DNA of 64,000 bases, taken from positions 3,851 to 67,850 of the forward strand of contig DATJWK010000020.1 of assembly GCA_035501395.1 (NCBI GenBank), read 5' to 3'. The position numbers were made by a program, and so were the translations under genes. Position 1 is the stretch's first letter; each line of letters begins with the position of its first letter. This document shows, piece after piece, positions 1 to 64,000 of this stretch. Source of the stretch: Puia sp. (GTDB lineage: Bacteria; Bacteroidota; Bacteroidia; Chitinophagales; Chitinophagaceae). The notes under the pieces are model-generated. The model worked only from the letters and a program-made list of their open reading frames with translations, did no database searches and was not told the origin of the DNA.

Positions 1-184
1 TGGTTGAATAGCCGGAGATAGATTTTACCGGGATATCGAGGGCCAGATCGATCGTGTAGTGCCGGATATCCATATTGGCTTGTTCCGGCTTTAGCGGGCC
101 GCCGTAATCAGGACGAACGATCTGAGCGAAGGCGGGGCATGCAGCGCAGCCGAGAAGCATGCACCAGGTCAGGAATCTTGTCAT
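1..184 (-). CDS. M1 family metallopeptidase, N-terminal part (runs off the left edge)
   Basis: Manual translation from ATG at 184 gives MTRFLTWCMLLGCAACPAFAQIVRPDYGGPLKPEQANMDIRHYTIDLALDIPVKSISGYST: a signal peptide plus an M1-like 'DIRHYTIDL' N-terminal strand. It starts 13 nt after the uxuA stop. The catalytic motif is outside the window. Confidence 0.65.
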   Translation of the reverse strand, partial: MTRFLTWCMLLGCAACPAFAQIVRPDYGGPLKPEQANMDIRHYTIDLALDIPVKSISGYST

Positions 185-197
185 GGTACAATATTAC

Positions 198-1373
198 TTA
201 AAGTCCGGATGCCAGCGCATGCTGTATCCCCCGTAATTCTGCGAGACCGCGGAGGCGGCCGATGGCGCTGTAGCCGGGATAGGTTGTCTTGCGGAGGTCG
301 TCCAACATCTGGTGCCCGTGGTCGGGCCGCATCGGCAGAGAGATCTTCCGGCGGTCCTGAACGTTAAGGAGTTCTCTGATAACAGCTACCATATCGACAT
401 CTCCGTCCAGGTGATCGGCCTCAAAGAAATTGCCCTCCCCGTCTCTTGTGGTGCTCCGCAGGTGAATAAAATGGATGTGGTCGCCCAGCCGCTTCACCAT
501 GCCGACAAGGTCGTTGTCCGGCCGGACGCCATATGAACCCGTACAGAAACATAAGCCGTTCGCAGGCGAAGGCGAGCAGTCCAGGAGTTCGCGGGCATCC
601 TGCTCGGTGCTAACGATCCGGGGCAGCCCGAGGATGGGATAAGGCGGGTCATCAGGGTGGATGGCCAGTTTGAGCCCGTTCGCTTCTGCGGTAGGGACGA
701 TCTGTTGGAGGAAATAAAAAAGATGCTGCTTCAATTTCGCAGCGTCGATCCCCTGGTACTCCTTGAGGGCAGCAAGGATCTGGGCTTCGGTGAATCGTTC
801 CTCGGACCCCGGCAATCCAAGCAATGCATTTCGAAACAGCGTTTCTTTCTCGTTCGCCGTCATCGACGCGAGGCGGCGTTCGGCGGCTGCGATCTCTTTC
901 GCGGTATAGTCCTTGTCGGCGCCGGGTCGTTTGAGGAGGAAGAGATCGAACGCAACAAAGGCCGGCTTTTCGAACCGGAGTGCCTTGCTGCGATCGGGCA
1001 ATTCGTAGGCGATATCGGTCCGCATCCAGTCAAGGATCGGCATGAAGTTATAGGTTACCACCTCGAGGCCTTCTTTTGCCACGTTCTTCAGGCTCTGCTG
1101 ATAGGTACCGATGTATTGCTGGTAGTTGCCCCGTTGTTTCTTTATGTCCTCATGGACCGGCAGGCTTTCGATGACGGTCCAGCGCATGCCCGCGTCTTCA
1201 ATTTCTCTCCGGCGTTTTGCGACCTCTTCGCGTGGCCAGGTTTCGCCGACTGCAATATGATGGAGTGCGGTGACTACGCCGGTGCAGCCTGCCTGGCGGA
1301 TGTCCCAAAGGGTGACCGGATCGTTGGGTCCATACCAGCGCATGGTCTCCTCCATCATATAGGGTCGCTTCAT
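198..1373 (-). CDS. uxuA: Mannonate dehydratase
   Basis: Motifs [52 protein letters not shown]. Confidence 0.95.
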
Positions 1374-1382
1374 ATAATTGTT

Positions 1383-3641
1383 TTATTTCCCAAGCACTTC
1401 GATCTCAGTTACTGCCGGCATTGGCGCACCCAGTTCCTCGCTTCGTCGTGAGGGCAGCGAGCCGGCAATGCTGATCCTGATCTTTCCCGGCAGTTCGACT
1501 TTCATGCCTTTCGAGTCTACAACAGAGAGTTGGTCCGGGGTAAGCGTGAAATGCAGGCGGATCGAATCACCGGGCGCCAAAGATACACGCTGAAATCCTT
1601 TCAATGCAAATAAGGCGGCCGAATCGCCGGCGTTTTCGTGTGTCAGGTACATTTCAGCTACTTCGTCGGAGGCGTATTTACCGGTGTTTGTAAGGGTCAC
1701 CTCCGCAGTCAGGGTTTCGCCGCGGCGGATCTTCGGTTTCGAAACGGTCAGCCCGCTGTAGAAAAAGCTGGTATAGCTTAGGCCAAATCCGAACGGATAC
1801 AAGGGGTCCGTAGTCATAAAACGATACGTTCTGCCCTTCATGGAATAGCTGTCAAATGGCGGCAGCTGGTCATAGGAGCGGGGGAAGGTCACCGGTAGTT
1901 TCCCTGACGGTGCGACTTTTCCGAATAACACGTCCGCCACTGCGTTACCGCCTTCTTCCCCCGGGTACCATACCAGCAGTACGGCATCGGCTATTTGCTG
2001 GACTTCGGCGAGGTTCATGGGGCTGCCGCCGGTGACGACGGCAATGACCGGGTGTTGATTGCCGGCCTTTAGTTTCCGCAGGTAGTCGATCTGGGCGGCA
2101 GGAAGGTTGTAGTCCAGCCGGTCGCCGAATGTCGGGGATGCCAGCGACTCGCCTTCTTCGCCTTCCAGCAGGCCGGTGATACCCATAACATAGATCGTTG
2201 CGTCGGCGCCTTTGGCATTTCCCGATGCCCAGTCGATCGGGTTCACGTTGGGGCGATCCAGCAGAACACCCTGGTTGTAGGTCAGCTGGCTTCCCGCTTG
2301 CACCTGGGATGCGAGACCTTCCATGATCGAGACCAACCGGTTGTTGACCCCATAGTAGTTGCCCAGGAGGATGTCGATGCTGGTCGCGTTGGGGCCGGTT
2401 AGAAAATACTGCTTCAGACCGGGGGAAAGCGGCAGGACGCCGTTGTTTTTTAGCAGCACGATGGATTTCTCCGCCACTTTCCGGGCCAGGGCGCGGTGTT
2501 CGGGGCTATTGATAACGGATTCTGGTATCCGATCGTAGGGGTTGCTCCCGGCAGGATCGAAAAGACCCAGTTTGAATCGCGTGAGAAGCAGTGTGGCGAG
2601 GGAACTGTCGATCTCGCGCTGGGTGATCAGACCCTGCTTTACTGCGTCGGGCAGTGCGAGATAGGTGTCGCCGCAATTCAGGTTGACACCTCGTTGTACG
2701 GCAAGTGCGGCGGCGGCGGCTCTGCTCGTGACAAGCTTGTGCCCGCTATAGATATCGGCGATCGCATCGCAGTCGGAAACGACATGTCCTTTAAATCCCC
2801 ATTGGGTGCGCAGGACCTGATCCAGCAGATAGGTATTTGCGCAGCAGGCCTCGCCGTCGGTCCGGTTGTAAGCGCACATCACCGCCTCTACCTTGGCGTC
2901 GACGACCAGGGCATGGAAAGCCGGAAGGTAGGTGTCCCAGAGATCGTGCTTTGAAACTTCAGCGTCGAACTGATGCCGCAGCCGCTCCGGGCCGCTGTGC
3001 ACGGCGAAATGTTTTGCACACGCCGCCACCTTCAGGTAGCGCGGGTCGTCGCCCTGGAAACCACGCACCAGAGCAACGCCCATACGACCGGTCAGGTAGG
3101 GATCCTCACCATAGGTCTCCTGCCCCCTGCCCCATCGGGGGTCGCGAAAGATATTGATATTGGGTGTCCAGAACGTCAGCCCGCTAAAGCGGTTGCGATA
3201 GTCTTTTTTTACGGATGCATTGTACATCGCCCGGGCCTCATCCGAGATTGCGTCGGCTACCTGGCGGACAAGGCTGTCGTCGAAAGTTGCCGCCATTCCG
3301 ATCGGCTGTGGGAAGATGGTGGCGACGCCGGATCGGGCGACACCGTGCAAGGCTTCGTTCCACCAGTCGTAGGCCGGTATGTGTAACCGGGGAATGGCCG
3401 GAGTGCTGTTCATCATTTGGTAGATCTTTTCTTCCGGCGTGAGGCGCGTGATCAAGTCACGGACGCGGACTTCGAGAGGCAGCGCTGGGTTCTTCCAGGG
3501 TTCGGCTTGGGCCGGCGTTTCAATTTGCGGGGGTTGGGCGGTGGATCGCGCCGGCGGCGGCGCTGGTTGGGCGGTTTGCGCGGTGGTGCGGGCAGATAGC
3601 ACCAAACAGGCGATCGGGGCGAGGAAGAAAAGTCTTTTCAT
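1383..3641 (-). CDS. GH3 beta-xylosidase/glucosidase, secreted
   Basis: WWNEALHGV, WTPNINIFRDPRWGRGQETYGEDP, KHFAVH, nucleophile in VVSDC, C-terminal Fn3-like domain; start chosen at MKRLFFLAPIA (signal peptide). Confidence 0.92.
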   Translation of the reverse strand: MKRLFFLAPIACLVLSARTTAQTAQPAPPPARSTAQPPQIETPAQAEPWKNPALPLEVRVRDLITRLTPEEKIYQMMNSTPAIPRLHIPAYDWWNEALHGVARSGVATIFPQPIGMAATFDDSLVRQVADAISDEARAMYNASVKKDYRNRFSGLTFWTPNINIFRDPRWGRGQETYGEDPYLTGRMGVALVRGFQGDDPRYLKVAACAKHFAVHSGPERLRHQFDAEVSKHDLWDTYLPAFHALVVDAKVEAVMCAYNRTDGEACCANTYLLDQVLRTQWGFKGHVVSDCDAIADIYSGHKLVTSRAAAAALAVQRGVNLNCGDTYLALPDAVKQGLITQREIDSSLATLLLTRFKLGLFDPAGSNPYDRIPESVINSPEHRALARKVAEKSIVLLKNNGVLPLSPGLKQYFLTGPNATSIDILLGNYYGVNNRLVSIMEGLASQVQAGSQLTYNQGVLLDRPNVNPIDWASGNAKGADATIYVMGITGLLEGEEGESLASPTFGDRLDYNLPAAQIDYLRKLKAGNQHPVIAVVTGGSPMNLAEVQQIADAVLLVWYPGEEGGNAVADVLFGKVAPSGKLPVTFPRSYDQLPPFDSYSMKGRTYRFMTTDPLYPFGFGLSYTSFFYSGLTVSKPKIRRGETLTAEVTLTNTGKYASDEVAEMYLTHENAGDSAALFALKGFQRVSLAPGDSIRLHFTLTPDQLSVVDSKGMKVELPGKIRISIAGSLPSRRSEELGAPMPAVTEIEVLGK

Positions 3642-3673
3642 ACTTGAGCAACATTTAAGGCTGCTAATGTAGC

Positions 3674-3681
3674 CAAATTTA
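3674..3681 (-). promoter_or_regulatory. Putative -7 promoter box (TAAATTTG) upstream of GH3-uxuA
   Basis: Matches the Bacteroidota TAnnTTTG consensus, 32 nt upstream of the GH3 ATG. Confidence 0.45.
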
Positions 3682-3779
3682 GCCAGGATGCAACCGATTG
3701 CAGGCATGTCTCATTTTTTTGGCGTTTTGGGGGGCCTTGCCTGGCGGGGCTGTATTCGGGCGGCAGTCGGCTGCGGCAG

Positions 3780-5231
3780 CTATTTAGGTGTCTTTCGCGC
3801 TTGAAAAGGCGAAGCAGGCAATCCATCCTGGAAGAGGCGGTCGCGGTTGATGAGGTTTATTCCCCGGGGATTGTCTGCCCACCCGTACCGCAGGGCGACC
3901 GGATTGGGAACCTGTTCGCAGGTAACGACAACTGTCTTTCCTTCGATGACGGCCTTTGCGGGGTAAAAGTGATTGTCATCGCCCGCCAGAGCGAAGCCGT
4001 GGACTTCGCCACCGCCTTTGACGACCAGCCCGCTTTCGACGGCATCAAAATGCACGGTGACTTTTTCATGTTTGATGTGCATGGCGTGAAATAGCGGACC
4101 GGTATAGATCGTGTTGGCTTTTTCGTATGCTATCCCTTCCGCGGAGGCAAACAGTCGTTTTGCCAGTTCATCCAGATGGCGACATTCGCCGTCACTTCCC
4201 TCTCCCAGGTCGGCCGACACCGCCATCCCGGTCAATGGAACGCTAAGGGTCAGGCGCTGTTGTTCGCGCAGGTCCGCCCAACGGCTTTCTTCGGGCTGGG
4301 TCGACGGGGCGCCGTGTGCCCCCGCCTGAACATATATCCACGGTAAGCCCGGTTGACCCCAGTGCCGCCGCCAGTCTCCGATAAGGGATGCGAAGATTCC
4401 GTGGTAGTCTTCCGGCCTGGCCATATTCGCCTCTCCCTGGAACCACAATACCCCCCGAACGGTATAGAGGCAAGCCGGAGCGATCATGCCATTAAACAAT
4501 CCACCGGTAGCCATCCGGTCGGCCGGCCCGGTCCCGTCCGCAAATGTGCTGTCGGCATAGGGTGCAGCCATGGCGGTGTAAGGTGGGAATAACCGTAACG
4601 CCTCCGGGCTAAGCCATGCTTCCGCGGGAGTACCGGCAACGGTGGCGTCGATAATACCCACTGCCACATGATATTGATCGGCTACCTGCAAAGCGAACAG
4701 GTAGGACAGAGCGGAAAAGGAAAGTACGGAAGAAGGATTGGCCGCCTGCCATCCACTGCCGGAAACGTTTGGGCGGGGACCTTTGAAGTCATAGTGGGTG
4801 GCGATATGATATTGCCGGATAATGGCGTGGTCTGCCGCAGCGATAAAATCGGTGTATTGGTCTTTGACCTTCTCCATACGAAGCTGCATACCGGTCCCGC
4901 CGGAACAAAACCATACTTCGCCAACCATTATGTCCTTTATCCAGATATGATTGATACCGTCGATATCCATCGTGTAGGGTCCGCCGGCCTTCTTTGGTGA
5001 GAGGACCACAAGCCATTTGCCATTGTCCCCGGTGATGCCGCGTACGGTCTCGCCATCGAATTTGACCGCTACTTCTTCACCGGGTGAGCCAAAACCCCAG
5101 ATGCGGATCGGGATATCGCGCTGCAGCACCATTCCGTCACTAACGAGTCGGGGTACTCGCACCTGGCCTTGCGCCTTCCATCCTGATAACAACCATAACC
5201 CGATCCAGACGAAAAGATGTCTACCATGCAT
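3780..5231 (-). CDS. Sialate O-acetylesterase-like SGNH protein with degenerate catalytic motifs
   Basis: Family context GEVWFCSG, PAEAW, RGVLWFQGE, LREQQ, LRYGW; the expected GQSNM reads GGTGM and DIHP reads DGEC. Confidence 0.8.
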   Translation of the reverse strand: MHGRHLFVWIGLWLLSGWKAQGQVRVPRLVSDGMVLQRDIPIRIWGFGSPGEEVAVKFDGETVRGITGDNGKWLVVLSPKKAGGPYTMDIDGINHIWIKDIMVGEVWFCSGGTGMQLRMEKVKDQYTDFIAAADHAIIRQYHIATHYDFKGPRPNVSGSGWQAANPSSVLSFSALSYLFALQVADQYHVAVGIIDATVAGTPAEAWLSPEALRLFPPYTAMAAPYADSTFADGTGPADRMATGGLFNGMIAPACLYTVRGVLWFQGEANMARPEDYHGIFASLIGDWRRHWGQPGLPWIYVQAGAHGAPSTQPEESRWADLREQQRLTLSVPLTGMAVSADLGEGSDGECRHLDELAKRLFASAEGIAYEKANTIYTGPLFHAMHIKHEKVTVHFDAVESGLVVKGGGEVHGFALAGDDNHFYPAKAVIEGKTVVVTCEQVPNPVALRYGWADNPRGINLINRDRLFQDGLPASPFQARKTPK

Positions 5232-5245
5232 GACCGTAAATATTT

Positions 5246-5270
5246 AGGGCGGCCCCTTCGGGGCCGCCCT
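5246..5270. other. Perfect GC-rich hairpin between susD and the SGNH gene
   Basis: AGGGCGGCCCC-TTC-GGGGCCGCCCT (11-bp stem); no clear U-tract on the minus strand. Confidence 0.6.
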
Positions 5271-5297
5271 GCAAATATATTTCTTTATGCCATGTAT

Positions 5298-7151
5298 CTA
5301 ATACCCATTGTTTTGCGGAAAAGTCGGTCCGGTCGTTACTGCGTCGATTTCGGATTGCGGGATCGGGCGGAGTACCATATACGGCTGGAGGTGCGCGCCG
5401 GCTTCGACGGGGTTCCAGGTCTGGACTCTTTCCAGCAGAGATTTGGTACGCACGAGGTCCCACCAGCGGATGCCTTCGCCGTAAAATTCCCTGGTGCGCT
5501 CATCGAGGATGAAGTCGATAGTCACCTGGCCGGGGGTGATATCCATTGCTGCTGCTGCGGCGGCATTTTGTCCCGCATTATTTGCCGGATTATACGCGGC
5601 TCTTTCCCGCACGACATTGATCATCGCCGCTGCATCGGTCGGGTCATTGTTTTCCAGGTATGCTTCGGCGCAAAGAAGGTAAACGTCGGAGAAACGCCAG
5701 AGGATCACCGGTCGCGTGCTGGGGTCATTGAAATCGGGCGCAGGCCGGCTCGGGTCGTCGAATTTGCGATTTGCCGGAAAATAGGAATTGGTCTGCAGGC
5801 TCGGTGGAATGATAATTCCCTTGAATGGCGTTGCGCCGTTGAATTGTGGCGCGCCGGGGACTTCGTAGGGCGGGAACCACACCGCGGTATCGACGTTCAC
5901 ATTCATGGTATAGCTGATCCCGCGGGAATTATTGGTGGCGCCGGCGGTGTTGGAAATGCCGGCGGTGTTGGCGATAAAGACGGTCTGGAATGTTTTCCAG
6001 TAGCGTGTGTCGTTGATCCGGTCCACACTGTCAAACGCCTCGCCGAGAACATAGGCGTTGTTCGGCCGCACACGGATATAGGGCCGGCCGTTCAACACAT
6101 CACGGGTCATCATGGAAGCGCCCGAGTTGGCGAGCTTTCCGGAACCGTTGACATAGGAGTTGATACCGCTGTTTGCCGGATAGTTCCAGCGCTGGAACCA
6201 GGGCAGCAGGTTTTGCGCGGCGCCGCCGGCCAGTCCCTTACCCACCTGGTATTGGCCATACTGGGCATTGCTGCTGTGGTCGCTTACCAATATCGTCTCC
6301 TTACCATAGTCCCAGGTCGCCCGGGATCCGGTGACGGGGTTGACGTTTTCGCCAAAGGCATCGGCATAATCCTGCCACAGTCCGAAGCCATAGGTTGCCT
6401 GGTTGGTTATCAGGTTTTGGAAGACGCTGATTGCCTGTTGGAAGTCGTTCGGTTGCGCGGCGCTCGACCACCCGCGGGTGAGGTAGGTCTTACCCAGCAG
6501 ATAAAGCGCGGCTCCCTGGGCGGCCGCTTTTCCCCCGAAAGGCGCTTGGGCGGTGGCATTTACCGGCGAGGTCACCTGCAGGAAGGCTGCCGCATAGTTC
6601 AGGTCGGAAATGATCGTGTCGTATACCTGGGCCATCGGCTGCCGCGAATCCGTCGTGCTGGCCGACGTGATGAACGTGGTGTGGAGCGGCACGTCGCCGA
6701 AATCGATCACCAGGTAGAAATACCAGAATGCCCGAAGGAAGTGGGCTTGAGCGACACATTGGTTAACGATCGTATCGGGCGGCAAAGCTTTGGCATACTG
6801 CAAGACACCGTTCAGCGTATTGATATCCTGATAGGCGATGTTCCACCACCCGTTGGATTCGTCGGCGCTGTTCATCGGGTTATACGTAAAGAAATCCGTG
6901 CTGGTGGCGCTTGCCCCTTCGAGTGTCTCATCCGTCCCGCCGAGACACTGCATCGAAAATCCTTCGGTACCCCAGAGACTGCGCAGATCGTTGTATACAC
7001 CGCCAACCCCACCCACCAGTCCGATCTCGGTGTTAAAGACACTGGGCGGAATGGAAGCCTCTGGTTTCTCCTGGAGGATCTTTTGACAGCTGATGGTACT
7101 CAGCAGAAGCGCCAGGAGGCTCGCAATACCAATTTTCTTAAATTGTTCCAT
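5298..7151 (-). CDS. RagB/SusD family nutrient-binding lipoprotein
   Basis: Lipobox in MEQFKKIGIASLLALLLSTISC; AHFLRAFWYF, FGDVPL, RFSDVYLLCAEA, ERTREFYGEGIRWWDLVR. Confidence 0.95.
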   Translation of the reverse strand: MEQFKKIGIASLLALLLSTISCQKILQEKPEASIPPSVFNTEIGLVGGVGGVYNDLRSLWGTEGFSMQCLGGTDETLEGASATSTDFFTYNPMNSADESNGWWNIAYQDINTLNGVLQYAKALPPDTIVNQCVAQAHFLRAFWYFYLVIDFGDVPLHTTFITSASTTDSRQPMAQVYDTIISDLNYAAAFLQVTSPVNATAQAPFGGKAAAQGAALYLLGKTYLTRGWSSAAQPNDFQQAISVFQNLITNQATYGFGLWQDYADAFGENVNPVTGSRATWDYGKETILVSDHSSNAQYGQYQVGKGLAGGAAQNLLPWFQRWNYPANSGINSYVNGSGKLANSGASMMTRDVLNGRPYIRVRPNNAYVLGEAFDSVDRINDTRYWKTFQTVFIANTAGISNTAGATNNSRGISYTMNVNVDTAVWFPPYEVPGAPQFNGATPFKGIIIPPSLQTNSYFPANRKFDDPSRPAPDFNDPSTRPVILWRFSDVYLLCAEAYLENNDPTDAAAMINVVRERAAYNPANNAGQNAAAAAAMDITPGQVTIDFILDERTREFYGEGIRWWDLVRTKSLLERVQTWNPVEAGAHLQPYMVLRPIPQSEIDAVTTGPTFPQNNGY

Positions 7152-7170
7152 ATGCAAAATTTTTATTGAA

Positions 7171-10100
7171 TTAGAATTGGAGGTTAACGCCGATGTTGAA
7201 AGCGCGGGTGGATGGGTTGTTGGCATTGACGGTGATCTGCCGGCTTTGACCGTTCGTCCCCCCCGCGCCCACGCTGCCGCCTGCCGCCGTCGATGCAACC
7301 GCGCCGCCGTAGCCGTTGCCTTCCGGATCGGGCCCATAACCTGCTTTTACAAAAGGGGAATACAGGATAAAGGGATTTAATGCCGTCAGATAGACGCGAA
7401 GATTGGTGATGCCGGATCTGCCCAGGGCCCTTGCCGGAATGGTATAGCCGAGGTTGATGCTGCGCATTTTTATAAAGGAGCCATCCATATATCCCAGGGT
7501 CGATGCAAAGGGAAAGGATTGAAGACTGGCATCCGGTCTGGGGAAGGCGTTTGTCGGATTGCTGCGGGTCCAGTAGTCCACTTTCATCTGGTTGACGCGG
7601 CTCTGCATGAAAAAGTCATAGCCGTTTGCCGAACCATCCGTCTGCAGGTAAGGAACAACCATCTTCATGCCCATGCGCGCGAAGATCACGAAGTTCAGGT
7701 CGAATCCCCTATAGGTCATGGTACTGCTAAATCCGCCTTCCCACTTTGGCTGGAAATTGCCGAGGATCTGCCGGTCGTTCTGGTCGATCTTTCCGTCGGG
7801 TTTGCCATTCGGTCCGCTGATGTCCTGCACGTGGATATTTCCAGGTAATTGCGCCGGCGAAGTCTGTGCCTGTAATTTGCCGTCGACGGAGTCCGCGGTC
7901 TGCCAGATCCCCACCTTCTTTACGTCGTAGATGACGGTCAGTGGCTGTCCTACGAACCAGCCGTCATTGATGTCCTTCGTTACGCCAGGGATGATTTGGG
8001 TGATCTTTTCACGGCTCAGGAAGAAATTGAAGTCGGTCGTCCAACCGAAACCGCCGGGCGAAGAAGGCTTGATATTGACGGTCGTCAGATTGATCTCGAC
8101 TCCTTTGCCGGTGGTTTTACCCAGGTTGCTGACAATGCTGCTCGCACCGTTGCTCGCCGGGAGGGTTTGCTGCAGGAGGATGTCCTTCGTATTTTGCTGA
8201 TAGACGTCGATCGTACCGAAGATCCGGTTCTGGATAAGACCGAAGTCGAAGCCGAAATTTGTCTGTGCCGTTTGTTCCCAATGAAGGTGCGGATTGGCCA
8301 GTTGGGTCACCAGGAATGTCCCGACCCCACCCGCGGATGCCTGGCCGAAGTTATAGGTGCTGGTGGTCAGCAGACCCAGGGTACTATAAGGCCCGACGCC
8401 CTGGTTGGATGTGACGCCCCAGCCTGCTCTCAATTTCAGGTTGCTCAGCCAGGCGAATCCCTTCATAAATTCTTCGTTCATCATATTCCAGCCCAGTGCG
8501 AAGGCCGGATACGTAAAGTAGCGGTTACCCGGTGAAAGAACGGAAGCTCCGTCTGTTCGCACGGTTGCCGTCAGCAGGTATTTCTCGTTAAAGGCGTAAT
8601 TCACGCGTCCCATATACGAGATAAGTCCACGTTCATAGAAGTTGCTTGGATTGTTTGGGTCCACCCCAAGTGTCGTTGCGAGGGCAAGGTTGCCGTCCAG
8701 TACGGAATTTGCGGGGAATCCGGTTCCCTGGAAACCGCTATTTTGGAAATGGTCTTTTTGGGCGCTGTATAACCCGGTGATAGTAATGTGGTGCTTCTCC
8801 GCAAAGGTCTTGTCATAGGTCAGCACGTTTTCCCAAACCCATGAATAGGTTTCGGTATTGGCGACCGTTGCCGTTGCGCTCGCCAGCGAAGTATTGGCGT
8901 TTACAAACGTCTGCGGACCGCTGTAGCTACCGGTATAATTTTGTGCATAATTCAACCCGATATTCATCCGGTAACGCAAACCGGGCAGGATATACCATTC
9001 GCCGTATAGGCTATTAAAAGTCTGCAGCCGGCGGGTGCGGTTCAGGATCTCGCTCTTGGCTGTCTTCAGCGTCAGCGGGTTGACATAGGTGGTCGCGTCG
9101 ATGGAACCGGCCAGGGGGTAGAGGTTGAGTGTTCCGTTCGGATTATAAGGTGCATCGAGCGGGCTCAAACGCATAAGGGTCCCTGTGACACCCGTACCGC
9201 CGGGTAGATTGGTATAAGCCAGTGAATTGATCGTGTTGATCCCTATCTTCAGGTGGCTGCTTACCTTATGATCGATAGTCGTGCGAAGCGCAAACCGTTC
9301 GAAGTTTTGGTTGGGAATGATCCCTTGCTGGTCGTAATAAGAAGCGCCTATGCCGAATTGGGTCGTCTCGGTGCCGCCGGAAAGACTCAAATTATTGCTT
9401 GTAGTCATTGCGTTCCGGTAGATCAGCTTCTGCCAGTCCGTATTTACTCCTGCGTTCAGACCGGAGTCTTCAAGCGGCGTCAATCCGTAAACCGTTGTAT
9501 TCGGTGTGGCGGAATTCAGGGCAGCGGCATCCGCCTTAAATTGCGCATACTCTTTTCCATTAAATACCCGCAGTTCTTTAAGGATGCTTGAAATACCATA
9601 GTATCCATTGTAGGTCATCTGTGATTTCCCTACCCGTCCCCGCTTGGTGGTGATGATGATAACGCCGCCGGAGCCCCGGGAACCATAGATAGCCGTCGCC
9701 GAAGCGTCCTTTAATATATCAAGGTTGGCGATATCATTCGGGTCGATGTCGTTCACGCTGCCCGAGAATGGGATCCCGTCAAGTACCACCAGCGGCTGGT
9801 CGAGGCCGTCGCTGACGGAGTTGGCATTCCCGGTGCCGGTTATGGGATTGGTATATGAAGAGGTCGCCATCGACCGGTTTCCCCGGATGCGGATCTGGCC
9901 GCCGCCACCCGGTGAAGCGCTGTTGGTTACAATATCCACGCCGGCTGTCCGGCCCTGCAACTGGTTGATGAAGTTTGGTTCAGGCACCTGCGCCAGCGTG
10001 TTTGCGGATACCCTTGCAACCGAGCCCGTAACGTCACTTTTCCGCTGTGACCCATACCCGACGACAATCACCTGGTCCAACGAGCTGCTGGCTGAGGGTA

Positions 10101-10437
10101 AAACGATCTGGATGGAATTGCGCCCGCCAACTTTGACGGAAGTGGTAATATAACCGACGGAAGAGACGATCAGGGTCGCGTTGGGCGGAACGGAAATGGC
10201 AAAATTCCCGTTGTCGTCGCTGCTGACACCCTGTTTGCCTCCCTTAACCCCGATGGTCGCTTTTGCTACGGTCTGGCCGCTGTCGGAGACGACATGCCCG
10301 ACGACATGGATGTCCTGGGCGTACAAGCGGGGGGCGGCCAGGACAAGCCCGCAGCAGATGAGGAGAAATGATCTTTTCAACGGCCACCCGGTCGGCGGCA
10401 GTCCCCGGGGGACCCGATGCTCGAACGAAACTCTCAT
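7171..10437 (-). CDS. SusC/RagA TonB-dependent outer-membrane transporter
   Basis: VVVGYG, plug motif ILKDASATAIYGSRGSGGVIIITTK, LKLRAGWG, C-terminal GVNLQF. Confidence 0.97.
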   Translation of the reverse strand: MRVSFEHRVPRGLPPTGWPLKRSFLLICCGLVLAAPRLYAQDIHVVGHVVSDSGQTVAKATIGVKGGKQGVSSDDNGNFAISVPPNATLIVSSVGYITTSVKVGGRNSIQIVLPSASSSLDQVIVVGYGSQRKSDVTGSVARVSANTLAQVPEPNFINQLQGRTAGVDIVTNSASPGGGGQIRIRGNRSMATSSYTNPITGTGNANSVSDGLDQPLVVLDGIPFSGSVNDIDPNDIANLDILKDASATAIYGSRGSGGVIIITTKRGRVGKSQMTYNGYYGISSILKELRVFNGKEYAQFKADAAALNSATPNTTVYGLTPLEDSGLNAGVNTDWQKLIYRNAMTTSNNLSLSGGTETTQFGIGASYYDQQGIIPNQNFERFALRTTIDHKVSSHLKIGINTINSLAYTNLPGGTGVTGTLMRLSPLDAPYNPNGTLNLYPLAGSIDATTYVNPLTLKTAKSEILNRTRRLQTFNSLYGEWYILPGLRYRMNIGLNYAQNYTGSYSGPQTFVNANTSLASATATVANTETYSWVWENVLTYDKTFAEKHHITITGLYSAQKDHFQNSGFQGTGFPANSVLDGNLALATTLGVDPNNPSNFYERGLISYMGRVNYAFNEKYLLTATVRTDGASVLSPGNRYFTYPAFALGWNMMNEEFMKGFAWLSNLKLRAGWGVTSNQGVGPYSTLGLLTTSTYNFGQASAGGVGTFLVTQLANPHLHWEQTAQTNFGFDFGLIQNRIFGTIDVYQQNTKDILLQQTLPASNGASSIVSNLGKTTGKGVEINLTTVNIKPSSPGGFGWTTDFNFFLSREKITQIIPGVTKDINDGWFVGQPLTVIYDVKKVGIWQTADSVDGKLQAQTSPAQLPGNIHVQDISGPNGKPDGKIDQNDRQILGNFQPKWEGGFSSTMTYRGFDLNFVIFARMGMKMVVPYLQTDGSANGYDFFMQSRVNQMKVDYWTRSNPTNAFPRPDASLQSFPFASTLGYMDGSFIKMRSINLGYTIPARALGRSGITNLRVYLTALNPFILYSPFVKAGYGPDPEGNGYGGAVASTAAGGSVGAGGTNGQSRQITVNANNPSTRAFNIGVNLQF

Positions 10438-10650
10438 AAGTGATCGGTTTTAGTTTTGAAGCTTTGGTAATTAATATGTGCTGTACAGCATGGTCACCGC
10501 GTTGCCGGCTTTGGGCATACGAGAGAATATTGGCAGCGAAGGGAGTGGAAAATAGTTCTGGCTGCATGAGATCAATCGTTGTTTTTTTGGCATGGCAAGA
10601 ATGCAGTGTGCTGCGTTGACGAGGCTAAAATAGTGAAAATTCCAAAAAAA

Positions 10651-10664
10651 TGTAACCGATTACA
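10651..10664. promoter_or_regulatory. LacI-type operator 1 (TGTAACCGATTACA, flanked by A7/T7)
   Basis: Fits the LacI/CcpA-type TGWAANCGNTTWCA palindrome; lies in the divergent susC/lacI intergenic region. Confidence 0.8.
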
Positions 10665-10707
10665 TTTTTTTTTAAAAAATAAAGTACATTTACCTCTGTC
10701 TAAGGGA

Positions 10708-10721
10708 TGTAAACGATTGCC
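10708..10721. promoter_or_regulatory. LacI-type operator 2 (TGTAAACGATTGCC)
   Basis: Second near-match, abutting the lacI ATG. Confidence 0.65.
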
Positions 10722-11762
10722 ATGAGCTACCAGAAAGAAGTTACTATTTATGATTTAGCCCGAAGGCTTGACCTCTCTATCGCAACCGTCAGCCGGGCAT
10801 TGAAGGACGACCCCGTTGTAAGCAAAAAGACAAAGAAACGGATCTCGGATCTCGCCCAGGAGCTGGGGTACCGTAGCAATCATTTTGCCCGTAATTTGCG
10901 CACCCGTCGAACGATGACGATCGGCGTGATCATTCCGCGTATCAACAGTTATTTCATGTCCGCCGTGATCGCCGGGATGGAAAACATCGCCAATCATGAA
11001 GGCTATAACCTTATTATCAGCCAATCCTCCGAATCAGTGGAAAAGGAGCGCGCCAACGCCACTACCCTTTTTAACAACCGGGTAGACGGTTTGCTGGTTT
11101 CGCTCGCCTACGATACCACCAACCTGCTTCATTTCGAGCCTTTTTTTTCAAAGAAGATCCCGCTTATCTTCTTCGATCGTGTCGCCGAGCACAAGGATTG
11201 CACTTGTATTTTGATCGACAATCAAAAGGCCGCCTATGACGCCACCACCCATCTCATTAGTCTTGGACGGCGCAGGATCGTTCATATCACCGCCCCTTCC
11301 CGGCGAAACGTATACACCGACCGGCTGAAGGGCTATAAGGAAGCGCTTGCCGATAATCACATCGCCTATCGGGAAGATTACGTCATTGCCGGCAACCTTA
11401 GCCAGGAAGCCGGCGCCGAAGCTGCCGCCCAGATTCGTGGCATGTCACCGCTGCCGGACGCTGTATTTGTAGCCAACGACAATTGCGCGGTTGGTTGTAT
11501 GGTGGCCATCCGCCAGATGGGGATTCGGATACCCGGCGACATCGCATTCGTTGGTTTTAACAACGATCCCGTAACCACGGTGGTCGAACCGAATCTCACC
11601 ACGATCAGTTATCCTGGTTATGAGATGGGTCAGCTAGCGGCACGCAGCCTTATTGAACATCTGAACGGTACATCCAACATTCATTCGACCAATACCATCC
11701 TTCTTCGTTCCGAACTGATCGTCCGCGACTCGTCGGCCGAAAAAAAACCCGCTGCGTCATGA
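10722..11762 (+). CDS. LacI family transcriptional regulator
   Basis: N-terminal HTH VTIYDLARRLDLSIATVSRAL, hinge YRSNHFARNL, periplasmic-binding-like domain. Confidence 0.95.
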   Translation: MSYQKEVTIYDLARRLDLSIATVSRALKDDPVVSKKTKKRISDLAQELGYRSNHFARNLRTRRTMTIGVIIPRINSYFMSAVIAGMENIANHEGYNLIISQSSESVEKERANATTLFNNRVDGLLVSLAYDTTNLLHFEPFFSKKIPLIFFDRVAEHKDCTCILIDNQKAAYDATTHLISLGRRRIVHITAPSRRNVYTDRLKGYKEALADNHIAYREDYVIAGNLSQEAGAEAAAQIRGMSPLPDAVFVANDNCAVGCMVAIRQMGIRIPGDIAFVGFNNDPVTTVVEPNLTTISYPGYEMGQLAARSLIEHLNGTSNIHSTNTILLRSELIVRDSSAEKKPAAS

Positions 11763-13864
11763 GAACGGCTGCGTTGATCCTGCTATTACTCGGCAGGCTG
11801 GGCGCTACTCAAGCAGAAAATGGCTATCGGCTGTGGCTGCGTTACGACCGCATCGAAGATCAGCGCTTACTTCGCGAATACCGGCTGGCTATTCCGTCTC
11901 TTGATTTTCCCGGTTCCGACCCCATCATCAGCGCTGCGCGAACCGAGCTGCTCAATGGCCTCCAGGGTCTTTTCGGTGAACCCGGCTGGCTTCCTTCGGT
12001 GAATGGCGTCGTCATCATTGGTACACCGGCAAGCTCGCCGTTCGTGGCTCAATTGCCCGGCGCAGATACGCTTTCGCGGCTCGGCGACGAAGGCTTTACC
12101 ATTCGGGAGATGAACCTGAAGGGCCGATACCATCTTGTAATCGCGGCCTTTACCAGTAAAGGTATCCTATACGGGGTCTTCCGTTTTCTCCGGGTCCTTC
12201 AGACGCATCAGCCGCTTAGGAACCTGAATATCTCGGAGGCTCCCGCCTATCGGTACCGTATCCTCGACCATTGGGACAATCTGAACCGGGTCGTCGAGCG
12301 GGGATATGCCGGGCTCTCGCTTTGGGATTGGTGGACTCTGCCCGCATATCGTGATCCACGGTATGCAGACTATGCGAGGGCAAATGCATCGGTAGGAATT
12401 AACGGGACGGTACTGAATAACGTAAATGCCAGTCCGATCATCCTCCTGCCGGAATGGTTGAGTAAGGCTGCGGCACTGGCGGATATTTTCCGGCCTTATG
12501 GTATCCGCGTCTATCTCTCGGTAAAATGGAGCTCGCCTATCGAGATCGGCGGGCTAAAGACGGCCGATCCCCTTGACACAGCTGTCCGGAGGTGGTGGAA
12601 AGATAAAGTAGCGGAGATCTATCGGTATATCCCCGACTTTGGCGGGCTGCTTGTCAAAGCCAACTCGGAAGGACAGCCCGGCCCGCAAAATTATGGAAGG
12701 ACCCATGCGGACGGCGCCAATATGCTAGCGGCTGCGATCGCCCCCTATCATGGGATCGTGATCTGGCGGGCTTTTGTTTACAGCACATCCGGTGAGGACA
12801 GGGCAAAACAGGCGTATGATGAGTTTAAGCCGCTTGACGGCCGCTTTTCGGCAAATGTCCTTGTACAAATAAAGAACGGTCCCATCGACTTTCAGCCGCG
12901 TGAACCTTTTCATCCGTTGTTTGGCGCTATGCCGCGTACGCCGCTTCTGCTTGAGGTGCAGCTGACCCAGGAGTATCTTGGTTTTTCAAACCACCTTGTC
13001 TATCTCGCGCCGTTGTTCGCAGAATGCCTGAATGCCGATACGCATACACAGGGCACAGGACCCGTGGTAGCGTCGACGATTTCCGGCATCGCAGGCGTCG
13101 CCAATACCGGCAATGACATTAATTGGTGCGGTCATCCCTTTGCTGCTGCCAACTGGTATGCCTTTGGCCGGCTGGCATGGAATCCCCGGACAGCCGCCGC
13201 TGAAATCGCGGATGACTGGATCCGCCAGACATTCACCAATGACCCCGGGTTTGTCGCGCCCGTCAGCCGGATGATGCTGGCTTCCCGGGAGATTGCGGTC
13301 GATTACATGACACCGCTGGGGCTTCATCACATCATGGGGTATGGGCATCATTATGGCCCCGCGCCGTGGTATGACAAGGCTCCCCGCGCAGATTGGAACC
13401 CGGTATACTTTCACCGCGCGGACAGCGTAGGTCTCGGATTTGACCGGACGGTAACGGGCTCCAATGCGCTGGAGCAGTATGCCCCGGGCGCCCGTTCGCT
13501 GTGGGAAGACGCGCGGACCTGCCCGGATACCTGGCTGCTCTGGTTTCACCATGTACCGTGGAACTGGCGGATGCATTCGGGCCGGACACTCTGGGAGGAA
13601 CTCTGTTACCGGTATTATGCGGGTGTTGATTCGGTCCGCTGGATGCAGCGGACATGGGATTCGCTCCGGGGCCGGATCGACGAGGAGCGCTGGTCGCAGG
13701 TCTCCATGCTGCTGGGGATCCAGGAGCATGACGCCGTCTGGTGGCGAAATGCCTGCCTGCTGTATTTTCAGACTTTTTCACGCCTGCCGCTGCCCCCGGG
13801 TCGTGAGGTCCCGGACCATACCCTGAGTGACTACGAAAATATTCAGCTATATTTTGCACCATGA
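11759..13864 (+). CDS. GH67 alpha-glucuronidase
   Basis: ENGYRLWLRY, RILDHWDN, GINGTVLNNVNA, VKANSEGQPGP, KNGPIDFQPREP, TQEYLG. Confidence 0.95.
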   Translation: MRTAALILLLLGRLGATQAENGYRLWLRYDRIEDQRLLREYRLAIPSLDFPGSDPIISAARTELLNGLQGLFGEPGWLPSVNGVVIIGTPASSPFVAQLPGADTLSRLGDEGFTIREMNLKGRYHLVIAAFTSKGILYGVFRFLRVLQTHQPLRNLNISEAPAYRYRILDHWDNLNRVVERGYAGLSLWDWWTLPAYRDPRYADYARANASVGINGTVLNNVNASPIILLPEWLSKAAALADIFRPYGIRVYLSVKWSSPIEIGGLKTADPLDTAVRRWWKDKVAEIYRYIPDFGGLLVKANSEGQPGPQNYGRTHADGANMLAAAIAPYHGIVIWRAFVYSTSGEDRAKQAYDEFKPLDGRFSANVLVQIKNGPIDFQPREPFHPLFGAMPRTPLLLEVQLTQEYLGFSNHLVYLAPLFAECLNADTHTQGTGPVVASTISGIAGVANTGNDINWCGHPFAAANWYAFGRLAWNPRTAAAEIADDWIRQTFTNDPGFVAPVSRMMLASREIAVDYMTPLGLHHIMGYGHHYGPAPWYDKAPRADWNPVYFHRADSVGLGFDRTVTGSNALEQYAPGARSLWEDARTCPDTWLLWFHHVPWNWRMHSGRTLWEELCYRYYAGVDSVRWMQRTWDSLRGRIDEERWSQVSMLLGIQEHDAVWWRNACLLYFQTFSRLPLPPGREVPDHTLSDYENIQLYFAP

Positions 13865-14604
13865 AAATGAAACGAACAGCCATCATCACCGGCGGCGGCT
13901 CCGGAATCGGCCTGGCCATCGCGGATCGCTTTGTTGCCGCGGGTATCTGCACCATTATTATCGGTCGCGACCCGCAGAAACTGGCGACAGCCAGCGAGCA
14001 GCTGGGGGAAGATTGTCATCCGGTCGCGCACGATCTGAACGATCTTCCTTCCTTGCCCGGTCTTGTCGGTCAACTGGTCACTCGATTCGGTCAGATCGAT
14101 ATCCTCGTCAACAACGCCGGGATCAACCTGAAAAAGGAATTCACGGACGTGACCGACGAAGAATTCGACTATATCCTTCACACCAATGTAAAGGCGGTAT
14201 TCGCCTTGTCGAGGGAAGTGGTCAAGACGATGCTGCCCCGCCGGATGGGCCATATCATCCATATCAGCAGCATGGCTTCCCAATATGGTATCCCCAAGGT
14301 GATCGCTTATACGGCATCCAAAGCTGCTATAGAAGGGATGACGAGGGCGATGGCTGTAGAACTTTCCCCTGATGGCATCCTCGTCAATTGCATCGCACCT
14401 GGGTTTATCGCCACGGATATGTCGGCCAGGGCGCTGAATAGTGATCCGGAGCGCCGGCAAAAGGTATTTGCCCGGACGCCGATGGGCAGACTGGGTGAGC
14501 CGGCCGAAGTCGCTGATGCAGCGCTTTTCCTGGCGTCCGATCAGGCCAGCTATCTCACCGGTGTGGTGCTGCCGGTCGACGGCGGCAATTCCATCGGCTT
14601 TTGA
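13861..14604 (+). CDS. SDR family oxidoreductase (sugar-acid dehydrogenase-like)
   Basis: TGGGSGIG, NNAG, YTASK catalytic motif. Confidence 0.9.
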   Translation: MKMKRTAIITGGGSGIGLAIADRFVAAGICTIIIGRDPQKLATASEQLGEDCHPVAHDLNDLPSLPGLVGQLVTRFGQIDILVNNAGINLKKEFTDVTDEEFDYILHTNVKAVFALSREVVKTMLPRRMGHIIHISSMASQYGIPKVIAYTASKAAIEGMTRAMAVELSPDGILVNCIAPGFIATDMSARALNSDPERRQKVFARTPMGRLGEPAEVADAALFLASDQASYLTGVVLPVDGGNSIGF

Positions 14605-14615
14605 ATTTTCATCGT

Positions 14616-15722
14616 ATGAAGCGATCTTTTTTCTGCCTACTGTATGTACTTATCGCATTGCCCGCCTTGTCCCGGGACATGGCTGCCGAAAGGCGTGAAG
14701 ATACAATTGGCAAGGGTCTCAAAGACTATTACCGCGATTATTTCCCCGTTGGCGTTGCCGTCGGCGGCCGCTCGGTTTTCGGGCCGGATACGGCGCTGAT
14801 CATAAAGGAATTCAATAGCGTGACGCCGGAAAACGCAATGAAAATGGGGCCGATACACCCTCAGGAAAACCGTTACAACTGGAAGGAAGCCGACGCAATC
14901 GTTGATTTTGCCACCACACACGGGATGCGTATCCGTGGTCATAACCTTTGTTGGCATGAACAGACACCCGCATGGCTTTTTGTCGACTCCGTGGGGGACA
15001 CGGTCAGCAAGGCCATTTTGCTAAAACGGTTAAGGGAGCACATCACAGCCGTGGTCAGCCGTTACAAGGGCCGCATCTACGCCTGGGATGCCGTCAACGA
15101 AGCCGTCGCTGACGAAAACAGCGATGACACCACCAGGGTCCTCCGCAACTCTCCGTGGTACCGGATCTGCGGCGACGAATTCGTCGCCAGGGCATTTGAA
15201 TTTGCGCATGCCGCCGACCCGGAGGCCCAGTTGTTCTACAATGACTACAATACGGAGCGGCCGGAGAAGCGGGAGCGGGTTTATCGTTTGCTCAGGAAGC
15301 TCGTGGCGGCCGGCGTACCCATCACGGGAGTCGGTATCCAGGCTCACTGGTCTATCTACGAGCCGTCGGCAACGGACCTGCGCGCGTCGATCGACCGATT
15401 CTCCAGCCTCGGGCTAAAAGTGCAGATCACGGAACTGGACATTTCAATCTACCCCTGGGAAAAGAACCGGCGGGCGCGCAGGCCGGGGGATTCGGATGAC
15501 TATACGCCCGAACTGCAGCAGCGCCAGACGGAGCAGTATAAGAATGTATTTGGCATTTTTCGCGATTATAAAGGAATTATCAACGGCGTGACCTTCTGGA
15601 ATATCACCGACAAACATACCTGGCTGGATAATTACCCGGTACCGGGGAGAAAAAATTATCCGCTTCTATTTGACACGGCGGGACAACGGAAAAAAGCCTA
15701 TTGGGAGGTGGTTCATTTTTAA
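14616..15722 (+). CDS. GH10 endo-1,4-beta-xylanase
   Basis: TPENAMK, RGHNLCWH, WDAVNEA (acid/base), YNDYN, ITELD (nucleophile); signal peptide. Confidence 0.95.
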   Translation: MKRSFFCLLYVLIALPALSRDMAAERREDTIGKGLKDYYRDYFPVGVAVGGRSVFGPDTALIIKEFNSVTPENAMKMGPIHPQENRYNWKEADAIVDFATTHGMRIRGHNLCWHEQTPAWLFVDSVGDTVSKAILLKRLREHITAVVSRYKGRIYAWDAVNEAVADENSDDTTRVLRNSPWYRICGDEFVARAFEFAHAADPEAQLFYNDYNTERPEKRERVYRLLRKLVAAGVPITGVGIQAHWSIYEPSATDLRASIDRFSSLGLKVQITELDISIYPWEKNRRARRPGDSDDYTPELQQRQTEQYKNVFGIFRDYKGIINGVTFWNITDKHTWLDNYPVPGRKNYPLLFDTAGQRKKAYWEVVHF

Positions 15723-15924
15723 TTATTTCCCGTAACTTTAATGGGAGAGAGAATTCCCTGCGTCAGGGACTTTGCTGTCCGCCATTCAAAACGATTGCTT
15801 GTGACTCCCCGGGGATCTTCAACGCCCGGGGGGTTCCACTGTCTGTGGTTCTACCGTTTGTCCGAATTTACCACTCGCGAACAGCCAAACTTCCTACCTT
15901 CCTGCCGAACAAATTATTCGGCGT

Positions 15925-17835
15925 ATGTCACGTTTCAACATGGTTGTCCTGCTTGTCGGATTAATGAGTCATCCGGCTTTTTGCCAACCACTTTATGTTC
16001 CCCGCGATGTCCAGCGCGCCTATCAAAAGGGGACCCGCTCCGCCGATGGGCGGCCCGGTCCGAACTACTGGCAGAACAGCGGCCGGTATGACATCAGCAT
16101 CGAGGCCTCACCGCCGGATCGGTTGGTCCGCGGATCGGAAAAAATCACTTATTTCAACAACAGCCCGGACACCTTACGGATCATCGTCTTCCGGCTGACC
16201 ATCAATGTCCACAAACCAGGGGCGGTTCGATTGGGTACGGAGGATTCCAGTTATCTCAACCCCGGGATCCACATAGACAGCTATGCGGAGAACGGGCAAC
16301 CGAGACCCTGGCGAAATCAGGAGTTTGACGGCACCTGGAGAAATATCCGGCTTGCCAACCCGCTCCTCCCGCACGATTCTCTTCGTCTTGATGTCAGTTG
16401 GCATTACGTCGCTTCCCTAAAGAGCAACAGGGAGGGGATGATTGATTCCACGTCCTGGTTTCTCGCCTATTCATACCCGCGCGTCGCCGTGTATGACGAC
16501 TACAACGGATGGGACCGGATGGATTTCACGGATACGCAGGAATTCTACAATGATTTTAACGACTATGTCCTTCATGTCCGTGTCCCGAAAAACTTTGTCG
16601 TTTGGGCAACCGGCGATCTGCTCAATCCCGATGAGGTGCTGCAACAGCCCTATGCCAAACAACTGGCCGCTTCGTATCGTTCAGATGCGATCACCCGGAT
16701 AGCCTCACCCGCGGACATTTCCGGCGGGTCGGTAACCGCGCAGCAGGCGGTCAATACATGGACCTGGCAAGCAAACCATATCACGGATATGACTTTTGCC
16801 ATAAGCAACCATTTCGCCTGGGATGCTTCGAGCGTGGTGGTCGATGACGGGACCGGACGCCGCGCCAGCGTGCAAGCGGCGTATAATGACACGGCCCGGG
16901 ACTATCACCGTATGGTCGAGATCGGGCGGCACGCGCTCGACTGGCTTTCACATAACTGGCCGGGTGTCTCCTATCCTTTCCCAAAAACGACGATCGTTCA
17001 GGGCTACGCCGATATGGAATACCCGATGATGGTCAATGACAATACGACGGAAGACTTCAATTTTTCCCGTTTTGTAGCCGAACATGAGATCGCGCACAGC
17101 TGGTTTCCATTTTACATGGGTATCAATGAATCAAGATATGGGTTTATGGATGAGGGATGGGCAACGACCTTCGAGCTACTGATCAGCCAGGCCGATCTCG
17201 GCAAGGACAAGGCCGAAGACAATTATAAAAACTTCCGGATCAACTATTATACATATGATCCTTCCGCGGAAGAAGATATTCCGATCATTACACCGGCGAA
17301 TGCGCTGAAAGGTATTGCATATGGAACAAATGCCTATGGCAAACCTTCATTGGCATATCTGGCCGTCAAGGACATGCTTGGTGATGAATTGTTTCGCAAA
17401 TGTCTGCATACGTATATGGATAGATGGAATGGCCGTCATCCGATACCCTGGGACTTCTTTTATTCCTTTAATGACGCCGCCGGCAAGGATCTGGACTGGT
17501 TCTGGAATAATTGGTTTTTTACCACTAATTATCTTGATATCGGGATCGACTCGGTGTCACCGGCCAAATTCGCCATCGGCAACCAATTTCATACGGGCGT
17601 AAATATTTATATCAAGAACCCGGGCGGCTTTGCGATTCCCTTTGATATTGTGTTGCACTATACGGACGGAAGCTCGTCCAGTGAACACCTTAAGCCGGAT
17701 GTCTGGCAACATGATCAGCGGCGGGTCGCAGTCATAGTTGATGTGCAAAAGGCGAAAACACTCGTGTCCGTGCAGCTAAGAACGGGCATCTACGTGGATG
17801 CAAATCCGAAAGACAATGTTTGGAAGGCGAATTAG
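15925..17835 (+). CDS. M1 family metallopeptidase, secreted
   Basis: ADMEYP, then HEIAH with the third ligand in MDEG; signal peptide. Confidence 0.9.
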   Translation: MSRFNMVVLLVGLMSHPAFCQPLYVPRDVQRAYQKGTRSADGRPGPNYWQNSGRYDISIEASPPDRLVRGSEKITYFNNSPDTLRIIVFRLTINVHKPGAVRLGTEDSSYLNPGIHIDSYAENGQPRPWRNQEFDGTWRNIRLANPLLPHDSLRLDVSWHYVASLKSNREGMIDSTSWFLAYSYPRVAVYDDYNGWDRMDFTDTQEFYNDFNDYVLHVRVPKNFVVWATGDLLNPDEVLQQPYAKQLAASYRSDAITRIASPADISGGSVTAQQAVNTWTWQANHITDMTFAISNHFAWDASSVVVDDGTGRRASVQAAYNDTARDYHRMVEIGRHALDWLSHNWPGVSYPFPKTTIVQGYADMEYPMMVNDNTTEDFNFSRFVAEHEIAHSWFPFYMGINESRYGFMDEGWATTFELLISQADLGKDKAEDNYKNFRINYYTYDPSAEEDIPIITPANALKGIAYGTNAYGKPSLAYLAVKDMLGDELFRKCLHTYMDRWNGRHPIPWDFFYSFNDAAGKDLDWFWNNWFFTTNYLDIGIDSVSPAKFAIGNQFHTGVNIYIKNPGGFAIPFDIVLHYTDGSSSSEHLKPDVWQHDQRRVAVIVDVQKAKTLVSVQLRTGIYVDANPKDNVWKAN

Positions 17836-18251
17836 AAATTCATTTCCTCTATAACGGGAGGGGCATTGAAATTACTGTAGCGGATCCAGGATGGCCGGAT
17901 GACAAAATGCGTCAACCCTGCCCATTCCGCCGCGCGTTGCCTGCCGTCCGGAAAGACCGAATAGTACGTCTCCTTGTATTCAGCGCCCTCGCCGGACAAC
18001 AATTCGATGGCCCTGCCTTCATATTGGACGGAGGTTTCGTGGGACCAGCCGATCACGAGTGCTACTCGCGGATTGGCGCAGAGATTGCTGTATTTGCGGG
18101 AACTCCGAACCGTGTCGAAAACGATCTCCAGCCCGGGCGTTACGGCAAACCCTACGAGAGCAGCCTGAGGCTGGTTCGCATCGCCGGCAAGTGTGGCCAG
18201 AACGGCCAGCTGATGTCGGCGCAGGAAGGAATAGCAAAATTCTTTGGTCAT
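17832..18251 (-). CDS. Pyridoxamine 5'-phosphate oxidase-like FMN-binding split-barrel protein
   Basis: LAVLAT, PQAALV, SRKYSNLCANPRVALVI pattern. Confidence 0.75.
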   Translation of the reverse strand: MTKEFCYSFLRRHQLAVLATLAGDANQPQAALVGFAVTPGLEIVFDTVRSSRKYSNLCANPRVALVIGWSHETSVQYEGRAIELLSGEGAEYKETYYSVFPDGRQRAAEWAGLTHFVIRPSWIRYSNFNAPPVIEEMNF

Positions 18252-18302
18252 AGCTTTTGTATCCTTTTGAATATGATTAAATCCCGTGGTGACCGGCAGT
18301 GC

Positions 18303-19535
18303 CTAAACCGACAGTCTGAATTTTCGCTTCTCGAGCCATCCAGTCAGCATTACGATCAGGAGCGAAAAAAGCAGCGATTTCAGGAGGCCAATGTTTCCGG
18401 TGCGTAGCGATTCCGGCAACCGCCAGCTTTCCGGCAGCATTTTCAGGATGGAAAAATGGATATAGGTCAGCAGGTAACACATCAGCGTGCTGGTACCCGC
18501 TGGCCGGATCAGCGCGTACCAGGTTTGGCAACCACGCAGGTCTACCACATAAGCCAGTACAGAAAATACGATCATGCTGATGGCGGTACAGATCAGAACC
18601 CAGGATGGCGTGTCACCCAGCTTGGCGATTCCACCCAGGGGACGCAAGGCAAATCCCGCCGCCAGCAACAGGGGCGTCAGCAGCAGCATTCGCCAGAGAC
18701 TTTGGGCCGCCCGGCCACGCCCCGTCCAACGGCTATAGAAGACGGCGGTCAGTACTCCGGCCAGCGTGAAGGCAACAAGACCCCCGCCGTCGATAAACCA
18801 CATTCCTTCATGGTAGGTCATTATTTTCGATAGCCAGCCCGCGCTGTTTGCGATCGACAAACCGAGAAACAACAAAGCCGCAGCCGCCAGCGGCAGCAAG
18901 CGGTCCCCGATATACAGGTACAACAGTGCCCCGCAAAGATACGCCCAGCCGATCAGACCCAGGATACCGTACCAATGGGTCTTCATCCAGCTCGGATGTA
19001 TCGGTGTGCCTCCCTTATAGATGATCGCCAGAAAGATCAGCAACAGGATACCGACTGACCGGATCCGCCATTTCCCTGTGGCGGACCAATTGCCCGGAAA
19101 ATTGAACCAGATAAGGAAAAAAGCGATCGTCGCGATCAGCAGCCAGGCAAATTGACTGATCAAAGCGGCCCCGGTGGTATATTCTTCGTAGTTGACCGCG
19201 TAGACGCCCATGACCAGTAAGGCGAAGGAGCGGCTGAGGATGTGGCCAAACAACGCCTTTTTTGACATCCCTTTTGATTCCCATCGGCGAATGGCAAATG
19301 GAATGGAAAGGCCCACAATGAAAAGAAAGGCGGGGAACACGGTATCGGCCAGGCCCAGCCGATCCTCGCCTTCTGCGGCATGCTCCAGCCAGCGTGGGAC
19401 TTTTTCGTCGAGTATCAGGTCATTTACAAAGATCATCAGTAGCATCGTGATGGCGCGGAAGACGTCGATGGAAGCGAGGCGACGGGACCTTCCGCCGTTC
19501 ACGGGCCCCGGCGATGCGGAGGGGGAGATGGTCAT
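18303..19535 (-). CDS. DUF5009 / HGSNAT-like multi-pass membrane protein
   Basis: RLASIDVFRAITMLLMIFVN, LADTVFPAFLFIVGLSIP, GILGLIGWAY. Confidence 0.8.
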   Translation of the reverse strand: MTISPSASPGPVNGGRSRRLASIDVFRAITMLLMIFVNDLILDEKVPRWLEHAAEGEDRLGLADTVFPAFLFIVGLSIPFAIRRWESKGMSKKALFGHILSRSFALLVMGVYAVNYEEYTTGAALISQFAWLLIATIAFFLIWFNFPGNWSATGKWRIRSVGILLLIFLAIIYKGGTPIHPSWMKTHWYGILGLIGWAYLCGALLYLYIGDRLLPLAAAALLFLGLSIANSAGWLSKIMTYHEGMWFIDGGGLVAFTLAGVLTAVFYSRWTGRGRAAQSLWRMLLLTPLLLAAGFALRPLGGIAKLGDTPSWVLICTAISMIVFSVLAYVVDLRGCQTWYALIRPAGTSTLMCYLLTYIHFSILKMLPESWRLPESLRTGNIGLLKSLLFSLLIVMLTGWLEKRKFRLSV

Positions 19536-19541
19536 ATTGTA

Positions 19542-20525
19542 TCAGTTTGTCCAGTAATGAAGCCAATCGATCATCCGGCTCGTGTATCCATATTCGTTAT
19601 CGAACCAGGCGATGATCTTTACCAGCCTGCCCGCAGCCGAGGTCAGCGTTCCATCCACTACGCAAGAGTTCGTGTTGCCCTTTATATCCTGCGACACCAG
19701 GCCATCTTCGTTGAAACCTAGGATTCCCTTGTATGCATCCGCCGCCGCTTTCCGGAAAAGGTCGTTGATTTCGGCAGGATCGGCTTCCGAACGAAGTCCG
19801 ACGGTAAAATCGGCCATCGCCCCATTGGCTACGGGAACCCGGGTTGAGACGGTGGCGATGCGGCCCTTGATTGCAGGCATCAATCGTTCCAACGAGAAAG
19901 CAAGGTCTATCTCAACCGGGATGATCGATTCGGCTGCCGCGCGTCCCCTGCGGAACTGCCGGTTTGGCGCGTCGACCAATTCCTGCCGGGAAGTATAGGA
20001 ATGCAGGATGTTGACCTGCACCGATTCGATCCCGACCTTTTCCAATATATGAAGCAGGGGAGTAGAGCAATTGGTCATGCAACCGCCTGGCGAGAAGATA
20101 GTGATGTCCGTTGACAGCAAATGCTGGTTATATCCATAGATCAGCAGCGGGATATCCGCTGAACCGGTCGTTGACAGCATCACCTTCCTCGCGCCGGCTG
20201 ACAGGTGGATCGCAGCGCGCTCCTTGCTGGCAAACCGGCCTGTGCATTCCAGCACGACGTCAATATCCAATGCTGCCCAGGGAAGCAACGCGGGGTCTTC
20301 GCGACGATACACAGCGAAGGACCGAGCTCCAATAGTAAAGCAGCCTTTGCCGATCTCTAAGGGCTCCGGCAACGGGCCATAAATAGAATCGTAGCGCAAG
20401 AGGTAGGCCAGGTTGTCTTCCTCCATGACATCATTGACCGCTACCAATTCGATCCCCTTCAATCCCAGTAATCGCCTGGCAAGCAACCGACCTATCCGCC
20501 CCATCCCGTTTATTGCAATTCGCAT
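19542..20525 (-). CDS. Divergent type I GAPDH / erythrose-4-phosphate dehydrogenase-like protein
   Basis: RIAINGMGRIGR, VLECTG, GGCMTNC, LHSYT, RVP, WFDNEYGY. Confidence 0.85.
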   Translation of the reverse strand: MRIAINGMGRIGRLLARRLLGLKGIELVAVNDVMEEDNLAYLLRYDSIYGPLPEPLEIGKGCFTIGARSFAVYRREDPALLPWAALDIDVVLECTGRFASKERAAIHLSAGARKVMLSTTGSADIPLLIYGYNQHLLSTDITIFSPGGCMTNCSTPLLHILEKVGIESVQVNILHSYTSRQELVDAPNRQFRRGRAAAESIIPVEIDLAFSLERLMPAIKGRIATVSTRVPVANGAMADFTVGLRSEADPAEINDLFRKAAADAYKGILGFNEDGLVSQDIKGNTNSCVVDGTLTSAAGRLVKIIAWFDNEYGYTSRMIDWLHYWTN

Positions 20526-20531
20526 AAGATG

Positions 20532-20539
20532 CAAATATA
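20532..20539 (-). promoter_or_regulatory. -7 box TATATTTG, 6 nt upstream of the GAPDH-like ATG
   Basis: Exact TAnnTTTG match. Confidence 0.6.
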
Positions 20540-20567
20540 AAAAAAGCTGCCCTGGGATCAGGACAGC
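20538..20567 (-). terminator. Intrinsic terminator of the small lipoprotein gene
   Basis: GCTGTCCTG-ATCC-CAGGGCAGC followed by T7. Confidence 0.75.
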
Positions 20568-20591
20568 CTCTAACGATTGCTTGCCTAAAAA

Positions 20592-20777
20592 CTATTTCTT
20601 GGTCATCGTGTCTTTCTTGGTAGTGTCGGCAGCCATCTTAGCCGTTGTATCGGCAGACATCTTAGCCGTGGTGTCGGCAGACATCTTGGCGGTCGTGTCG
20701 GCAGCCTTAGTGTCAGAGCCAGAGTTGTTACAAGCAGCGAAAGCGGCGATTGCGCATACGAACAAGAACTTTTTCAT
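20592..20777 (-). CDS. Small repeat-containing lipoprotein (61 aa)
   Basis: Lipobox in MKKFLFVCAIAAFAAC; followed by a terminator. Confidence 0.85.
   Translation of the reverse strand: MKKFLFVCAIAAFAACNNSGSDTKAADTTAKMSADTTAKMSADTTAKMAADTTKKDTMTKK
20623..20708 (-). repeat. About 3.5 copies of a 24-bp coding repeat (ADTTAKMS)
   Basis: Units start at 20623, 20647, 20671 and 20695 (last one partial). Confidence 0.9.
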
Positions 20778-20986
20778 TTGAGATTGTTTTTAACGTTAAA
20801 TTGAATGGTTCCGGGCTTAATACGACAGCAATCAAAAAGTAACCCGATAAAATCAATGCTTTTTGCATATTTTTTTTACTAATGTGTATTTATTGGTTCT
20901 TGAGGCATTGAGACCGATCTTTTGAAATTTTTGCCCTTCATTTGGGTTACGAATCATTAATTTGGGTATTAAACAAGGTTATCAGC

Positions 20987-21544
20987 GTGAGGACTGACAC
21001 GACCGAACAACAGTTATTGGAAGGCTTGGCGCTCAACGACAGAAAGGCCATAGAGACCATTTATAAGCGACATTATAGTATGGTGCAAGCGCTGATTCTC
21101 AACAATAGCGGCTACCCGGATGACGCCCGGGACATTTTCCAGGAGGCCATGATCGTACTCTACGAAAAGGTCAAATCCGGTTCCTTCGAATTGAATTGTC
21201 AACTGAAAACCTACCTTTATTCCGTATGCCGTCGCCTTTGGTTAAAGCGCCTCGGGCAGTTGAATCGAACTTTTTCGGAGGTGGAGAATCTGCAGGATAC
21301 GGTACCCGTAGAAGACGAATTGGAGCGCCATGAGCAACGAAACAGGGATTTCCAGGTTATGGAGCTATCGTTAAACAGCCTTGGTGAGCCCTGCAGGAGT
21401 TTACTCAAGGCCTATTACCTGGAAATGAAAAGCATGGTGGAGATTGCGGGCGACTTCGGTTACACCAATGCCGACAATGCAAAGAATCAAAAATATAAGT
21501 GCCTGATGAGGCTTAAAAAAATATTCAATCAGCAGATCAAATAG
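20987..21544 (+). CDS. ECF sigma-70 factor
   Basis: DARDIFQEAMIVLYEK (region 2), TYLYSVCRRLW, region-4 HTH; GTG start assumed. Confidence 0.9.
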   Translation: MRTDTTEQQLLEGLALNDRKAIETIYKRHYSMVQALILNNSGYPDDARDIFQEAMIVLYEKVKSGSFELNCQLKTYLYSVCRRLWLKRLGQLNRTFSEVENLQDTVPVEDELERHEQRNRDFQVMELSLNSLGEPCRSLLKAYYLEMKSMVEIAGDFGYTNADNAKNQKYKCLMRLKKIFNQQIK

Positions 21545-21552
21545 TGTGAAAG

Positions 21553-22653
21553 ATGCAAGATAATAATACGCTTTTGGACGCCGTCGAACGCTATATCCGG
21601 GGGGAAATGCTCCCGGAGGAAAGGCGCTTCTTCGAGCATGTGCGCACCAGCAACCCGGAAGTTGATCAATTGGTGATCGAACATACGTTATTCCTTAAGC
21701 AGTTTACGCAATATGGCGAAATGTCGCGGCTGAAGGCCAAATTACACGATGTTCATGAAGAGTTGTCTGAGACGGGTGAGATCGGCGAAGGACGGCCGGC
21801 GCTCGTGGTGACCCTTTGGAAGAAATATAAGCGGGTGGTTTTTGTCGCCGCATCGATTGCGGGTATCACAGCGTTGTTTATCAGCGTCTTGGTCTCCTTG
21901 CTGTCACCCAAGCTGACAGAGCCTAAGTTCGAACAGTTATACAAGGATATTCGAAATACGAGGAACGATCTTAATAATCTCAAAAATAAGATCAACTCCG
22001 TACAACCTCCCATGGTCCCCTTCAACCGCGGCGGTACAGGTTTTCTGATCGACCCTGCGGGCTATCTGATCACCAATGCCCACGTCGTTAAGAACGCCAC
22101 CGCTGTGGACGTACAAAATACGCTCGGTGAGTACCGCGCCAGGATCATCCAGTTGGATCGCCAGGCGGATTTGGCGCTGCTCAAGATCGACGATACCACC
22201 TATCACGCGTTTAACGGACTGCCCTATGGTATCAGCAAGACGGACGGCGAATTGGGTGAAGAGCTGTTTACGCTCGGGTATCCTCGCCCGGAGATCGTCT
22301 ATAATAAAGGCTATCTTAGCGCGGCGACGGGATTTCAGGGCGACACCACCGCTTTTCAGCTGACCATTGCGGCCAACCCGGGAAACAGCGGTACTCCGGT
22401 TCTGAACAATGAAGGAGAGGTAATTGGCATCGTTACCGGTAGCCAGCAAAATGCGGAAGGGATGGTCTTTGCCGTCCGGTCAAGAAATATCTTCCAGGCG
22501 GTCGATACCATGAAGGCGGACAGCACGCTTCAGAAAAGTGACAGCACGCTGTCCCACCTGAGAATGCCGTTGTCGTCCGCGCTAAAGGGAATGGACCGGC
22601 GTCAGCAGATCAAACGACTGAAAGACTATATTTTTATCGTAAAATCGAATTGA
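21553..22653 (+). CDS. Trypsin-like (S1) serine protease with an anti-sigma-like N-terminus and one TM helix
   Basis: Triad motifs TNAHVV, DLALL, GNSGTP; TM segment VVFVAASIAGITALFISVLVSLL; no PDZ domain. Confidence 0.85.
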   Translation: MQDNNTLLDAVERYIRGEMLPEERRFFEHVRTSNPEVDQLVIEHTLFLKQFTQYGEMSRLKAKLHDVHEELSETGEIGEGRPALVVTLWKKYKRVVFVAASIAGITALFISVLVSLLSPKLTEPKFEQLYKDIRNTRNDLNNLKNKINSVQPPMVPFNRGGTGFLIDPAGYLITNAHVVKNATAVDVQNTLGEYRARIIQLDRQADLALLKIDDTTYHAFNGLPYGISKTDGELGEELFTLGYPRPEIVYNKGYLSAATGFQGDTTAFQLTIAANPGNSGTPVLNNEGEVIGIVTGSQQNAEGMVFAVRSRNIFQAVDTMKADSTLQKSDSTLSHLRMPLSSALKGMDRRQQIKRLKDYIFIVKSN

Positions 22654-22694
22654 GAAAGACCCGCCACTTTCGCATCCTTCGGTTGGGCGGGATT

Positions 22695-23594
22695 TTATTT
22701 CCAGAGTCGTTGCGGATATTCCCCCTTATTGATCAACGCATTCAGGCTGGCCTGCACGCCCGGGGCATCTTCCTTATAGGTCACGCCAAACCACTGTGCG
22801 GAAGTTGGGATCACGCGGATATTGCCTTTTCCCTCCTTGATTAGCTTGTCACCGATGATCGGAATAAAGAACTCAGCCTTTGGATCGGTGCCCCGTTCCT
22901 TTAGAAATTCCCTGAAGATCTTTTCGGTATAAGTAAAGACAGACGGGTCAAACCCCCAGAAATTCATCGACACTTTTGAGTCAAAAGGAACATCGAACTT
23001 CTTACCATCTTCTTCATAGGTGATCCGCTCGCCGTCCTGGTATATCTTGGTCCGTTCAGCGATCGACACCAGGTTGCCCGACGCATCGACCACGCAAACG
23101 CCCCGGCTGACGGTTCCATTTTCGGACAGCGTTTTTTTCAACTCGTACCCGATGATACAATACAGTGAAGGGCGAACGTTGCTCGTGAGAAATTTAAAAG
23201 CCTTCTCAAACGCATCCCTTCCATAAAAGTCATCGGCGTTGATGACCGCAAACGGCTCGCGGATCGCGTCTTTGGCGCAAAGCACTGCATGCGCGGTCCC
23301 CCATGGCTTCGTCCGGTCGGCAGGAACGGCAAAGCCGCCGGTGTATGAATGCAGATCCTGGTACACATAGTCGGTCGCTATCTTGCCGTTCAGCTTTGGT
23401 TCGAAGATGTTTTTAAAGTCTTCGGCAAAGTCCTTACGAATAATGAAAACTACTTTTTTGAACCCCGCGCGGATCGCGTCGAAGATCGAGTAGTCCATGA
23501 TCGTCTCGCCGCCCGGGCCAAAGCCTTGAATCTGTTTCATACTTCCATATCGGGAGGCCATTCCTGCAGCCAGGATCAGAAGGGTTGGTTGCAT
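22695..23594 (-). CDS. Sugar-phosphate nucleotidyltransferase family protein
   Basis: LILAAGMASRYGSMKQ, KPWGTAHA, VINADDFYG, SMNFWGF, WFGVTY. Confidence 0.9.
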   Translation of the reverse strand: MQPTLLILAAGMASRYGSMKQIQGFGPGGETIMDYSIFDAIRAGFKKVVFIIRKDFAEDFKNIFEPKLNGKIATDYVYQDLHSYTGGFAVPADRTKPWGTAHAVLCAKDAIREPFAVINADDFYGRDAFEKAFKFLTSNVRPSLYCIIGYELKKTLSENGTVSRGVCVVDASGNLVSIAERTKIYQDGERITYEEDGKKFDVPFDSKVSMNFWGFDPSVFTYTEKIFREFLKERGTDPKAEFFIPIIGDKLIKEGKGNIRVIPTSAQWFGVTYKEDAPGVQASLNALINKGEYPQRLWK

Positions 23595-23639
23595 TATCGT
23601 AATTTTAATTTTTTCAGGACACGAAAATAAAACAATTTG

Positions 23640-24491
23640 ATGACGCAACCGCCAGATGGTATTTCCCTGTTGCAGCCGATCGAATTCCCCGAGTCGCTCG
23701 GGCTCGGAATTCATATCGACGTGTTGCGTCTTGACCGTCTGCATCCGATCGTCTCCGGAAACAAATGGTTTAAGTTAAAGGGTCATCTCGACCAGGCGGT
23801 TCTGTCGTCTTCCGATACGATCGTCACGTTTGGCGGCGCATGGTCCAATCACCTCGTCGCAACGGCCTACGCCGCCGGCGAGGCCGGACTGCGCGCGATC
23901 GGGATCGTTCGGGGCGAACGGCCTGCCGTCTTGTCTCCTACCCTGACCGATGCGTTACGGCACGGGATGACGCTTGAATTCATCTCCCGCCATCAGTATG
24001 CCAAAAAAGAGATTGCCCTTTTTTCCCAACGTTATCCCGGCGCATATATCATCCCGGAAGGAGGGGCGGGGCCGCCTGGCGCCCGGGGCAGCGGGGAAAT
24101 CCTGCGGATGATCGACAGCACGGAGTATAGCCATATTTTATGTGCGGTAGGCACCGGAACGATGTTCGAGGGCCTGGTCCACGCTGTCCGGCCTGGACAG
24201 GTTGTCATTGGTGTCCCGGCGCTCAAAGGATTCGAACCGCGGGATAATTGGTGGACGGACTATCATTTCGGGGGTTACGCCAGACATCCGCCGGAACTGC
24301 TGGTCTTTATGAATGAATTCTATCGGGAAACGGGTGTGCCGACGGATATTGTTTATACGGGGAAATTGATGTATGCGCTGCGCGATGGCTTGCGAAAGGA
24401 ATGTTTTAGGCCTGCGGCTCGCCTGCTGGTGATCCACAGCGGCGGTTTGCAGGGCAACCGGTCTTTGCCACCGGGGACGTTATTATTTTAG
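23640..24491 (+). CDS. ACC deaminase / D-cysteine desulfhydrase family PLP enzyme
   Basis: SGNKWFKL, TFGGAWSNH, IPEGG, GTGT, VYTGK, IHSGGLQG. Confidence 0.85.
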   Translation: MTQPPDGISLLQPIEFPESLGLGIHIDVLRLDRLHPIVSGNKWFKLKGHLDQAVLSSSDTIVTFGGAWSNHLVATAYAAGEAGLRAIGIVRGERPAVLSPTLTDALRHGMTLEFISRHQYAKKEIALFSQRYPGAYIIPEGGAGPPGARGSGEILRMIDSTEYSHILCAVGTGTMFEGLVHAVRPGQVVIGVPALKGFEPRDNWWTDYHFGGYARHPPELLVFMNEFYRETGVPTDIVYTGKLMYALRDGLRKECFRPAARLLVIHSGGLQGNRSLPPGTLLF

Positions 24492-24567
24492 GCCCGGAAT
24501 TTGGTTCAATTTTAGCGCAATTTCTAATGCCAGTAAAACATCTTTTTAATAGCTTCGTTTAACACCT

Positions 24568-25494
24568 ATGCAGCGCAACTTTGGAATCTTGTTGGTCTGC
24601 CTTCTCGCTTCAGTAAGCCTAAAAGGGCAGGACACGCTTCCCCGGTTCACTGTCACCGCCCGTGGCCCGGGGAAAATACTCATCAGTTGGCACAACAGGT
24701 ACCCGGTCGTTACCCAGATCAGTATCCAGCGCTCCAGTGACAGTCTTAGAGATTTTACAACGCTTCTAACGGTACCCGATCCTACACTTCCGGAAAATGG
24801 GGCCGTCGACAGCAAGGCCCCCCACCCCAATTTCTTTTACCGGCTTTTTGTCGTCTTCAACAATGGACAGTATCTTTTCACCGGTTCGCACCGGCCACAG
24901 TCCAATCCGGTCGAGAGCGAAGTCGTTGTTCGGGAAGACAAGGCCGCGGAGAAGGTGCTGGCAAAGGCGGTGGAGCCGCGGATTGTATTTGTCGACCCCG
25001 GCGGGGCGCGCAAACCCGCTTCGATTAAAAATCCGGTCGCCGCGCGCGGGAGTGTTCCTATTTCGGATATGGCATTTACGAGCATCTATGTTCGCCGGGG
25101 AGACAAGGTGATCGGCCAGATCTCCAGCCGCCAGATCCAGTCTTTCCGAGACTCGGTTCTCAACCGAACCCGGGATACGCTTGTATTCATCGATGGCGAT
25201 ACGCTGATGATCAAACCGTTTGTTGCGCCGGAGGTTTATAAGGTTTCAACGTATGTATATACCGGTCGATATGGCAATATTCACGTGTCCTTGCCGGAGG
25301 CCGCCAGGAGGCACTATTCGGTGCGATTCTTTGACGAGAGTAACAGGCTGCTCTTCGAATTGGCGGATATTAAGGATCCGGCGCTTATCCTGGATAAAAC
25401 CAATTTCCATCACGCCGGCTGGTTCCGGTTTGAATTGTATGACGGAGATCAATTGAAGGAAAAAAATAAGCTGTTTATTCCAAAGGATTTTTAA
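24568..25494 (+). CDS. Hypothetical secreted protein (N-terminal Fn3-like beta domain)
   Basis: Signal peptide; ILISW..ISIQRS..FFYRL pattern. Confidence 0.7.
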   Translation: MQRNFGILLVCLLASVSLKGQDTLPRFTVTARGPGKILISWHNRYPVVTQISIQRSSDSLRDFTTLLTVPDPTLPENGAVDSKAPHPNFFYRLFVVFNNGQYLFTGSHRPQSNPVESEVVVREDKAAEKVLAKAVEPRIVFVDPGGARKPASIKNPVAARGSVPISDMAFTSIYVRRGDKVIGQISSRQIQSFRDSVLNRTRDTLVFIDGDTLMIKPFVAPEVYKVSTYVYTGRYGNIHVSLPEAARRHYSVRFFDESNRLLFELADIKDPALILDKTNFHHAGWFRFELYDGDQLKEKNKLFIPKDF

Positions 25495-25507
25495 TGAGGG
25501 GACGCCG

Positions 25508-26209
25508 TCAGGCGCCGGTTACCTCGCAGTTGAATACTTCGGCAAAGGCGGAGCGCAAGACAGATTTAACCTCCCCTATTTCCACCTGTCTGCCCAGTTC
25601 CCTTTCCAGTGACGTAACCTGTTTCTGCGGGATGCCACAGGGGACGATATCGCCGAACCAGGACAGATCCGTATTGACATTTAGTGCAAAACCATGCATG
25701 GTGATCCACCGGCTGCAGCGGACGCCGATCGCACAGATCTTACGCTCCAGACCTTTTACGCCCGGGTCGATCCAGACCCCGGTTTCCCCTTTCGACCGAT
25801 CCCCCTTGAGCCCATAGGCGGCGAGCACGCGAATGTTCACTTCTTCGAGATTCCGCAGGTAGAGCCCGATATCGGTAAAAAATTCCTCCAGGTCGAGGAT
25901 GGGGTACCCCACCAATTGTCCCGGACCGTGAAAGGTGATATCGCCGCCGCGATTAGTGCGGAATAGCTGGGCGCCCTTCTCGCGCATGCGTGCTTCCCCG
26001 ATCAGCACGTTTTCCTCGTGGCCGCTTTTACCCAGTGTATAGACAGGGGGATGCTCGACAAATAGCAGGTGATGGATCGTGCGTTCGTGTCCCGTCCCTT
26101 CACGGGCAGCCGCCTTGATCTGAAGATTTTGTTGCAGTAACTTCTCCTGGTAGCCCCACGCCTGTTGATATTCCATCCGGCCCAGATCTTCAAATACTAC
26201 CTTTCGCAT
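25508..26209 (-). CDS. lipB: Lipoyl(octanoyl) transferase
   Basis: EHPPVYTLGK, RGGDITFHGPGQLVGYPI, KICAIG, HGFALN, IVPCG. Confidence 0.95.
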   Translation of the reverse strand: MRKVVFEDLGRMEYQQAWGYQEKLLQQNLQIKAAAREGTGHERTIHHLLFVEHPPVYTLGKSGHEENVLIGEARMREKGAQLFRTNRGGDITFHGPGQLVGYPILDLEEFFTDIGLYLRNLEEVNIRVLAAYGLKGDRSKGETGVWIDPGVKGLERKICAIGVRCSRWITMHGFALNVNTDLSWFGDIVPCGIPQKQVTSLERELGRQVEIGEVKSVLRSAFAEVFNCEVTGA

Positions 26210-26215
26210 AAGGCG

Positions 26216-26232
26216 CAAAGGTAATAACTTTG
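26216..26232. promoter_or_regulatory. Back-to-back divergent -7 boxes: TACCTTTG on minus (26216-26223) and TAACTTTG on plus (26225-26232)
   Basis: Both exact TAnnTTTG matches inside a 28-nt gap between the lipB and rluD start codons. Confidence 0.75.
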
Positions 26233-26237
26233 CAAAT

Positions 26238-27272
26238 ATGGAGACAATGTACGATGGGTCGGAGGAGCTTTATGAGCGGCTCAACCTGAAGGTAGACAGA
26301 GGGCAGGAGCCGGTGCGTATCGATAAGTTCCTGGTCCGGCGGATCGAAAGCGTGTCCCGCAACAAGATCCAGAAGGCACTGGAGGCGGGAATGGTGCTCG
26401 TCAACAACAAGCAGGTCCAGCCCAACTACAAGATACGGCCGCTTGATGAGATCGTGCTGTATTCCGACAAGGAGGCGCACGGAGAAGAGATCGTACCCGA
26501 GGAACTTCCGCTAAACATCCGGTATGAAGATGAGGAGGTGATGATCATCAACAAACCGCCCGGGATGGTTGTCCATCCGGCCAGCGGCAACTATACCGGG
26601 ACCCTGATCAATGGGATCGCCTGGTATCTGCAGCAAAAAAATGCAGCGATCAACGAACAAACCTTGCCGCGTTTTGGTCTTGTTCACCGGATCGACAAGA
26701 ATACAAGCGGGCTGATGGTCCTTGCCAAAACGGAGCGGGCCGTCCGCAGCCTGGCCAGGCAATTTTTCGATCATACGGTCCGTCGACAGTATATGGCCCT
26801 GGTTTGGGGCGACCTCACGGAGGATACAGGAACGATCGTGGCGCACGTGGGAAGACACCGGCGTTTTCGCAAGCTGTTTGACGCTTATCCCGAAGGGGAG
26901 CACGGGAAAGAGGCCATCACACATTATAAGGTCCTGGAGCGGTTTGGCTATGTTACGCTGGTCCAGTGTGTGCTGGAGACGGGGCGGACCCACCAGATCC
27001 GTGTCCACATGCAGCATATCGGACATCCCCTGTTCAACGACGACACCTATGGCGGAGATAAGATCGTAAAGGGAACGGTATTTTCCAGGTACCGGCAATT
27101 TGTGGACAATTGTTTTGAGATCTGTCCGAGGCAAGCGCTGCATGCGAAGACTATCGGCTTTATCCACCCGGCAACGGGAGAGGATGTGCTGTTTGAAAGC
27201 GAGCTGCCGGAGGATATGCAACAGCTGATCCGGAAATGGCGGTCTTATACAAACGGGAACATGCTCCGTTAA
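26238..27272 (+). CDS. rluD: RluA/RluD family 23S rRNA pseudouridine synthase
   Basis: S4-like N-terminus, NKPPGMVVHP, HRIDKNTSGL, ETGRTHQIRVH. Confidence 0.9.
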   Translation: METMYDGSEELYERLNLKVDRGQEPVRIDKFLVRRIESVSRNKIQKALEAGMVLVNNKQVQPNYKIRPLDEIVLYSDKEAHGEEIVPEELPLNIRYEDEEVMIINKPPGMVVHPASGNYTGTLINGIAWYLQQKNAAINEQTLPRFGLVHRIDKNTSGLMVLAKTERAVRSLARQFFDHTVRRQYMALVWGDLTEDTGTIVAHVGRHRRFRKLFDAYPEGEHGKEAITHYKVLERFGYVTLVQCVLETGRTHQIRVHMQHIGHPLFNDDTYGGDKIVKGTVFSRYRQFVDNCFEICPRQALHAKTIGFIHPATGEDVLFESELPEDMQQLIRKWRSYTNGNMLR

Positions 27273-27283
27273 AATTCAGGGTT

Positions 27284-27556
27284 ATGCCAACAGTTAAATT
27301 CACATATGCGCTTCGAAGGTTCTTTCCCGGGCTGAAAGATACGCCGGCCAGGGCAACAAGCCTTGCGGCTGTGCTCGCTGAGCTGGAGGACCGCTATCCC
27401 GGAGTAAGAAGTTATATTCTCGACGAACAGGGGCAGCTTCGGCGTCATGTCAATATCTTTATAGACGGGGTCGTGATCAGTGACCGGAATAAACTGAGCG
27501 ATCCGTTTGGAGAAAATAGCGAAATTTATATCATGCAGGCGCTTTCGGGCGGATAA
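27284..27556 (+). CDS. MoaD/ThiS-like ubiquitin-fold protein ending in a free Gly-Gly
   Basis: 90 aa, RHVNIFIDG, C-terminus IMQALSGG*. Confidence 0.9.
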   Translation: MPTVKFTYALRRFFPGLKDTPARATSLAAVLAELEDRYPGVRSYILDEQGQLRRHVNIFIDGVVISDRNKLSDPFGENSEIYIMQALSGG

Positions 27557-27572
27557 CCATTTCAAAAGATTT

Positions 27573-28652
27573 ATGCAACCGACGCTTCTATTAGGAACAA
27601 GAAAAGGCCTTATCGCCTATCATGCGAACGGCAGGGGCTGGAAGATGGAAAATCTTTCCTTCGAGGGACAGCCGGTATCCATTGCGTATTCCGATCCCAG
27701 GAATCAAACCTGGTGGGCATGCCTCGATCATGGCCACTGGGGCGTTAAATTACATCGGTCTGCCGACCGGGGAAGGACCTGGGAGGAAGTGCCGGCTCCG
27801 GCATATCCGGAAGGAGAAGAGGTCAAGGACGGCGTCCCTGCCGCTACCCGATATATCTGGTCCATGTCGCAAGGTGGCCGGGAGCTGTCGAAACTCTGGA
27901 TCGGTACCGATCCGGGCGGACTTTTTCTTAGCAACGACGGCGGAGCCAGCTTTCGCCTTGTCGAATCGCTGTGGCAGCATCCTACCCGCAAGACCGGCTG
28001 GTTCGGCGGGGGCAGGGATCAGCCTGGAATTCATTCTATCGTCATCGATCCACGCAACGACGATCACCTCTACGTGGGGATCAGCTGTGCAGGCGTATTT
28101 GAAACGACGGATGGTGGTCGCCATTGGTCTATCCGGAACAAAGGGCTGAAAGCTGAATTCTTGCCAAACCCCGATACAGAAGTGGGATATGATCCGCATA
28201 TCCTTGTCGCCGCTCCCACGAATCCCGAAATCCTCTGGCAACAAAATCATTGCGGTATTTTCCGGTCCGCCGACGGCGGTTTGAGCTGGCAAGACGTCAG
28301 CCAGCCGAATGGCCCGGCCCGGTTTGGATTCGCCATTGCCGTCGCCGATGACAACCCCGACCAGGCCTGGGTTGCTCCCGCAGACAGCGATGTCACCCGA
28401 ACAGCCATCAAAGGAGCACTTTGTATCTGTCGCACCGACGACGGTGGAAAGAATTGGAAGGAGTACCGAACGGGGTTGCCGCAAAAGGATTGCTTCGACA
28501 TCGTCTATCGTCATGCACTGGCTTGTTCCGGAAATGGTGTTGCGTTTGGGACGACGACAGGGAATCTCTTCTTTTCACCGGACAGAGGGGAAAACTGGCA
28601 GGCAATCAACAACTACCTGCCCATGGTTTATTCGGTTCAATTCACGAATTAG
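27573..28652 (+). CDS. Cytoplasmic Asp-box (BNR) beta-propeller protein
   Basis: Six Asp-boxes (SADRGRTW, SNDGGASF, TTDGGRHW, SADGGLSW, TDDGGKNW, SPDRGENW); no signal peptide. Confidence 0.88.
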   Translation: MQPTLLLGTRKGLIAYHANGRGWKMENLSFEGQPVSIAYSDPRNQTWWACLDHGHWGVKLHRSADRGRTWEEVPAPAYPEGEEVKDGVPAATRYIWSMSQGGRELSKLWIGTDPGGLFLSNDGGASFRLVESLWQHPTRKTGWFGGGRDQPGIHSIVIDPRNDDHLYVGISCAGVFETTDGGRHWSIRNKGLKAEFLPNPDTEVGYDPHILVAAPTNPEILWQQNHCGIFRSADGGLSWQDVSQPNGPARFGFAIAVADDNPDQAWVAPADSDVTRTAIKGALCICRTDDGGKNWKEYRTGLPQKDCFDIVYRHALACSGNGVAFGTTTGNLFFSPDRGENWQAINNYLPMVYSVQFTN

Positions 28653-29227
28653 CGCGGGAAACTCATTTTATAGTCGACGCTGATCTTTCCTTTGGTGATA
28701 TCGTCCAGCTTGCTCTTTAAAAGCTTCCTTTTCAGCGGTTTCAGATAATCTATAAACAGTTTCCCTTCGATATGATCGTATTCGTGCAGGATGATGCGGG
28801 CGGTAATACCATTGTATGTTTGGGTGTGCGGTTCGAAATTCTCATCGACAAAGCTCAGCGTCACTTCTTCGTGCCGGATAATGTCTTCTCGGATCTTCGG
28901 GATGCTCAGACAGCCTTCATTATAGGACCATTCTTCGCCGTTGAGGCCGGTCACGTGGGCGTTGATAAAGACTTGCTTTGTGCCGGGGCCGTCCGGATAC
29001 TTATCCCGTTCATTTTCTTCGAGGTTGTCAAAGACCTGGTGGGAATCGATGACAAAAAGCCGGATGTCCCGGTTGACCTGCGGCGCTGCCAGCCCTACTC
29101 CGTTGCTCGAGTACATCGTGTCCCACATATCTTCGATCAATTTGGCCAGTTCGGGGTAACCGGGAGTTATGTCTTTTGCTACTTGCCGTAGCACCGGTGT
29201 GCCATAGGCCACAATGGGTAAAATCAT
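28649..29227 (-). CDS. def: Peptide deformylase
   Basis: GVGLAAPQ, EGCLS, HEYDH. Confidence 0.97.
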   Translation of the reverse strand: MILPIVAYGTPVLRQVAKDITPGYPELAKLIEDMWDTMYSSNGVGLAAPQVNRDIRLFVIDSHQVFDNLEENERDKYPDGPGTKQVFINAHVTGLNGEEWSYNEGCLSIPKIREDIIRHEEVTLSFVDENFEPHTQTYNGITARIILHEYDHIEGKLFIDYLKPLKRKLLKSKLDDITKGKISVDYKMSFPR

Positions 29228-29234
29228 ATTCGTC

Positions 29235-29648
29235 TTATTTTGACCTTTCTAAATATTCCTGTAATAGTATTGTTGCGGCTATCTCGTCGACAAGCGCCTT
29301 ATTTTGGCGCTGTTTTTTTTTCATTCCCATATCGATCATCGCGCGGCTCGCCATTTTTGACGTGAACCGCTCATCCACCGGTTTTAGCGGCAGGGCGGGA
29401 AATTCGCGTTGCAGCTGTATAATAATATCGCGGACCAGGGGTGTTGCGTGGGTGTCGCTGTCGTCCCAATTCTTCGGTTCCCCGATCAGTATCAGTTCAA
29501 CCGGTTCTTTTTTGATGTAGTCCTTCAGAAAAGGGACCAGCTTCGGGGATTCAATGGTGGTCAATCCCGTTGCAATGATCTGCAGGGGGTCGGTTACCGC
29601 GATGCCGGTACGTTTGAGGCCGTAATCTATTGCGAGGATACGTGCCAT
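29235..29648 (-). CDS. ruvX: Holliday junction resolvase-like RuvX/YqgF
   Basis: ILAIDYGLKRTGIA, DERFTS, VDEIAA. Confidence 0.95.
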   Translation of the reverse strand: MARILAIDYGLKRTGIAVTDPLQIIATGLTTIESPKLVPFLKDYIKKEPVELILIGEPKNWDDSDTHATPLVRDIIIQLQREFPALPLKPVDERFTSKMASRAMIDMGMKKKQRQNKALVDEIAATILLQEYLERSK

Positions 29649-29650
29649 AG

Positions 29651-30091
29651 TCAATATATTTTAGCCAGCTGCGCGCCGTGTTTGTTGAGGAAATCGATTG
29701 GTGTAGTCACCGGCAGTGCCGGGGTGTCCAGCGGGAAAAGCGGGTAACTCCAGGTAATGAAATAGTCCAGGCGATGATGGAGGGCCGTATAGTAGGAAAT
29801 CGCGCCGGGGATGTCCTCGATCTTTGATTGTAAGGCGATGACAGTGGTTTCCAGCCCTGCATCGATGATCTGCACGGACGCGATCAAGGTGAGCAGCAGT
29901 TGTTTCGCCACCTTCGTTCCATATGCTTTTTGCAATGCCGGCCCGATGTCCCGCAAAATTGCGGAGGAAACAAAGACCTGAACCCGCCCGGCGACCGCCC
30001 ATTGTACCAGATCCCTGGTCATTCCATAGCTACTGCCTTTTAGCAAATAGTCTAGCAACACATCCGTGCCGAAAAAGATCCTAAATGCCAT
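29651..30091 (-). CDS. PIN-domain (VapC-like) toxin, degenerate active site
   Basis: IFFGTDVLLD, SKIED, LDYFIT pattern; downstream of and overlapping a small RHH gene. Confidence 0.7.
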   Translation of the reverse strand: MAFRIFFGTDVLLDYLLKGSSYGMTRDLVQWAVAGRVQVFVSSAILRDIGPALQKAYGTKVAKQLLLTLIASVQIIDAGLETTVIALQSKIEDIPGAISYYTALHHRLDYFITWSYPLFPLDTPALPVTTPIDFLNKHGAQLAKIY

Positions 30092-30302
30092 CTGGCTCTT
30101 TTATGATTGCATTTGTCTTTTTGGTTACCCGCGGCTCTAACCGATCCATGTACTCAAGAATATTGTTATGTTTAACCGGCTCAGTAACAATACGAAAATA
30201 ATTTTCCACCAACTCGGAAACACTCATATTCTTGCGGGCGGCATAGGCTTTGACGGCTTCCAGGAGGGCGCCGTCGATAGTGAGGTTTAGTCTTTCCTTC
30301 AT
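30081..30302 (-). CDS. Ribbon-helix-helix antitoxin (DUF6364-like)
   Basis: RLNLTIDGALLEAVKAYAARKNMSVSELVENYF. Confidence 0.8.
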   Translation of the reverse strand: MKERLNLTIDGALLEAVKAYAARKNMSVSELVENYFRIVTEPVKHNNILEYMDRLEPRVTKKTNAIIKEPDGI

Positions 30303-30309
30303 GCTGGGG

Positions 30310-30340
30310 CAAAGATACGCATGATTTCAAATTATGCGCA
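30310..30340 (-). promoter_or_regulatory. TA promoter: -7 box TATCTTTG (30310-30317) plus imperfect palindrome TACGCATGATT-TCA-AATTATGCGCA (30316-30340)
   Basis: Exact -7 match; 9 of 11 arm positions are complementary. Confidence 0.6.
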
Positions 30341-30373
30341 TAAACTTAACGGGAACCCGGGATACACTGGACT

Positions 30374-31282
30374 CTACCGCCTTGTCAGGACACATAGATC
30401 GGTGATTACAAACACGGCAAAAACTGCGCTGGCGATACCATTTGCCGTCATAAAGGCAAGATTGACTCGGCTTAAGTCATTGGGCTTGACGATCATATGC
30501 TGATAGATCAGCATTCCCATAAAAACCGCCACGCCGCCCCAGTAAAGCCACCCGAAGCCCCCATAAATCCCCGCGATAACCACGCAAACCGTCGATAACA
30601 GATGCAGGAATTCAGAGACCCGGAGCGCCTTCGCCTTGCCCAGCCAGGAAGGCATGGAATAGAGGCGTTGCGATCTGTCAAATTCCTCGTCCTGCAAAGC
30701 ATAGATGATGTCGAATCCGCTTACCCAAAAGATGACGGTCAGTGAAAAAAGGATTGGAAGAAGGTCGAATCGGCCGGCGACCGCAAGGTAGGCGCCAATG
30801 GGTGCAAGCGATAAGCCTAGCCCGAGAACCAGGTGACAGAGGGGGGTAAAACGTTTCGTATAGCTATAGCCCAGCACGACAGCCAATGCGACAAAGGAAA
30901 GCACGAAGCACAGGGGATTAATAAACCAGGTGCAAAGAATGAAGAGCAGGCAGTTGACAACCACGAATCTCAAAGCGCTGTTCCTGGAAATGATACCTCG
31001 GGGGATCTCGCGGATCGCAGTCCGCGGATTCAACGCGTCGAATTTGACGTCGAGCCAGCGGTTGAACGCCATGGCGGCGCTGCGCGCGAAGATCATGCAG
31101 AGGAGGACCTCGATCAAGCGACCAGCGATGAAATCTTTTCCCAAATAAACAAAATTCCACCCCGGGCCGACATTCAATGGGGAATGCGCCAACCCCAGAA
31201 AAAACCCGATCATCGCAAACGGCATCGCAAAGATCGTGTGCGAGAACCGGATCAAACTCAAATAACTCTTTACTGTACTCAT
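30374..31282 (-). CDS. UbiA-family polyprenyltransferase (MqnP/UbiA-like)
   Basis: FSHTIFAMPFA, ARSAAMAFNRWLD..D..NPRTA.R, YSYTKRF, GFDIIYALQD. Confidence 0.9.
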   Translation of the reverse strand: MSTVKSYLSLIRFSHTIFAMPFAMIGFFLGLAHSPLNVGPGWNFVYLGKDFIAGRLIEVLLCMIFARSAAMAFNRWLDVKFDALNPRTAIREIPRGIISRNSALRFVVVNCLLFILCTWFINPLCFVLSFVALAVVLGYSYTKRFTPLCHLVLGLGLSLAPIGAYLAVAGRFDLLPILFSLTVIFWVSGFDIIYALQDEEFDRSQRLYSMPSWLGKAKALRVSEFLHLLSTVCVVIAGIYGGFGWLYWGGVAVFMGMLIYQHMIVKPNDLSRVNLAFMTANGIASAVFAVFVITDLCVLTRR

Positions 31283-31291
31283 TCTATTTTT

Positions 31292-31834
31292 TTATTTCGA
31301 GTCGGCCGGGAGCCGCGTGCGGGCCAATTCCCAAAGGACAATGCCCGCGGCAATCGACACATTCAGCGAATGTTTCATCCCCCATTGCGGGATCTCGACA
31401 CTCCCGTCGCACAAGGCCAGGGCGGCACTATCCACTCCCGTCACCTCGTTGCCGAATACTACGGCCAGCGGACCCGATACAACCGCCGGTAGCGTATTCA
31501 GGCGCATACTCCCCTCCGTTTGCTCCACCGCGAGCACCGTATACCCTTCCTCCTTCAGGGACAGAATCGCGTCGGCGGTCGCCGGGAAATGGCGCCATTC
31601 GACTGTCTCCGTCGCGCCAAGGGCTGTCTTGTGGATATCGCGATGAGGCGGCTGCGGCGTATACCCGCAGAGATATATCCCGCGGATAAGAAAGGCATCA
31701 CCGGACCGAAAGACACTTCCCACATTATGCATGCTCCGGATATTGTCCAGAACGACGATCACCGGCATTTTCTCCGATTGTCGAAACTCATTCACCGATT
31801 TACGGCCCAACTCATCCATCACCAATTTGCGCAT
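31292..31834 (-). CDS. TrmH/SpoU family RNA methyltransferase
   Basis: VLDNIRSMHNVGSVFR, VFGNEVTG, IPQWGMKHSLNVS. Confidence 0.92.
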   Translation of the reverse strand: MRKLVMDELGRKSVNEFRQSEKMPVIVVLDNIRSMHNVGSVFRSGDAFLIRGIYLCGYTPQPPHRDIHKTALGATETVEWRHFPATADAILSLKEEGYTVLAVEQTEGSMRLNTLPAVVSGPLAVVFGNEVTGVDSAALALCDGSVEIPQWGMKHSLNVSIAAGIVLWELARTRLPADSK

Positions 31835-31936
31835 AGACAATGGTAATTCACTGCTGATACATTTATGCCCCGCTTACCCGATTTTATTTGCCGATTTCCC
31901 TGCAATCTTTCGCATCGCCATTTGTCTGTGCTTTCT

Positions 31937-31944
31937 TACATTTG
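31937..31944 (+). promoter_or_regulatory. -7 box TACATTTG, 5 nt upstream of the mutS ATG
   Basis: Exact TAnnTTTG match. Confidence 0.6.
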
Positions 31945-31949
31945 TTGAA

Positions 31950-34628
31950 ATGGCTAGTGCAAAAAGCCGCGCAAAAAGCGGCGCAAAAAGCGGCGCAAAA
32001 AGCGGCGCAAACAGCGGCGCGGATACTCCGCTGATGCAGCAACATCGGGCGATCAAACAACGATATCCCGACGCGATCCTGCTTTTCCGCGTCGGTGATT
32101 TTTATGAGACGTTTGGCGAAGACGCGATCACCGCTTCCGGGATCCTCGGGATCACGCTCACGAAACGGAACAACGGCGCGGCGGCTTCGAGCGAATTAGC
32201 CGGCTTTCCCTATCACGCCCTGGACACCTATTTGCACAAGCTTGTCAAAGCCGGTCATCGCGTCGCCGTCTGCGACCAGCTGGAGGACCCCAAGTCGGTG
32301 AAAGGGATCGTGAAGCGGGGGGTGACGGAGATGGTGACGCCGGGGGTGGCTATGAACGACAAGCTTCTGGAGGGCAACCAGAACAATTTCCTCGCAGGAA
32401 TTTTCTTCCCGGAGAACTGGCCGGGGCAAGATAGCGGAAAGATCGGTATCTCCTTCCTCGATATCTCGACCGGCGAATTTTTTCTGGCAGAGGGCGACAC
32501 CGAGTACATCGATAAATTACTCCAGACGTTCCGGCCCGCAGAGGTCATCTTTCAACGATCCTTCCAACGGGCATTCAAAGAGGTGTTCGGCCAGAAGTTC
32601 TATACCTATACCCTGGAAAGCTGGCTGTTCGAAGAAGGTTTTGCCAGGGAGACCATCCTCCGGCATTTCCAGACCCATTCGCTAAAAGGGTTTGGGATCG
32701 ATGACAGAAAGGCCGCCGTGATCTCAGCCGGAGCCGTCCTGCATTACCTGAAAGACACCGAGCATCCCAACCTTCAACATATTTCGTCCATCCAGCGAAT
32801 CGACCGCGAAGAATACCTCTGGATGGATAAATGGACGGTCCGCAACCTTGAGCTGCTGGGATCTTCCTATGACGGCGAACAGCGACATTCGCTGTTGAAC
32901 GTGCTTGACAACACCGTTTCGCCGATGGGGGCGCGGCTGCTAAAGCGATGGCTGCTCATGCCGCTAAAGGACCGGGCCGCCATCGAGAGGCGGCTTGACG
33001 CGGTGGAGCTTCTCATCAAGGAGCCTGACGGGCGCGCTGCGCTGACACAACGCATCCGCCATTGCGGGGATGTCGAAAGGCTGGTGGCCCGCATCCCGGT
33101 CCGCAAGACCGGTCCGCGCGAACTGATCCAACTGGCCCGCGGACTGGAAGAGATCGTACATATCCGGGCGGCCGCACAGCGCTTTCCGGAGGGATGGCTG
33201 AAGGATCGTTGTCTTTCGCTCGACCCTTGCCCGCAGGTGGCGGAACGGATCGTACGGACGATAGCGGAGAATCCGCCGGCTGCCGCCGCCAAGGGCGATT
33301 TCGTGCGCCCTGGGGTGCATGCCGAACTGGATCGGCTTCGCCGGATCGCCAGCGGTGGAAAGGAATATGTGGCCGGCCTACAGCAAAAGGAAGCGGGCCG
33401 TTCGGGGATTTCGACCCTCAAGGTCGGCTTCAACAGCGTATTCGGCTACTACCTCGAAGTCACCAACTCGCACAGGAATAAAGTACCCGCCGACTGGATC
33501 CGCAAGCAAACGCTTGCCGGCGCCGAACGGTATATCACGCCGGAACTGAAAGAGTACGAAGAGCAGATCACCGGGGCCGAGGACAAGATCAGGACACTCG
33601 AAATGGAAATTTATGAGCAGCTGTTGGTTTTCCTGCAACAAACCCTTGCACCGCTGCAAGCGAATGGCCACCAGCTCGCGATACTTGATTGCCTGTTGTG
33701 TTTCGCGCAAAATGCGTTGCAATACAATTATAAGAAACCGCAACTGCACGAAGGAGGAGAGCTCGAGCTGAAAGGGAGCCGTCATCCGGTGATCGAACGC
33801 CGGCTTCCCGCCGGCGAGCCGTATATCGCCAACGACGTGCTGCTCGACCCGGCGTCGCAACAGATCATCATTCTTACCGGACCCAACATGAGCGGCAAAA
33901 GCGCCTTGCTCCGGCAGACCGCTCTTATTACGCTCATGGCGCATATCGGCAGCTTTGTCCCCTGCGACAGCGCAAGGGTCCCGCTGACCGACAAGATCTT
34001 TACCCGGGTCGGAGCGTCCGACAACCTGAGCGGCGGGGAGTCGACATTTATGGTGGAAATGAACGAAACCGCCAGCATTCTCAATAACCTGAGCGAAGGA
34101 AGCCTGATCCTGCTCGACGAGATCGGCCGGGGCACGTCCACTTACGACGGAATTTCCATTGCCTGGAGCATCGCCGAGTACCTTCACCGGTCGCCTTTCA
34201 AACCAAAGACTTTGTTTGCCACCCACTACCACGAACTCAACGAGCTCGAGACCAAATTCCCCGGCATTCTCAACTTTCATATTACCAACAAGGAGGTCGG
34301 CAATAGGGTCATCTTCCTTCGCAAGCTTGCACCGGGCGGCAGCACGCATAGTTTTGGCATCCATGTCGCGAAAATGGCCGGTATGCCCCTTTCGCTTATA
34401 CAACGGGCGGAAGAGATCCTTCGTCAGCTCGAAGAGAAACATGTCGGATCGCCCGTCGGGGAATCGCTGAAAAAGATCGCCGCACCGAAAATGCAGCTTT
34501 CGATATTCGATGCGCATACCGAAACGTTCGGGCGGATCCGGAAATTACTGGAGGCAACGGATATCAACCGGCTCACACCGGTAGAAGCGCTGCTGAAGTT
34601 ACAGGAAATCAAAAACGAGCTGAGGTGA
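31950..34628 (+). CDS. mutS: DNA mismatch repair protein MutS
   Basis: TPLMQQH, FRVGDFYETF, GPNMSGKS, DEIGRGTST, FATHYHEL. Confidence 0.97.
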   Translation: MASAKSRAKSGAKSGAKSGANSGADTPLMQQHRAIKQRYPDAILLFRVGDFYETFGEDAITASGILGITLTKRNNGAAASSELAGFPYHALDTYLHKLVKAGHRVAVCDQLEDPKSVKGIVKRGVTEMVTPGVAMNDKLLEGNQNNFLAGIFFPENWPGQDSGKIGISFLDISTGEFFLAEGDTEYIDKLLQTFRPAEVIFQRSFQRAFKEVFGQKFYTYTLESWLFEEGFARETILRHFQTHSLKGFGIDDRKAAVISAGAVLHYLKDTEHPNLQHISSIQRIDREEYLWMDKWTVRNLELLGSSYDGEQRHSLLNVLDNTVSPMGARLLKRWLLMPLKDRAAIERRLDAVELLIKEPDGRAALTQRIRHCGDVERLVARIPVRKTGPRELIQLARGLEEIVHIRAAAQRFPEGWLKDRCLSLDPCPQVAERIVRTIAENPPAAAAKGDFVRPGVHAELDRLRRIASGGKEYVAGLQQKEAGRSGISTLKVGFNSVFGYYLEVTNSHRNKVPADWIRKQTLAGAERYITPELKEYEEQITGAEDKIRTLEMEIYEQLLVFLQQTLAPLQANGHQLAILDCLLCFAQNALQYNYKKPQLHEGGELELKGSRHPVIERRLPAGEPYIANDVLLDPASQQIIILTGPNMSGKSALLRQTALITLMAHIGSFVPCDSARVPLTDKIFTRVGASDNLSGGESTFMVEMNETASILNNLSEGSLILLDEIGRGTSTYDGISIAWSIAEYLHRSPFKPKTLFATHYHELNELETKFPGILNFHITNKEVGNRVIFLRKLAPGGSTHSFGIHVAKMAGMPLSLIQRAEEILRQLEEKHVGSPVGESLKKIAAPKMQLSIFDAHTETFGRIRKLLEATDINRLTPVEALLKLQEIKNELR
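31959..32018 (+). repeat. Five 12-bp tandem units (GCAAAAAGCGGC) in the first codons of mutS
   Basis: Units at 31959, 31971, 31983, 31995, 32007 encode AKSR-AKSG-AKSG-AKSG-ANSG. Confidence 0.95.
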
Positions 34629-34747
34629 TCCACGGTGACCTTTATCAATCTCCAACAGCATTTTATCCGGCGGATCGTCCTGTATGTCCCATAAAGTAAC
34701 CGGGATCGGCGGCGTTTGTTACTTTACGTTAGCAGACCGCTGAATAA

Positions 34748-35644
34748 ATGATCAGATACGCTTATGAGTTAAACGATTTCCGCCGTTGGGCCGGCGGGTT
34801 CCGCAAATTAGTTCCCCAACCTGTCCTCCGCACAGGCCATTTGTATGCCGGTATCTCCTGGATGGTGATCGATGTGACGCTTCGCGAAGACCTTGTTCTC
34901 CTCATGCAGCCCGCCGCCGCTCCCTCCCTTTTGTTGCAGTTCGATCTGGAAACCAACCACCCGACACTCCGCCTTTCTTCCACCGGCAATGGCCGGGAGT
35001 CCACGCATCTCCGAAATACGCGGCTAAAGAAGATCGCGCTGCTTGTTGCGCCGGCCTTTCTCCGGCATCACATTCGCGCCGGCATTCACGACGATCTGTT
35101 GAGGCAGGCATCCCGGATGCCGCATCCATACACCGAGCCTGTCCCTTTCGACTACCGGCCGCTGCTCGAAGAGATCTTTCACTCGGATCCCACCGCGCCC
35201 CTCCACCATCTGCTCTTGCACAACCGCATGCTGCTGCTGGCGGAGAAGTTCCTGTACGCGTTTATCCATAAGACTCCCCAACCGCAGCCCGGCAGTATCA
35301 ATTGGGCGAAGGCAAAGGAAAAAGATGTCGAAGCGCTGCGCGAGGTCATGAACATGCTCAGCGATACGCAACTGCACAAATTTCCCTCTATCGAAGCGCT
35401 CTCCAAAACGGCCATGATGAGTTCGACGAAGCTCAAGACCAGGTTCAAGCAGATCTATGGGATGAAACTCTACGAATTCTACAATCACCACCGGCTGCTC
35501 TACGCCAAAGAAATGCTCCGGACCGGCAATTATTCGGTCAAACAGGTTGGAGTCAATATAGGGTTTTCCAATCTGAGTAATTTTGCGAAGGCATTTAAAA
35601 AGGAATTTGGGGTATTACCCCGTGAAATCATTAAGAGTAAGTGA
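34748..35644 (+). CDS. AraC family transcriptional regulator (paralogue 1)
   Basis: C-terminal double HTH: MSSTKLKTRFKQIYG, GFSNLSNFAKAFKKEFG. Confidence 0.9.
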   Translation: MIRYAYELNDFRRWAGGFRKLVPQPVLRTGHLYAGISWMVIDVTLREDLVLLMQPAAAPSLLLQFDLETNHPTLRLSSTGNGRESTHLRNTRLKKIALLVAPAFLRHHIRAGIHDDLLRQASRMPHPYTEPVPFDYRPLLEEIFHSDPTAPLHHLLLHNRMLLLAEKFLYAFIHKTPQPQPGSINWAKAKEKDVEALREVMNMLSDTQLHKFPSIEALSKTAMMSSTKLKTRFKQIYGMKLYEFYNHHRLLYAKEMLRTGNYSVKQVGVNIGFSNLSNFAKAFKKEFGVLPREIIKSK

Positions 35645-35840
35645 TTAATTTTGTGAAAAGGAATGTTAAATAGCCTTTTCAGGTAATAAAACGATCCCAA
35701 CAGCTAAGCTTCCTGCGGCTATTTTCTTTAATTTTGCGCTTTTGCGACGCCCGATCCTTCCCCTCCCCACCGCGACTATTGCCGATGAGACTGTTGAGTG
35801 CTGCCTTGAATTTTTCATTAAACTATCAAAATCAGTGATT

Positions 35841-36824
35841 ATGGTAACGTATTCTTTTCAACTGGAAGATTTTGAAAAATGGCTCGCCGGTTTCGCCACA
35901 AAGCTGGACACCACCGTCAACGACCACATCCTTAGTTTGCCATCCCGCCTGGGCGACGGGACCATCATGGCCCGCAACGTGAACCCGCATTTTTCCTATT
36001 CGATCATGAATTTCAAGCTGACCGACGACCTGGAATTGCGTCGTGAGACCGGTGCGAAGGGTTTTGTCGTCACGTTTAACCAGGTAGAAACGCAAAAAGA
36101 AGGTCTTGTCGGACTTCCGCCGCAACCGATCTCCGAAAAGAAAGCCTTCTTCCGGAACGATATTTTCCTGACGGAGTCTAGCAACCCCGCCAGCCTGAGG
36201 CTTACCGCCGGAACTACGGTTAAACGACTGCTGATCTATTGTTCGCATGAACTGGCAAATCAATATCTGCCGGCCGACCTCCACGAAAAGCTTGCCGCGT
36301 TTGCCAGAGCCAACAGCGGGGCCGATAGCCCGCTGTTTATCAATCTGACACATCGTACCATGCTGAAGGAGTTGTTCGAGATCAACAACAATGATCCGGT
36401 CAGCCAGATCAAGCGGCTAAGTGTCGTCATTCACCTGATCGAACGCTCGTTGCATTCGTTCCTTCGCCAGGAGCAGGCCATGCTTCCCCGTACGGTCAAG
36501 AAGACCGATCTCGAGAGCATGCAGCATATCGAACAGATCCTCAGCAGCCGGCTGGAAGGTTTCCCTTCGCTGGAATCGCTTGCTCACGAGGTGTATATGA
36601 GCACCAGCAAGCTGAAGAACCTCTTCAAGCAGGTATACGGTGACACGCTGTATGACTATTATAACAAAAGCAGGCTGCAACGCGCCAGGGAACTGCTGCT
36701 CAACGGGCAGGTCTCCATCAAGCAGGCGGGAAGCGAGATCGGATTTTCCAATCTCAGCCATTTTGCCAAAGCGTTCCGGAAGGAATTCGGGATATTACCG
36801 CGCGATTTGGTGAAGGGGCGCTAG
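35841..36824 (+). CDS. AraC family transcriptional regulator (paralogue 2)
   Basis: MSTSKLKNLFKQVYG, GFSNLSHFAKAFRKEFG. Confidence 0.9.
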   Translation: MVTYSFQLEDFEKWLAGFATKLDTTVNDHILSLPSRLGDGTIMARNVNPHFSYSIMNFKLTDDLELRRETGAKGFVVTFNQVETQKEGLVGLPPQPISEKKAFFRNDIFLTESSNPASLRLTAGTTVKRLLIYCSHELANQYLPADLHEKLAAFARANSGADSPLFINLTHRTMLKELFEINNNDPVSQIKRLSVVIHLIERSLHSFLRQEQAMLPRTVKKTDLESMQHIEQILSSRLEGFPSLESLAHEVYMSTSKLKNLFKQVYGDTLYDYYNKSRLQRARELLLNGQVSIKQAGSEIGFSNLSHFAKAFRKEFGILPRDLVKGR

Positions 36825-36872
36825 CGCGCCGAGGATGCCGCCCGGAGAGGATGCCGCGAGGTGCGGGCGAAG

Positions 36873-38318
36873 TTATCGCGAAGTAGAAAGGTCATGGAGA
36901 CGAGGATAGAGCAGGGTAAAGATCCGAAAGTTCTGCTGATAGGCGGCATGTCGCGCCGCATCGGGTTTGAAGGTTTTTACAACGTGTACCAGGTCTTTCA
37001 CCGCATCGAGATCATCGATCAATCCCAGTGCATAGAGACCCATGATGGCGGCGCCGACTGCCGAGGCGTCTGCCGTGCCGGTCAGGTGCACCGGTTTGTC
37101 GAACACGTCGGCGATCATTTGCAACCAAACCGTCGAACGCGTAAACCCGCCGGTGGCGACGATGTGCGCTATCGGGTTTAGTGACGAGCCGATCTGGCAC
37201 AATGCAAAGCTGACGCCTTCCAGGCAGGCCCGGGTAAAATGTCGATGGTCATGGCCGGACCTTACGCCGAAAAAGACGCCGCTGGCATCTGCGTCCCATA
37301 CCGGCGCCCGTTCTCCCTGTAAGTAGGGCAGGAAGATAAGCCCTTCGGATCCCGGCGTTACCGTATCTGCTTCGTTAACCCGGCGCTGCCATTCTTCTTC
37401 GCCGTCGCCGGCCGAAAAGATTTTTTCGAAGAGCCATTTCAGGACATTGCCGCCGTTGTTGGTGGCGCCTCCGCAGGCATAGCGGTTTTCCGACAATATA
37501 TACGTGAAGACACTTCCATTCGGGTCGTCTGCCGGTGTACCGGCCGTCATCCGGATCGCTCCGCTTGTCCCGATGGTCAGTGCGGTCTCGCCGGGGCGGA
37601 TGGCGCCGCTTCCCAGGTTGGCGAGGCACCCATCGCCGCCGCCAATGACGTAGCGAACGTTCGCTTTTGTTTCTTCCACATGCGTGCAGGGAACCGGCTC
37701 GGATAGTTTTGAAGCGTCGATCCCCGCGAGGGCAAGGCTTTCGGCATACCATTCCAGGCGCCGGATATCAAAAAGTCCGGTGGCGGAGGCGACGCTATGG
37801 TCGACCTGGTACTTGTGGGTCAGGCGCCACCAGATATATTCCTTTATTCCGATGAAGCGCGCAGCACGCCGAAAGATTTCGGGTTGGGTCTCTTTAAGCC
37901 AGATCAATTTGCATAGCGGCGACATGGCGTGGATCGGCGTTCCGGTACGCTGATAGATGCGTTGGGCGGATTCGGATGCTTTCAATGCTTTTGCCTGCGC
38001 CGACGGGCGGAGGTCTGCCCAGGTCATGGCGAGGGTGAGTGGTTTGCCGTTTGCGTCGACGGCGATCAGACTATGAAAAGCGCAGCTAAAGCTGATGCAT
38101 TCCGGTTCGTTATGGTTCAAACCGGCTGTTTGGCCCAATGTCCGGAGGACGGCAATGACCGCATCCATCAGTTGATCGGGGTCGAGTTCGTGACGACCCC
38201 CGGCATCGGTGAATACCGGGTAGCTTGCGCCGGCGGTTCCCAATAGCTGTCCGTCCGTGGTAAAGGCGACGGCCTTGGTATTGGTCGTCCCGATATCCAT
38301 ACCGATCACATACTTCAT
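36873..38318 (-). CDS. gntK: FGGY carbohydrate kinase, gluconokinase-like
   Basis: IGMDIGTTNTKA, TGTPIHAMSPLCKL, DGCLANLG, PYLQGERAP. Confidence 0.85.
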   Translation of the reverse strand: MKYVIGMDIGTTNTKAVAFTTDGQLLGTAGASYPVFTDAGGRHELDPDQLMDAVIAVLRTLGQTAGLNHNEPECISFSCAFHSLIAVDANGKPLTLAMTWADLRPSAQAKALKASESAQRIYQRTGTPIHAMSPLCKLIWLKETQPEIFRRAARFIGIKEYIWWRLTHKYQVDHSVASATGLFDIRRLEWYAESLALAGIDASKLSEPVPCTHVEETKANVRYVIGGGDGCLANLGSGAIRPGETALTIGTSGAIRMTAGTPADDPNGSVFTYILSENRYACGGATNNGGNVLKWLFEKIFSAGDGEEEWQRRVNEADTVTPGSEGLIFLPYLQGERAPVWDADASGVFFGVRSGHDHRHFTRACLEGVSFALCQIGSSLNPIAHIVATGGFTRSTVWLQMIADVFDKPVHLTGTADASAVGAAIMGLYALGLIDDLDAVKDLVHVVKTFKPDAARHAAYQQNFRIFTLLYPRLHDLSTSR

Positions 38319-38325
38319 ACGCTTG

Positions 38326-39453
38326 TTATATCAGCTCTTTCAGTGCGGTTACCACCTGGTCTATCTGTTCACGCGTGTTGTGCTTGCAGAAGGAAAACCG
38401 GACCGTGACCTGGTTGGGGTTATTGTTGATCGCCCGGATGACATGTGATCCCTGCTCTACGCCGCTCGTGCAGGCGCTGCCGCCGGAGGCGCAGATATGA
38501 TGAATATCCAGGTTGAAGAGCAACATTTCGGACTTTTCCGTTTTGGGGAATGAAACGCTAAGCACGGTGTAAAGGCTCCGGCCGGCAGGGTCCCCGTTAA
38601 AAGAGATGCCGTTGAGCTGGTGGCTGAGCTGCTGCATCATGTAGTGTTTCAGGTCCGTTATATATGCGCTGTCGGCCTCGTAGCCTGCCGTGGCGAGCTC
38701 GAGGGCCTTTGCAAATCCCACGATACCGTAGACGTTTTCCGTCCCGGCCCGCATGTTCCGCTCCTGGGCGCCGCCATGGATCAGCGGGTGGATGCGGACG
38801 TTCTCGTTGATGTACAGCAGCCCCACGCCTTTGGGGCCGTGGAATTTATGACTGGCGCCGGTAATAAAGTGAACCGGCGTATTGCGCAGATCAAAGGGGA
38901 AGTGTCCCACCGTCTGAACGGTATCGGAATGAAAGATCGCTCCATACCGTTTGCACAGGTCGCCCACCGAGTGGATGTCCAGGATATTGCCGATCTCGTT
39001 ATTGGCGTGCATGAGACTAACCAGCATTTTTTCCGTACCGGCCGCTAATTGCTGTTCGAGGTCTTCCATATCGATATGCCCGTTTGGCAGCACGCGTACA
39101 TAACCCACGGATGCTTCGCCGCGCTTGTGCAAATGTTCGACCGAATGGAGCGTGGCATGATGTTCCAGGGGCGAAGTAATGATATGGGTGCAGCCCAGAT
39201 CGCGAACTGCCGCGGTGATCGCGGTATTCGAGCTCTCGGTGCCGCCAGAGGTGAAAAAGATTTCTGCCGGGTGAGCGTTGAGGATCTTCGCGACAGATTT
39301 GCGGGCGCTTTCGATGGCGAGGCGAGATTCGCGGCCGTAGGAGTAAATGGAAGACGGATTCCCGAATCGCTCGGTCAGGTAAGGCATCATTGCTTCCAGG
39401 ACGAGCGGGTCAAGGCCTGTAGTAGCGGCGTTATCAAAGTAAATTCTCTCCAT
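38326..39453 (-). CDS. iscS: Cysteine desulfurase (IscS/NifS class)
   Basis: IYFDNAATT, GNPSS, FTSGGTES, SHKFHGPKG, SGGSACTS. Confidence 0.9.
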   Translation of the reverse strand: MERIYFDNAATTGLDPLVLEAMMPYLTERFGNPSSIYSYGRESRLAIESARKSVAKILNAHPAEIFFTSGGTESSNTAITAAVRDLGCTHIITSPLEHHATLHSVEHLHKRGEASVGYVRVLPNGHIDMEDLEQQLAAGTEKMLVSLMHANNEIGNILDIHSVGDLCKRYGAIFHSDTVQTVGHFPFDLRNTPVHFITGASHKFHGPKGVGLLYINENVRIHPLIHGGAQERNMRAGTENVYGIVGFAKALELATAGYEADSAYITDLKHYMMQQLSHQLNGISFNGDPAGRSLYTVLSVSFPKTEKSEMLLFNLDIHHICASGGSACTSGVEQGSHVIRAINNNPNQVTVRFSFCKHNTREQIDQVVTALKELI

Positions 39454-39459
39454 GGGGGG

Positions 39460-39467
39460 CAAAAGTA
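39460..39467 (-). promoter_or_regulatory. -7 box TACTTTTG, 6 nt upstream of the cysteine desulfurase ATG
   Basis: Exact TAnnTTTG match. Confidence 0.6.
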
Positions 39468-39486
39468 CGAATTCCCGGTCAGGCGA

Positions 39487-39554
39487 CAATCGGTCAGGGC
39501 GCGTTCGCCAGGGGCAGCTTCCGCCAGAGCTGCAATCGGTCAGGGCGCGATCGC
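39487..39554. repeat. Direct repeat CAATCGGTCAGGGCGCG(T/A)TCGC at 39487-39508 and 39533-39554
   Basis: 21 of 22 positions identical; the second copy contains the last codons and stop of glmM. Confidence 0.85.
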
Positions 39555-40925
39555 TTCTTTGATATCCTGCATCAGTCGGAGCGCGATATTATTCGCCGTC
39601 GTTTCGAAATTGCTTTCGGCGTAGATACGAATGATCGGTTCGGTATTGGAAGAACGAAGATGGACCCAATCGTTATCGAACTCTATTTTCAGCCCATCGT
39701 CCGTATTGACCGGATGGTTCTTGTATTTCTTTTTTATTTTCTCCAGTACCGCCGGCACATCGATCCCCTGACGAAGCTCGATCTTGTTCTTGGAAATGAA
39801 ATAATCCGGATATTTTTTTCGCAGCGATTTCACCCCGCCCCGATGATGGGACAAGGCGCTAAGGAAAAGACCGATGCCGACCAACGCGTCGCGGCCGTAG
39901 TGCAGGTCCGGCACGATGATCCCGCCGTTCCCTTCGCCGCCGATCACCGCATCCACGGCCTTCATCGCGCTGACGACGTTGACCTCGCCGACCGCAGATG
40001 GAAAATACCGGCCACCGTGCCCTTCCGTGATCTCTTTCAGCGCCTTGGTGCTGCTCATGTTGCTCACCGTGTTCCCGGGGCGACGGCTCAGCACATAATC
40101 GGCCACGGCCACCAGGGTGTATTCTTCGCCGAACATGCTGCCGTCTTCGCAGACAAAACAAAGTCTGTCCACATCGGGGTCGACGGCTATGCCGAGGTCA
40201 GCCCTCGATTTCTTCACCTGTGCGCTGAGACCGACCAGGTTTTCCGGTAACGGTTCGGGGTTGTGGGCAAAGCGGCCATTGACTTCGTCGTTTAACAGCT
40301 GGATGTCTTCCACTCCGAGGGCCTTTAGCAGGGGTGGGATGAATATGGCGCCGGTCGAGTTGATCACATCCACCACCACCTTTAGTTTTCGCTCGCGGAT
40401 AGCCGTCACATCCACCAGCGGATAATATACCACGGCCTCTATATGCCGCTGCAACCATGCATTCGAGAGCTGATATTCTCCGAGCCTGTCAACAGGAGCG
40501 AATATAAAGTCTTCCTTTTGGGCCTTTTCCAAAATGGCGGCACCCTCCGGCGCGCTGATAAATTCACCTTCGTTGTTTAGCAATTTGAGTGCATTCCATT
40601 CCTGGGGATTGTGGCTCGCGGTCAGGATGATCCCGCCGGCGGCCTTTTCGCCCGCGACTGCGAGTTCCACGGTTGGGGTAGTCGAAAGGCCGAGATCGAT
40701 CACATCCAGGCCAAGTCCTCTCAACGTATTGACCACCAGAGCATTTACCATTTCCCCACTCATCCGCCCGTCCCGGCCGACGACGATTTTTCTGCCCTTG
40801 CCCAATTGAAGGATCCTGCTGCCGTAGGCGGCCGTGAACTTTACGATGTCCAACGGAGACAGGTTATCTCCCGGCTTCCCCCCGATCGTCCCCCGGATAC
40901 CGGAAATACTCTTTATCAATGCCAC
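39540..40925 (-). CDS. glmM: Phosphoglucosamine mutase
   Basis: SISGIRG, LTASHNP, DPDVDR, GEGNGG, RSSNTEPIIRIYAE. Confidence 0.92.
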   Translation of the reverse strand: MALIKSISGIRGTIGGKPGDNLSPLDIVKFTAAYGSRILQLGKGRKIVVGRDGRMSGEMVNALVVNTLRGLGLDVIDLGLSTTPTVELAVAGEKAAGGIILTASHNPQEWNALKLLNNEGEFISAPEGAAILEKAQKEDFIFAPVDRLGEYQLSNAWLQRHIEAVVYYPLVDVTAIRERKLKVVVDVINSTGAIFIPPLLKALGVEDIQLLNDEVNGRFAHNPEPLPENLVGLSAQVKKSRADLGIAVDPDVDRLCFVCEDGSMFGEEYTLVAVADYVLSRRPGNTVSNMSSTKALKEITEGHGGRYFPSAVGEVNVVSAMKAVDAVIGGEGNGGIIVPDLHYGRDALVGIGLFLSALSHHRGGVKSLRKKYPDYFISKNKIELRQGIDVPAVLEKIKKKYKNHPVNTDDGLKIEFDNDWVHLRSSNTEPIIRIYAESNFETTANNIALRLMQDIKEAIAP

Positions 40926-41219
40926 GAAATGCTAGTTTTAAATGACCACAAAAATAAGGTTTTCCGACCGGCGGCCGGCGATTATTCCGGCCTATGGTGG
41001 GTGATCATCCCGCCTCCGCCCGGCGTTGCCGGGGACACAAATAAAATGGCCGCTCCCCGAACGGAAACGGCCAATGCAATAGAATAGGGTTTAACCGGAT
41101 ATCTTAGAGCGCCGGGACCGGCCCGGCGCATTTGATCTTCAACAAAGATACCGCCGCGACCGACCGGAAACAATAGTATTTACCCCCATTCCGCCCGGCT
41201 TTTATCAGCCGGAAATCTA

Positions 41220-43256
41220 CTATTTCCGATTCTTCAACAGCATATACCGGGCGGTTTCGTACAGGCCTTCGGTGAGCTGTTCCAGTTGTTGCCTGACCGG
41301 TCCGGTCATCAGTTGAGGGGATACCGGGTTGTTATCCGTAACCGATGCCATCTCTACGTTTCCCGTGATGAGACCGCGACGATAGAAAAGACCGTCCTTT
41401 AGTAGTCCGATGTATGCCTGGTCGGGGTCGTAGATAAACGCGAATTCTTTCCCCCGGTTACGCACGGTATCCAGGATGTCCCTGCCCAATGTGGTATTGC
41501 GGTATGGGATGTGGCAAAGGCCGGCGAGTGTGGGTAGTACATCGAGCTGGCTGCAATCGAAGGGGAATCGTCGCCCGGCTTTCCTGCCGGGCGCATAGAT
41601 CAGCAGCGGCACATGTTCCGCCGTCAGGCGGTCTGTGGTCCAGGCCCTTGGGAAAAGATTGCCGGCATCTCCGGGTATCCCGTGGTCGCCGACAAAAAGG
41701 AAGATCGTGTTGGAAAAGAATTTCTCTTTTGATGCAGCCTCTATAAATGTTCGATAGCCAAAATCGGTGTACCGAAAGGCATTCATTTCGTCGTCGCTGG
41801 TAAATCCGAACCTTTGCAGTGAGTCGCCGGATACATGGATCGAATGAAATGCGGCCTGATCTTCTTTTGGGATGGTGTAGGGGCGATGATTGTCGGCGGT
41901 CTGGATGACGGCAAAAAAGGGATGGTCGCGGGTCCGCAGGACTTTTGTCGCCTCAAGAAAGAGGTTCTTATCGCTAATGCCCCACACGTCTACTTTTGGC
42001 GCCTGGTAGTCCTGTTGTTCGTACAGGTGAAGGCCGCGGATATTATTGGTCAGCAACCCCCGGATATTAGCCCAACTGGTGCTGCCGCCGAGGAAATAGA
42101 ATTTGTCGTATCCTTGGAAATCGTTGATGATCGTGTGCTGATCGACCGCCGCGGGATTGCGGCTCGAGGTGCTCGTCGCAGGCGACACATCCGGGATACC
42201 GGTGACCACCGCCCAAACGCCTCTCGCAGTTCCATAGGAAGGCGTAAAGCAATGGTCGAAGAACAATCCTTCGCGGCAAAGGCTGTCGAAGAAAGGCGTC
42301 GTGTTCAGCGGGTTTCCCCACATCGAGCTTTTGTAGGCGCTAAAAGATTCGCAGATCACAACGATCACATTCGGTCGGGTGCCCGGGGAAAGATGGTCGG
42401 GCGGCGGCGTGCCCGGAATGATCCGCGTATAACCGCTATCCCAACCAAAATAGGGCGCGAGGATGGGGTATGCCGCTTTAACTTTTGCTTCATCGTAGGT
42501 CGAATGACGGAACTTCAGGCTGCTAAAGAAGGACTGGAACGGATTCAGGGAGAGGTTCGCCTGATAGTCGCCACCTTCCGCAAACGCGTCGCTCCAGCGC
42601 AGCGGGTATTGGCCGATGCGGCCGAAGATACCAAGACCGAGAAGAAGAAAGGTCGCCGCGAACCAGACCACCCGCGCACGGCGGGAAAGCGGGGCGCCGG
42701 AGGATGCGGGGACGTAGGATGCGGTGCTGTCATGGTCCCTGATCCGCCCGAATGTCCACCGGATGATCCGGCGGATCGCCCATGTGCCGGCAATCAGGAT
42801 CAGGACGATGCGCAACACGGGATAGGTCTGCCAAACTACGCCCGCCGAGATGCTCGTATCGGTCAGATAGTTCAGCACGCTGGCGCTCAGGCGTTGGGAG
42901 AGATAGGCGTAGTATGCGAAGTCCACGCAATAAAAGAAGACTACCCACAACCCCGCTAGTGAGGTGAGGAAGAAAAGCCATTTTCGCCCTGCATTGCGCC
43001 GGAACGGATCGAGGATCGGCCAGCTCGAGCCGATCAGTATCAGGACCCCGAGGATGCCCGCGTAGCGCAGGTCAAAGCGAACGCCCAGCCCGAAGCAAGA
43101 CAGGAGCGAGAAAAAGGAATGTCCCTGTGAAGAAAAAACGATGTACAAGGCCAGTCGTAACAGGCTCATGATCAACAAAAAAATAATAGTAATAGCCAAA
43201 ACCAAACGCACCGATTTTGGTATATTTGGTAAATTTGCCGCTGATCTGTTTAACAT
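41220..43256 (-). CDS. LTA synthase family / sulfatase-like membrane protein
   Basis: N-terminal TM helices; NVIVVICESF, GTARG, FVGDHG, SQLDVLPTL. Confidence 0.88.
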   Translation of the reverse strand: MLNRSAANLPNIPKSVRLVLAITIIFLLIMSLLRLALYIVFSSQGHSFFSLLSCFGLGVRFDLRYAGILGVLILIGSSWPILDPFRRNAGRKWLFFLTSLAGLWVVFFYCVDFAYYAYLSQRLSASVLNYLTDTSISAGVVWQTYPVLRIVLILIAGTWAIRRIIRWTFGRIRDHDSTASYVPASSGAPLSRRARVVWFAATFLLLGLGIFGRIGQYPLRWSDAFAEGGDYQANLSLNPFQSFFSSLKFRHSTYDEAKVKAAYPILAPYFGWDSGYTRIIPGTPPPDHLSPGTRPNVIVVICESFSAYKSSMWGNPLNTTPFFDSLCREGLFFDHCFTPSYGTARGVWAVVTGIPDVSPATSTSSRNPAAVDQHTIINDFQGYDKFYFLGGSTSWANIRGLLTNNIRGLHLYEQQDYQAPKVDVWGISDKNLFLEATKVLRTRDHPFFAVIQTADNHRPYTIPKEDQAAFHSIHVSGDSLQRFGFTSDDEMNAFRYTDFGYRTFIEAASKEKFFSNTIFLFVGDHGIPGDAGNLFPRAWTTDRLTAEHVPLLIYAPGRKAGRRFPFDCSQLDVLPTLAGLCHIPYRNTTLGRDILDTVRNRGKEFAFIYDPDQAYIGLLKDGLFYRRGLITGNVEMASVTDNNPVSPQLMTGPVRQQLEQLTEGLYETARYMLLKNRK

Positions 43257-43374
43257 GTCCGAGTCGAATTTTGCAGTGGCCGGCGCCCCGGGGCGCTACG
43301 GCCGGGTTTAAAGTCTGCAACAGGTTATCAACCCGTTGCAGGGGGCATAAAATTAGATCAAATATATTGAAACC

Positions 43375-44004
43375 ATGATTTTACTCGACACCGGTGCTCC
43401 TCCGGCTTTCTTACACAAGATTTTGCAGGGTGACTACTGGCTCTTTTCCCATATCAACCAGCGGTGGACAGCTCCTTTCCTGGACAGCGTCCTGTTATTT
43501 ATGCGGGAAGCGGAATTCTGGGTTCCTTTTTATCTTTTCCTGCTCGTCTTTATCACCATGAATTTTGGCAAGAAGGGCTGGTTGTGGTCGTTCTACCTGA
43601 TCATGGCCGTGATCGTCAGCGATCTTATCAGCAGCCATCTCATCAAGGACCGGCTCGTCAACCGCTTACGCCCCTGCGGCAATCCGTTTTGGGCCGATTC
43701 CATCCGTTTCCTTGCCAATTACTGTCCGGTGAGTTCCGGTTTCACGTCCTCTCATGCCAGTAACCATTTTGCGATGGCCGTCTTTATATACCGGACGCTA
43801 AAGCCGGTCAGCCGCTGGTGGTCGCTCGTGCTGCTCTGGGCCTTCCTTATCAGTTATGCGCAGGTTTATGTCGGTGTTCATTACCCGCTGGATGTGATTT
43901 CCGGCGGTCTTCTCGGTTCGCTGATCGGGTGGCTGGTCAGTTTTGTTTTCCGGCGTCAGGTCGGAATGCTTCCTTTACCAACCAATTCGATCTCCCATGC
44001 TTGA
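43375..44004 (+). CDS. PAP2 family phosphatase
   Basis: K..VNRLRP, FTSSHASN, QVYVGVHYPLD. Confidence 0.9.
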   Translation: MILLDTGAPPAFLHKILQGDYWLFSHINQRWTAPFLDSVLLFMREAEFWVPFYLFLLVFITMNFGKKGWLWSFYLIMAVIVSDLISSHLIKDRLVNRLRPCGNPFWADSIRFLANYCPVSSGFTSSHASNHFAMAVFIYRTLKPVSRWWSLVLLWAFLISYAQVYVGVHYPLDVISGGLLGSLIGWLVSFVFRRQVGMLPLPTNSISHA

Positions 44005-45313
44005 ACTGATCATCCTCATCTTCCTGATCTTTCTTAACGGGCTTTTCGTCATGGCGGAGATCGCCCTGGTGTCGGCGAGGAAGACGCGGCTGGAGACGCT
44101 TGCCGACGACGGCGATGACCGGGCCCGATCGGCGCTCCGGCTATCGGAGCACCCCGAGCTTTTTCTTTCGACGGCACAGATCTTCATCACGCTGATCGCG
44201 ATCCTGACCGGTTTCTATTCCGGTGAAAAATTCAGCGGCGACCTTCAGCCTTATCTCGAAAAGATACCCTATATCCGGCATGCCGCCGCCGATATCTCTA
44301 CGGGGCTTATTCTTGTCTTCGTCACGCTGGCGTCCATCATCTTCGGAGAACTGATCCCGAAGCGCATCGGCCTCCTGCGGGCCGAGCAGATCGCCCGTTT
44401 TGTCGCACGTCCGGTCAGGACGCTCTCACGGATCACCTATCCGCTTGTCTGGCTGTTGAACAATACCAGCAACCTCTTTTTCAAGATCTTTCCCGTCAAT
44501 CCTTCCACGGACAGCGCAGTCACGGAAGACGAGATCAAGGCTATCATCAATGAAGGCACGGAGCAAGGCGCGATAGAGGAAGTCGAACAGGATATCATCG
44601 AACGGGTATTCCATCTGGGAGACCGGAATATTACCTCCCTGATGACACACCGAAGCGATATCATCTGGTTTGACCTCAACGAGAACGAAGAGACCATGAA
44701 GGAAAAGATCATCCGCGAGCCTCATTCGGTTTACCCGATCTGTGACGGGGATATCGACAATATCAAGGGGGTGGTCACGATCAAGGATCTCTATGTCACG
44801 CCCGATGATGTGCTTTTCAGGGACATCATGACCCCCGCGTTGTTCATCCCCGAAAATAACACGGCGTACATGGTGCTCGAGAAGTTCAAGCAAAGCGGCA
44901 TCCATTGTTGTTTTATCGTCGATGAGTATGGCAGCCTGCTTGGCCTGATCACGATAAACGATATCCTGGAGGCGATCGTCGGCGATATCACGCAGCCGGA
45001 CGCTCCGCCGGATTACGAGATCAAGGAACGGGAGGATGGCAGTTATCTTGTCGACGCACAGGTGCCTTTTTATGACTTCCTTACGCATTTCCATAAGACC
45101 GAGTGGATGAATGAAGGCGATCATGAATTCGATACCCTGGCCGGATTTATTCTGAACCAGCTGGAACATATTCCCACAACGGGCGAAAAGATGCAATGGC
45201 GCGGAATGACTTTCGAGATCGCCGACATGGATGCGGCAAGAATCGACAAGGTGCTGGTGTCGTTGTCCCCGCAGTTGAAGGCCGAGGTGAAAGCGGAGGA
45301 CGACGCGCATTGA
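43997..45313 (+). CDS. Hemolysin-family (CNNM/DUF21-CBS-CorC) protein
   Basis: FVMAEIALVS, FGELIPK, CBS pair, VDEYG, TLAGF. Confidence 0.92.
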   Translation: MLELIILIFLIFLNGLFVMAEIALVSARKTRLETLADDGDDRARSALRLSEHPELFLSTAQIFITLIAILTGFYSGEKFSGDLQPYLEKIPYIRHAAADISTGLILVFVTLASIIFGELIPKRIGLLRAEQIARFVARPVRTLSRITYPLVWLLNNTSNLFFKIFPVNPSTDSAVTEDEIKAIINEGTEQGAIEEVEQDIIERVFHLGDRNITSLMTHRSDIIWFDLNENEETMKEKIIREPHSVYPICDGDIDNIKGVVTIKDLYVTPDDVLFRDIMTPALFIPENNTAYMVLEKFKQSGIHCCFIVDEYGSLLGLITINDILEAIVGDITQPDAPPDYEIKEREDGSYLVDAQVPFYDFLTHFHKTEWMNEGDHEFDTLAGFILNQLEHIPTTGEKMQWRGMTFEIADMDAARIDKVLVSLSPQLKAEVKAEDDAH

Positions 45314-45338
45314 CGGCACGCAGCCGGGTAGGACGGGA

Positions 45339-45872
45339 TCAGAACTGAAAACTCGCAGCGGCAGCGGGACAATCCAGTCTTGTACTTTGTCGCTGGCCGC
45401 CCACCGTTACGTGCATGATATTTATCTCCTGGGGAAAACCGTCGTACAGCAGGTCGTTGGCGACATCGATTCGTCTGACCGCGGGCACGTCGTCGACCTG
45501 GAAATAGCTCCAGGTGCCGTCTTCTTCCTTTTCACTGCCGACGAAATGCAGCTGGGCCGGCTTCCCGTCCACTTTTAGCCGAAGGTGACGCCCGACGTAT
45601 GCTGCGATCAGCTTGTCCGTGGCCGGCTTATCTTTTGCCGCCGAAAGGTCGACCCTGGTGCCGGCGGCTTTCTCCAGCACGGTCTCGAAATCATTCGTAA
45701 ACATCTTGCAGCTGACTTCCAGGATCTTGTCCTTAGGGTTGTGGTTGATCTCGGTGACGGTGATATACAGCGGGTGCCGCGAGGTGTTCGGGCCGGACAC
45801 CCCGGTTAGAGGCCACGCGGAAACGGCGAATAAAATCGGGCCAGCCAACCACTTAAATAGCGATGGAGCCAT
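45339..45872 (-). CDS. DUF6702-like secreted protein
   Basis: Signal peptide, then HPLYITVTEI, KMFTNDFE, NIMHV. Confidence 0.75.
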   Translation of the reverse strand: MAPSLFKWLAGPILFAVSAWPLTGVSGPNTSRHPLYITVTEINHNPKDKILEVSCKMFTNDFETVLEKAAGTRVDLSAAKDKPATDKLIAAYVGRHLRLKVDGKPAQLHFVGSEKEEDGTWSYFQVDDVPAVRRIDVANDLLYDGFPQEINIMHVTVGGQRQSTRLDCPAAAASFQF

Positions 45873-45952
45873 TTAAAAAGTAAATTTTTGTACTACAAAA
45901 GTCTGAATAATTTTACAAAGCCGGGCATTGCCCGGCGCACTTTCTGCGCAAT

Positions 45953-46573
45953 ATGGAGGATTTCAGGCTCTATTTCGGATTGGGAACGGAACATATCCTC
46001 ACGTGGGAAGCCATGGACCATATCCTGTTCGTGGCGGCCCTTTGTTTGCGTTACCTGATCAGGGACTGGAGAAAAGTGGTAGTGCTGGTGACGGCCTTTA
46101 CGATCGGTCATTCCGTTACGCTGGCTCTCAGCGCGCTGCATCTTGTGCATGTCAATACCCGACTGATCGAATTCCTGATCCCGTTGACGATCGTAGCCAC
46201 TGCCTGCAATAACCTCTTTCAACGGACAGGGCAGGTCGAGCATCCATCGCGTTTACCGCTTATCTATTTTTTCGCGCTGTTCTTCGGCCTTATCCATGGC
46301 CTTGCCTTCGCGAGCACGTTTCTGAGCCTGGAAGGCCGGGAGGGGTTAGTGTTGCATTTGTTTGCCTTCAACCTGGGTATCGAAGCCGCCCAACTACTGG
46401 TGGTAGCGATCATCCTTGTCATTTCCTTTGTTTTTGTCCAGCTGATCCGATTGAAGCGCACGTGGTGGGTCTGGGGGATCTCCGCGCTTGTGCTGGTTGC
46501 GTCGGTTAAAATGGCGGTCGATCGCTGGCCCGGCTCCGGTATTTTCAACTTTTCACATAAAACCAACACATGA
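45953..46573 (+). CDS. HupE/UreJ-like membrane protein
   Basis: GTEHIL, DHILF, TAFTIGHSVTL, FFGLIHG, FNLGIE. Confidence 0.85.
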   Translation: MEDFRLYFGLGTEHILTWEAMDHILFVAALCLRYLIRDWRKVVVLVTAFTIGHSVTLALSALHLVHVNTRLIEFLIPLTIVATACNNLFQRTGQVEHPSRLPLIYFFALFFGLIHGLAFASTFLSLEGREGLVLHLFAFNLGIEAAQLLVVAIILVISFVFVQLIRLKRTWWVWGISALVLVASVKMAVDRWPGSGIFNFSHKTNT

Positions 46574-49005
46574 GTAAATTACTGCTTCTGCCGGGATGGG
46601 CCCGGTTCACGCTGTTCGTCCTTTGTTCCTGTTCGGTTGGGGTCCTTTCGGGCCAGGACATTAAAAACAATCCGACTTCCAACCACGGCAACAAATTCGA
46701 GGCGTTGGGAACGATCCTCCCGTCACCAAACGAATATCGCACCGCCAGCGGAGCCCCGGGGCCCAAGTACTGGCAGCAACGGTGCGACTATGATATCACC
46801 GCCGACCTCGATGAGGACAAGCTTCTGCTCACCGGTTCGGAGACGATCACCTATTTCAACAACTCTCCCACCGAGCTCACCTATCTCTGGATGCAGCTCG
46901 ACGAGAATCAGCACAGTTCCAAGTACAATGCCAACTACCAGGACGGCAGTTCGCTTCCTCACGTGGTCAGCGACCAGAACCTCCGCCGCCTGGAAAACGA
47001 ATCGACGCCAAACGATTTTGGAGATCATATCGTCAAGATGACCGACGCCCTCGGCAAACCGCTCCAGTACATGATCAACAAGACGATGATGCGGGTAGAG
47101 CTCCCGACGCCCCTCAAGCCCGGAATGAAATTCATTTTCAAGGTCGACTGGAATTACAGGATCACCGATCGCAAGTCCGTAGGTGGCCGCGGCGGTTACG
47201 AATACTTTCCCGATGACGGCAACTATCTGTTCACGATGACCCAATGGTACCCCCGTCTTTGTGTGTACAGCGATTTCCAGGGCTGGCAGAACAACCAGTT
47301 CACCGGTCGCGGGGAATTTGCGCTGACATTCGGAAATTTCAACGTCAGGATGACCGTGCCGGCCGATCATATTATCGGTGCCACCGGGCAGTGCCAGAAC
47401 TATCAGCAGGTGCTGACACCGGCGCAGTATGCGCGCTGGCAGCAGGCGCAGACGGCGAAGGAACCGGTTGAGATCGTCACGCTTGCTGAGGCCAAGGCGT
47501 CGGAAGCGAAGAAGAACAAGGCTAAAAAGACCTGGATCTTCAAAGCCGATAATGTCCGGGACTTTGCCTGGGGTTCTTCACGGAAATTCGTCATGGATGC
47601 GATGCCCACATATGTCGAAGGAAAGAAAGTGATGTGTATGAGCTACTATGGCAAGGAAGCGTATAACCTCTACCGCCGCTTTTCCACCAAGGTCGTAGCG
47701 CATACGATCAAGACGTATTCGCATTTTACGATACCGTTCCCGTATCCCGTCGCGCAGAGCGTAGAGGCGTCCAACGGCATGGAATATCCGATGATCTGCT
47801 TCAATTTCGGCCGGACGGAAGCGGATGGCACCTATAGCGAGGCCACGAAATATGGAATGCTCGGGGTGGTCATCCATGAGGTAGGCCACAACTTCTTCCC
47901 GATGATCGTCAACAGCGACGAGCGCCAGTGGAGCTGGATGGATGAAGGTCTTAATTCCTTTGTCGAATACCTCACCGAGGAGCTTTGGGACAATCATTTC
48001 CCGGTTCGCGGCAAGGGACCCGCCTGGGCCATCGTAGACTATATGAAGCTCCCCAAGGATCAACTGGAACCCATTATGACCAATTCGGAGAACATCAACC
48101 AATTCGGCCCGAACGCCTATACCAAGCCCGCCACGGCCCTGAATATCCTTCGCGAGACGATCATGGGCCGCGAGCTATTCGACTATGCGTTCAAGGAATA
48201 TGCGCGTCGCTGGGCGTTCAAACATCCTACGCCCGCCGATTTTTTCCGGACGATGAATGATGCCAGCGCAGAGAATCTCGATTGGTTCTGGCGCGGCTGG
48301 TTTTACGGCATCGAACCCGTGGATATCGCATTGGACAGCGTCAAGCACCTGGTGCCCGACTTCGATAACCCGCCCGCACGAAGGGACACGACCGTGATGG
48401 CCAGTATCGACAAGCCGCTTCCGGATGGCAAGTTCCCGACCGATGTATCGAAGGTTCGCAACCGCGAGGACAAGAACATCGTGTTCCCGACCGATGCCGA
48501 TACGACGCTGCATGATTTCTACTGGAAATATACCCGCGGCCAGATCCCGTATGATACGACAAAATATCCGCAGCATACCGAAGGGATTCCCATGGGTCGC
48601 TTTGTCGCGCCGGATGAACCGATGGACGATGCTACCCGCGAAGCGATCAAAAAGAAACAGTTCTATGAGCTGCAGTTCAGCAATAAGGGCGGGCTGGTGA
48701 TGCCGATCATTATCGAGTGGACGTTCAAGGACGGTACCAAGGAGGTGGAACGGATCCCCGCGCAGGTCTGGCGGAAGAATGAGGCGCACCTGACGAAGGT
48801 CTTCGCGAAGGACAAGGAGGTGGCCAGCATCAAGCTCGACCCCAACCGCGAGACCGCGGATATCGACGAGAGCAATAACAGCTATCCGGTGGTACAGACG
48901 GAAAGTAAGTTCCAGGTCTTCAAATCGCGGCAGGCCGCGCCACGCGCGATCCCGCAAGGCAACAATCCGATGCAGCTGACCGGAAAGGAAAAGAAGGCGT
49001 TCTAG
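46570..49005 (+). CDS. M1 family metallopeptidase, secreted
   Basis: NGMEYP, HEVGH followed by MDEG; GTGA overlap with the HupE/UreJ gene. Confidence 0.9.
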   Translation: MSKLLLLPGWARFTLFVLCSCSVGVLSGQDIKNNPTSNHGNKFEALGTILPSPNEYRTASGAPGPKYWQQRCDYDITADLDEDKLLLTGSETITYFNNSPTELTYLWMQLDENQHSSKYNANYQDGSSLPHVVSDQNLRRLENESTPNDFGDHIVKMTDALGKPLQYMINKTMMRVELPTPLKPGMKFIFKVDWNYRITDRKSVGGRGGYEYFPDDGNYLFTMTQWYPRLCVYSDFQGWQNNQFTGRGEFALTFGNFNVRMTVPADHIIGATGQCQNYQQVLTPAQYARWQQAQTAKEPVEIVTLAEAKASEAKKNKAKKTWIFKADNVRDFAWGSSRKFVMDAMPTYVEGKKVMCMSYYGKEAYNLYRRFSTKVVAHTIKTYSHFTIPFPYPVAQSVEASNGMEYPMICFNFGRTEADGTYSEATKYGMLGVVIHEVGHNFFPMIVNSDERQWSWMDEGLNSFVEYLTEELWDNHFPVRGKGPAWAIVDYMKLPKDQLEPIMTNSENINQFGPNAYTKPATALNILRETIMGRELFDYAFKEYARRWAFKHPTPADFFRTMNDASAENLDWFWRGWFYGIEPVDIALDSVKHLVPDFDNPPARRDTTVMASIDKPLPDGKFPTDVSKVRNREDKNIVFPTDADTTLHDFYWKYTRGQIPYDTTKYPQHTEGIPMGRFVAPDEPMDDATREAIKKKQFYELQFSNKGGLVMPIIIEWTFKDGTKEVERIPAQVWRKNEAHLTKVFAKDKEVASIKLDPNRETADIDESNNSYPVVQTESKFQVFKSRQAAPRAIPQGNNPMQLTGKEKKAF

Positions 49006-49943
49006 GACCCTTTCAATAGGGCCACGACGTCTTCCACTTCGAACAGCAGGCTGGAGGAAAAGATCTCCTTCAGGAAGGACACATGACCCGAGCCGATATA
49101 TAGCAGGATCGCCTTGTCGTGCGCAAAGTCGATCCGGCGCAGGACGTTCGTATAGATCCGCATATTGCGGCGATAAAAATCGCTGGCCAGGTCGGCGCCG
49201 GGATAGTCTTGTCCCTCCCCCACCCTGGCATAGACCAGGTTGTACAGGTCGGCGCCAGAGGCGATGACCTCCGGGGTGTTATTGGAAATGATGACGTCGG
49301 TCAGCGTATGGCCGGGCGGCGACTGATAGTAGGAGTAGATCGCGCTGATCCGCGCGGTGATCGATCTGGCGATGCTATCCTTTGGATGATTGAGGTCGGT
49401 GAGGATATCCGTCTGATGATGCTGGACGGCATAGGCCATCAGGGAATCGTAGTCGAAGTCTCCCCCCGCATCGGCGCAATAGATATGCGGGAGTTTCAGC
49501 CATTTCCCCAGGCGATAGCCAACCTGGTAAACTTCATTATTCCCCAGTTCGAATTCATTCCGCAAATATAGCGGATAGGTGGTATCGACGTATCCCTGTC
49601 TGTCCGTGGTCCATTCGACAAACACGCGGTCGGGGGAGGCCGAAGCCAGCCGGCGGACGAGGTCATCCAGTTCGCGTTGCCTTTCGGGTGTTTTCATATC
49701 CACTTTTGCCGTCTTGTAGACGTCGCCTGAGGCTCCGTCAAAATGAAAGGTGCCGACAATGTACACTTTGATCTTTTGCGCGATGGGCGTAGAGACCGGA
49801 AGCGGCGGAGCGGGAGTTTGCGCACGCGTAAGGAAGGATGCGAGCAGGAGAAAGAGAATTCCGCACCGGGCTTTTGAGAAATGGGAGCGGCTTTGCGGGA
49901 AATGGCGGCCGGCTTTCAGATTGCGGCGATTGGACCTTTGCAT
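49002..49943 (-). CDS. DUF5694-like exported protein (TraB/GumN-like motifs)
   Basis: IVGTFHF, FVEW, NEVYQVG, RRNMRI, IGSGH; start uncertain. Confidence 0.65.
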   Translation of the reverse strand: MQRSNRRNLKAGRHFPQSRSHFSKARCGILFLLLASFLTRAQTPAPPLPVSTPIAQKIKVYIVGTFHFDGASGDVYKTAKVDMKTPERQRELDDLVRRLASASPDRVFVEWTTDRQGYVDTTYPLYLRNEFELGNNEVYQVGYRLGKWLKLPHIYCADAGGDFDYDSLMAYAVQHHQTDILTDLNHPKDSIARSITARISAIYSYYQSPPGHTLTDVIISNNTPEVIASGADLYNLVYARVGEGQDYPGADLASDFYRRNMRIYTNVLRRIDFAHDKAILLYIGSGHVSFLKEIFSSSLLFEVEDVVALLKGS

Positions 49944-49956
49944 TTCGCAATATACG

Positions 49957-50613
49957 TCAATGAACGCTACCGTCCTGCACTTTAATCTTATGTTTGCCGG
50001 CTTTTTTCTCGAATTCGAGCACTTCCTTTGGCTTGGCGACCGCCTGGGTGGAATCGGGCATCGCCCGCTGGCCGGCTTGCGATTTTTCCAGTTTCCCCAG
50101 ATCCCAGGTTTCTGTCCGGATAACGGTTCCGGTAAACGCATCATAGAATTTCCAGGTTCCGTCCTTTATGGCGGCGCCCGTATTCTTAATGATCACCGTC
50201 CTGTATTTGTCAAGGTGCTCGACGTCTTCTACGACAAGCGTATCGTAAAGCTTGTTCGGGTTAAGCGCGACCCAGCTTTCTTCGCGCTGCAAGGTGCCGT
50301 TGATACCAAAGTATTGGCAAATCCCGGCTTTGTTGCCCCATTTGTATTGTTCGATCCCGATCAGATCGCCCTGCAGGCTGAACAACTTCCAGACACCTTC
50401 TTTTTTGTCGTCCTTGTAAATGCCTTGTTCTTCAAATCCCGGTTCACCGCGGATCTCGTCGTAATGGTTCACCCATTTCCCCTGCTTCCGGTTTTGCTGG
50501 TCGACGCCGTTCAGCGTATCGCCATGCGGACCGATCGTATAGTCTTTCAACTGGGACCGGGCGCTAAGGCCGGCGAGTTGAGCGATAATGAGGAAGAAGA
50601 GGATCTGACGCAT
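49957..50613 (-). CDS. Hypothetical exported protein with MORN-variant/YwqK-like repeats
   Basis: KQGKWV, KKEGVWKLF, KDGTWKFY repeats; signal peptide. Confidence 0.7.
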   Translation of the reverse strand: MRQILFFLIIAQLAGLSARSQLKDYTIGPHGDTLNGVDQQNRKQGKWVNHYDEIRGEPGFEEQGIYKDDKKEGVWKLFSLQGDLIGIEQYKWGNKAGICQYFGINGTLQREESWVALNPNKLYDTLVVEDVEHLDKYRTVIIKNTGAAIKDGTWKFYDAFTGTVIRTETWDLGKLEKSQAGQRAMPDSTQAVAKPKEVLEFEKKAGKHKIKVQDGSVH

Positions 50614-50681
50614 ACCGTAAATCTAACGAAAATCGTTCCAATTTATTGAGTAGCTTATATTTGCGTACTCAATTGATTGAC

Positions 50682-51317
50682 ATGAAAATATACATTGGGC
50701 TCATGATGGTTGTTTTTTTTGGGTTTAGGGCCGGGGCGCAAATGACGATTCGCCAGATGAAAGACGAATTGGAAAAGTCGCCGAACCCGATCCTGTATGC
50801 AAAGGAAGTGCTCAAAAAACGCTTTAAGATCGACACGATCACGATTAGCCAAACCGCGCATTTTGGCGGCCTGGCAGATAGTCTGGCGTATCGCGGAAAG
50901 GAGAGAAAGGTTTATGGGCCTTATGGTCCGAAGGATGGCCGGTTCCTCGTCCAGGTGCTGAGTAAAGCGCCCAATACCTTCTATCACATCAGTCAGATCT
51001 TTATCGACACGTCGGTCTTTAGCTACCGGATCGCCGACTCCATCGGGAATGTCATCCTGAAAAAGTTGAAGGATGGGACGGCGACCTTTGAGGATATGGC
51101 GAGGACCTATGCGATCGGCCGCGATGCCGCGTCCGGCGGAGATGTGGGATGGGTGGCGCGGGGCGCAATGTTCCCGGTAGTGGAGCATGAGATCGCCACG
51201 CACAAAAAAGGGGAGGCTTTCAAGCTGTGGACGAGGGCAGGGCTGAATATTATGCGAAAGGATGACGACGCCCGGCAGGACGCGGGGTTTGCGCTGATGA
51301 TGCAGGTTTTTTTGTAG
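50682..51317 (+). CDS. Parvulin-like peptidyl-prolyl isomerase domain protein
   Basis: TFEDMARTYA..SGGDVGWV...M pattern; signal peptide. Confidence 0.7.
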   Translation: MKIYIGLMMVVFFGFRAGAQMTIRQMKDELEKSPNPILYAKEVLKKRFKIDTITISQTAHFGGLADSLAYRGKERKVYGPYGPKDGRFLVQVLSKAPNTFYHISQIFIDTSVFSYRIADSIGNVILKKLKDGTATFEDMARTYAIGRDAASGGDVGWVARGAMFPVVEHEIATHKKGEAFKLWTRAGLNIMRKDDDARQDAGFALMMQVFL

Positions 51318-51330
51318 GATGACCTGCGTT

Positions 51331-52044
51331 CTATTTCATCAGCAGTTTGACCGCCAGTCCGGTGAAAATGGCGATGCCTATACTCAGCAAGGTCCCGATC
51401 ACCAGGTATTCCGTTTTTATTTCCTGCCGGTCTTTTTCGCTAAACCGGATGATACCCTTTGCGGTGACGAGCAGACCGATCGCGGAATACTGGCCCTGCA
51501 GGACGAGTACCAGGACGATAATCCGTTCGGCGATCCCGATCCATTTACCCGCATTGACAAGGCTGTTCTCCGGATCATCGATCCTTCTGCTCCATTGTCT
51601 GGTTAGTTCGCCGATAAGAATACCCGCGGGAGCCGTTACAAAAACAAAACCTGCCGTTATCAGCCAGGCATTGCTGTCGGTATCCAGCCGCCGGCGCAAA
51701 TCATCCCAAATTCCGGGGTACCGGAATGTCAGGAACCAGCAGACGCCGATAACGCCGAGGTGTAGCAGCTGATCGATCAGGAAATAACGGATCGTGCGGG
51801 GCCGGTAGGATTTCCAGACGTCGATAAAAAAGTGCGTGACGAGAATAGTGAGGGCAACCGCCCAATAACGCCAGCCGATGAAGATGTAAGCCAGCCCGGC
51901 GGTCAGAAGCGCATGCACGTAGAGTTTTGGGGAAGCAAAATGCTTCCTGCAACGCTCGTCGACCCATGCTGCAGGCTGCAGGATAAAGTCGGTCAGCAGA
52001 TGGGACAGGATCAGCCTGATCAGCCATATGGTTCCGGGTATCAT
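51331..52044 (-). CDS. DUF3307-family multi-pass membrane protein
   Basis: HLLTDFILQP, LYVH, THFFID, IDQLLH; C-terminal GKWIGIAER, AKGIIRF, EYLVIGTLLS; ATGA overlap with the upstream gene. Confidence 0.85.
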   Translation of the reverse strand: MIPGTIWLIRLILSHLLTDFILQPAAWVDERCRKHFASPKLYVHALLTAGLAYIFIGWRYWAVALTILVTHFFIDVWKSYRPRTIRYFLIDQLLHLGVIGVCWFLTFRYPGIWDDLRRRLDTDSNAWLITAGFVFVTAPAGILIGELTRQWSRRIDDPENSLVNAGKWIGIAERIIVLVLVLQGQYSAIGLLVTAKGIIRFSEKDRQEIKTEYLVIGTLLSIGIAIFTGLAVKLLMK

Positions 52045-52682
52045 GATAGTAGTTCGGTCATTTTCGTGTATTGCTGAAGTATCCTTTCGATCGCCGGCCA
52101 CCTTCCGGCATTTGCCAGCTCGGATATGGTGCTCTTGGCTTTCTCGAGCGACAGCGCCAGTTGCTGCTGCGTCACTCCCTTTAACAGGTTTGCGATGACA
52201 TCGGCCTGCTTCGCGGTCATTTCCTGGAAAATGCTGTCGAGATAGTCCGCCATGGTCTGAAACCCGATATCCGCCATTTGGTTGCCGCTGACGATGGAAA
52301 GACGGCGTTCCGTTGCCTGCAGCTTGTCCAGTTCCCTGCCGGATAGCACAAAGGCCTCGCCCTTTGCAGATCCTGGTGCATGAACAGGCGCGGTTACCTC
52401 GCCGATTCCGATGGCGATCCGGATATCCCCCCGGGCCGCTCCGTCTTCCCTGGTGGTTATTTCGATTGCCACGGCCCTGCAGGCCAGCGCCAGCTGCAGC
52501 GCTTTTGAAGGCTCTTTTACATACGCCTGAAAACTGTCACCGCGGTAGAATTCGTGCGGATGCTCCTGCAGAAGCCCGGCCAGCACTTCCAGCAGCCTGG
52601 CTTCCTGCGGCGGAGACAGGCTGGTTGAATTTACAATATCGCCGGTCAGGACGGCGCCGGGGATTCCCTTCGGTCTGCTCAT
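52041..52682 (-). CDS. SatD-family protein (class III cyclase-like core plus C-terminal HTH)
   Basis: LTGDIVNST, YRGDSFQ, IRIAIGIG, GEAFVLSGR; HTH TQQQLALSLEKAKSTISE. Confidence 0.8.
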   Translation of the reverse strand: MSRPKGIPGAVLTGDIVNSTSLSPPQEARLLEVLAGLLQEHPHEFYRGDSFQAYVKEPSKALQLALACRAVAIEITTREDGAARGDIRIAIGIGEVTAPVHAPGSAKGEAFVLSGRELDKLQATERRLSIVSGNQMADIGFQTMADYLDSIFQEMTAKQADVIANLLKGVTQQQLALSLEKAKSTISELANAGRWPAIERILQQYTKMTELLS

Positions 52683-52688
52683 AGCTCT

Positions 52689-52794
52689 GTTCGGTTGTTT
52701 CACCGAATTTGGTCAAAGTTCGGTATTTTTACCGAATATTGCAAGAGTTCGCCAATTTTACCGAATTTTTATACAGTTCGCCATTTTTACCGAA
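52689..52794. repeat. Four 19-bp palindromic direct repeats, 29-bp period, 10-bp variable spacers
   Basis: GTTCGGTTGTTTCACCGAA (52689), GTTCGGTATTTTTACCGAA (52718), GTTCGCCAATTTTACCGAA (52747), GTTCGCCATTTTTACCGAA (52776). Confidence 0.95.
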
Positions 52795-53214
52795 CTAGTC
52801 GCCGATAAAGAACCGAAGCGCCAGTTCGTATCCTTTCAGGCCCAGGCCGGCGATCGTACCCTTTGCCTTCGCCGATACATACGAGAGGCGGCGGAATTCT
52901 TCCCGCGCGTTGACATTGCTGATGTGAACTTCGATAACCGGCGCTTTGATGGCCGCAATGGCATCGCCGATCGCAACGGAAGTATGGGTATAGCCACCGG
53001 GGTTCAGGAGAATACCGTCCGAGGAAAATCCGACGCGCTGCAGCTCATCGATCAGTTCGCCTTCGACGTTACTCTGGAAATAACTAAAGGTGATCGAGGC
53101 GTATTTCCTGACAAGCTCCGCATAGTATTGCTCGAAGGTCTGGCTGCCATATACTTCAGGTTCCCGCGTACCCAGCAGGTTCAGATTCGGACCGTTGATG
53201 ATGGCAATACGCAT
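52795..53214 (-). CDS. aroQ: Type II 3-dehydroquinate dehydratase
   Basis: INGPNLNLLGTREPEVYG, QSNVEG, NPGGYTHTS, EVHISN. Confidence 0.97.
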   Translation of the reverse strand: MRIAIINGPNLNLLGTREPEVYGSQTFEQYYAELVRKYASITFSYFQSNVEGELIDELQRVGFSSDGILLNPGGYTHTSVAIGDAIAAIKAPVIEVHISNVNAREEFRRLSYVSAKAKGTIAGLGLKGYELALRFFIGD

Positions 53215-53219
53215 GGCGG

Positions 53220-54320
53220 TCAGGAGTTGGCTTTTATCAATTGGATGAATTCGTCGAACAGGTAGCGGCTATCGTGGGGCCCGGGGGTGGCTTCGGGGTG
53301 ATATTGCACGGAAAAGGCGGGGCGGTCTTTCAACCGGATGCCTTCGATCGACTCGTCGTTCAGGTTAACATGGGTGATCTCCACATTGGCGGTTTTCCGG
53401 ACAGCTGTCGGGTCAACGCCAAATCCGTGATTTTGGGTGGTAATTTCGCAACGACCGGTGACCAGGTTCTTTACCGGATGGTTTAGCCCGCGATGACCGT
53501 GGTGCATCTTAAAGGTCGGGATATCGTTTGCCAGCGCCAGCAGCTGATGTCCAAGGCAGATGCCGAATAGCGGCTTCTTCTCTTTCAGGATCTCTTTTAC
53601 GGTAGGGATAGCGTAGTCCATCGGTGCAGGGTCGCCGGGGCCGTTGGACAGAAAGTAGCCGCTCGGGCGGAATTCCCGGAGCCGGGATAGCGGCGTTCTG
53701 GCCGGAAAGACTTTTACGTATGCTCCTCTTTCGATCATGCACTGCAGGATATGCTGTTTGACGCCATAATCCAGCACGGCAATCCGGAGGGGCGACGCGG
53801 GATCGCCGAGTTCGTATTCCTTGTCGGTGCTGACGACGGACGCCAGTTCCAGTCCGTCCATGCACGGCGTGGCGGCGAGGACGGACCTTAGTTCCTGCAG
53901 GTCGGTGATCTCCGAGGAGATCACGCAGTTCATGGCTCCTTTGACCCGCACATGGGCGACAAGCGAGCGGGTGTCCACTTCTTCGATGCAGACGATATGG
54001 TTGGATTTCAAATACTCGTCGAGGCTGCCTTTCGCCATCAGCCGCGAGAACTGGTCTTCCAGGTTCCGGCCGATCAGGCCCCGGATCTTTACGCCCGCCG
54101 ATTCGACGTCGGTGTCCCTGACGCCATAGTTACCGATGTGCACGCTGTTCATGATCAGCACCTGCCCGTAATAGCTCGGGTCGGTGAAGACCTCCTGGTA
54201 TCCCGTCATGCCGGTATTGAAACAAATCTCGCCGGAGGTGGTGCCGCGTTTGCCAAAGGCTTTACCATAATGAACGGTGCCATCTTCGAGCATCAGGATG
54301 GCGGGAGACGTGGTAGACAT
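53220..54320 (-). CDS. carA: Carbamoyl-phosphate synthase small subunit
   Basis: FNTGMTGYQE, SNGPGDP, GICLGHQ, SVQYHPEA. Confidence 0.97.
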   Translation of the reverse strand: MSTTSPAILMLEDGTVHYGKAFGKRGTTSGEICFNTGMTGYQEVFTDPSYYGQVLIMNSVHIGNYGVRDTDVESAGVKIRGLIGRNLEDQFSRLMAKGSLDEYLKSNHIVCIEEVDTRSLVAHVRVKGAMNCVISSEITDLQELRSVLAATPCMDGLELASVVSTDKEYELGDPASPLRIAVLDYGVKQHILQCMIERGAYVKVFPARTPLSRLREFRPSGYFLSNGPGDPAPMDYAIPTVKEILKEKKPLFGICLGHQLLALANDIPTFKMHHGHRGLNHPVKNLVTGRCEITTQNHGFGVDPTAVRKTANVEITHVNLNDESIEGIRLKDRPAFSVQYHPEATPGPHDSRYLFDEFIQLIKANS

Positions 54321-54349
54321 GGAAGATGAAAAATTTGGCGAAATTACGT

Positions 54350-54380
54350 AAAAAGGCCGGACTTTTTGCAAGGTCCGGCC
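54350..54380 (-). terminator. Intrinsic terminator after rplQ
   Basis: GGCCGGACC-loop-AGTCCGGCC followed by TTTTT. Confidence 0.8.
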
Positions 54381-54403
54381 AAAGATATGGTTGTTGCGAG
54401 AAC

Positions 54404-54886
54404 TTATTTCGATTCTTTCTCTTCGGTTTTTTCCTCCTTCGGCGCGGCGGTCTTCTTTTTGCCACCTGCGCGGCGGGTACGTTTAGCTGTTGCCTCCTTG
54501 GCTTCGCCCTTGCCTTTGCCATAAATCTCGTTGAAGTCCACCAGTTCGATCAGTGCGGTCTCGGCGTTGTCGCCGACGCGGGTACCCAACTTGATGATCC
54601 GGGTGTATCCGCCCGGCCGGCCGCCAACTTTTGCGGCGACGGTGGTGAACAATTCGGTAATGGCCTCCTTGTCGTTGAGATAGCTGAATACGACGCGGCG
54701 CTGATGGGTGGTGTTGTCCTTTGATTTTGTGATCAGCGGCTCTATATAAGTCCGCAGGGCTTTGGCTTTTGCCAGCGTGGTAACGATCCGCTTGTGCGCG
54801 ATCAGCTGGCAGGCCAGGTTGCTCAGCAGCGCACCGCGGTGAGCGGCGGTCCGGCCGAGATTTTTGATTTTGTCTCCGTGACGCAT
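54404..54886 (-). CDS. rplQ: 50S ribosomal protein L17
   Basis: [25 protein letters not shown]; Lys-rich C-terminal tail. Confidence 0.97.
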
Positions 54887-54942
54887 GACTGTTGATTTGA
54901 ACCCCACACCGTGTCAGGAATTGTGGGGTTTTATTAATAAAA

Positions 54943-55938
54943 TTATTCGTCGTCTACCTTAAGTTTGCCGAGGTCCATGCCGAAATGCAGGCCTCTTTCG
55001 CCCAGCACCTGTTCGATCTCCGCCAGCGACTTCTGGCCGAAGTTGCGGAACTTCATCAGGTCTTCCTGCTCGTAGGTTACGAGTTCGCTAAGACTGTTGA
55101 TCTTGGCTGCTTTCAGACAGTTGAACGCGCGAACGGAAAGATCGAGGTCTTCCAGCGGGGTCTTCAGGATCTTGCGAAGCTGGAGGGTTTGCTCGTCCAC
55201 GAGGTCTTCCTTCTTCTCTTCCTTATTGTCAAAGGTGATGTTCTCGTCGGTGATGATCATCAGATGCTGGATCAGGATCCGGGAAGCTTGTTTGACAGCC
55301 TCTTCGGGGTGGATCGTGCCATCCGTCGACACTTCCATGATCAGCTTTTCGAAGTCGGTGCGCTGCTCGACACGGGTATTCTCGATAGAATACTTCACGT
55401 TCTTTATCGGGGTAAATATCGCGTCGGTCGGGATATAACCAAATGGCGCATCTTTCGGCTTGTTGTCTTCCGCGGGAACGTACCCACGGCCTTTGCCGAT
55501 GGTGATCTCGATGTCCAGCTTCGCGGAGTTGTCCAGGGTACAGATCAGGAGGCCCGGGTTCATGACCTCAAAGCTGGCCGTAGCTTCACCCAGGGTACCT
55601 GCCGTGAATTCGGTCCTGTTCTTCAGGCTCAACGTTATCTTTTCCTGTGTCACTTCATGCTCCACCTTCTTTTTGAAACGGACTTGTTTCAGGTTAAGGA
55701 TGATTTCCACCACGTCTTCCGTAACTCCCTTCAGGGTAGCAAATTCATGATCCGCTCCCTCGATCTTCACCCCGATGATCGCGTAACCTTCGAGCGAACT
55801 CAGCAATACCCTGCGCAAAGCATTGCCGATGGTGACGCCATAACCCGGCTCCAAAGGACGGAACTCGAATTGTGCTTCAAAGTCGGTCGCCTTTTGAAGA
55901 ATGATCTTGTCTGGTTTCTGAAAATTTAAAATGGCCAT
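54943..55938 (-). CDS. rpoA: RNA polymerase alpha subunit
   Basis: PLEPGYGVTIGNALRRVLLSS, GRGYVPA, LSVRAFNCLK. Confidence 0.98.
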   Translation of the reverse strand: MAILNFQKPDKIILQKATDFEAQFEFRPLEPGYGVTIGNALRRVLLSSLEGYAIIGVKIEGADHEFATLKGVTEDVVEIILNLKQVRFKKKVEHEVTQEKITLSLKNRTEFTAGTLGEATASFEVMNPGLLICTLDNSAKLDIEITIGKGRGYVPAEDNKPKDAPFGYIPTDAIFTPIKNVKYSIENTRVEQRTDFEKLIMEVSTDGTIHPEEAVKQASRILIQHLMIITDENITFDNKEEKKEDLVDEQTLQLRKILKTPLEDLDLSVRAFNCLKAAKINSLSELVTYEQEDLMKFRNFGQKSLAEIEQVLGERGLHFGMDLGKLKVDDE

Positions 55939-56004
55939 ATTTAAATTTACGATTTAGCTTTTTTACAACCGCGAACCCGCTGTTGGGGCGGGCGCTATGG
56001 TTCC

Positions 56005-56610
56005 TTACTTGGAATACAACTCAACAATCAACTGCTCCTTTATGTTCTCCGGTACGCTTTCCCGCTCGGGCCAGGTGATGAACGTTCCTTTGAATTCGGC
56101 TTCCGACCAATCCAGCCAGTTGAATTTGGCGTTCTTCCCGCGCATCTGGCTGGTCAGCGCCGTATTGCCGCGCGAAGACTCCTTGAGGCTGATGATGTCA
56201 CCCGGACGCAACTGGAAAGAGGGCACGTTGACCACTTCCCCGTTGACGGTGATATGTTTGTGGGCAACGAGCTGACGTGCGGCGGGACGGGAAGGGGCGA
56301 TACCCAGACGAAAGACGGTATTGTCGAGGCGGCTCTCCAGCAGCTTGATGAGGGTCTCACCGGTAACGCCTTTCCGCCGGTTCGCTTCATCGAATGTCTT
56401 GCGGAACTGGCGCTCGAGCACTCCGTAAGTGTACTTCGCCTTCTGTTTTTCCTTTAGCTGTAGAGCGTATTCTCCGGGAGCCTTGCGTTTCTTTGTACCG
56501 CCGTGTTGGCCGGGAGGATTGCTGGTCTTTGTTAAATACTTGCCATTTCCCAGGATGGGTTCGCCAAAAATGCGGGAAATTCTGGTCTTTGGACCGGTGT
56601 AACGTGCCAT
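56005..56610 (-). CDS. rpsD: 30S ribosomal protein S4
   Basis: MARYTGP, QLKEKQK, LESRLDN, ARQLVAH. Confidence 0.98.
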   Translation of the reverse strand: MARYTGPKTRISRIFGEPILGNGKYLTKTSNPPGQHGGTKKRKAPGEYALQLKEKQKAKYTYGVLERQFRKTFDEANRRKGVTGETLIKLLESRLDNTVFRLGIAPSRPAARQLVAHKHITVNGEVVNVPSFQLRPGDIISLKESSRGNTALTSQMRGKNAKFNWLDWSEAEFKGTFITWPERESVPENIKEQLIVELYSK

Positions 56611-56702
56611 AACGTACTTGTTAGATTTTTAAGTTCCCGGGCTAAGCTTATCTAAAAATCTAAAAATTGAAGCTTATCCGGCTTATCATTATTGATCGAT
56701 TA

Positions 56703-57110
56703 CTATACCCTGCGTTTTTTCGGCGGACGGCAGCCGTTGTGCGGCAGCGGCGTCACGTCCTTTATCATCACCACTTCGAGGCCGTTGTTGGCGAGGGCGC
56801 GAATGGCGCTTTCGCGTCCGGAGCCCGGTCCTTTTACATAAACGTCCACTTTTTTCAACCCGGCGTCGAAGGCGGTCTTTGCCGCATCCGAGGAGGCCAT
56901 CTGGGCAGCATAGGGGGTGTTCTTCTTGGAACCCTTGAATCCCATTTTGCCGGCGCTGCTCCAGGAGATGACCTGGCCGTTCTTGTTGGTGAGGCTGATG
57001 ATGATATTGTTGAAGCTCGCGGTGATATGGGCATCCCCATAGTTGTCCACCTTGACGATCCGTTTTTTTGCAGCTGTCTTTGCGCTGCTTGTTGCCTGTG
57101 CTTTTGCCAT
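56703..57110 (-). CDS. rpsK: 30S ribosomal protein S11
   Basis: [32 protein letters not shown]. Confidence 0.98.
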
Positions 57111-57136
57111 ACGCTTTAAATGAGGTAGAGTATCGT

Positions 57137-57517
57137 TTATTTCTTTGCTATTTTCTTCTTCCCGGCAACGGTCTTCCGCTTGCCTTTACGCGTCCGGCTG
57201 TTGGTGCGCGTACGCTGACCGCGGACCGGCAGACCTTTCCGGTGGCGAAGACCGCGATAGCAGGCGATATCCAACAACCGCTTGATGTTCAACTGCACTT
57301 CGGAACGCAGGGCGCCTTCCACCTTGAATTCATTGGTAATGATGTTCCGGATGGCGTTCAGCTCTTCGTCGTTCCACTGGTTCACTTTCTTGTCCAAATC
57401 GATCCCAGCGGTTTTCAGAATATACTGAGCGGAGGAACGACCGATTCCGAAGATATAGGTCAGTCCTATCTCTCCTCTTTTATTTTTTGGTAAGTCAACA
57501 CCGGCAATACGAGCCAT
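57137..57517 (-). CDS. rpsM: 30S ribosomal protein S13
   Basis: [26 protein letters not shown]. Confidence 0.98.
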
Positions 57518-57620
57518 ATTCTTTTATTATATTTTTTCAATTTCCTGCTTTCGGCGGAAAAGCCGTGAATGATCGGGACCTTCGTCGGAGCTGCTTGGCC
57601 ACACTCCTCCTCCGGCCCGT

Positions 57621-57737
57621 TTAGCCTTGCCGCTGCTTGAAACGGGGGTTCTTCTTGTTGATGACATAGAGCTTCCCCTTCCTCCTCACGATCTTGCAAT
57701 CGGCGCTACGCTTTTTAATGGATGCACGAACTTTCAT
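57621..57737 (-). CDS. rpmJ: 50S ribosomal protein L36 (absent from the ORF track; lacks the full Zn-ribbon ligand set)
   Basis: Manual translation [38 protein letters not shown]. Confidence 0.97.
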
Positions 57738-57744
57738 ACTTTGT

Positions 57745-57963
57745 TTATTTATACCTGAATATGATCCTTCCCCTTGTCAGATCGTACGGGCTCATTTCCA
57801 CTCCCACTTTATCTCCCGGCAAGATCCGTATATAGTTCATCCTCATTTTCCCCGAGATGGTGGCCAGTATTTCGTGACCGTTTTCCAATTTTACCTTGAA
57901 CATAGCGTTGGACAAGGCTTCCAGGATAATGCCATCTTGTTTGATGAGTGCTTGTTTCGCCAT
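57745..57963 (-). CDS. infA: Translation initiation factor IF-1
   Basis: [36 protein letters not shown]. Confidence 0.98.
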
Positions 57964-57979
57964 ACAGTTTTTGGGAGCG

Positions 57980-58010
57980 CAAAGATAGGAATAAATTGAA
58001 TTACATCAAA
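57980..58010 (-). promoter_or_regulatory. Full promoter TTTG-N19-TATCTTTG upstream of infA
   Basis: -33 box at 58007-58010 and -7 box at 57980-57987. Confidence 0.8.
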
Positions 58011-58141
58011 AAATAACTCGATCTCCGGCTCTTTTTAGTAAGAACGGGACAAAACCCGAACCGGCCCGGAAAACGTCTCTTCCGGCCGGAAAATTAGAAA
58101 ATCGGCAAAAATTACTTCAAATTATAATATGAAACCGCCGG

Positions 58142-58558
58142 CTAATGGGCCGAAACGTCCGAAGGGCGGGCCAAATCCACTTTTGTCATCTGGTGATAAT
58201 AGTTCTGAAGCTCGTGTACGGCCAGTTCCCGGGTGATATGACGCCTGTCCTCCCGATACCACATCTCAAAATTCGAGAAATTCCCATTTTGGGAAAGAAG
58301 GATGCGGAAAGGCCCTTTCAGGTACTTCACCTTGCCATCCGGCATATTCTGGCGCTCGAACCCGAATTGCAGCAGTTGGTTCTCGTCTACGGCGATGCCG
58401 TCCAACTCCTTTGGGCTGTACCAGAAGTCCTGGGCGCTCGTCTGCACGTCGACTTGTTTGTCATCGCCATTCAGTCCGATTACTTCCCCCTCTATCCGCT
58501 GGCCGTTAAATTCGACAAGGACGAGGTCCCCCATCCGCAGGTCATGAAACTGGATCAT
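58142..58558 (-). CDS. Hypothetical cytoplasmic protein with an SH3/KOW-like N-terminus
   Basis: DLRMGDLVLV..G..GEV beta pattern; no signal peptide. Confidence 0.7.
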   Translation of the reverse strand: MIQFHDLRMGDLVLVEFNGQRIEGEVIGLNGDDKQVDVQTSAQDFWYSPKELDGIAVDENQLLQFGFERQNMPDGKVKYLKGPFRILLSQNGNFSNFEMWYREDRRHITRELAVHELQNYYHQMTKVDLARPSDVSAH

Positions 58559-58601
58559 ATGGAATCGTTTTTTTGTTTTTCCCAATTTACGGTTTTTCCG
58601 C

Positions 58602-60257
58602 CTAATTTTTGCCCGGTATCGAATACAATACCTTTCCCCCTGAATAGGTGGCTACCACCCGGGTTTGCAGGACGTCCGGCGCGCCAACGGTCATCAGGTC
58701 GTGGTCGAGAATGACGAAATCGGCTTGTTTGCCGGGTTCGAGACTGCCGACCTCTTTTTCCAGGCAGTCCGCTTTGGCGGCCCAAATGGTCATCCCACGG
58801 ATCGCCTGCTCGCGGGACAAGGCATTCTCCGGCTGAAAACCGCCCGCCGGGTATCCTTTGGCGTCGACCCGGAAGACGGCCGCGAGGAACGTTTTAAACG
58901 GGCTGATATCTTCTACCGGGAAATCGGTCCCCAGCGGCAGCCAGCCGTTCTCGGCCAGCAGCCGTTTAAAGGCGTAGGCGCCCTTTATCCGGACGGGACC
59001 CAAACGTTCCTCCGCCCAGTACATATCGCTTGTCGCGTGGGTTGGTTGGACCGACGGGATAACGGAGGCTTTGCCGAACAAGTCGAAATCGGCGTCGGCG
59101 ATCACCTGCGCGTGCTCTACCCGCCAGCGCTTGTCATTCTTTCCTTTCAGGTATTTGTTGTAAACCGTCAGGATCATCCGGTTGCCGGAGTCGCCGATCG
59201 CGTGGGTACACAATTGAAAGTCGGTGGTGGCGAGCCGGGCGGCCAGGGAATCGAAGTGCGCTATCGGGCTTTTCAGGAAACCGTACCAGCCGGGTTTGTC
59301 GCTGTACGGTTGAAGCAGGCAGGCACCGCGGCTGCCCAATGCGCCGTCGGCATATGTTTTTACCCCTTTCACGTAGAGCAGGTCTGTTTTGTAAGGACCT
59401 TTCGGCAGATAATGATCGAGATCGGCCTTATTGTCGCTAACCATCACAAAAATGCGCATCTTCAGGATGCCTGCCTTTTGCAGCGAATCGAGGCCTTCGA
59501 TGGCGCGCCGCCCGAGGCCGGGCTCGGTCACCGTCGTCAGGCCCTGGCTGAAGCATTCCAGCTGTGCGGAATCAACCTGATCCTTGAATTCCGCGGGGGT
59601 CGGCCCGGGTATTGCGCCGTAGACCCGGCCCATGGCGTTATCGATAAGGATTCCCGTTAGTTTCCCATTTTTTGTCTCCACCACACCGCCGTCGACTTTA
59701 TCACCCGGATGGATACCCGCCAGCTCGAGCGCCTTTGCGTTGGCGACCAGGGCGTGGCCGTCGACACGGACAAGCGCCGCCGGGGTCGAAGGGAACGCTG
59801 CGTTCAGCAGGGAATTGTCGGGGAATATTTTGCCGGGGAATTTGTTTTGGTCCCAGCCGCGGCCGATGATCCAGGGCAGGCCGGGGTGACCGGCCGAGAA
59901 GTCTTTTACCCGCTGAACCACCGCTTCAAAGCTCGTGCTGCCATAAAGGGAGGCGGTGAACAAAGAGTTTCCATATTCCACGAAGTGGGCGTGGGCGTCG
60001 ATAAAACCCGGATAAACGGGTTTACCCCCGAGATCGATGGTATTCGCGGCGGTATACTCGTTCCGGATGTCGGCGTCTTTGCCCACGGCGATGATCTTTC
60101 CGGCTTTGACGGCCATTGCCTCCGCTACGGAAAAGGCGCTGTCCACGGTATATATTTTCCCGTTATGAACGATCAGGTCGGCAGGCTGTGCGGAGTGGCA
60201 GGAGATGGCGAGGATCGCCGCGAAAAAAAGGAGCGGGGATGCGGGGGATATTTTCAT
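58602..60257 (-). CDS. Amidohydrolase (YtcJ-like), probable lipoprotein
   Basis: PGFIDAHAH, DGALGSRGA, THAIGD, RVEHAQ, GTDFPV, GSLEPGKQADFVIL. Confidence 0.9.
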   Translation of the reverse strand: MKISPASPLLFFAAILAISCHSAQPADLIVHNGKIYTVDSAFSVAEAMAVKAGKIIAVGKDADIRNEYTAANTIDLGGKPVYPGFIDAHAHFVEYGNSLFTASLYGSTSFEAVVQRVKDFSAGHPGLPWIIGRGWDQNKFPGKIFPDNSLLNAAFPSTPAALVRVDGHALVANAKALELAGIHPGDKVDGGVVETKNGKLTGILIDNAMGRVYGAIPGPTPAEFKDQVDSAQLECFSQGLTTVTEPGLGRRAIEGLDSLQKAGILKMRIFVMVSDNKADLDHYLPKGPYKTDLLYVKGVKTYADGALGSRGACLLQPYSDKPGWYGFLKSPIAHFDSLAARLATTDFQLCTHAIGDSGNRMILTVYNKYLKGKNDKRWRVEHAQVIADADFDLFGKASVIPSVQPTHATSDMYWAEERLGPVRIKGAYAFKRLLAENGWLPLGTDFPVEDISPFKTFLAAVFRVDAKGYPAGGFQPENALSREQAIRGMTIWAAKADCLEKEVGSLEPGKQADFVILDHDLMTVGAPDVLQTRVVATYSGGKVLYSIPGKN

Positions 60258-60269
60258 GCGTAGTTTGTT

Positions 60270-61427
60270 TTATTCCGCCCAACTCATGGTGTAGCCGGGA
60301 TTCTCGATCTCGAGCGCTTCCGCGGTGAGCATCAGCGGATGGAAGGTGTCCACCATTACCGCCAGTTCCTTCGTCTCTTTTGCGCCGATACTCCGCTGGA
60401 CCGCGCCGGGATGGGGTCCGTGCGGGATACCGCCGGGGTGGAGGGTTATCATGCCTTTCGTGACATTCTTCCGGCTCATAAAATCGCCGTCCACATAATA
60501 GAGGACCTCATCGCTGTCGATGTTGCTGTGGTTATACGGAGCGGGGATCGCCAGCGGATGATAATCGAACAACCGCGGACAAAATGAGCATACGACGAAG
60601 TTCCGGCCCTCAAAGGTTTGGTGGACGGGCGGCGGCTGGTGCACCCGGCCGGTGATCGGCTCAAAGTCATGGATGCTAAACGCAAACGGATAGCAGTAAC
60701 CATCCCACCCGATCACGTCGAAGGGATGATGTCCGTAGTGAATGCCGTAGATCCGGCCCTTCTTTTTTGTCAGGATAGGAAAATCGCCTTTTTCATCCCT
60801 GGTCGGCAGCGATTGCGGGCCGCGGATGTCACGTTCGCAATACGGGGAATGTTCCAGCAGCTGGCCGTAAGGGCTGAGGTATTTTTTCGGGTAACGGATC
60901 GGGCTGAAGGATTCGACGATGAACAGGCGGTTATCGCTATCGTCGAAGTTGATGCGATAGATCGTCCCGCGCGGTACGAGGAGGTAGTCGCCATAGCCGA
61001 AGGAGAGTTCGCCGTACATCGTTTCCAGCACGCCTTTGCCGCGGTGTACAAAGATCAGCTCGTCGGCGTCGGCGTTCTTATAGAAGTAACCGTCCATACT
61101 CTTCGTAGGAGCGGCCAGAACGATATGGCAGTCGTTATTTACCAGCACCGGTTTCCGGCTTTTCAGATAGTCTTCGGCCGGCTGAACCTTGAAGCCCTCG
61201 AAGCTGCGGTGTTTCAGCATGCGTTCTTCTGCGACCCGCGGCTGAACATCATAGGGATCTTCGGTATGGATGATCCCGGTCGGCGGATGACAGTGATATA
61301 ACAGCGAATAATCGTTTGAAAAACCTTCCGTGGAGAAAAGCTGCTCGGAATACAGCGAACCGTCTTCCTGCCGGAATTGTGTGTGCCGTTTATGAGGGAT
61401 CTTTCCGAGGGAATAATAATGAGGCAT
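60270..61427 (-). CDS. hmgA: Homogentisate 1,2-dioxygenase
   Basis: KNADADEL, YYGHHPFDV-like segment, HQPPPVH, HSNIDSDEV, HPGGIPHGP. Confidence 0.88.
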   Translation of the reverse strand: MPHYYSLGKIPHKRHTQFRQEDGSLYSEQLFSTEGFSNDYSLLYHCHPPTGIIHTEDPYDVQPRVAEERMLKHRSFEGFKVQPAEDYLKSRKPVLVNNDCHIVLAAPTKSMDGYFYKNADADELIFVHRGKGVLETMYGELSFGYGDYLLVPRGTIYRINFDDSDNRLFIVESFSPIRYPKKYLSPYGQLLEHSPYCERDIRGPQSLPTRDEKGDFPILTKKKGRIYGIHYGHHPFDVIGWDGYCYPFAFSIHDFEPITGRVHQPPPVHQTFEGRNFVVCSFCPRLFDYHPLAIPAPYNHSNIDSDEVLYYVDGDFMSRKNVTKGMITLHPGGIPHGPHPGAVQRSIGAKETKELAVMVDTFHPLMLTAEALEIENPGYTMSWAE

Positions 61428-61481
61428 GCCTTAAATTTATGGCTTTATTACCATTACCTTTATGAAAATTTCTTTTTTCCG

Positions 61482-62327
61482 GTGCCTGCCCGATTGCTGT
61501 GTCTTTGCCTTGTCATTTCACTGGCCTCCTGCCAGGAGCGATCCAAAACCATGAGCTTTTACTTTTGGGATACCAGTTTTGTCCTCGACAGCGTGGAACG
61601 CAATATCCTTCGCGATAACCAGGTGCGCACGTTGTATGTTCGTTATTTCGATATCGATTGGCCCACGGCGGACACGGCTCCGCTCCCGGAGGACCTTTTT
61701 TCTTATGGATCGTCGCCCGCCGGCTATACGATAGTACCGGTCGTCTGCATCCGGAACCGCGTTTTTGAACGGCTCCGCCCGGCGGAAGTCCGGACATTCG
61801 CAGCCGATGTATATGCCCGTGTCAGGCTCATCAACGAGACCCGGCACATCACGAACCAGGAAATCCAGTTTGACTGCGACTGGACCGGGAAGACACGACA
61901 GAACTACTTCGCCTTCCTTCGGGAATATTACGCTGTTTCGGTGCAAACCGTTTCTTCGGCGATCCGGATGTTCCAGCTTCGGTATTCCGAAAAGACGGGT
62001 GTCCCGCCGGTCGACCATGGCGTATTATTCTATTTCAACCTCGAAGCAAGCGATACCGGCGACAAGCGTTCGGTGTATGAGCGAGCCGTTGCCCATCGTT
62101 ATACCCCCTCCCTCCGGTCCTATCCGCTGACACTCGATGTCGCGCTGCCGCTTTTTTCTACCGGCAAGGAAAAGCGCGATGGCGAGGACCTGCTCGAGAT
62201 CGTGACCGACATAAACCGTCATTCCAATCACCACATCCGCAACCTGATCTTTTTTGATCTGGACCGTCGATATTTGTCCCGTTACGATCCCAATGTTTTC
62301 AAAGAAACGCTTGCCCGGTTCGACTAA
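61482..62327 (+). CDS. Hypothetical lipoprotein (TIM-barrel-like)
   Basis: GTG start gives MPARLLCLCLVISLASC (lipobox); LYVRYFD, EIQFDCDW, DVALP motifs. Confidence 0.65.
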   Translation: MPARLLCLCLVISLASCQERSKTMSFYFWDTSFVLDSVERNILRDNQVRTLYVRYFDIDWPTADTAPLPEDLFSYGSSPAGYTIVPVVCIRNRVFERLRPAEVRTFAADVYARVRLINETRHITNQEIQFDCDWTGKTRQNYFAFLREYYAVSVQTVSSAIRMFQLRYSEKTGVPPVDHGVLFYFNLEASDTGDKRSVYERAVAHRYTPSLRSYPLTLDVALPLFSTGKEKRDGEDLLEIVTDINRHSNHHIRNLIFFDLDRRYLSRYDPNVFKETLARFD

Positions 62328-62343
62328 CAGCTAATCTATCGTT

Positions 62344-62838
62344 ATGGTCCGGATCGGTCTGCTATCCGATACACATCATTTTCTTGACGACGCCATTTTC
62401 CGTCACTTCGAATCATGCGACGAGGTTTGGCATGCCGGCGACTTCGGCGCCGCGGATCTGGCGCAGCGGCTTGCCGGTTTCCGGCCTTTGCGCGGGGTAT
62501 ACGGGAACATAGACGGCCAGGATATCCGCGCAGTTTACCCGGAAAAGCTACGCTGGCAGTCGGAAGGAGTACGCGTGCTGATGACGCATATCGGCGGCTA
62601 TCCGCCGCGGTACAATCCGGCCGTGCTTCGGGAGTTGACGGTTGATCCGCCGCAGCTTTTCATCTGCGGACATTCGCATATTCTCAAGATCATATATGAC
62701 GATCGATTGCGCTGCCTTCACATGAATCCGGGTGCGGCGGGGAAGCAGGGCTGGCACTTGGTGCGGACGGTGGTGCGATTTACCATCGACGGGCCGGACA
62801 TGAGGGATTGCGAGGTGATCGAATTAGGAAAGCGATAG
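62344..62838 (+). CDS. YfcE-like metallophosphoesterase
   Basis: LLSDTH, HAGD, VYGNID, THIG, GHSH, NPGA. Confidence 0.9.
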   Translation: MVRIGLLSDTHHFLDDAIFRHFESCDEVWHAGDFGAADLAQRLAGFRPLRGVYGNIDGQDIRAVYPEKLRWQSEGVRVLMTHIGGYPPRYNPAVLRELTVDPPQLFICGHSHILKIIYDDRLRCLHMNPGAAGKQGWHLVRTVVRFTIDGPDMRDCEVIELGKR

Positions 62839-62947
62839 GTCGTATCGCCGCTCATGCCCGACGAATAAGCACTCTTGCCTCCGGGAAGATCAACTAAAAT
62901 AGACCAAAATACGGAATGTCGTAGTTTTAGCTCAACGCGCGTGCGCT

Positions 62948-63457
62948 ATGCCGAATACATTTTCCCAATCGAGTTTTCATTCCCGGTGTGATGAGCTGGC
63001 CCGCACCGACGCTCAGCTGGCGGCCATCCTCCGAACCCATGGCTATCCGCCGATGTGGAATCGGCCGAATACGTTCGAAACCCTCGTCCATTTTATTCTC
63101 GAGCAGCAGGTTTCGCTGGCTGCCGCGTTGGCGGCGCTGAACAAATTAAGGGAGCGGGTAAAAGAGGTTACGCCGGCGACCATCCTTGCGCTTTCCGATG
63201 AGGAAATGAAAGCCTGCTATTTCAGCCGGCAAAAGATGGGATACGTGCGATCCCTCGCGGGATCGCTGGCGGATGGGCATCTCCGGCTCGATGCGTTTGT
63301 GGCGATGCCGAATGAGGAAGTGCGGTCACGGACCCATCGCGACCAGCTCTTGCCGGTGATCGACCGCTGGAGGCCGAACCGGACGATTGCGACGATGCTG
63401 TTGTGGCACTATTATTTGTCGACGCCGGCCAGGGGGCGGGGAGATGATCGATCCTAG
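62948..63457 (+). pseudogene. AlkA-like DNA-3-methyladenine glycosylase with an in-frame internal deletion
   Basis: FETLVHFILEQQVS, RQK..Y and WRP.RT motifs are present; the HhH (GIG.WT) and catalytic Asp segment between EEVR and WRP is absent. Confidence 0.6.
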
Positions 63458-64000
63458 AGGTATTCGAGGATCTTGGCGCGAAGCTCGTTTGGCTTGAAGG
63501 GTTTGCTTACGAAATCGTTCATCCCGCAGGAGATGATCTCATTTATAATCTCGTTCTTCGGCGACGCGGTCACCGCAATGATCGGGATATCCTTAAAGTG
63601 TTTCCGGATCTTCCTCGTGCAGGAGAAGCCGTCGAGGAGCGGCATCTGGACGTCCATCAGGATCAAGTCATATTTTGTGCGGGCGACGAATTCCAGCGCC
63701 TGTCGGCCGTCCACGACCAGGTCGATCTCGCCGCCCCAGCCGGTGATAAAGCGCCGGGCGATATTGGCGTTAAAGAGATTGTCTTCCGCCAGCAGGATCC
63801 GTTTGTTCCTGAACTGTTCGTTGGTCCGCGACACCGCTTTCGGCGCGGGTGTTGCGGCAACCGGGCCGACGGTCTCGCCGCGCTGAAGCGTCATGCTGAA
63901 ATGGAAGGTCGAGCCTTTGCCGGGCGCACTGTCCAGCAGGATAGTACTCCCCATCAATTCCACGAGCTTTGTGGAAATGGACAATCCAAGCCCGGTACCG
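63454..64000 (-). CDS. Hybrid sensor histidine kinase/response regulator, C-terminal part (runs off the right edge)
   Basis: [22 protein letters not shown], receiver motifs LAEDN, LMDVQMP, KPF. Confidence 0.9.

What the first reader, a model, noticed from the sequence alone, without database searches (positions are those of the whole stretch)
27284..28652. Ubiquitin-like protein (free C-terminal GG) paired with a cytoplasmic Asp-box beta-propeller, with no E1 or JAB nearby
Seen: a 90-aa beta-grasp protein ending LSGG, followed 16 nt later by a six-Asp-box propeller lacking a signal peptide. The propeller carries Cys/His loop motifs (CLDHGHWG, ISCAG, QQNHCG). No ThiF/MoeB, JAB, Moco or thiamine genes are in the window. 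Established: GG-ended beta-grasp proteins act as sulfur carriers or protein modifiers after E1 activation. Inference: the propeller is not a sialidase but a Ubl receptor or an enzyme using a thiocarboxylate or thioester at one of these Cys residues, forming an uncharacterised two-gene module.
Basis: partly seen in the sequence, partly recalled or inferred. Interest (0 to 1): 0.65.

Follow-up and report, generated by a model that had tools for sequence, protein, structure and literature searches.

The report
Sulfur-carrier ubiquitin-like protein with propeller partner
A small ubiquitin-like sulfur-carrier protein and a cytoplasmic seven-bladed propeller of unknown function form a two-gene cassette that is conserved, and often fused into one protein, across several bacterial phyla; the propeller is probably a new kind of partner for sulfur-carrier proteins, not the sialidase it is annotated as.

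Summary
A 90-aa ThiS/MoaD-family protein ending in LSGG (27284-27556) lies 16 nt upstream of a 359-aa Asp-box propeller with no signal peptide (27573-28652).

The pairing is not chance:
- 75 of 80 Bacteroidota loci keep the pair, with the tail Q[AS]LSGG invariant.
- The same pair and tail occur in Ralstonia, Cupriavidus, Mitsuaria and a Pseudomonas aeruginosa plasmid.
- Other clades have the reverse gene order.
- Ubl-linker-propeller fusions, with the GG kept, are abundant in metagenomes; the few that sources name are Actinomycetota and Thermoanaerobaculia MAGs.

The propeller has seven blades. It matches PDB 3b7f (function unknown) with TM-score 0.90 and fails the sialidase and GH74 membership tests.

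The residues invariant in every clade are T9, K11, H154, S171, H209, Q224, H226 and R313. By strand topology these are inferred to lie on the propeller's top face.

E1 and JAB genes do exist in this genome, on another contig. In relatives a MoeZ-type E1 is the commonest neighbour. In some Cytophagales-type loci the pair sits inside Moco and form-I CO-dehydrogenase clusters.

Best reading: an E1-activated sulfur carrier with a dedicated propeller acceptor whose substrate is unknown. I found no published function. First-stage readers of this scan flagged the same pair in other genomes.

The parts
27284..27556 (+). Ubiquitin-like sulfur-carrier-type protein, 90 aa, with a free C-terminal ...MQALSGG. 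It is the fourth ThiS/MoaD-family protein of this genome.
   Evidence: Pfam ThiS 28.8 bits against a 22.5 cut-off. The best solved relative is M. tuberculosis CysO, 3dwg_C, E=2.9e-6. Orthologs with an invariant Q[AS]LSGG tail stand upstream of the propeller in 75 of 80 loci and in Proteobacteria. The gene starts 11 nt after the rluD stop, so co-transcription with rluD is inferred.
27557..27572 (+). 16-nt spacer between the Ubl stop codon and the propeller start codon.
   Evidence: Read directly from the sequence. Estimated spacers in relatives range from about 11 nt to about 300 nt, and most are under 60 nt.
27573..28652 (+). Cytoplasmic seven-bladed Asp-box beta-propeller, 359 aa, of the 3b7f family (function unknown). 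Residues invariant across all clades are T9, K11, H154, S171, H209, Q224, H226 and R313.
   Evidence: phmmer to PDB 3b7f gives E=2.8e-62 over the full length. The AF2 model has pLDDT 93.3 and pTM 0.91. Foldseek matches 3b7f with TM-score 0.90, followed by GH74 (one of its two propellers), DAIP, Ycf48 and sortilin. Conservation table. The stop codon overlaps the convergent def gene.

Best explanation
The locus is an accessory two-gene cassette. It encodes a CysO/MoaD-like sulfur-carrier protein and its dedicated partner, a cytoplasmic seven-bladed Asp-box propeller.

**Proposed mechanism**
1. The genome's single MoeZ-type E1-rhodanese, on another contig, adenylates the Ubl's C-terminal Gly and converts it to a thiocarboxylate. 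The same E1 presumably also serves MoaD, ThiS and the CysO-like domain fused to its own N-terminus.
2. The Ubl then presents its conserved ...QALSGG tail to a pocket on the propeller's top face. That pocket is formed by the invariant T9/K11 (blade 1), H154 and S171 (blade 4), H209, Q224 and H226 (blade 5), D273 and R276 (blade 6) and R313 (blade 7).
3. There the sulfur is handed to a still unidentified acceptor.

**Shown**
- Conserved pairing in three gene arrangements, plus natural fusions.
- GG invariance.
- The fold, and the failed glycosidase membership tests.
- E1 presence in the genome and E1 adjacency in relatives.
- Co-occurrence with Moco genes.

**Inferred**
- Thiocarboxylation of the Ubl.
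- Docking of the tail at the top-face pocket.
- Sulfur transfer, and the acceptor.

The most likely biological setting, at about one in three, is maturation of xanthine-oxidase-family molybdoenzymes. That family includes Mo-Cu CO dehydrogenase, and the step would be supply of the sulfido ligand.
For: **Synteny**
- 75 of 80 Bacteroidota loci have the Ubl directly upstream with tail Q[AS]LSGG. No other gene family is shared by more than 11 loci.
- The same pair and tail occur in Ralstonia, Mitsuaria, a P. aeruginosa plasmid, Cupriavidus and Chondrinema.
- Two further clades have propeller then Ubl. One has tails such as AVSGG. The other has IAGG, and in G197 an E1 follows on the same strand.

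**Fusions (Rosetta stone)**
- All 120 best clusters found with a fusion query are about 441-485 aa and show the ThiS-plus-propeller architecture.
- In the alignment 'PAISGG' is invariant and is followed by a linker of variable length.
- Among 80 metagenome loci, 67 Ubl matches are fused and 11 free.
- This parallels MoaX, a MoaD-MoaE fusion that must be cleaved after its GG to be active (PMC4326299).
- This genome's own E1 carries a homologous N-terminal Ubl ending AIAGG and sits next to a JAB gene.

**E1 link**
- A ThiF+rhodanese E1 lies within 6 kb of the pair in 11 of 80 loci and abuts it in most.
- L097 reads E1-Ubl-propeller on one strand.
- One MoeZ-type E1 can serve several carriers (PMC3227635).

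**Phyletic pattern in 301 Bacteroidota genomes**
- Propeller homologs are found in 16.
- All 16 have a MoeZ/MoeB-type E1 (121 of 301 overall), MoaE (108 of 301) and an XDH-family enzyme (97 of 301).

**Moco and CODH contexts**
- L086 reads MocA-like, MoaA, TM protein, Ubl, propeller, coxMSL, and its CoxL carries VAYRCSFR.
- L087 reads MocA-like, MoaA, TM protein, Ubl, propeller, CoxG, XdhC.
- In G199 the propeller stands between XdhC and form-I coxMSL, while its Ubl ortholog lies alone elsewhere.
- On the Chondrinema plasmid, cysteine desulfurase, SufU, MoaE and XdhC lie next to the pair.

**Structure**
- The invariant residues sit in B-C loops or just before A strands of blades 1 and 4-7.
- The nearest characterised single-propeller folds, Ycf48 (solved with a D1 peptide) and DAIP (solved with a thermolysin fragment), bind peptides or proteins.
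Against: - No biochemical data exist, and no substrate can be named.
- The Moco/XDH link is not general. Only 1 of 80 fusion-clade loci has a Moco gene nearby, and 71 of 92 mainly unfused-pair loci (87 unfused, 5 fusion) have none.
- The phyletic association uses related genomes and cannot separate 'needs a MoeB/MoeZ E1' from 'serves Moco enzymes'.
- AF2 on a natural fusion did not dock the Ubl on the propeller. The junction has pLDDT below 50 and pTM is 0.75.
- In fusions with the shortest linkers the GG is tethered to the N-terminal strand. By strand topology that strand starts at the bottom face, so the tail could reach the top pocket only after cleavage. No protease gene accompanies the fusions.
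- Placement of the pocket is inferred from strand topology, not from coordinates.
Confidence: 0.55

Rival explanations
1. The Ubl is a protein modifier of the SAMP/Urm1/TtuB type rather than a metabolic sulfur donor. The propeller would be its main conjugation target, for example at the invariant K11, or its receptor or adaptor. The natural fusions would mimic the conjugate.
For: - The best NCBIfam match of the Ubl is SAMP1, though below cut-off.
- K11 is invariant and lies 11 residues from the propeller N-terminus, where fusions attach the Ubl.
- The closest characterised single-propeller folds bind peptides or proteins (Ycf48, DAIP).
- An E1 is the only enzyme these bacterial and archaeal conjugation systems need (my own knowledge of sampylation and TtuB).
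Against: - No JAMM/JAB deconjugase accompanies the pair in any locus.
- A dedicated one-target modifier would be unusual.
- The E1 neighbours carry a rhodanese domain, which points to sulfur chemistry.
- The Moco and CODH contexts fit sulfur transfer better.
Confidence: 0.15
2. The Ubl is a non-covalent structural or regulatory beta-grasp subunit of the propeller, with no C-terminal activation. The GG tail is conserved only because it inserts into the propeller. The fusions work uncleaved.
For: - Fusions are very common and are never accompanied by a protease gene.
- Most loci have no E1 nearby.
- Beta-grasp domains often act as adaptors (PMC1949818).
Against: - In fusions the linker length varies while SGG is invariant. 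That is the pattern of cleavable Ubl precursors such as MoaX.
- AF2 predicts a disordered junction and no fixed docking.
- E1-rhodanese is the top neighbour, and the propeller occurs only in E1-bearing genomes (16 of 16).
Confidence: 0.15
3. The Ubl is simply a spare MoaD for molybdopterin synthase, and the propeller is functionally unrelated to it.
For: All propeller-bearing genomes in the sample have MoaE. MoaE or MoaA lies near the pair in some loci.
Against: - This genome and G199 have a canonical moaD next to moaE.
- The pair is kept together, and even fused, far from any MoaE.
- The NCBIfam MoaD model scores below its cut-off.
Confidence: 0.05
4. The propeller is a glycoside hydrolase or sialidase, as annotated in public records, and its adjacency to the Ubl is incidental.
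For: Public names are 'exo-alpha-sialidase' and 'glycosyl hydrolase'. The fold resembles GH74 propellers.
Against: - There is no signal peptide.
- It is a single propeller, whereas the GH74 structures matched are about twice as long (704-778 residues, TM normalised to the target about 0.35) because they contain two tandem propellers.
- It has seven blades, against six in sialidases.
- BNR_2 scores 23.2 against a 31.4 cut-off, and NF045728 scores 79.7 against 175.
- Pairing and fusion with a Ubl are conserved across phyla.
- No carbohydrate genes recur nearby.
Confidence: 0.03

Closest known systems
MoaD-MoaE molybdopterin synthase and its fused form MoaX (M. tuberculosis)
   Same: A small GG-ended beta-grasp carrier is encoded next to, or fused in front of, its acceptor enzyme. 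It is activated in trans by a MoeB/MoeZ E1-rhodanese. In the fusion the GG is kept and must be exposed by cleavage (PMC4326299).
   Different: The partner here is a seven-bladed Asp-box propeller, not the MoaE fold. The genome has its own moaD-moaE. The substrate is unknown.
CysO-CysM-Mec (thiocarboxylate-dependent cysteine synthesis) with MoeZ
   Same: The window's Ubl is closest in sequence to CysO (3dwg_C, E=2.9e-6). The genome has a CysM-like, JAB and Ubl-E1-rhodanese operon whose Ubl domain is homologous to the window's Ubl. One MoeZ can serve several carriers (PMC3227635).
   Different: No PLP enzyme or JAB accompanies the window's Ubl. Its constant partner is the propeller.
PDB 3b7f (Reut_B4987, Cupriavidus pinatubonensis JMP134; JCSG 'putative glycosyl hydrolase with BNR repeats')
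   Same: Same family and fold: phmmer E=2.8e-62, Foldseek TM-score 0.90 at 36% identity. Related Cupriavidus and Ralstonia replicons in the plasmid collection carry the same Ubl-propeller pair.
   Different: It is a structure without an assigned function, so it adds the fold and nothing about mechanism.
Peptide-binding Asp-box propellers: Ycf48 (D1 peptide), DAIP, sortilin Vps10 domain
   Same: Asp-box propeller architecture. Ycf48 and DAIP were solved bound to a peptide or protein fragment. From my own knowledge, sortilin grips the free C-terminal carboxylate of neurotensin with an Arg. This is a plausible model for how a ...SGG tail could be held by R313 or R276.
   Different: Sequence identity is only 14-17%. 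Those proteins are lumenal or extracellular, and none works with a Ubl. Sortilin has ten blades.
GH74 xyloglucanases and GH33 sialidases
   Same: Asp-box (BNR) repeats and a beta-propeller fold.
   Different: GH74 needs two tandem propellers forming a cleft. Sialidases have six blades and are usually secreted. The family-specific models are not matched above their cut-offs.

Membership tests
ThiS/MoaD sulfur-carrier (ubiquitin-like beta-grasp) superfamily | Sequence match to the family model above the curated threshold | tested here: met
   PF02597 scores 28.8 bits against a 22.5 cut-off.
ThiS/MoaD sulfur-carrier (ubiquitin-like beta-grasp) superfamily | Free C-terminal Gly-Gly | tested here: met
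   The ORF ends ...LSGG followed by TAA. The GG is invariant in 75 of 75 orthologs and in the fusions.
ThiS/MoaD sulfur-carrier (ubiquitin-like beta-grasp) superfamily | A cognate E1-like adenylyltransferase in the same genome | tested here: met
   There is one ThiF-family E1 with a rhodanese domain on contig C62. An E1 is adjacent to the pair in 11 of 80 related loci.
ThiS/MoaD sulfur-carrier (ubiquitin-like beta-grasp) superfamily | Formation of a C-terminal acyl-adenylate and thiocarboxylate | not testable with these tools
   This needs mass spectrometry of the protein.
MoaD proper (MPT synthase small subunit) | Match to the MoaD equivalog or subfamily model, and pairing with MoaE | tested here: not met
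   TIGR01687 scores 23.2 against a 49.5 cut-off. A separate moaD sits beside moaE on C13.
SAMP1 (archaeal small modifier) | Match to NF041918 above the cut-off | tested here: not met
   38.6 bits against a 60 cut-off.
CysO | Operon with CysM and a Mec/JAB peptidase | tested here: not met
   No CysM or JAB lies near the pair in any of 172 loci. The genome's CysM-JAB operon uses its own Ubl, which is fused to the E1.
Sialidase (GH33) | Six-bladed propeller matching the sialidase-type BNR_2 model | tested here: not met
   PF13088 scores 23.2 against a 31.4 cut-off. The fold has seven blades. No sialidase appears among the 50 Foldseek matches listed.
GH74 xyloglucanase | Two tandem seven-bladed propellers forming the catalytic cleft | tested here: not met
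   The protein is a single 359-aa propeller. The GH74 structures matched are 704-778 residues, and TM-score normalised to the GH74 target is only about 0.35.
F510_1955 family glycosylhydrolase (NF045728) | Score above the curated cut-off | tested here: not met
   79.7 bits against a 175 cut-off.
Ycf48/HCF136 photosystem II assembly factor | Equivalog-level match | tested here: not met
   PRK13684 scores 23.6 against a 326 cut-off. The Pfam PSII_BNR hit is at repeat level only, 33.6 bits. TM-score is about 0.57.
3b7f family (uncharacterised cytoplasmic Asp-box propellers) | Full-length sequence and fold match | tested here: met
   phmmer E=2.8e-62 over residues 5-357. Foldseek TM-score 0.90, rmsd 2.3 Å.

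The most novel reading that the evidence does not exclude
The Ubl-propeller pair is a previously unrecognised sulfur-delivery route for the sulfido ligand of xanthine-oxidase-family molybdoenzymes, including the bridging sulfur of the Mo-S-Cu centre of aerobic CO dehydrogenase. The sulfur source for that centre was reported as unknown (PMC4240915). In this reading the Ubl thiocarboxylate is the donor and the propeller's His/Arg/Lys pocket holds the cofactor or the acceptor protein.
Probability: 0.2. Interest if true: 0.85.

Novelty: new variant of a known kind. Interest (0 to 1): 0.6.

Why it matters
Sulfur-carrier Ubls are the prokaryotic relatives of ubiquitin. Each known one has a defined acceptor enzyme: MoaE, ThiG, CysM, MetY, BexX and the tRNA thiolases.

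This cassette would add a new acceptor class, a beta-propeller. It is widespread: thousands of sequence clusters, in soil Bacteroidota, in metagenome lineages whose named members are Actinomycetota and Thermoanaerobaculia, and in Burkholderiales and Pseudomonas. A crystal structure has existed since 2007. Yet I could find no function for it.

Public records call the propeller 'exo-alpha-sialidase' or 'glycosyl hydrolase', which is very probably wrong. That name has already been read as a colonisation and biofilm factor in at least one paper.

If the link to XDH/CODH maturation holds, it would address the open question of where the sulfido sulfur of these enzymes comes from.

Tried and rejected
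1. **Docking via a natural fusion.** AF2 on the fusion alignment A3, used as a stand-in for a complex prediction, folded both domains. The junction came out disordered (pLDDT below 50) and pTM was only 0.75, so no docking geometry can be claimed. The tools return no coordinates or PAE, so the pocket was placed by strand topology only.
2. **Conserved neighbours.**
   - Apart from the E1 (11 of 80) and MoaA (6 of 80), nothing recurs around the unfused pair.
   - Around the fusions nothing functional recurs.
   - Moco, XDH and E1 genes are near only 1 of 80 fusion loci. A general Moco role by neighbourhood was therefore rejected for that clade.
3. **Ubl as the genome's MoaD.** Rejected, because a canonical moaD lies beside moaE.
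4. **Catalytic Cys.** Rejected as a family feature.
5. **Literature.**
   - Searches for MoaD/ThiS with BNR, propeller or sialidase, and for PA1355, PA1356, 3b7f, Reut_B4987, MoaD2 and protein thiocarboxylate, found no functional study.
   - 3b7f appears only as a 'not known' structure.
   - PA1356 appears once, described as promoting colonisation, adhesion and biofilm formation. I suspect this comes from its sialidase annotation, but did not check. The PA1355/PA1356 numbering for the P. aeruginosa pair is from memory and not verified.
6. **Wide alignment for a genome scan.** The first attempt to scan genome contigs with the broad alignment A1 failed for lack of a conserved stretch. A narrower alignment was used instead, and the 80 loci kept were all Bacteroidota.
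7. **Metal-site idea.** A three-His metal site (H154, H209, H226), by analogy with peptidyl-alpha-hydroxyglycine lyase or other metallo-propellers, was considered. It could not be tested.
Full report
**1. What is in the window**

The + strand carries a 90-aa ORF at 27284-27556 that ends ...IYIMQALSGG followed by TAA. After a 16-nt spacer comes a 359-aa ORF at 27573-28652.

The small protein matches Pfam ThiS above threshold, at 28.8 bits against 22.5. It scores below the cut-offs of the NCBIfam SAMP1 and archaeal MoaD models. Its best solved relative is M. tuberculosis CysO, 3dwg_C, at E=2.9e-6.

The large protein has six Asp-boxes and matches only generic Asp-box and Sortilin-Vps10 models. 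The sialidase-type BNR_2 model, the F510_1955 glycosylhydrolase model and the Ycf48 equivalog all score below their cut-offs. It has no signal peptide: residues 4-9 are already a strand of a confident model.

The Ubl starts 11 nt after the rluD stop, and the propeller stop overlaps the convergent def gene.

**2. Is the pairing real?**

Yes. A scan of one genome per species returned 585 relatives. The 80 best were kept, all Bacteroidota at 60-89% identity.

- In 75 of the 80 a Ubl lies directly upstream on the same strand, and every one ends in Q[AS]LSGG.
- Clustering all flanking ORFs showed that no other gene family is shared by more than 11 loci. The unit that is kept is the pair.
- The same pair, with the same QALSGG tail, is annotated as 'MoaD/ThiS family protein' plus 'exo-alpha-sialidase' or 'glycosyl hydrolase' on replicons of Ralstonia solanacearum, Mitsuaria, a P. 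aeruginosa plasmid and Chondrinema. ORFs with the same tail and position are present on an unannotated Cupriavidus metallidurans replicon.
- More distant propeller clades in Bacteroidota have the reverse order. One clade has tails such as AVSGG. Another has a divergent Ubl ending IAGG, which my first HMM missed. In G197 that Ubl is followed by an E1 on the same strand.
- Of the 16 Bacteroidota genomes (out of 301 sampled) that hold a propeller homolog, 13 have an adjacent Ubl and one (G199) has an unlinked ortholog.
- A genome of the same genus (G159) has rluD and def converging and overlapping, with nothing between them. In the window the 1.37-kb cassette is therefore an accessory element.

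**3. Natural fusions**

The 50%-identity library contains proteins of about 450 aa that are ThiS plus propeller. Searching with one of them returned 120 best clusters, all about 441-485 aa with that architecture. The few that sources name are Actinomycetota and Thermoanaerobaculia MAGs.

In an alignment of 30 fusions the Ubl end 'PAISGG' is invariant. It is followed by a linker of variable length and then the propeller's first strand, ELLVGTRKG. In 80 metagenome loci of this clade, 67 Ubl matches are fused and 11 are free, and all keep the GG.

This is Rosetta-stone evidence for a direct functional partnership. The pattern of an invariant GG with a variable linker is that of cleavable Ubl precursors. 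The closest precedent is MoaX, a MoaD-MoaE fusion that must be cut after Gly82 to work (PMC4326299). The window's own genome offers another example: its only E1 carries an N-terminal Ubl ending AIAGG and lies next to a JAB peptidase gene and a CysM-like gene.

**4. The propeller**

With a 40-sequence alignment AF2 gives pLDDT 93.3 and pTM 0.91. Foldseek against the PDB finds, in order:

- 3b7f, with TM-score 0.90. This is Reut_B4987, a JCSG structure that is seven-bladed and listed as 'not known' in PMC2716378.
- One of the two propellers of GH74 enzymes.
- DAIP, Ycf48 (including entries bound to a D1 peptide) and sortilin.
- No sialidase among the 50 matches listed.

The annotation as a sialidase or glycosyl hydrolase therefore fails the tests I could run. 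The protein is a single seven-bladed cytoplasmic propeller.

Conservation was compared across 80 Bacteroidota sequences, 4 proteobacterial sequences, 3 reverse-order sequences, 11 sequences with no Ubl match to my first HMM (a divergent downstream Ubl was later found for six of them) and 30 fusions. The universal residues are T9, K11, H154, S171, H209, Q224, H226 and R313, with D273, R276 and R139 nearly so.

- C227 is 80 of 80 in Bacteroidota, Gly in all fusions, and Asn or Cys in Proteobacteria.
- C172 is Ala in fusions.
- C50 is Ala or Ser elsewhere.

From the strand order of the model, each Asp-box follows strand C. The motifs GTRKG, DHGHWG, ISCAG, QNHCG and GTTTG are therefore B-C loops. 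H154, H209 and R313 sit just before A strands. On this inference the invariant residues ring the top entrance of the central channel in blades 1 and 4-7. A pocket of three His, two Arg and one Lys suits an anionic ligand such as a C-terminal (thio)carboxylate or a phosphate, and possibly a metal. This placement is inferred from topology, not read from coordinates.

**5. The activating machinery**

The genome (97% complete) has exactly one ThiF-family E1. It is a Ubl-E1-rhodanese fusion on contig C62, beside a JAB gene and a CysM-like gene. The genome also has moaA-moaD-moaE-mobA on C13 and a thiS beside thiC. The window's Ubl is therefore a fourth carrier and is not the genome's MoaD. One MoeZ-type E1 serving several carriers has been shown in mycobacteria (PMC3227635).

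In relatives the commonest neighbour of the pair is a ThiF+rhodanese E1. It lies within 6 kb in 11 of 80 loci and abuts the pair in most. L097 reads E1-Ubl-propeller on one strand.

In the 301-genome sample, all 16 genomes with a propeller homolog have:
- a MoeB/MoeZ-type E1 (121 of 301 overall),
- MoaE (108 of 301),
- an XDH-family Mo subunit (97 of 301).

Within the MoaE-positive genomes, 72 of 108 have an XDH-family enzyme, and all 16 propeller genomes are among those 72. The one-sided Fisher p is 8e-4. Kin are not independent, so these figures are indicative only. They also cannot separate a need for the E1 from a role in Moco enzymes.

**6. Hints at the biological role**

In three Bacteroidota loci (L086 is labelled Roseivirgaceae; G199 and L087 carry no family name) the pair or the propeller sits inside molybdenum-enzyme clusters.

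- L086 reads MocA-like, MoaA, a 132-aa membrane protein, Ubl, propeller, coxM, coxS, coxL.
- L087 reads the same up to the propeller and then CoxG and XdhC/CoxI.
- G199 has moaE-moaD-moaC-cysteine desulfurase, then moaA-moeA, a MocA-like gene, E1-rhodanese and XdhC. These are followed by a 147-aa membrane protein, the propeller, coxMSL, coxG and an AAA gene. Its Ubl ortholog (53% identity) sits alone on another contig.

The CoxL of L086 and G199 carries VAYRCSFR. From my own knowledge this is the signature of form-I Mo-Cu CO dehydrogenase.

Further contexts:
- The Chondrinema plasmid has cysteine desulfurase, SufU, MoaE and XdhC beside the pair.
- One fusion follows an XDH-type three-subunit enzyme.

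For Mo-Cu CODH the sulfur source of the active-site sulfide was reported as unknown (PMC4240915).

Against a general link:
- The window's genome has only a two-subunit XDH-family enzyme and no CODH.
- 71 of 92 mainly unfused-pair loci (87 unfused, 5 fusion) have no Moco, XDH or E1 gene within 6 kb.
- Only 1 of 80 fusion loci has one.

**7. Verdict**

The best-supported reading is an E1-dependent sulfur-carrier protein with a dedicated propeller partner, that is, a new acceptor class for a known kind of system. The substrate is unknown. A role in sulfuration of XDH/CODH-family cofactors is the leading but unproven candidate.

The rivals cannot be excluded without biochemistry. They are a SAMP/Urm1-like modifier with the propeller as target or receptor, and a purely structural beta-grasp subunit.

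I found no paper on the pair. First-stage readers of this scan flagged the same pair in several other genomes without resolving it.

Noticed in passing
window 29651-30302 (- strand): A 146-aa and 73-aa gene pair whose stop and start overlap lies between ruvX and the ubiA-like gene. A first-stage note on this window calls the small one an RHH antitoxin. I did not run a family scan on either. The same-genus genome G159 has ruvX directly followed by the ubiA-like gene, so this is a second small accessory insertion close to the Ubl-propeller cassette.
   Followed up: partly
own genome contig C62 (locus L003, 283-3196, - strand): An operon of a CysM-like cysteine synthase (312 aa), a JAB/Mec-type peptidase (147 aa) and a 495-aa fusion of a CysO-like Ubl (ending AIAGG), a ThiF E1 and a rhodanese. 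This is the only E1 in the genome. Several other Bacteroidota E1 ORFs in the sample are also about 490-530 aa, which suggests the same fusion.
   Followed up: partly
L114 (G199:C7:121500-140500) and L086:3289-10259: Bacteroidota gene clusters whose CoxL carries the VAYRCSFR loop, with the propeller at the head of coxMSL. The clusters also include MocA-like, MoaA, XdhC, CoxG and AAA genes.
   Followed up: partly
L086:4993-5391, L087:5293-5694, L114:11263-11706: A 132-147-aa predicted membrane protein with no Pfam match stands immediately upstream of the Ubl or propeller in the CODH-linked loci. The G199 copy has Cys-rich CxxC-like motifs at its N-terminus. The G199 and L086 copies are barely alike in sequence.
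   Followed up: partly
protein P0205 (704 aa, from the 50%-identity library): A Ser/Thr protein kinase domain is fused N-terminally to a propeller of this family. This is another architecture, and it may point to a sensing or binding role for the propeller.
   Followed up: no
window 31731-34628 (+): The longest mutS ORF begins far upstream of the conserved MutS N-terminus and includes a repetitive AKSGAKSGAKSG stretch. The true start is probably internal.
   Followed up: no
L115 (G043:C15) 8339-9690: Two LVIVD-repeat ORFs lie directly downstream of the pair, followed by a convergent MoaC/MoaB, MoaE and E1-rhodanese operon and a TauE sulfite-exporter gene.
   Followed up: no

Follow-up and report, generated by a model that had tools for sequence, protein, structure and literature searches.

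The SatD family takes its name from the sat (secretion and acid tolerance) operon of Streptococcus mutans, reportedly described by Kremer et al. in 2001, with the paper said to have assigned no function to either SatD or SatE. In mycobacteria, cyclase-STAND-LuxR proteins of the Rv0386 type carry a class III cyclase and a LuxR-type HTH on a single chain that exceeds 1000 aa and includes an ATPase/STAND core. The operators of the E. coli K-12 hipBA operon, the first product of which is the autorepressor HipB, have the form TATCC-N8-GGATA and are spaced 28, 39, and 28 bp apart. SatE has been reported among stress-associated vesicle proteins (PMC13492114), and in Panoptes, which consists of the mCpol protein OptS and the S-2TM-beta protein OptE, a signal made constitutively keeps the effector inactive (PMC12657218).

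The locus described here lies in a 64,000-nt stretch of Puia sp. DNA (the window), where a compact cassette sits between aroQ and a convergent parvulin gene, an arrangement proposed in a first-pass annotation and confirmed by Pfam matches of both neighbours. All cassette features are on the minus strand, with the array of palindromic dyads (112 nt) followed by the gene of a 213-aa SatD-family protein and then that of a 237-aa DUF3307 membrane protein:

52795-53214, minus strand: aroQ (PF01220, E = 1.1e-54)
52777..52794, minus strand: dyad 1, promoter-distal, gene strand TTCGGTAAAAATGGCGAA
52748..52765, minus strand: dyad 2, with an imperfect arm, gene strand TTCGGTAAAATTGGCGAA
52719..52736, minus strand: dyad 3, a perfect 6+6+6 palindrome, TTCGGTAAAAATACCGAA
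52690..52707, minus strand: dyad 4, proximal, a perfect palindrome, TTCGGTGAAACAACCGAA, ending 7 nt before the ATG at 52682
52041..52682, minus strand: satD-family gene (ORF), 213 aa and stop, of a diverged branch beyond the reach of the Pfam PF16264 model
52284..52682, minus strand: predicted palm / class III cyclase-like domain, residues 1-133 (alignment, PDB-cyclase profile, Foldseek)
52044..52220, minus strand: predicted HTH domain of four helices, residues 155-213, LuxR/GerE/sigma-70 region 4 type (homologue Pfam matches, profile search, model)
about residues 183-194 of the same protein: predicted recognition helix, KSTISELANAGR
52041..52044, minus strand: ATGA overlap, in which satD ends (TGA) and the membrane-protein gene begins (ATG)
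51331..52044, minus strand: membrane-protein gene (ORF), 237 aa and stop
51730..52023, minus strand: DUF3307 domain, residues 8-105 (PF11750, 84.6 bits, E = 7.5e-24, cut-off 23 bits)
51334..51597, minus strand: C-terminal three-helix membrane module, residues about 150-237 (hmmsearch and alignment)
beyond the cassette and convergent with it: parvulin gene (PF00639, E = 4.6e-9)

The ORF coordinates confirm the ATGA coupling noted at first pass, with the end of satD and the start of the partner coinciding in the same way in many orthologous loci, and we read the overlap as translational coupling of the two genes.

The four 18-bp dyads have the form TTCG-N10-CGAA and start exactly 29, 29, and 29 bp apart, so that the four palindromic repeats originally seen upstream of the 213-aa gene now have an exact 29-bp period. 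Two are perfect 6+6+6 palindromes (TTCGGT-N6-ACCGAA), with the other two carrying the arm TTCGCC, which matches at 4 of 6 positions. Dyad 1 abuts the aroQ stop codon TAG (52795-52797), the AG of which lengthens the dyad to AGTTCG, and dyad 4 ends just ahead of the satD ATG, hence the whole aroQ-satD gap is array. The dyad motif gives 10 strand-matches in the window compared with 1.8 expected (0 of 100 shuffles scored as high), and the tandem TTCG-N10-CGAA array is the sole one in the 5.39-Mb genome. A wider regulon defined by other genomic dyads was considered and rejected, these dyads being taken as chance occurrences because they are isolated and lie inside long ORFs. As in hipBA, four 18-bp dyads precede a two-gene operon with an HTH protein as its first product, however the hipBA operators form pairs 28 bp apart with a spacing of 28, 39, and 28 bp, whereas the spacing of the window array is a uniform 29 bp. 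The proteins differ too, HipB being small and of the Xre type and HipA being a soluble kinase, with homology limited to a weak HTH similarity (E = 0.08).

Of 79 Chitinophagaceae loci, 78 have an array of two to six dyads in front of the pair, with 174 of 186 dyad spacings being exactly 29 bp despite differing genomic context. Elsewhere in the Bacteroidota and on plasmids of Vibrio, the half-sites differ and the geometry is kept, with half-sites of the types GTTTCA..TGAAAC, TGCAAC, and TACAAT in other Bacteroidota, TTAGCC-N6-GGCTAA on a Vibrio lentus plasmid, and yet another half-site on a Salinivibrio plasmid. Loci that match PF16264 show the same architecture, partner, and 29-bp array as the window cassette. 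The first-pass annotation had proposed a nucleotide-signalling module, and named a lack of arrays upstream of homologous pairs among the findings that would refute it; as the array is conserved in front of these pairs, in Chitinophagaceae and in other lineages, that objection falls away. Half-site sequence co-varies with the lineage of the cassette. Since the geometry is kept while half-sites differ between lineages, the HTH protein of the cassette itself is the likely binder of the array. Co-variation of recognition-helix residues 187 and 189 with operator position 5 was also examined on a tree of 81 proteins, and was set aside as evidence because the states cluster without being cleanly linked, with a counter-example for residue 189 within Chitinophagaceae (locus L073, H189 with all-G sites).

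In 62 of 79 loci, compared with 9.5 expected, a Bacteroidota -7-like box (TAnnTTT[GA]) precedes the ATG by 18-60 nt, and in 52 loci the box is in phase with the array, in the middle of the last dyad, whether full or half. This overlap of array and promoter-like box in most relatives fits the autorepression through the array that had been suggested for the operon. The array of the window and its six nearest relatives fills the region between the upstream stop codon and a point 7-11 nt ahead of the ATG, and a box search of this subclade found no -7-like box. A sigma-70 promoter scan, which does not model Bacteroidota promoters, gave no site.

The 213-aa protein shows no match to Pfam SatD (PF16264; cut-off 29 bits) even at E ≤ 10, and a PF16264 search of its own genome was negative. 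Direct assignment with Pfam and NCBIfam returned just a sub-threshold HTH_3 match (19.9 bits, under the 23-bit cut-off). Among 40 remote homologues linked by phmmer (28-56% identity), 16 match PF16264, with a best E of 1e-10. The SatD label given at first pass is therefore borne out by these homologues and not by a match of the protein itself, and can be taken to hold transitively only, at superfamily level. Compared with S. mutans SatD and SatE, the pair belongs to the same superfamily, with a partner that matches PF11750 and genes that travel together, however the window protein lies below the reach of Pfam and has the motif GDSFQ, not GDEFQ. The C-terminal half of the protein is predicted to be an HTH, as had been claimed, from the matches of homologues to Sigma70_r4_2 (16 of 40) and GerE (13 of 40), and from a SatD profile search of the PDB, which matched RcsB, NarL, GerE, SdiA, and RhlR at E values of 0.002-0.05. 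HTHs of the GerE/sigma-70 region 4 type bind 18-20-bp dyads as dimers.

The N-terminal half is predicted to adopt a cyclase-like fold with a conserved pair of metal-binding aspartates, in agreement with the cyclase-like character attributed to SatD at first pass. The AF2 model (pLDDT 96, pTM 0.92) shows the class III palm fold (beta-alpha-alpha-beta-beta-alpha-beta), and Foldseek matches it, at a probability of 1.0, to class III cyclases and to GGDEF domains, the class III matches comprising PAC, Rv1900c, Rv1264, CyaC, and sGC (E values of 2e-5 to 1e-3). mCpol is absent from the best 50 structural matches. The palm-domain motifs are TGDIVNST (D15), FYRGDSFQ (D49), DIRISIGIG (D86), and LSGR (S114, G115, R116), with D15, D49, and D86 conserved to at least 90% even where identity falls to 28%, and D49 invariant among 40 sequences. 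The metal-binding aspartates of class III cyclases are positioned on beta1 and on the beta2-beta3 hairpin, and the SatD profile aligns D15 and D49, including the D-I-x-x-S-T loop, with the metal aspartates of the PDB cyclases 3mr7 and Ma1120 of Mycobacterium avium (4wp9). HMMER left the remaining half unaligned, and it is a manual register, with GEAFVLSGR set against GDTVNTASR, that places Arg116 (at least 90% kept in the alignment) where class III cyclases have the transition-state arginine of helix alpha4, and Val or Leu where they have the catalytic asparagine. The GGDEF signature GG(D/E)EF is absent, the corresponding sequence being Y-R-G-D-S-F-Q, such that the GGDEF-like glutamate is replaced by serine in the window protein (GDSF), with PF16264-type relatives having L-G-D-E-F-Q. 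Given these replacements of the asparagine and the glutamate in the manual alignment, catalysis by SatD may be lost. The palm fold predicted for SatD is that of class III cyclases and GGDEF diguanylate cyclases, however the SatD domain is only ~130 aa long and has the HTH fused directly to it. Proteins of the Rv0386 type likewise join a cyclase domain and an HTH, of the LuxR type that is predicted for SatD, whereas SatD has 213 aa and no ATPase, and always occurs with a membrane partner and a putative operator array. A literature search found nothing on SatD as a cyclase, and for DUF3307 unrelated work only.

The partner is an all-helical membrane protein with DUF3307 as its single Pfam domain, and the PF11750 match confirms its identification at first pass as the product of a DUF3307 gene. 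Residues H15, D19, H35, H44, H71, D75, D91, and H95 of this domain are invariant and lie in or beside membrane helices. The C-terminal module of ~90 aa, with the motifs NAGKWIGxxER, AKGIIRF, and KTEYLVIGT, was found by hmmsearch and alignment to be common to all SatD partner types, and no Pfam family was found to cover it. The DUF3307 domain is absent from the partners in loci L085-L114, and most SatD partners elsewhere in the Bacteroidota, where the partner is only 104-115 aa long, lack it. On sequence comparison, the conserved core of the partner is the C-terminal module, with DUF3307 a variable N-terminal add-on, an assignment that is new here; it is this module, and not the DUF3307 domain of the earlier description, that travels constantly with SatD. 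Searches of the PDB by sequence and fold gave no relative of the partner (best Foldseek E = 0.38), and together with Pfam searches revealed no recognisable nucleotide-binding domain in it, which speaks against the role of nucleotide effector once proposed for the membrane protein.

The satD-partner pair is widespread, with 78 of 80 loci keeping it, as do four plasmids from three phyla. The cassette occurs as a single copy in about one third of Chitinophagaceae genomes, and one same-genus genome lacks it. With the Pfam model alone, the pair is found in 53 of 301 Bacteroidota genomes, as well as on proteobacterial plasmids. In Puia the cassette occupies two alternative sites and its genomic context varies, and in 5 of ~78 loci the partner gene is truncated or internally deleted beside an intact satD and array. 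Most copies are chromosomal, and immediate neighbours in the Chitinophagaceae clade are housekeeping or miscellaneous genes. Defence-island enrichment, for which a survey had been suggested, was not observed among 144 neighbours of 76 loci, which include one GajA-like protein, a single CARF-AAA-HTH regulator of the RtcR type, two minor matches occurring once each, and seven generic methyltransferases that scored as mad2. One Sphingomonas plasmid copy adjoins a Pycsar system and a TIR gene. PADLOC v2, which predates Panoptes, gave no match for the partner and a best E of 0.026 for SatD, which is not significant, and searches of phage records and viral contigs found no cassette copies. Nothing in this analysis supports a role in phage defence, and as neither context nor catalogues point to one, it can be regarded as a false lead removed for this clade. 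The cassette resembles Panoptes and Pycsar in encoding a minimal palm/cyclase protein beside a transmembrane protein, however the SatD partner lacks a nucleotide-binding soluble domain, SatD has an HTH and an array, and neither a PADLOC match nor a defence context was found here.

The cassette is, on balance, probably a self-contained and self-repressed pair of a SatD-family regulator and a membrane partner, in which the palm domain acts as the signal input. Most likely it switches itself off through a putative autorepression, where a SatD dimer would bind each of the four 18-20-bp dyads, and array-bound SatD would limit, rather than activate, transcription of satD and of the coupled membrane-protein gene. 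Transcription may start at a promoter within the array or, in the window subclade, reach the pair by read-through out of aroQ, which is probable as there is no room for a terminator. The palm domain keeps two metal-binding aspartates and a phosphate-loop-like motif; as the signal input it would bind or turn over a nucleotide, and it possibly bridges neighbouring DNA-bound dimers. The membrane protein would be the regulated output, coupled to SatD via the conserved C-terminal module, the charged flanking loops of which are probably cytoplasmic, and the His/Asp-rich DUF3307 domain may be a lineage-specific functional head. A regulator whose sole target would be its own operon gives no clue to the physiological role.

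The orientation of the half-site cores (TTCG/CGAA) flips from one to the next, at a centre-to-centre distance of about 14-15 bp, which would also suit a second function of the array, as a scaffold on which DNA-templated SatD makes a nucleotide signal that restrains the membrane partner. The array would align SatD such that adjacent dimers on the DNA pair their palm domains over the spacers of 11 bp and so form class III-type head-to-tail active sites, with the resulting signal checking the partner via its C-terminal module, and loss of the signal or of the protein unleashing the partner. Whilst we think this very unlikely, if true it would amount to a Panoptes-like inverse-signalling or addiction system made from a transcription factor.

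Several other explanations of the cassette were weighed. A second-messenger system like Pycsar or Panoptes, with SatD as an active cyclase whose product gates or closes a membrane killing effector and the HTH setting expression, is unlikely in our view. The palm domain does keep both metal aspartates and the D-I-x-x-S-T loop seen in the active cyclase Ma1120, as well as a conserved arginine that the manual register puts at the transition-state position, and the cyclase-like and membrane proteins are obligately paired and translationally coupled. Panoptes also provides a precedent for a minimal palm cyclase with a transmembrane effector and a constitutive inhibitory signal (PMC12657218), and the Sphingomonas plasmid copy stands beside Pycsar and TIR genes. 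Against this, the class III asparagine and the GGDEF glutamate are not conserved in the window branch (manual alignment), the partner has neither a soluble nucleotide-binding domain (beta-barrel, CARF, SAVED, or cNMP-binding) nor a solved relative, and the absence of PADLOC matches is accompanied by almost no defence neighbours in 76 loci and by no phage or viral copies found. An addiction or abortive module of the toxin-antitoxin kind, in which the membrane module is the toxin and SatD both antitoxin and autorepressor at a multi-operator promoter, as for HipB and hipBA, seems possible but rather unlikely. The locus has the layout of type II toxin-antitoxin systems, with an HTH regulator gene first, a partner gene overlapping it by 4 nt, and palindromic candidate operators, the four 18-bp dyads resembling the four hipBA operators of E. 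coli K-12. The patchy, single-copy distribution, with its gap in one same-genus genome, the variable context with two alternative sites in Puia, and the partners of only 104-115 aa in other Bacteroidota would also suit such a module, and the broken partners beside an intact satD and array are an indirect hint, although truncations in metagenome-assembled genomes may be assembly artefacts or plain decay. Unlike typical labile antitoxins, SatD is large and keeps an enzyme-like site, the partner is under strong purifying conservation with a His/Asp centre resembling an enzyme or metal site, and most copies are chromosomal, among housekeeping genes.

Both the housekeeping or miscellaneous neighbours and the eight invariant His/Asp residues in or beside membrane helices favour a housekeeping homeostasis module. 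DUF3307 would then be a membrane enzyme or would handle metals or ions, and SatD would be a repressor that senses a ligand and switches it on when needed, such as during stress from acid, from metals, or on the envelope. The name of the family, after an operon for secretion and acid tolerance in S. mutans, points the same way, although the 2001 paper reportedly gave SatD and SatE no function. The presence of SatE among stress-associated vesicle proteins is also in keeping with homeostasis (PMC13492114). However, DUF3307 cannot be the core function of the pair, since most SatD partners elsewhere in the Bacteroidota lack it, and patchy distribution speaks against a core housekeeping role. Homeostasis, too, seems possible but rather unlikely. 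It is extremely unlikely that the repeats are not operators at all, and instead form hairpins in the RNA of a leader or read-through transcript, represent a mobile or REP-like repeat, or serve an unrelated host factor. The array in the window subclade is probably transcribed by read-through from aroQ, and as RNA it folds better than shuffles (z = -3.6), however any dyad array folds well as RNA, and since palindromes do so by construction this reading of the array was rejected as uninformative. Furthermore, invariance is limited to 4 bp of each arm and the arms are mismatched in two of the four window copies, whilst the dyads of most relatives precede the -7-like box and would not be transcribed. 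A dispersed repeat is countered by the absence of any other copy from the genome, and the half-sites follow the lineage of the cassette, unlike the fixed sites of a shared host factor.

Under the preferred reading of a self-repressed regulator and its membrane partner, a transcription factor of 213 aa that uses a nucleotide-cyclase fold and keeps its metal site intact would represent a new link between nucleotide chemistry and gene control. The partner is annotated after DUF3307, yet that domain is not its conserved core. A direct test is now possible, with a candidate operator defined as 18-20-bp dyads of 29-bp period, residues D15, D49, and R116 available for mutation, and the region of about residues 150-237 of the partner for probing.

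The cassette occupies the minus strand of the window, and its features are as follows.

52795-53214, minus strand: aroQ (PF01220, E 1.1e-54)
52690, 52719, 52748 and 52777, minus strand: four dyads with an exact 29-bp period
52041-52682, minus strand: satD, a 213-aa ORF (ORF call)
51331-52044, minus strand: membrane-protein gene, a 237-aa ORF (ORF call)
50646-51317, convergent to the cassette: parvulin gene

The start of the 237-aa ORF lies in the ATGA closing the 213-aa ORF, and the 112-nt gap between aroQ and satD is made up wholly of four 18-bp dyads (TTCG-N10-CGAA), the first of which, on the gene strand, directly abuts the aroQ stop codon, with the last stopping 7 nt short of the satD ATG. 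Two of the four are perfect TTCGGT-N6-ACCGAA palindromes, the other two having one degenerate arm. The motif gives 10 strand-matches in the window compared with 1.8 expected, a count reached in none of 100 shuffles, and this is the sole tandem array of that dyad in the whole 5.39-Mb genome, where the cassette has a single copy and the few isolated perfect dyads found elsewhere lie inside long ORFs. At the far end, 13 nt separate the convergent stop codons of the parvulin and membrane genes (51317 and 51331), and the plus strand carries a small hairpin resembling a terminator just where the parvulin gene ends (51313-51328).

The repeat array noticed in the first-pass annotation is also conserved upstream of homologous pairs. 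Among 80 loci fetched from Chitinophagaceae genomes (Puia, Ferruginibacter, Hanamia, Sediminibacterium, Chitinophaga japonensis, and others), the membrane gene lies directly 3' of satD in 78, with varying surrounding genes, and 2–6 dyads are found upstream in 78 of the 79 scorable loci, with 174 of 186 dyad intervals spaced at exactly 29 bp. Near-invariance in these dyads is confined to TTCG, CGAA, and the flanks AG and C/T-T, the centre being A/T-rich. A Vibrio lentus plasmid carries three TTAGCC-N6-GGCTAA dyads 29 bp apart ahead of the pair, a Salinivibrio plasmid carries two dyads at the same spacing, and autocorrelation again peaks at a lag of 29 bp in PF16264-type (Pfam SatD) loci of other Bacteroidota, whose half-sites include GTTTCA/TGAAAC, TGCAAC/GTTGCA, and TACAAT/ATTGTA. 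A fixed geometry, lineage-specific half-sites, and constant attachment to the cassette are together what would be expected of an operator that co-evolves with the HTH protein the cassette itself encodes; within Chitinophagaceae, co-variation between residues and bases was not clean, so it carries no weight as evidence. Upstream of the satD-DUF3307 pair on a Segatella copri plasmid (L084, 3630-3730), a differing repeat, TGCCATATTTTTCGATTAA, occurs in copies ~35 bp apart and ~230 nt from the start codon, and the 29-bp layout is therefore not kept in every lineage.

In 62 of 79 loci, compared with 9.5 expected from shuffles, a Bacteroidota -7-like box (TAnnTTT[GA]) precedes the ATG by 18–60 nt. 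In 52 loci the box holds a fixed phase, either at the centre of the last full dyad or 29 bp further on, where it sits in a half-dyad keeping the left arm only. With the box placed in the proximal unit, occupancy of that unit would therefore cover the -7 element, an arrangement that appears to favour repression. No such box was found in the window and its six nearest relatives, where the array fills the gap from the upstream stop codon to within 7–11 nt of the ATG. Transcription of the cassette in this subclade may come by read-through from aroQ, in which case the occupied array would serve as a roadblock. By analogy, the layout of the putative SatD operator has a tested parallel in the E. coli K-12 hipBA promoter (L116, 365-477), which carries four HipB operators (TATCC-N8-GGATA, 18-bp dyads) at spacings of 28, 39, and 28 bp, close to that of the SatD array. 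In hipBA, the non-DNA-binding partner bridges neighbouring operator-bound dimers, a role that the cyclase/GGDEF-like palm domain of SatD could play between DNA-bound dimers.

Pfam returns only a sub-threshold HTH_3 match for the 213-aa protein, with no SatD match even at E ≤ 10, and the PF16264 model finds no match in the window's genome. Homologues number >1200 in one search and >1400 in another, with 16 of 40 representatives (28–56% identity) matching PF16264 (best E 1e-10) and many of the 40 matching Sigma70_r4_2 or GerE in the C-terminal part. Because of these matches, the protein is assigned on sequence grounds to a diverged Chitinophagaceae branch of the SatD superfamily. The cyclase-like fold and HTH proposed at first reading are both upheld by a confident AlphaFold model (pLDDT 96, pTM 0.92), consisting of a beta-alpha-beta-beta-alpha-beta-alpha-beta domain of ~130 residues, a long linker helix, and a four-helix HTH, with Foldseek matching photoactivated and mycobacterial adenylyl cyclases, guanylyl cyclases, and GGDEF domains at probability 1.0. 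The 40-sequence profile likewise matches the class III cyclases 3mr7 and Ma1120 (~E 1e-3), sharing a D-I-x-x-S-T stretch with Ma1120 and placing D15 (TGDIVNST) and D49 (RGDSFQ) on the two metal-binding Asp residues of these enzymes. D49 and S114 are invariant in the 40 sequences, and conservation is at least 90% at D15, S19, R47, G48, F51, Q52, D86, G94, G115, and D119. In a manual register, R116 falls at the position of the class III transition-state Arg, with Val/Leu at that of its partner Asn. Pfam-type relatives have L-G-D-E-F-Q, and the Chitinophagaceae branch therefore has Ser for the GGDEF-like Glu. The palm domain has the look of a selected site for nucleotide and metal binding, which may or may not be catalytic.

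The 237-aa partner matches DUF3307 (PF11750) at residues 8-105 (E 7.5e-24), and its model is all-helical with ~8 membrane helices (pLDDT 83); PDB sequence and fold searches returned no relative. Across 35 orthologues, residues H15, D19, H35, H44, H71, D75, D91, and H95 are invariant, as are the long C-terminal stretches NAGKWIGxxER, AKGIIRF, and KTEYLVIGT. In the PF16264-type loci of other Bacteroidota (L085-L114), satD is mostly overlapped or directly followed by a gene of 104–115 aa, the remaining loci encoding a 245–270-aa partner that lacks DUF3307 motifs. When the two parts were searched separately, the C-terminal model (residue 122 to end) matched all partners of both sizes, and the N-terminal-half model matched only those of Vibrio, Segatella, and, weakly, Salinivibrio. 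The C-terminal module, covered by no Pfam family, is the sole region of the 237-aa protein common to all L085-L114 partners, with a core of G170, E173, R174, A195, K196, R200, E212, Y213, and G217 in the aligned partners. As this model and alignment unite all partners, what always accompanies SatD is a small three-helix C-terminal module, with DUF3307 as one of several N-terminal heads. The charged loops 148-162 and 202-207, which flank this module, lie on the same face, since two membrane helices separate them, and by the positive-inside rule this face is probably cytoplasmic. Five fetched loci (L011:4612-4842, L028:4621-5089, L051:4609-5007, L060:4615-5010, and L074:4612-4979) have an intact satD and array alongside a membrane gene that is truncated or carries an internal deletion, which could reflect decay, metagenome assembly error, or selection acting against the partner.

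The evidence best supports a cassette that pairs a regulator with a membrane protein and represses itself, with DNA binding and repression predicted. SatD dimers would sit on the phased dyads over their own promoter, the palm domain, with its intact metal/nucleotide site, would serve as input, and the membrane protein would be the output, tied to SatD via the conserved C-terminal module. Three functions are each possible, and none of them is mutually exclusive with autoregulation: nucleotide signalling to a membrane effector in the manner of Panoptes or Pycsar (PMC12657218), a toxin-antitoxin-like module whose toxin is a small membrane protein, and a stress or homeostasis module. Context and catalogues in this clade lend no support to the defence role also put forward in the first-pass annotation, with PADLOC on the 144 immediate neighbours of 76 loci returning one GajA-like protein, one RtcR-type CARF-AAA-HTH regulator, seven generic methyltransferases, and single matches to a trypsin-like protease and PDC-M37B.

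The commonest families among these neighbours are YaaH-type channels (13), T9SS plug (9), esterases, and methyltransferases. The 13 members of the GPR1/FUN34/YaaH acetate-succinate channel family probably correspond to a ~197-aa gene divergently upstream in the loci picked out by ORF size (L035, L037, L038, L040, L041, L044, L048, L050, L054, L059, L065, L071, and L080), and the adjacency is probably clade-specific synteny.

A full-length copy occurs in about one third of 201 Chitinophagaceae genomes, nearly always singly, with one genome of the window's own genus having none; 53 of 301 Bacteroidota genomes have PF16264 proper, against 0 of 14 control genomes. No copies were found among 50,697 phage records, nor in viral contigs, and only 7 of 72,556 plasmids carry one, two of these copies being flanked by transposases. 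The copy on a Sphingomonas insulae plasmid (L083; NZ_CP048421.1, 69022-77624), with an extra small ORF upstream, adjoins a Pycsar effector, an adenylate/guanylate cyclase, a TIR-domain gene, and an ImmA/IrrE-HTH pair, and therefore lies in a defence-island context, in contrast to the copies of Chitinophagaceae.

Two alternative positions are seen for the cassette within Puia, one on either side of a parvulin-plus-ORF block, and the 1.46-kb cassette, or the block, has relocated as a unit. The order is carA-aroQ-[array satD partner]-parvulin(reverse)-ORF X in the window (49957-53214) and two further loci (L001, L002), and carA-aroQ-parvulin(reverse)-ORF X-[array satD partner] in other Puia genomes (L003, L005, L007-L013, L015, and L055). 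In both positions the start of the array directly abuts the TAG with which the upstream gene ends.

Follow-up and report, generated by a model that had tools for sequence, protein, structure and literature searches.

A divergent SatD-superfamily protein with a cyclase-like domain and a DUF3307 partner, preceded by a candidate operator array, in Puia sp.

Does the small gene at positions 52041 to 52682 of this 64,000-nucleotide stretch of Puia sp. DNA (the window) encode an enzyme that makes a nucleotide signal, or a regulator that responds to one? The first-pass annotation had described its product as a SatD-like protein in which class III nucleotide cyclase motifs precede a helix-turn-helix (HTH), and had proposed either an active cyclase or nucleotidyltransferase, or a nucleotide-sensing one-component transcription factor. 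The open reading frame was found exactly as annotated, on the minus strand, with an ATG start (MSRPKG...), 213 codons for amino acids and its stop within these coordinates. A longer frame starting at a GTG at 52703 is unlikely, because nearly all of the 554 homologues recovered are about 212 aa long. All four strings quoted as motifs are present in the translation: GDIVNST (residues 14-20), RGDS (47-50), IRIAIGIG (87-94) and GEAFVLSGRELD (108-119). The gene and its neighbour are as follows.

52041..52682, minus strand: SatD-superfamily gene, 213 aa; cyclase-like domain and predicted HTH (ORF, homologues, AlphaFold2)
51331..52044, minus strand: gene for a DUF3307 polytopic membrane protein, 237 aa (PF11750, E=9e-24), whose ATG overlaps the satD stop (ATGA)

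The SatD family (PF16264) takes its name from satD of the Streptococcus mutans sat operon. With its cut-off of 29 bits, the Pfam model matched neither our protein, nor 40 close homologues, nor anything in the source genome, and direct Pfam and NCBIfam scans of the protein returned only weak HTH matches, with no SatD, cyclase or GGDEF domain. The name SatD-like is supported transitively: a profile of the protein's own family (A1) reached 2,229 cluster representatives at E<=0.001 and matched the distant relatives P0182, P0268 and P0260 over their full length (E 1e-31 to 1e-37), and these three score above the PF16264 cut-off (59, 49.5 and 45.7 bits, respectively). The protein shares with the Pfam family its length, the predicted C-terminal HTH, the motifs ITGDIVxS, (F/Y)RGDSFQ, DxRIxIGIG and AFxxSGxxLD, a DUF3307 gene directly downstream with a stop/start overlap, and an upstream palindrome array with a 28-29-bp period. 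The Chitinophagaceae clade differs in escaping the Pfam model, in having Arg rather than K, P or Q after the S-G pair, and in its half-site, TTCGG. By sequence, the gene product belongs to the SatD superfamily as one of its divergent members.

The SatD and DUF3307 families of the databases run to thousands of members and are found in Bacteroidota and Proteobacteria and, going by the name SatD, in Firmicutes; Pfam may already place SatD in its nucleotide-cyclase clan. The searchable literature on SatD and DUF3307 held no mechanism and no established function for any member, only the label 'acid tolerance' and a single call of essentiality by Tn-seq; searches joining SatD with cyclase, DUF3307, PF16264 or CL0276 likewise returned nothing mechanistic.

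The resemblance to cyclases was analysed at the level of fold and of profiles, and concerns the N-terminal domain.

52290..52667, minus strand: cyclase/GGDEF-like palm domain, residues 6-131 (AlphaFold2, Foldseek, BFVD, hhalign)

In the AlphaFold2 model (pLDDT 93.3, pTM 0.91), a beta-alpha-beta-beta-alpha-beta palm leads into a helical region read as an HTH; the palm is built from b1 (6-16), a1 (24-38), b2 (43-46), b3 (50-55), a2 (58-77), b4 (87-97), a helix (109-122) and a last strand (128-131). When this model was compared with the PDB using Foldseek, all of the top 50 matches were class III adenylyl or guanylyl cyclases or GGDEF proteins (E 3e-5 to 1e-3; identity to cyclases 10-20%), and the best matches of a BFVD fold search were again cyclase or GGDEF. 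The predicted fold is in this respect cyclase/palm-like, as the earlier reading of the motifs would have it. A search of PDB sequences with the single protein gave nothing useful; the A1 profile found the cyclase 3mr7 (E=0.07) in the register that the annotation had suggested. When 128 family members were compared with class III cyclase domains by hhalign, the probability was 94.6% (E=7e-8) over residues 7-98; D15 was paired with the Asp of F-T-D, D49 with that of G-D and R88 with the Arg of RIGxH. Against a GGDEF profile of two sequences, too thin to be informative, hhalign gave no significant alignment (probability 5%). The Guanylate_cyc model (PF00211) had no match at E<1 in the protein and its 40 close homologues, nor at E<=1e-5 anywhere in the source genome, and the GGDEF model matched none of the same proteins.

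The residues in question map as follows.

52638..52640, minus strand: D15 codon, equivalent of the first metal-binding Asp, in T-G-D-I-V-N-S-T (HMMER/hhalign register; 98% conserved)
52536..52538, minus strand: D49 codon, equivalent of the second metal-binding Asp, in the Y-R-G-D-S-F-Q hairpin (HMMER/hhalign register; 98% conserved)
52419..52427, minus strand: D86-I-R88 codons at the start of b4, R88 aligning with the RIGxH Arg (hhalign and HMMER register)
52326..52361, minus strand: GEAFVLSGRELD helix, residues 108-119, with the SatD-specific F-x-x-S-G-x-x-x-D signature (conservation)

Conservation was measured in 128 family representatives clustered at 50% identity, bona fide SatD proteins among them. 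In this set the two aspartates assigned to metal binding, D15 and D49, are each kept in 98% of sequences, alongside R47 (98%), Q52 (95%), D86 (95%) and G94 (95%), and R88, the residue on which the comparison of IRIAIGIG with RIGIHxG depends, in 91%. For three of the four motifs, then, the annotated likeness to class III cyclases exceeds chance at the level of sequence. The fourth was not confirmed. The helix GEAFVLSGRELD had been equated with GDxVNxAxRLE, the catalytic Arg being kept and the Asn replaced by Val; confident alignment stops near residue 98, and the Arg concerned, R116, is conserved in 73% of the representatives, present in the Chitinophagaceae clade and replaced by K, P or Q in the bona fide SatD proteins. 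What is conserved in this helix is S114 (100%), G115 (99%) and D119 (93%). A greedy extension of the hhalign alignment matched the S-G helix to another segment of the cyclases; its register is conflicting and of low confidence, and we set it aside as evidence on the Asn/Arg helix, for or against.

Compared with class III cyclases (PF00211; Rv1900c 1ybu, Ma1120 4wp9, OaPAC 4yut and 3mr7), the domain shares the palm, the first Asp closing b1 ahead of the phosphate-binding loop, the second Asp in the b2-b3 hairpin, and the Arg that opens b4, a strand resembling RIGxxG. It differs in lacking an HMM match, a conserved transition-state Arg, and an Asn, the position assigned to the latter in the annotation's register, outside the confident alignment, being V112 (V, R, I or Q across the family). 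The base-specifying Lys/Glu was not found four residues before the second Asp, where F45 stands (F, I, V or L across the family, as opposed to a purine-specifying residue). Nor was the dimerisation arm found between b4 and the helix: an 11-residue loop (98-108) replaces the roughly 20 residues of the cyclase alignment, in a domain of about 130 aa fused to the predicted HTH. Since the purine-specifying residue and the arm are both missing, the protein is, judged by its sequence, not a canonical class III cyclase. GGDEF diguanylate cyclases (PF00990; 6eib, 4zmm) match the fold about as well, or a little better when scored by target length (TMt 0.55-0.58); they share the short b4-loop-helix-strand ending, and their GGDEF/GGEEF hairpin resembles RGDSF. 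Here too the protein departs from the known family, with R-G-D-S-F instead of G-G-(D/E)-E-F and no HMM match.

The second half of the protein, and the DNA in front of its gene, bear on regulation.

52047..52214, minus strand: predicted C-terminal HTH region, residues 157-212, with a K-S-K-S-T-I-S recognition-helix motif (HTH HMM matches in homologues, AlphaFold2)
52690..52794, no strand assigned: candidate operator array of four 18-bp palindromes, filling the aroQ-satD gap (repeat search)

The model forms a helical bundle here (helices 157-167, 172-178, 183-192 and 195-212). For the sigma-r4/XRE-like HTH of the annotation, the protein's own HTH_3 score is weak, at 19.8 bits against a cut-off of 23; among 40 close homologues, 22 to 30 match HTH_3, Sigma70_r4 or HTH_23 (HTH_3 in 30, best E 7.5e-6; Sigma70_r4 in 22). 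The four palindromes, TTCGG-N8-(C/G)CGAA, lie at 52690-52707, 52719-52736, 52748-52765 and 52777-52794, with a period of exactly 29 bp, inside the 112-bp spacer between aroQ and satD (52683-52794), and no second cluster of such sites was present in the source genome (5.39 Mb). A near-copy of candidate operator O1 at C107:18169 of that genome was taken as chance because it lies inside a long ORF.

The array is not peculiar to this locus. Of 80 related loci, 76 show its architecture, and 110 of 126 neighbouring pairs are spaced at 29 bp; across these 80 loci TTCG-N10-CGAA occurs 11.3 times per kb in the 220 nt upstream versus 0.02 per kb elsewhere. Arrays with differing half-sites precede SatD genes in Chitinophagaceae, in other Bacteroidota and on Vibrionaceae plasmids; at ten further distant SatD loci with other half-sites the top upstream period was 28 or 29 in every case, and in seven it exceeded all 300 shuffles. 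Taken from sequence, a spacing that is kept across phyla while the half-site varies implies protein-protein contacts between neighbouring DNA-bound dimers. A co-variation of the recognition helix (E/Q-L versus Q-H) with half-site position 5 (G versus T) was dropped as evidence because it tracks phylogeny, with many exceptions. The annotation's one-component transcription factor, of its two proposals, gains strong new support from the 29-bp palindrome array directly upstream, here and in several lineages.

A Bacteroidota -7-like box, TAnnTTT[GA], stands in the array register in 47 of 62 loci, an arrangement that fits promoter occlusion. Motif search and inspection revealed no recognisable TAnnTTTG box in the window's own satD upstream region, and the operon may be read through from aroQ. 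If transcribed, the palindromes could in principle also act as RNA hairpins.

The membrane partner is inseparable from the gene. A DUF3307 gene follows directly in 79 of 80 related loci, and adjoins satD at canonical SatD loci too. Among 81 genomes of the family at genus level, 21 carry the SatD-like gene, a patchy distribution, and 20 carry DUF3307, which is adjacent to it in 20 of 20 and never alone. Invariant His and Asp residues lie within the helices of DUF3307, and a charged segment is strongly conserved (K196, R200, K204-D205-R206, T211-E212-Y213). Its predicted structure (pLDDT 86.9, pTM 0.64) had no fold match in the PDB (best E 0.45), and neither that search nor a domain scan found a known nucleotide-binding domain. 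The sampled neighbourhoods consist mostly of ordinary chromosomal genes; one cassette sits in a type I restriction-modification (R-M) operon, flanked by hsdS and hsdR, and another on a conjugative plasmid beside transposases. PADLOC matched neither protein, and no homologue was found in the phage genomes searched.

We think it probable that the protein is a one-component regulator of its own gene, that its cyclase-like domain binds Mg-NTP, and that it controls the satD-DUF3307 operon. The C-terminal HTH would bind, as dimers, the four 18-bp palindromes directly upstream of its own gene, with neighbouring dimers touching along the array, and would thereby control, most likely repress, the two genes. 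The N-terminal half would be a minimal nucleotide-cyclase/GGDEF-type palm that keeps the two metal aspartates, a third Asp and the triphosphate-contacting Arg, and in which three features of class III cyclases are missing: the residue that specifies the base, the Asn and Arg pair, and the arm used for dimerisation. From this combination we infer a Mg-nucleotide as its most likely binding partner, whether a ligand or a substrate turned over slowly; binding of Mg-NTP is a reasonable reading of the retained Asp/Asp/Arg constellation, and would be coupled to operator occupancy. The product so regulated would be the obligate partner, the DUF3307 membrane protein with its putative intramembrane His/Asp cluster (H15, D19, H71, D75 and H95). 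In Streptococcus pyogenes, satD is an accessory gene and yet scored as essential by Tn-seq (PMC11323703), as would be expected if it repressed a harmful partner. Three Asp and an Arg conserved this strictly are commoner in enzymes than in proteins that only sense a ligand, which leaves room for catalysis.

In an explanation that we consider unlikely, SatD would be an active nucleotide cyclase or nucleotidyltransferase whose small-molecule signal acts on DUF3307, the two forming a signalling or abortive-infection module like Pycsar or CBASS, and the HTH would only set expression or activate the enzyme on DNA. Like those systems, the pair is a patchily distributed two-gene operon that combines a cyclase fold with a polytopic membrane protein, and one of our instances lies inside a type I R-M locus, another by transposases on a conjugative plasmid. 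The near-invariant acidic and basic active-site residues, the predicted fold, the translational coupling of an enzyme-like protein to an obligate membrane partner, and the charged DUF3307 segment, which could be a ligand site, all agree with it. However, Phe or Ile occupies the base-specifying position, the Asn and the arm are absent, canonical SatD proteins do not conserve the Arg of the supposed Asn/Arg helix, and neither cyclase nor GGDEF models match. The pair also differs from Pycsar and CBASS in its lack of PADLOC and phage-genome matches and of canonical catalytic residues, in a partner without a cyclic-nucleotide-binding or other known nucleotide-binding domain, in neighbourhoods that are mostly not defence islands, and in an HTH with its own operators, a combination that to our knowledge no known defence cyclase has.

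At the opposite pole, the cyclase-like domain would be a catalytically dead scaffold, its motifs a relic of the fold, that oligomerises DNA-bound dimers on the array or binds a non-nucleotide ligand. The absent specificity and transition-state residues favour this, as does the fixed 28-29-bp period across phyla, which demands dimer-dimer contacts that such a domain could supply. There is also a parallel in PucR/CdaR-type regulators, larger multi-domain transcription factors in which a degenerate GGDEF-like domain, of the cyclase superfamily, is followed by a C-terminal HTH; as far as we know, these have neither the metal-Asp pair nor a periodic operator array, and their GGDEF_2 and HTH_30 models had no match at E<1 in our protein and 40 homologues. 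Relic domains usually lose their metal ligands, whereas D15, D49, D86 and R88 are kept in 91-98% of representatives at 50% identity, bona fide SatD included, and we accordingly give the scaffold little credence. That the resemblance is a chance match of short motifs on an unrelated fold seems to us scarcely believable: the missing direct matches to the Guanylate_cyc, GGDEF and SatD models and the 10-20% identity would allow it, but the confident model has the correct topology, one superfamily supplies the top 50 of 50 fold matches, and the register of the hhalign alignment (94.6%) is matched by an independent HMMER match to 3mr7.

A bolder version of the regulator, which we put forward as improbable speculation, makes SatD-DUF3307 a hitherto undescribed, phylum-spanning signalling cassette. 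SatD dimers would polymerise along the 29-bp array through their cyclase-like domains, with active or nucleotide-binding sites forming between neighbouring dimers, so that the array templates the binding of Mg-NTP or its conversion to a new product; this would gate how far a potentially toxic membrane enzyme with a His/Asp cluster is expressed, and possibly how active it is. If true, nucleotide-dependent genetic switches, or addiction or defence modules, would gain a new class.

New here are the four-palindrome 29-bp array in the aroQ-satD gap, the arrays at related SatD loci and the DUF3307 pairing. With them an anonymous gene pair becomes testable, as a cyclase-fold regulator that retains its metal site, candidate operators with a 29-bp period and an inseparable membrane partner; D15, D49, D86, R88 and S114-G115, together with the DNA sites, are singled out for mutation. 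Taken together, the three features point to an autorepressor that responds to nucleotides and keeps a possibly harmful membrane protein in check, and this reading would offer an explanation for the paradox of an accessory but essential gene in S. pyogenes.

The SatD-like gene proposed by the first-pass annotation was confirmed on the minus strand at 52041-52682, encoding a 213-aa product that starts MSRPKG and combines a predicted cyclase-like domain with a putative C-terminal HTH. A GTG at 52703 was rejected as an alternative start, since the seven residues it would add are absent from homologues. The SatD-like stop overlaps the ATG of a DUF3307 membrane-protein gene (ATGA at 52041-52044); a carA-like gene on the same strand also lies upstream, in addition to the following features:

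52041-52682, minus strand: SatD-like gene, 213-aa ORF
51331-52044, minus strand: DUF3307 gene, 237 aa (Pfam DUF3307, E=9e-24)
50646-51317, plus strand: PpiC-type peptidyl-prolyl isomerase gene (Rotamase, E=4.6e-9), the convergent downstream neighbour
52795-53214, same strand as the SatD-like gene and upstream of it: aroQ (type II dehydroquinase)
Starts 52690, 52719, 52748 and 52777: palindrome array of candidate operators, 29-bp period

The SatD identity failed the direct Pfam test and was recovered through distant relatives. Against Pfam-A the protein matched HTH_3 alone, at 19.8 bits and under the HTH_3 cut-off; the SatD model failed to match any of 40 close homologues, and PF16264 run against all six frames of the whole genome gave nothing at E<=10. 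When a profile built from those 40 homologues was used to search for distant relatives, it found 2,229 cluster representatives; those sampled aligned over their full length (E about 1e-31 to 1e-37) and scored 30.6-59.1 bits against PF16264 (cut-off 29). Since these relatives pass the cut-off and share the motifs ITGDIVxS, (F/Y)RGDSFQ, DxRIxIGIG and AFxxSGxxLD, the sequence comparison places the protein within the SatD superfamily, on a divergent branch from Chitinophagaceae. In some SatD proteins the C-terminus is extended by a long TPR region (P0210 and P0213, 420 and 577 aa).

The first-pass annotation had read four class III cyclase motifs in the protein, and the four strings are indeed present at residues 14-20, 47-50, 87-94 and 108-119. 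AlphaFold2, run on the homologue profile, gave a model (pLDDT 93.3, pTM 0.91) ordered as b1(6-16), a1(24-38), b2(43-46), b3(50-55), a2(58-77), b4(87-97), a helix (109-122), a strand (128-131) and five helices. With Foldseek, all of the best 50 PDB matches were class III adenylyl/guanylyl cyclases or GGDEF domains (E 3e-5 to 1e-3, probability 0.99-1.0), and guanylate-cyclase and GGDEF proteins were again the top matches among viral predicted structures. At the sequence level the same profile picked the cyclase 3mr7 in the annotated register (E=0.07), and hhalign aligned 128 family members with 14 class III cyclase domains taken from relatives' genomes over residues 7-98 (probability 94.6%, E=7e-8), pairing D15 with the first metal Asp, D49 with the second and R88 with the Arg of RIGxH. 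In mammalian adenylyl cyclase this Arg contacts the triphosphate. The N-terminal domain is thus cyclase-like in predicted fold and profile, and the annotation of fold and metal site is largely right. GGDEF domains match about as well as cyclases (TMt 0.55-0.58), and the corresponding SatD-like hairpin reads RGDSF. No PF00211 or PF00990 domain was detectable in the window's own genome, where the SatD-like protein would be the sole cyclase-fold protein found; of 31 genomes sampled across the order, just one had a GGDEF domain.

Across 128 representatives clustered at 50% identity, both metal Asp residues are conserved, D15 and D49 each at 98%, alongside T13 (95%), S19 (94%), R47 (98%), G48 (96%), S50 (91%), Q52 (95%), D86 (95%), R88 (91%), G92 (91%), G94 (95%), S114 (100%), G115 (99%) and D119 (93%). 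The fourth motif, read as the Asn/Arg helix, lies beyond the confident alignment, which stops near residue 98, and greedy extension sets the S-G helix against a different cyclase segment. R116 is 73% conserved, and canonical SatD proteins have K, P or Q there. Whereas class III cyclases have a purine-specifying position and a dimerisation arm, the SatD-like family has Phe or Ile at the former and the protein an 11-residue loop in place of the latter. The domain is thus a minimal palm in which the metal/triphosphate site is retained and the other class III catalytic elements are absent; judged by alignment, the Asn/Arg helix assignment is wrong or unproven.

DUF3307 lies directly downstream of the SatD-like gene in 79 of 80 related Chitinophagaceae loci, the exception being a contig end. 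In the distant loci sampled, wherever the contig runs far enough, the next gene is DUF3307 or DUF3307-like, usually with overlapping stop and start (one partner matches weakly, E=0.033); at one locus (L120, 851-3245) a TPR-fused SatD is divergent from its DUF3307, and a 29-bp array lies between the two genes. Among 81 high-quality family genomes, roughly one per genus, 21 had the SatD-like gene and 20 had DUF3307, adjacent in all 20 and never stand-alone, and one same-genus genome had neither; this makes it an accessory, single-copy cassette whose two genes are inseparable. The partner is the better conserved of the two, with 87% identity in the closest locus vs 70% for the regulator. Within its predicted membrane helices DUF3307 has invariant polar residues (H15, D19, Q23, H35, H71, D75, D91, Q92 and H95) and a conserved charged C-terminal segment (K196, R200, K204-D205-R206 and T211-E212-Y213); its AlphaFold2 model (pLDDT 86.9, pTM 0.64) found no PDB fold counterpart. 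DUF3307 is possibly a membrane enzyme that depends on a metal.

Four 18-bp palindromes, TTCGG-N8-(C/G)CGAA, with a period of exactly 29 bp, fill the 112 nt between aroQ and satD. A genome-wide pattern search found no second cluster, the other matches being isolated and GC-rich, with one near-copy inside an ORF. Over the 80 loci the density of the strict pattern TTCG-N10-CGAA is 11.3 per kb within 220 nt upstream of the gene vs 0.02 per kb in the remaining locus sequence, with at least one site in 76 loci and a spacing of 29 nt between neighbouring sites in 110 of 126 cases. Of 62 loci with a Bacteroidota -7-like box (TAnnTTT[GA]), 47 have it in register with the array, the box beginning 4 nt inside the final palindrome or 33 nt (29+4) past it, the arrangement expected for promoter occlusion. 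No TAnnTTTG box is recognisable in the spacer of the window's clade, and the array begins right at the aroQ stop codon with no space for a terminator (52683-52800); transcription of the cassette may run on from carA-aroQ, or start from a non-consensus promoter in the third palindrome (TAAAATTG).

Ten more distant loci, drawn from other Bacteroidota (canonical Pfam SatD), from metagenomic contigs and from plasmids of Vibrio and Salinivibrio, all had a top upstream period of 28 or 29, which in seven beat every one of 300 shuffles. Their half-sites are unrelated (TTATAG, TATGAT, TATC, TTAGCC, TTAAGGCT, TATCAG), and a period kept while the half-site drifts indicates a constraint of protein geometry. 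As 29 bp is ~2.76 helical turns, successive dimers would spiral round the DNA, coming back into phase after four sites (116 bp, ~11 turns).

Cassette neighbourhoods are mostly ordinary and unlike one another. In one type I restriction-modification operon (L116, 1-5681), a canonical cassette with a 29-bp array separates hsdS from hsdR and is preceded by a 58-aa ORF; another cassette, on a conjugative Vibrio plasmid, adjoins an Rpn nuclease and an IS4 transposase. PADLOC gave no match and phage genomes no homologue. A divergent 2H phosphoesterase gene (LigT / 2',5' RNA ligase family) beside one cassette (L124, 5135-5686) was seen once and may be coincidental; the presence of a ppiC gene near both the window's cassette and that of a Salinivibrio plasmid (L121) is probably coincidental too. 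In Puia-like genomes (L001-L017 vs the window) the cassette lies on either side of the PPIase-like gene relative to aroQ, indicating local rearrangement or independent insertion near carA-aroQ.

The predicted fold, profile homology, conserved Asp/Asp/Asp/Arg cluster, array and gene pairing form the basis of our proposal that the SatD-like protein is probably an autoregulator with a nucleotide site. HTH dimers would bind the palindromes, contacts between neighbouring dimers would fix the period, and a filled array would cover the promoter and repress satD-DUF3307; Mg-nucleotide bound at the retained site would change array occupancy, the cyclase-like domain being perhaps a nucleotide-state sensor or a slow enzyme. 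That SatD is instead a true signal-producing enzyme acting on DUF3307 is a lesser possibility. We consider it unlikely that the domain is a dead scaffold, and a chance resemblance to cyclases would be very improbable.

In S. pyogenes, 29% of genomes have no satD, yet the gene scored as essential in every case where it occurs (PMC11323703). By analogy, this pattern would fit a repressor whose loss frees a harmful membrane protein. Our literature searches returned no statement of a SatD cyclase fold, DNA binding or periodic operators. At the Pfam clan level SatD may already be grouped with nucleotide cyclases. The SatD-like protein belongs to a superfamily that is catalogued yet uncharacterised, and is probably a one-component regulator with a cyclase-superfamily domain at its core.
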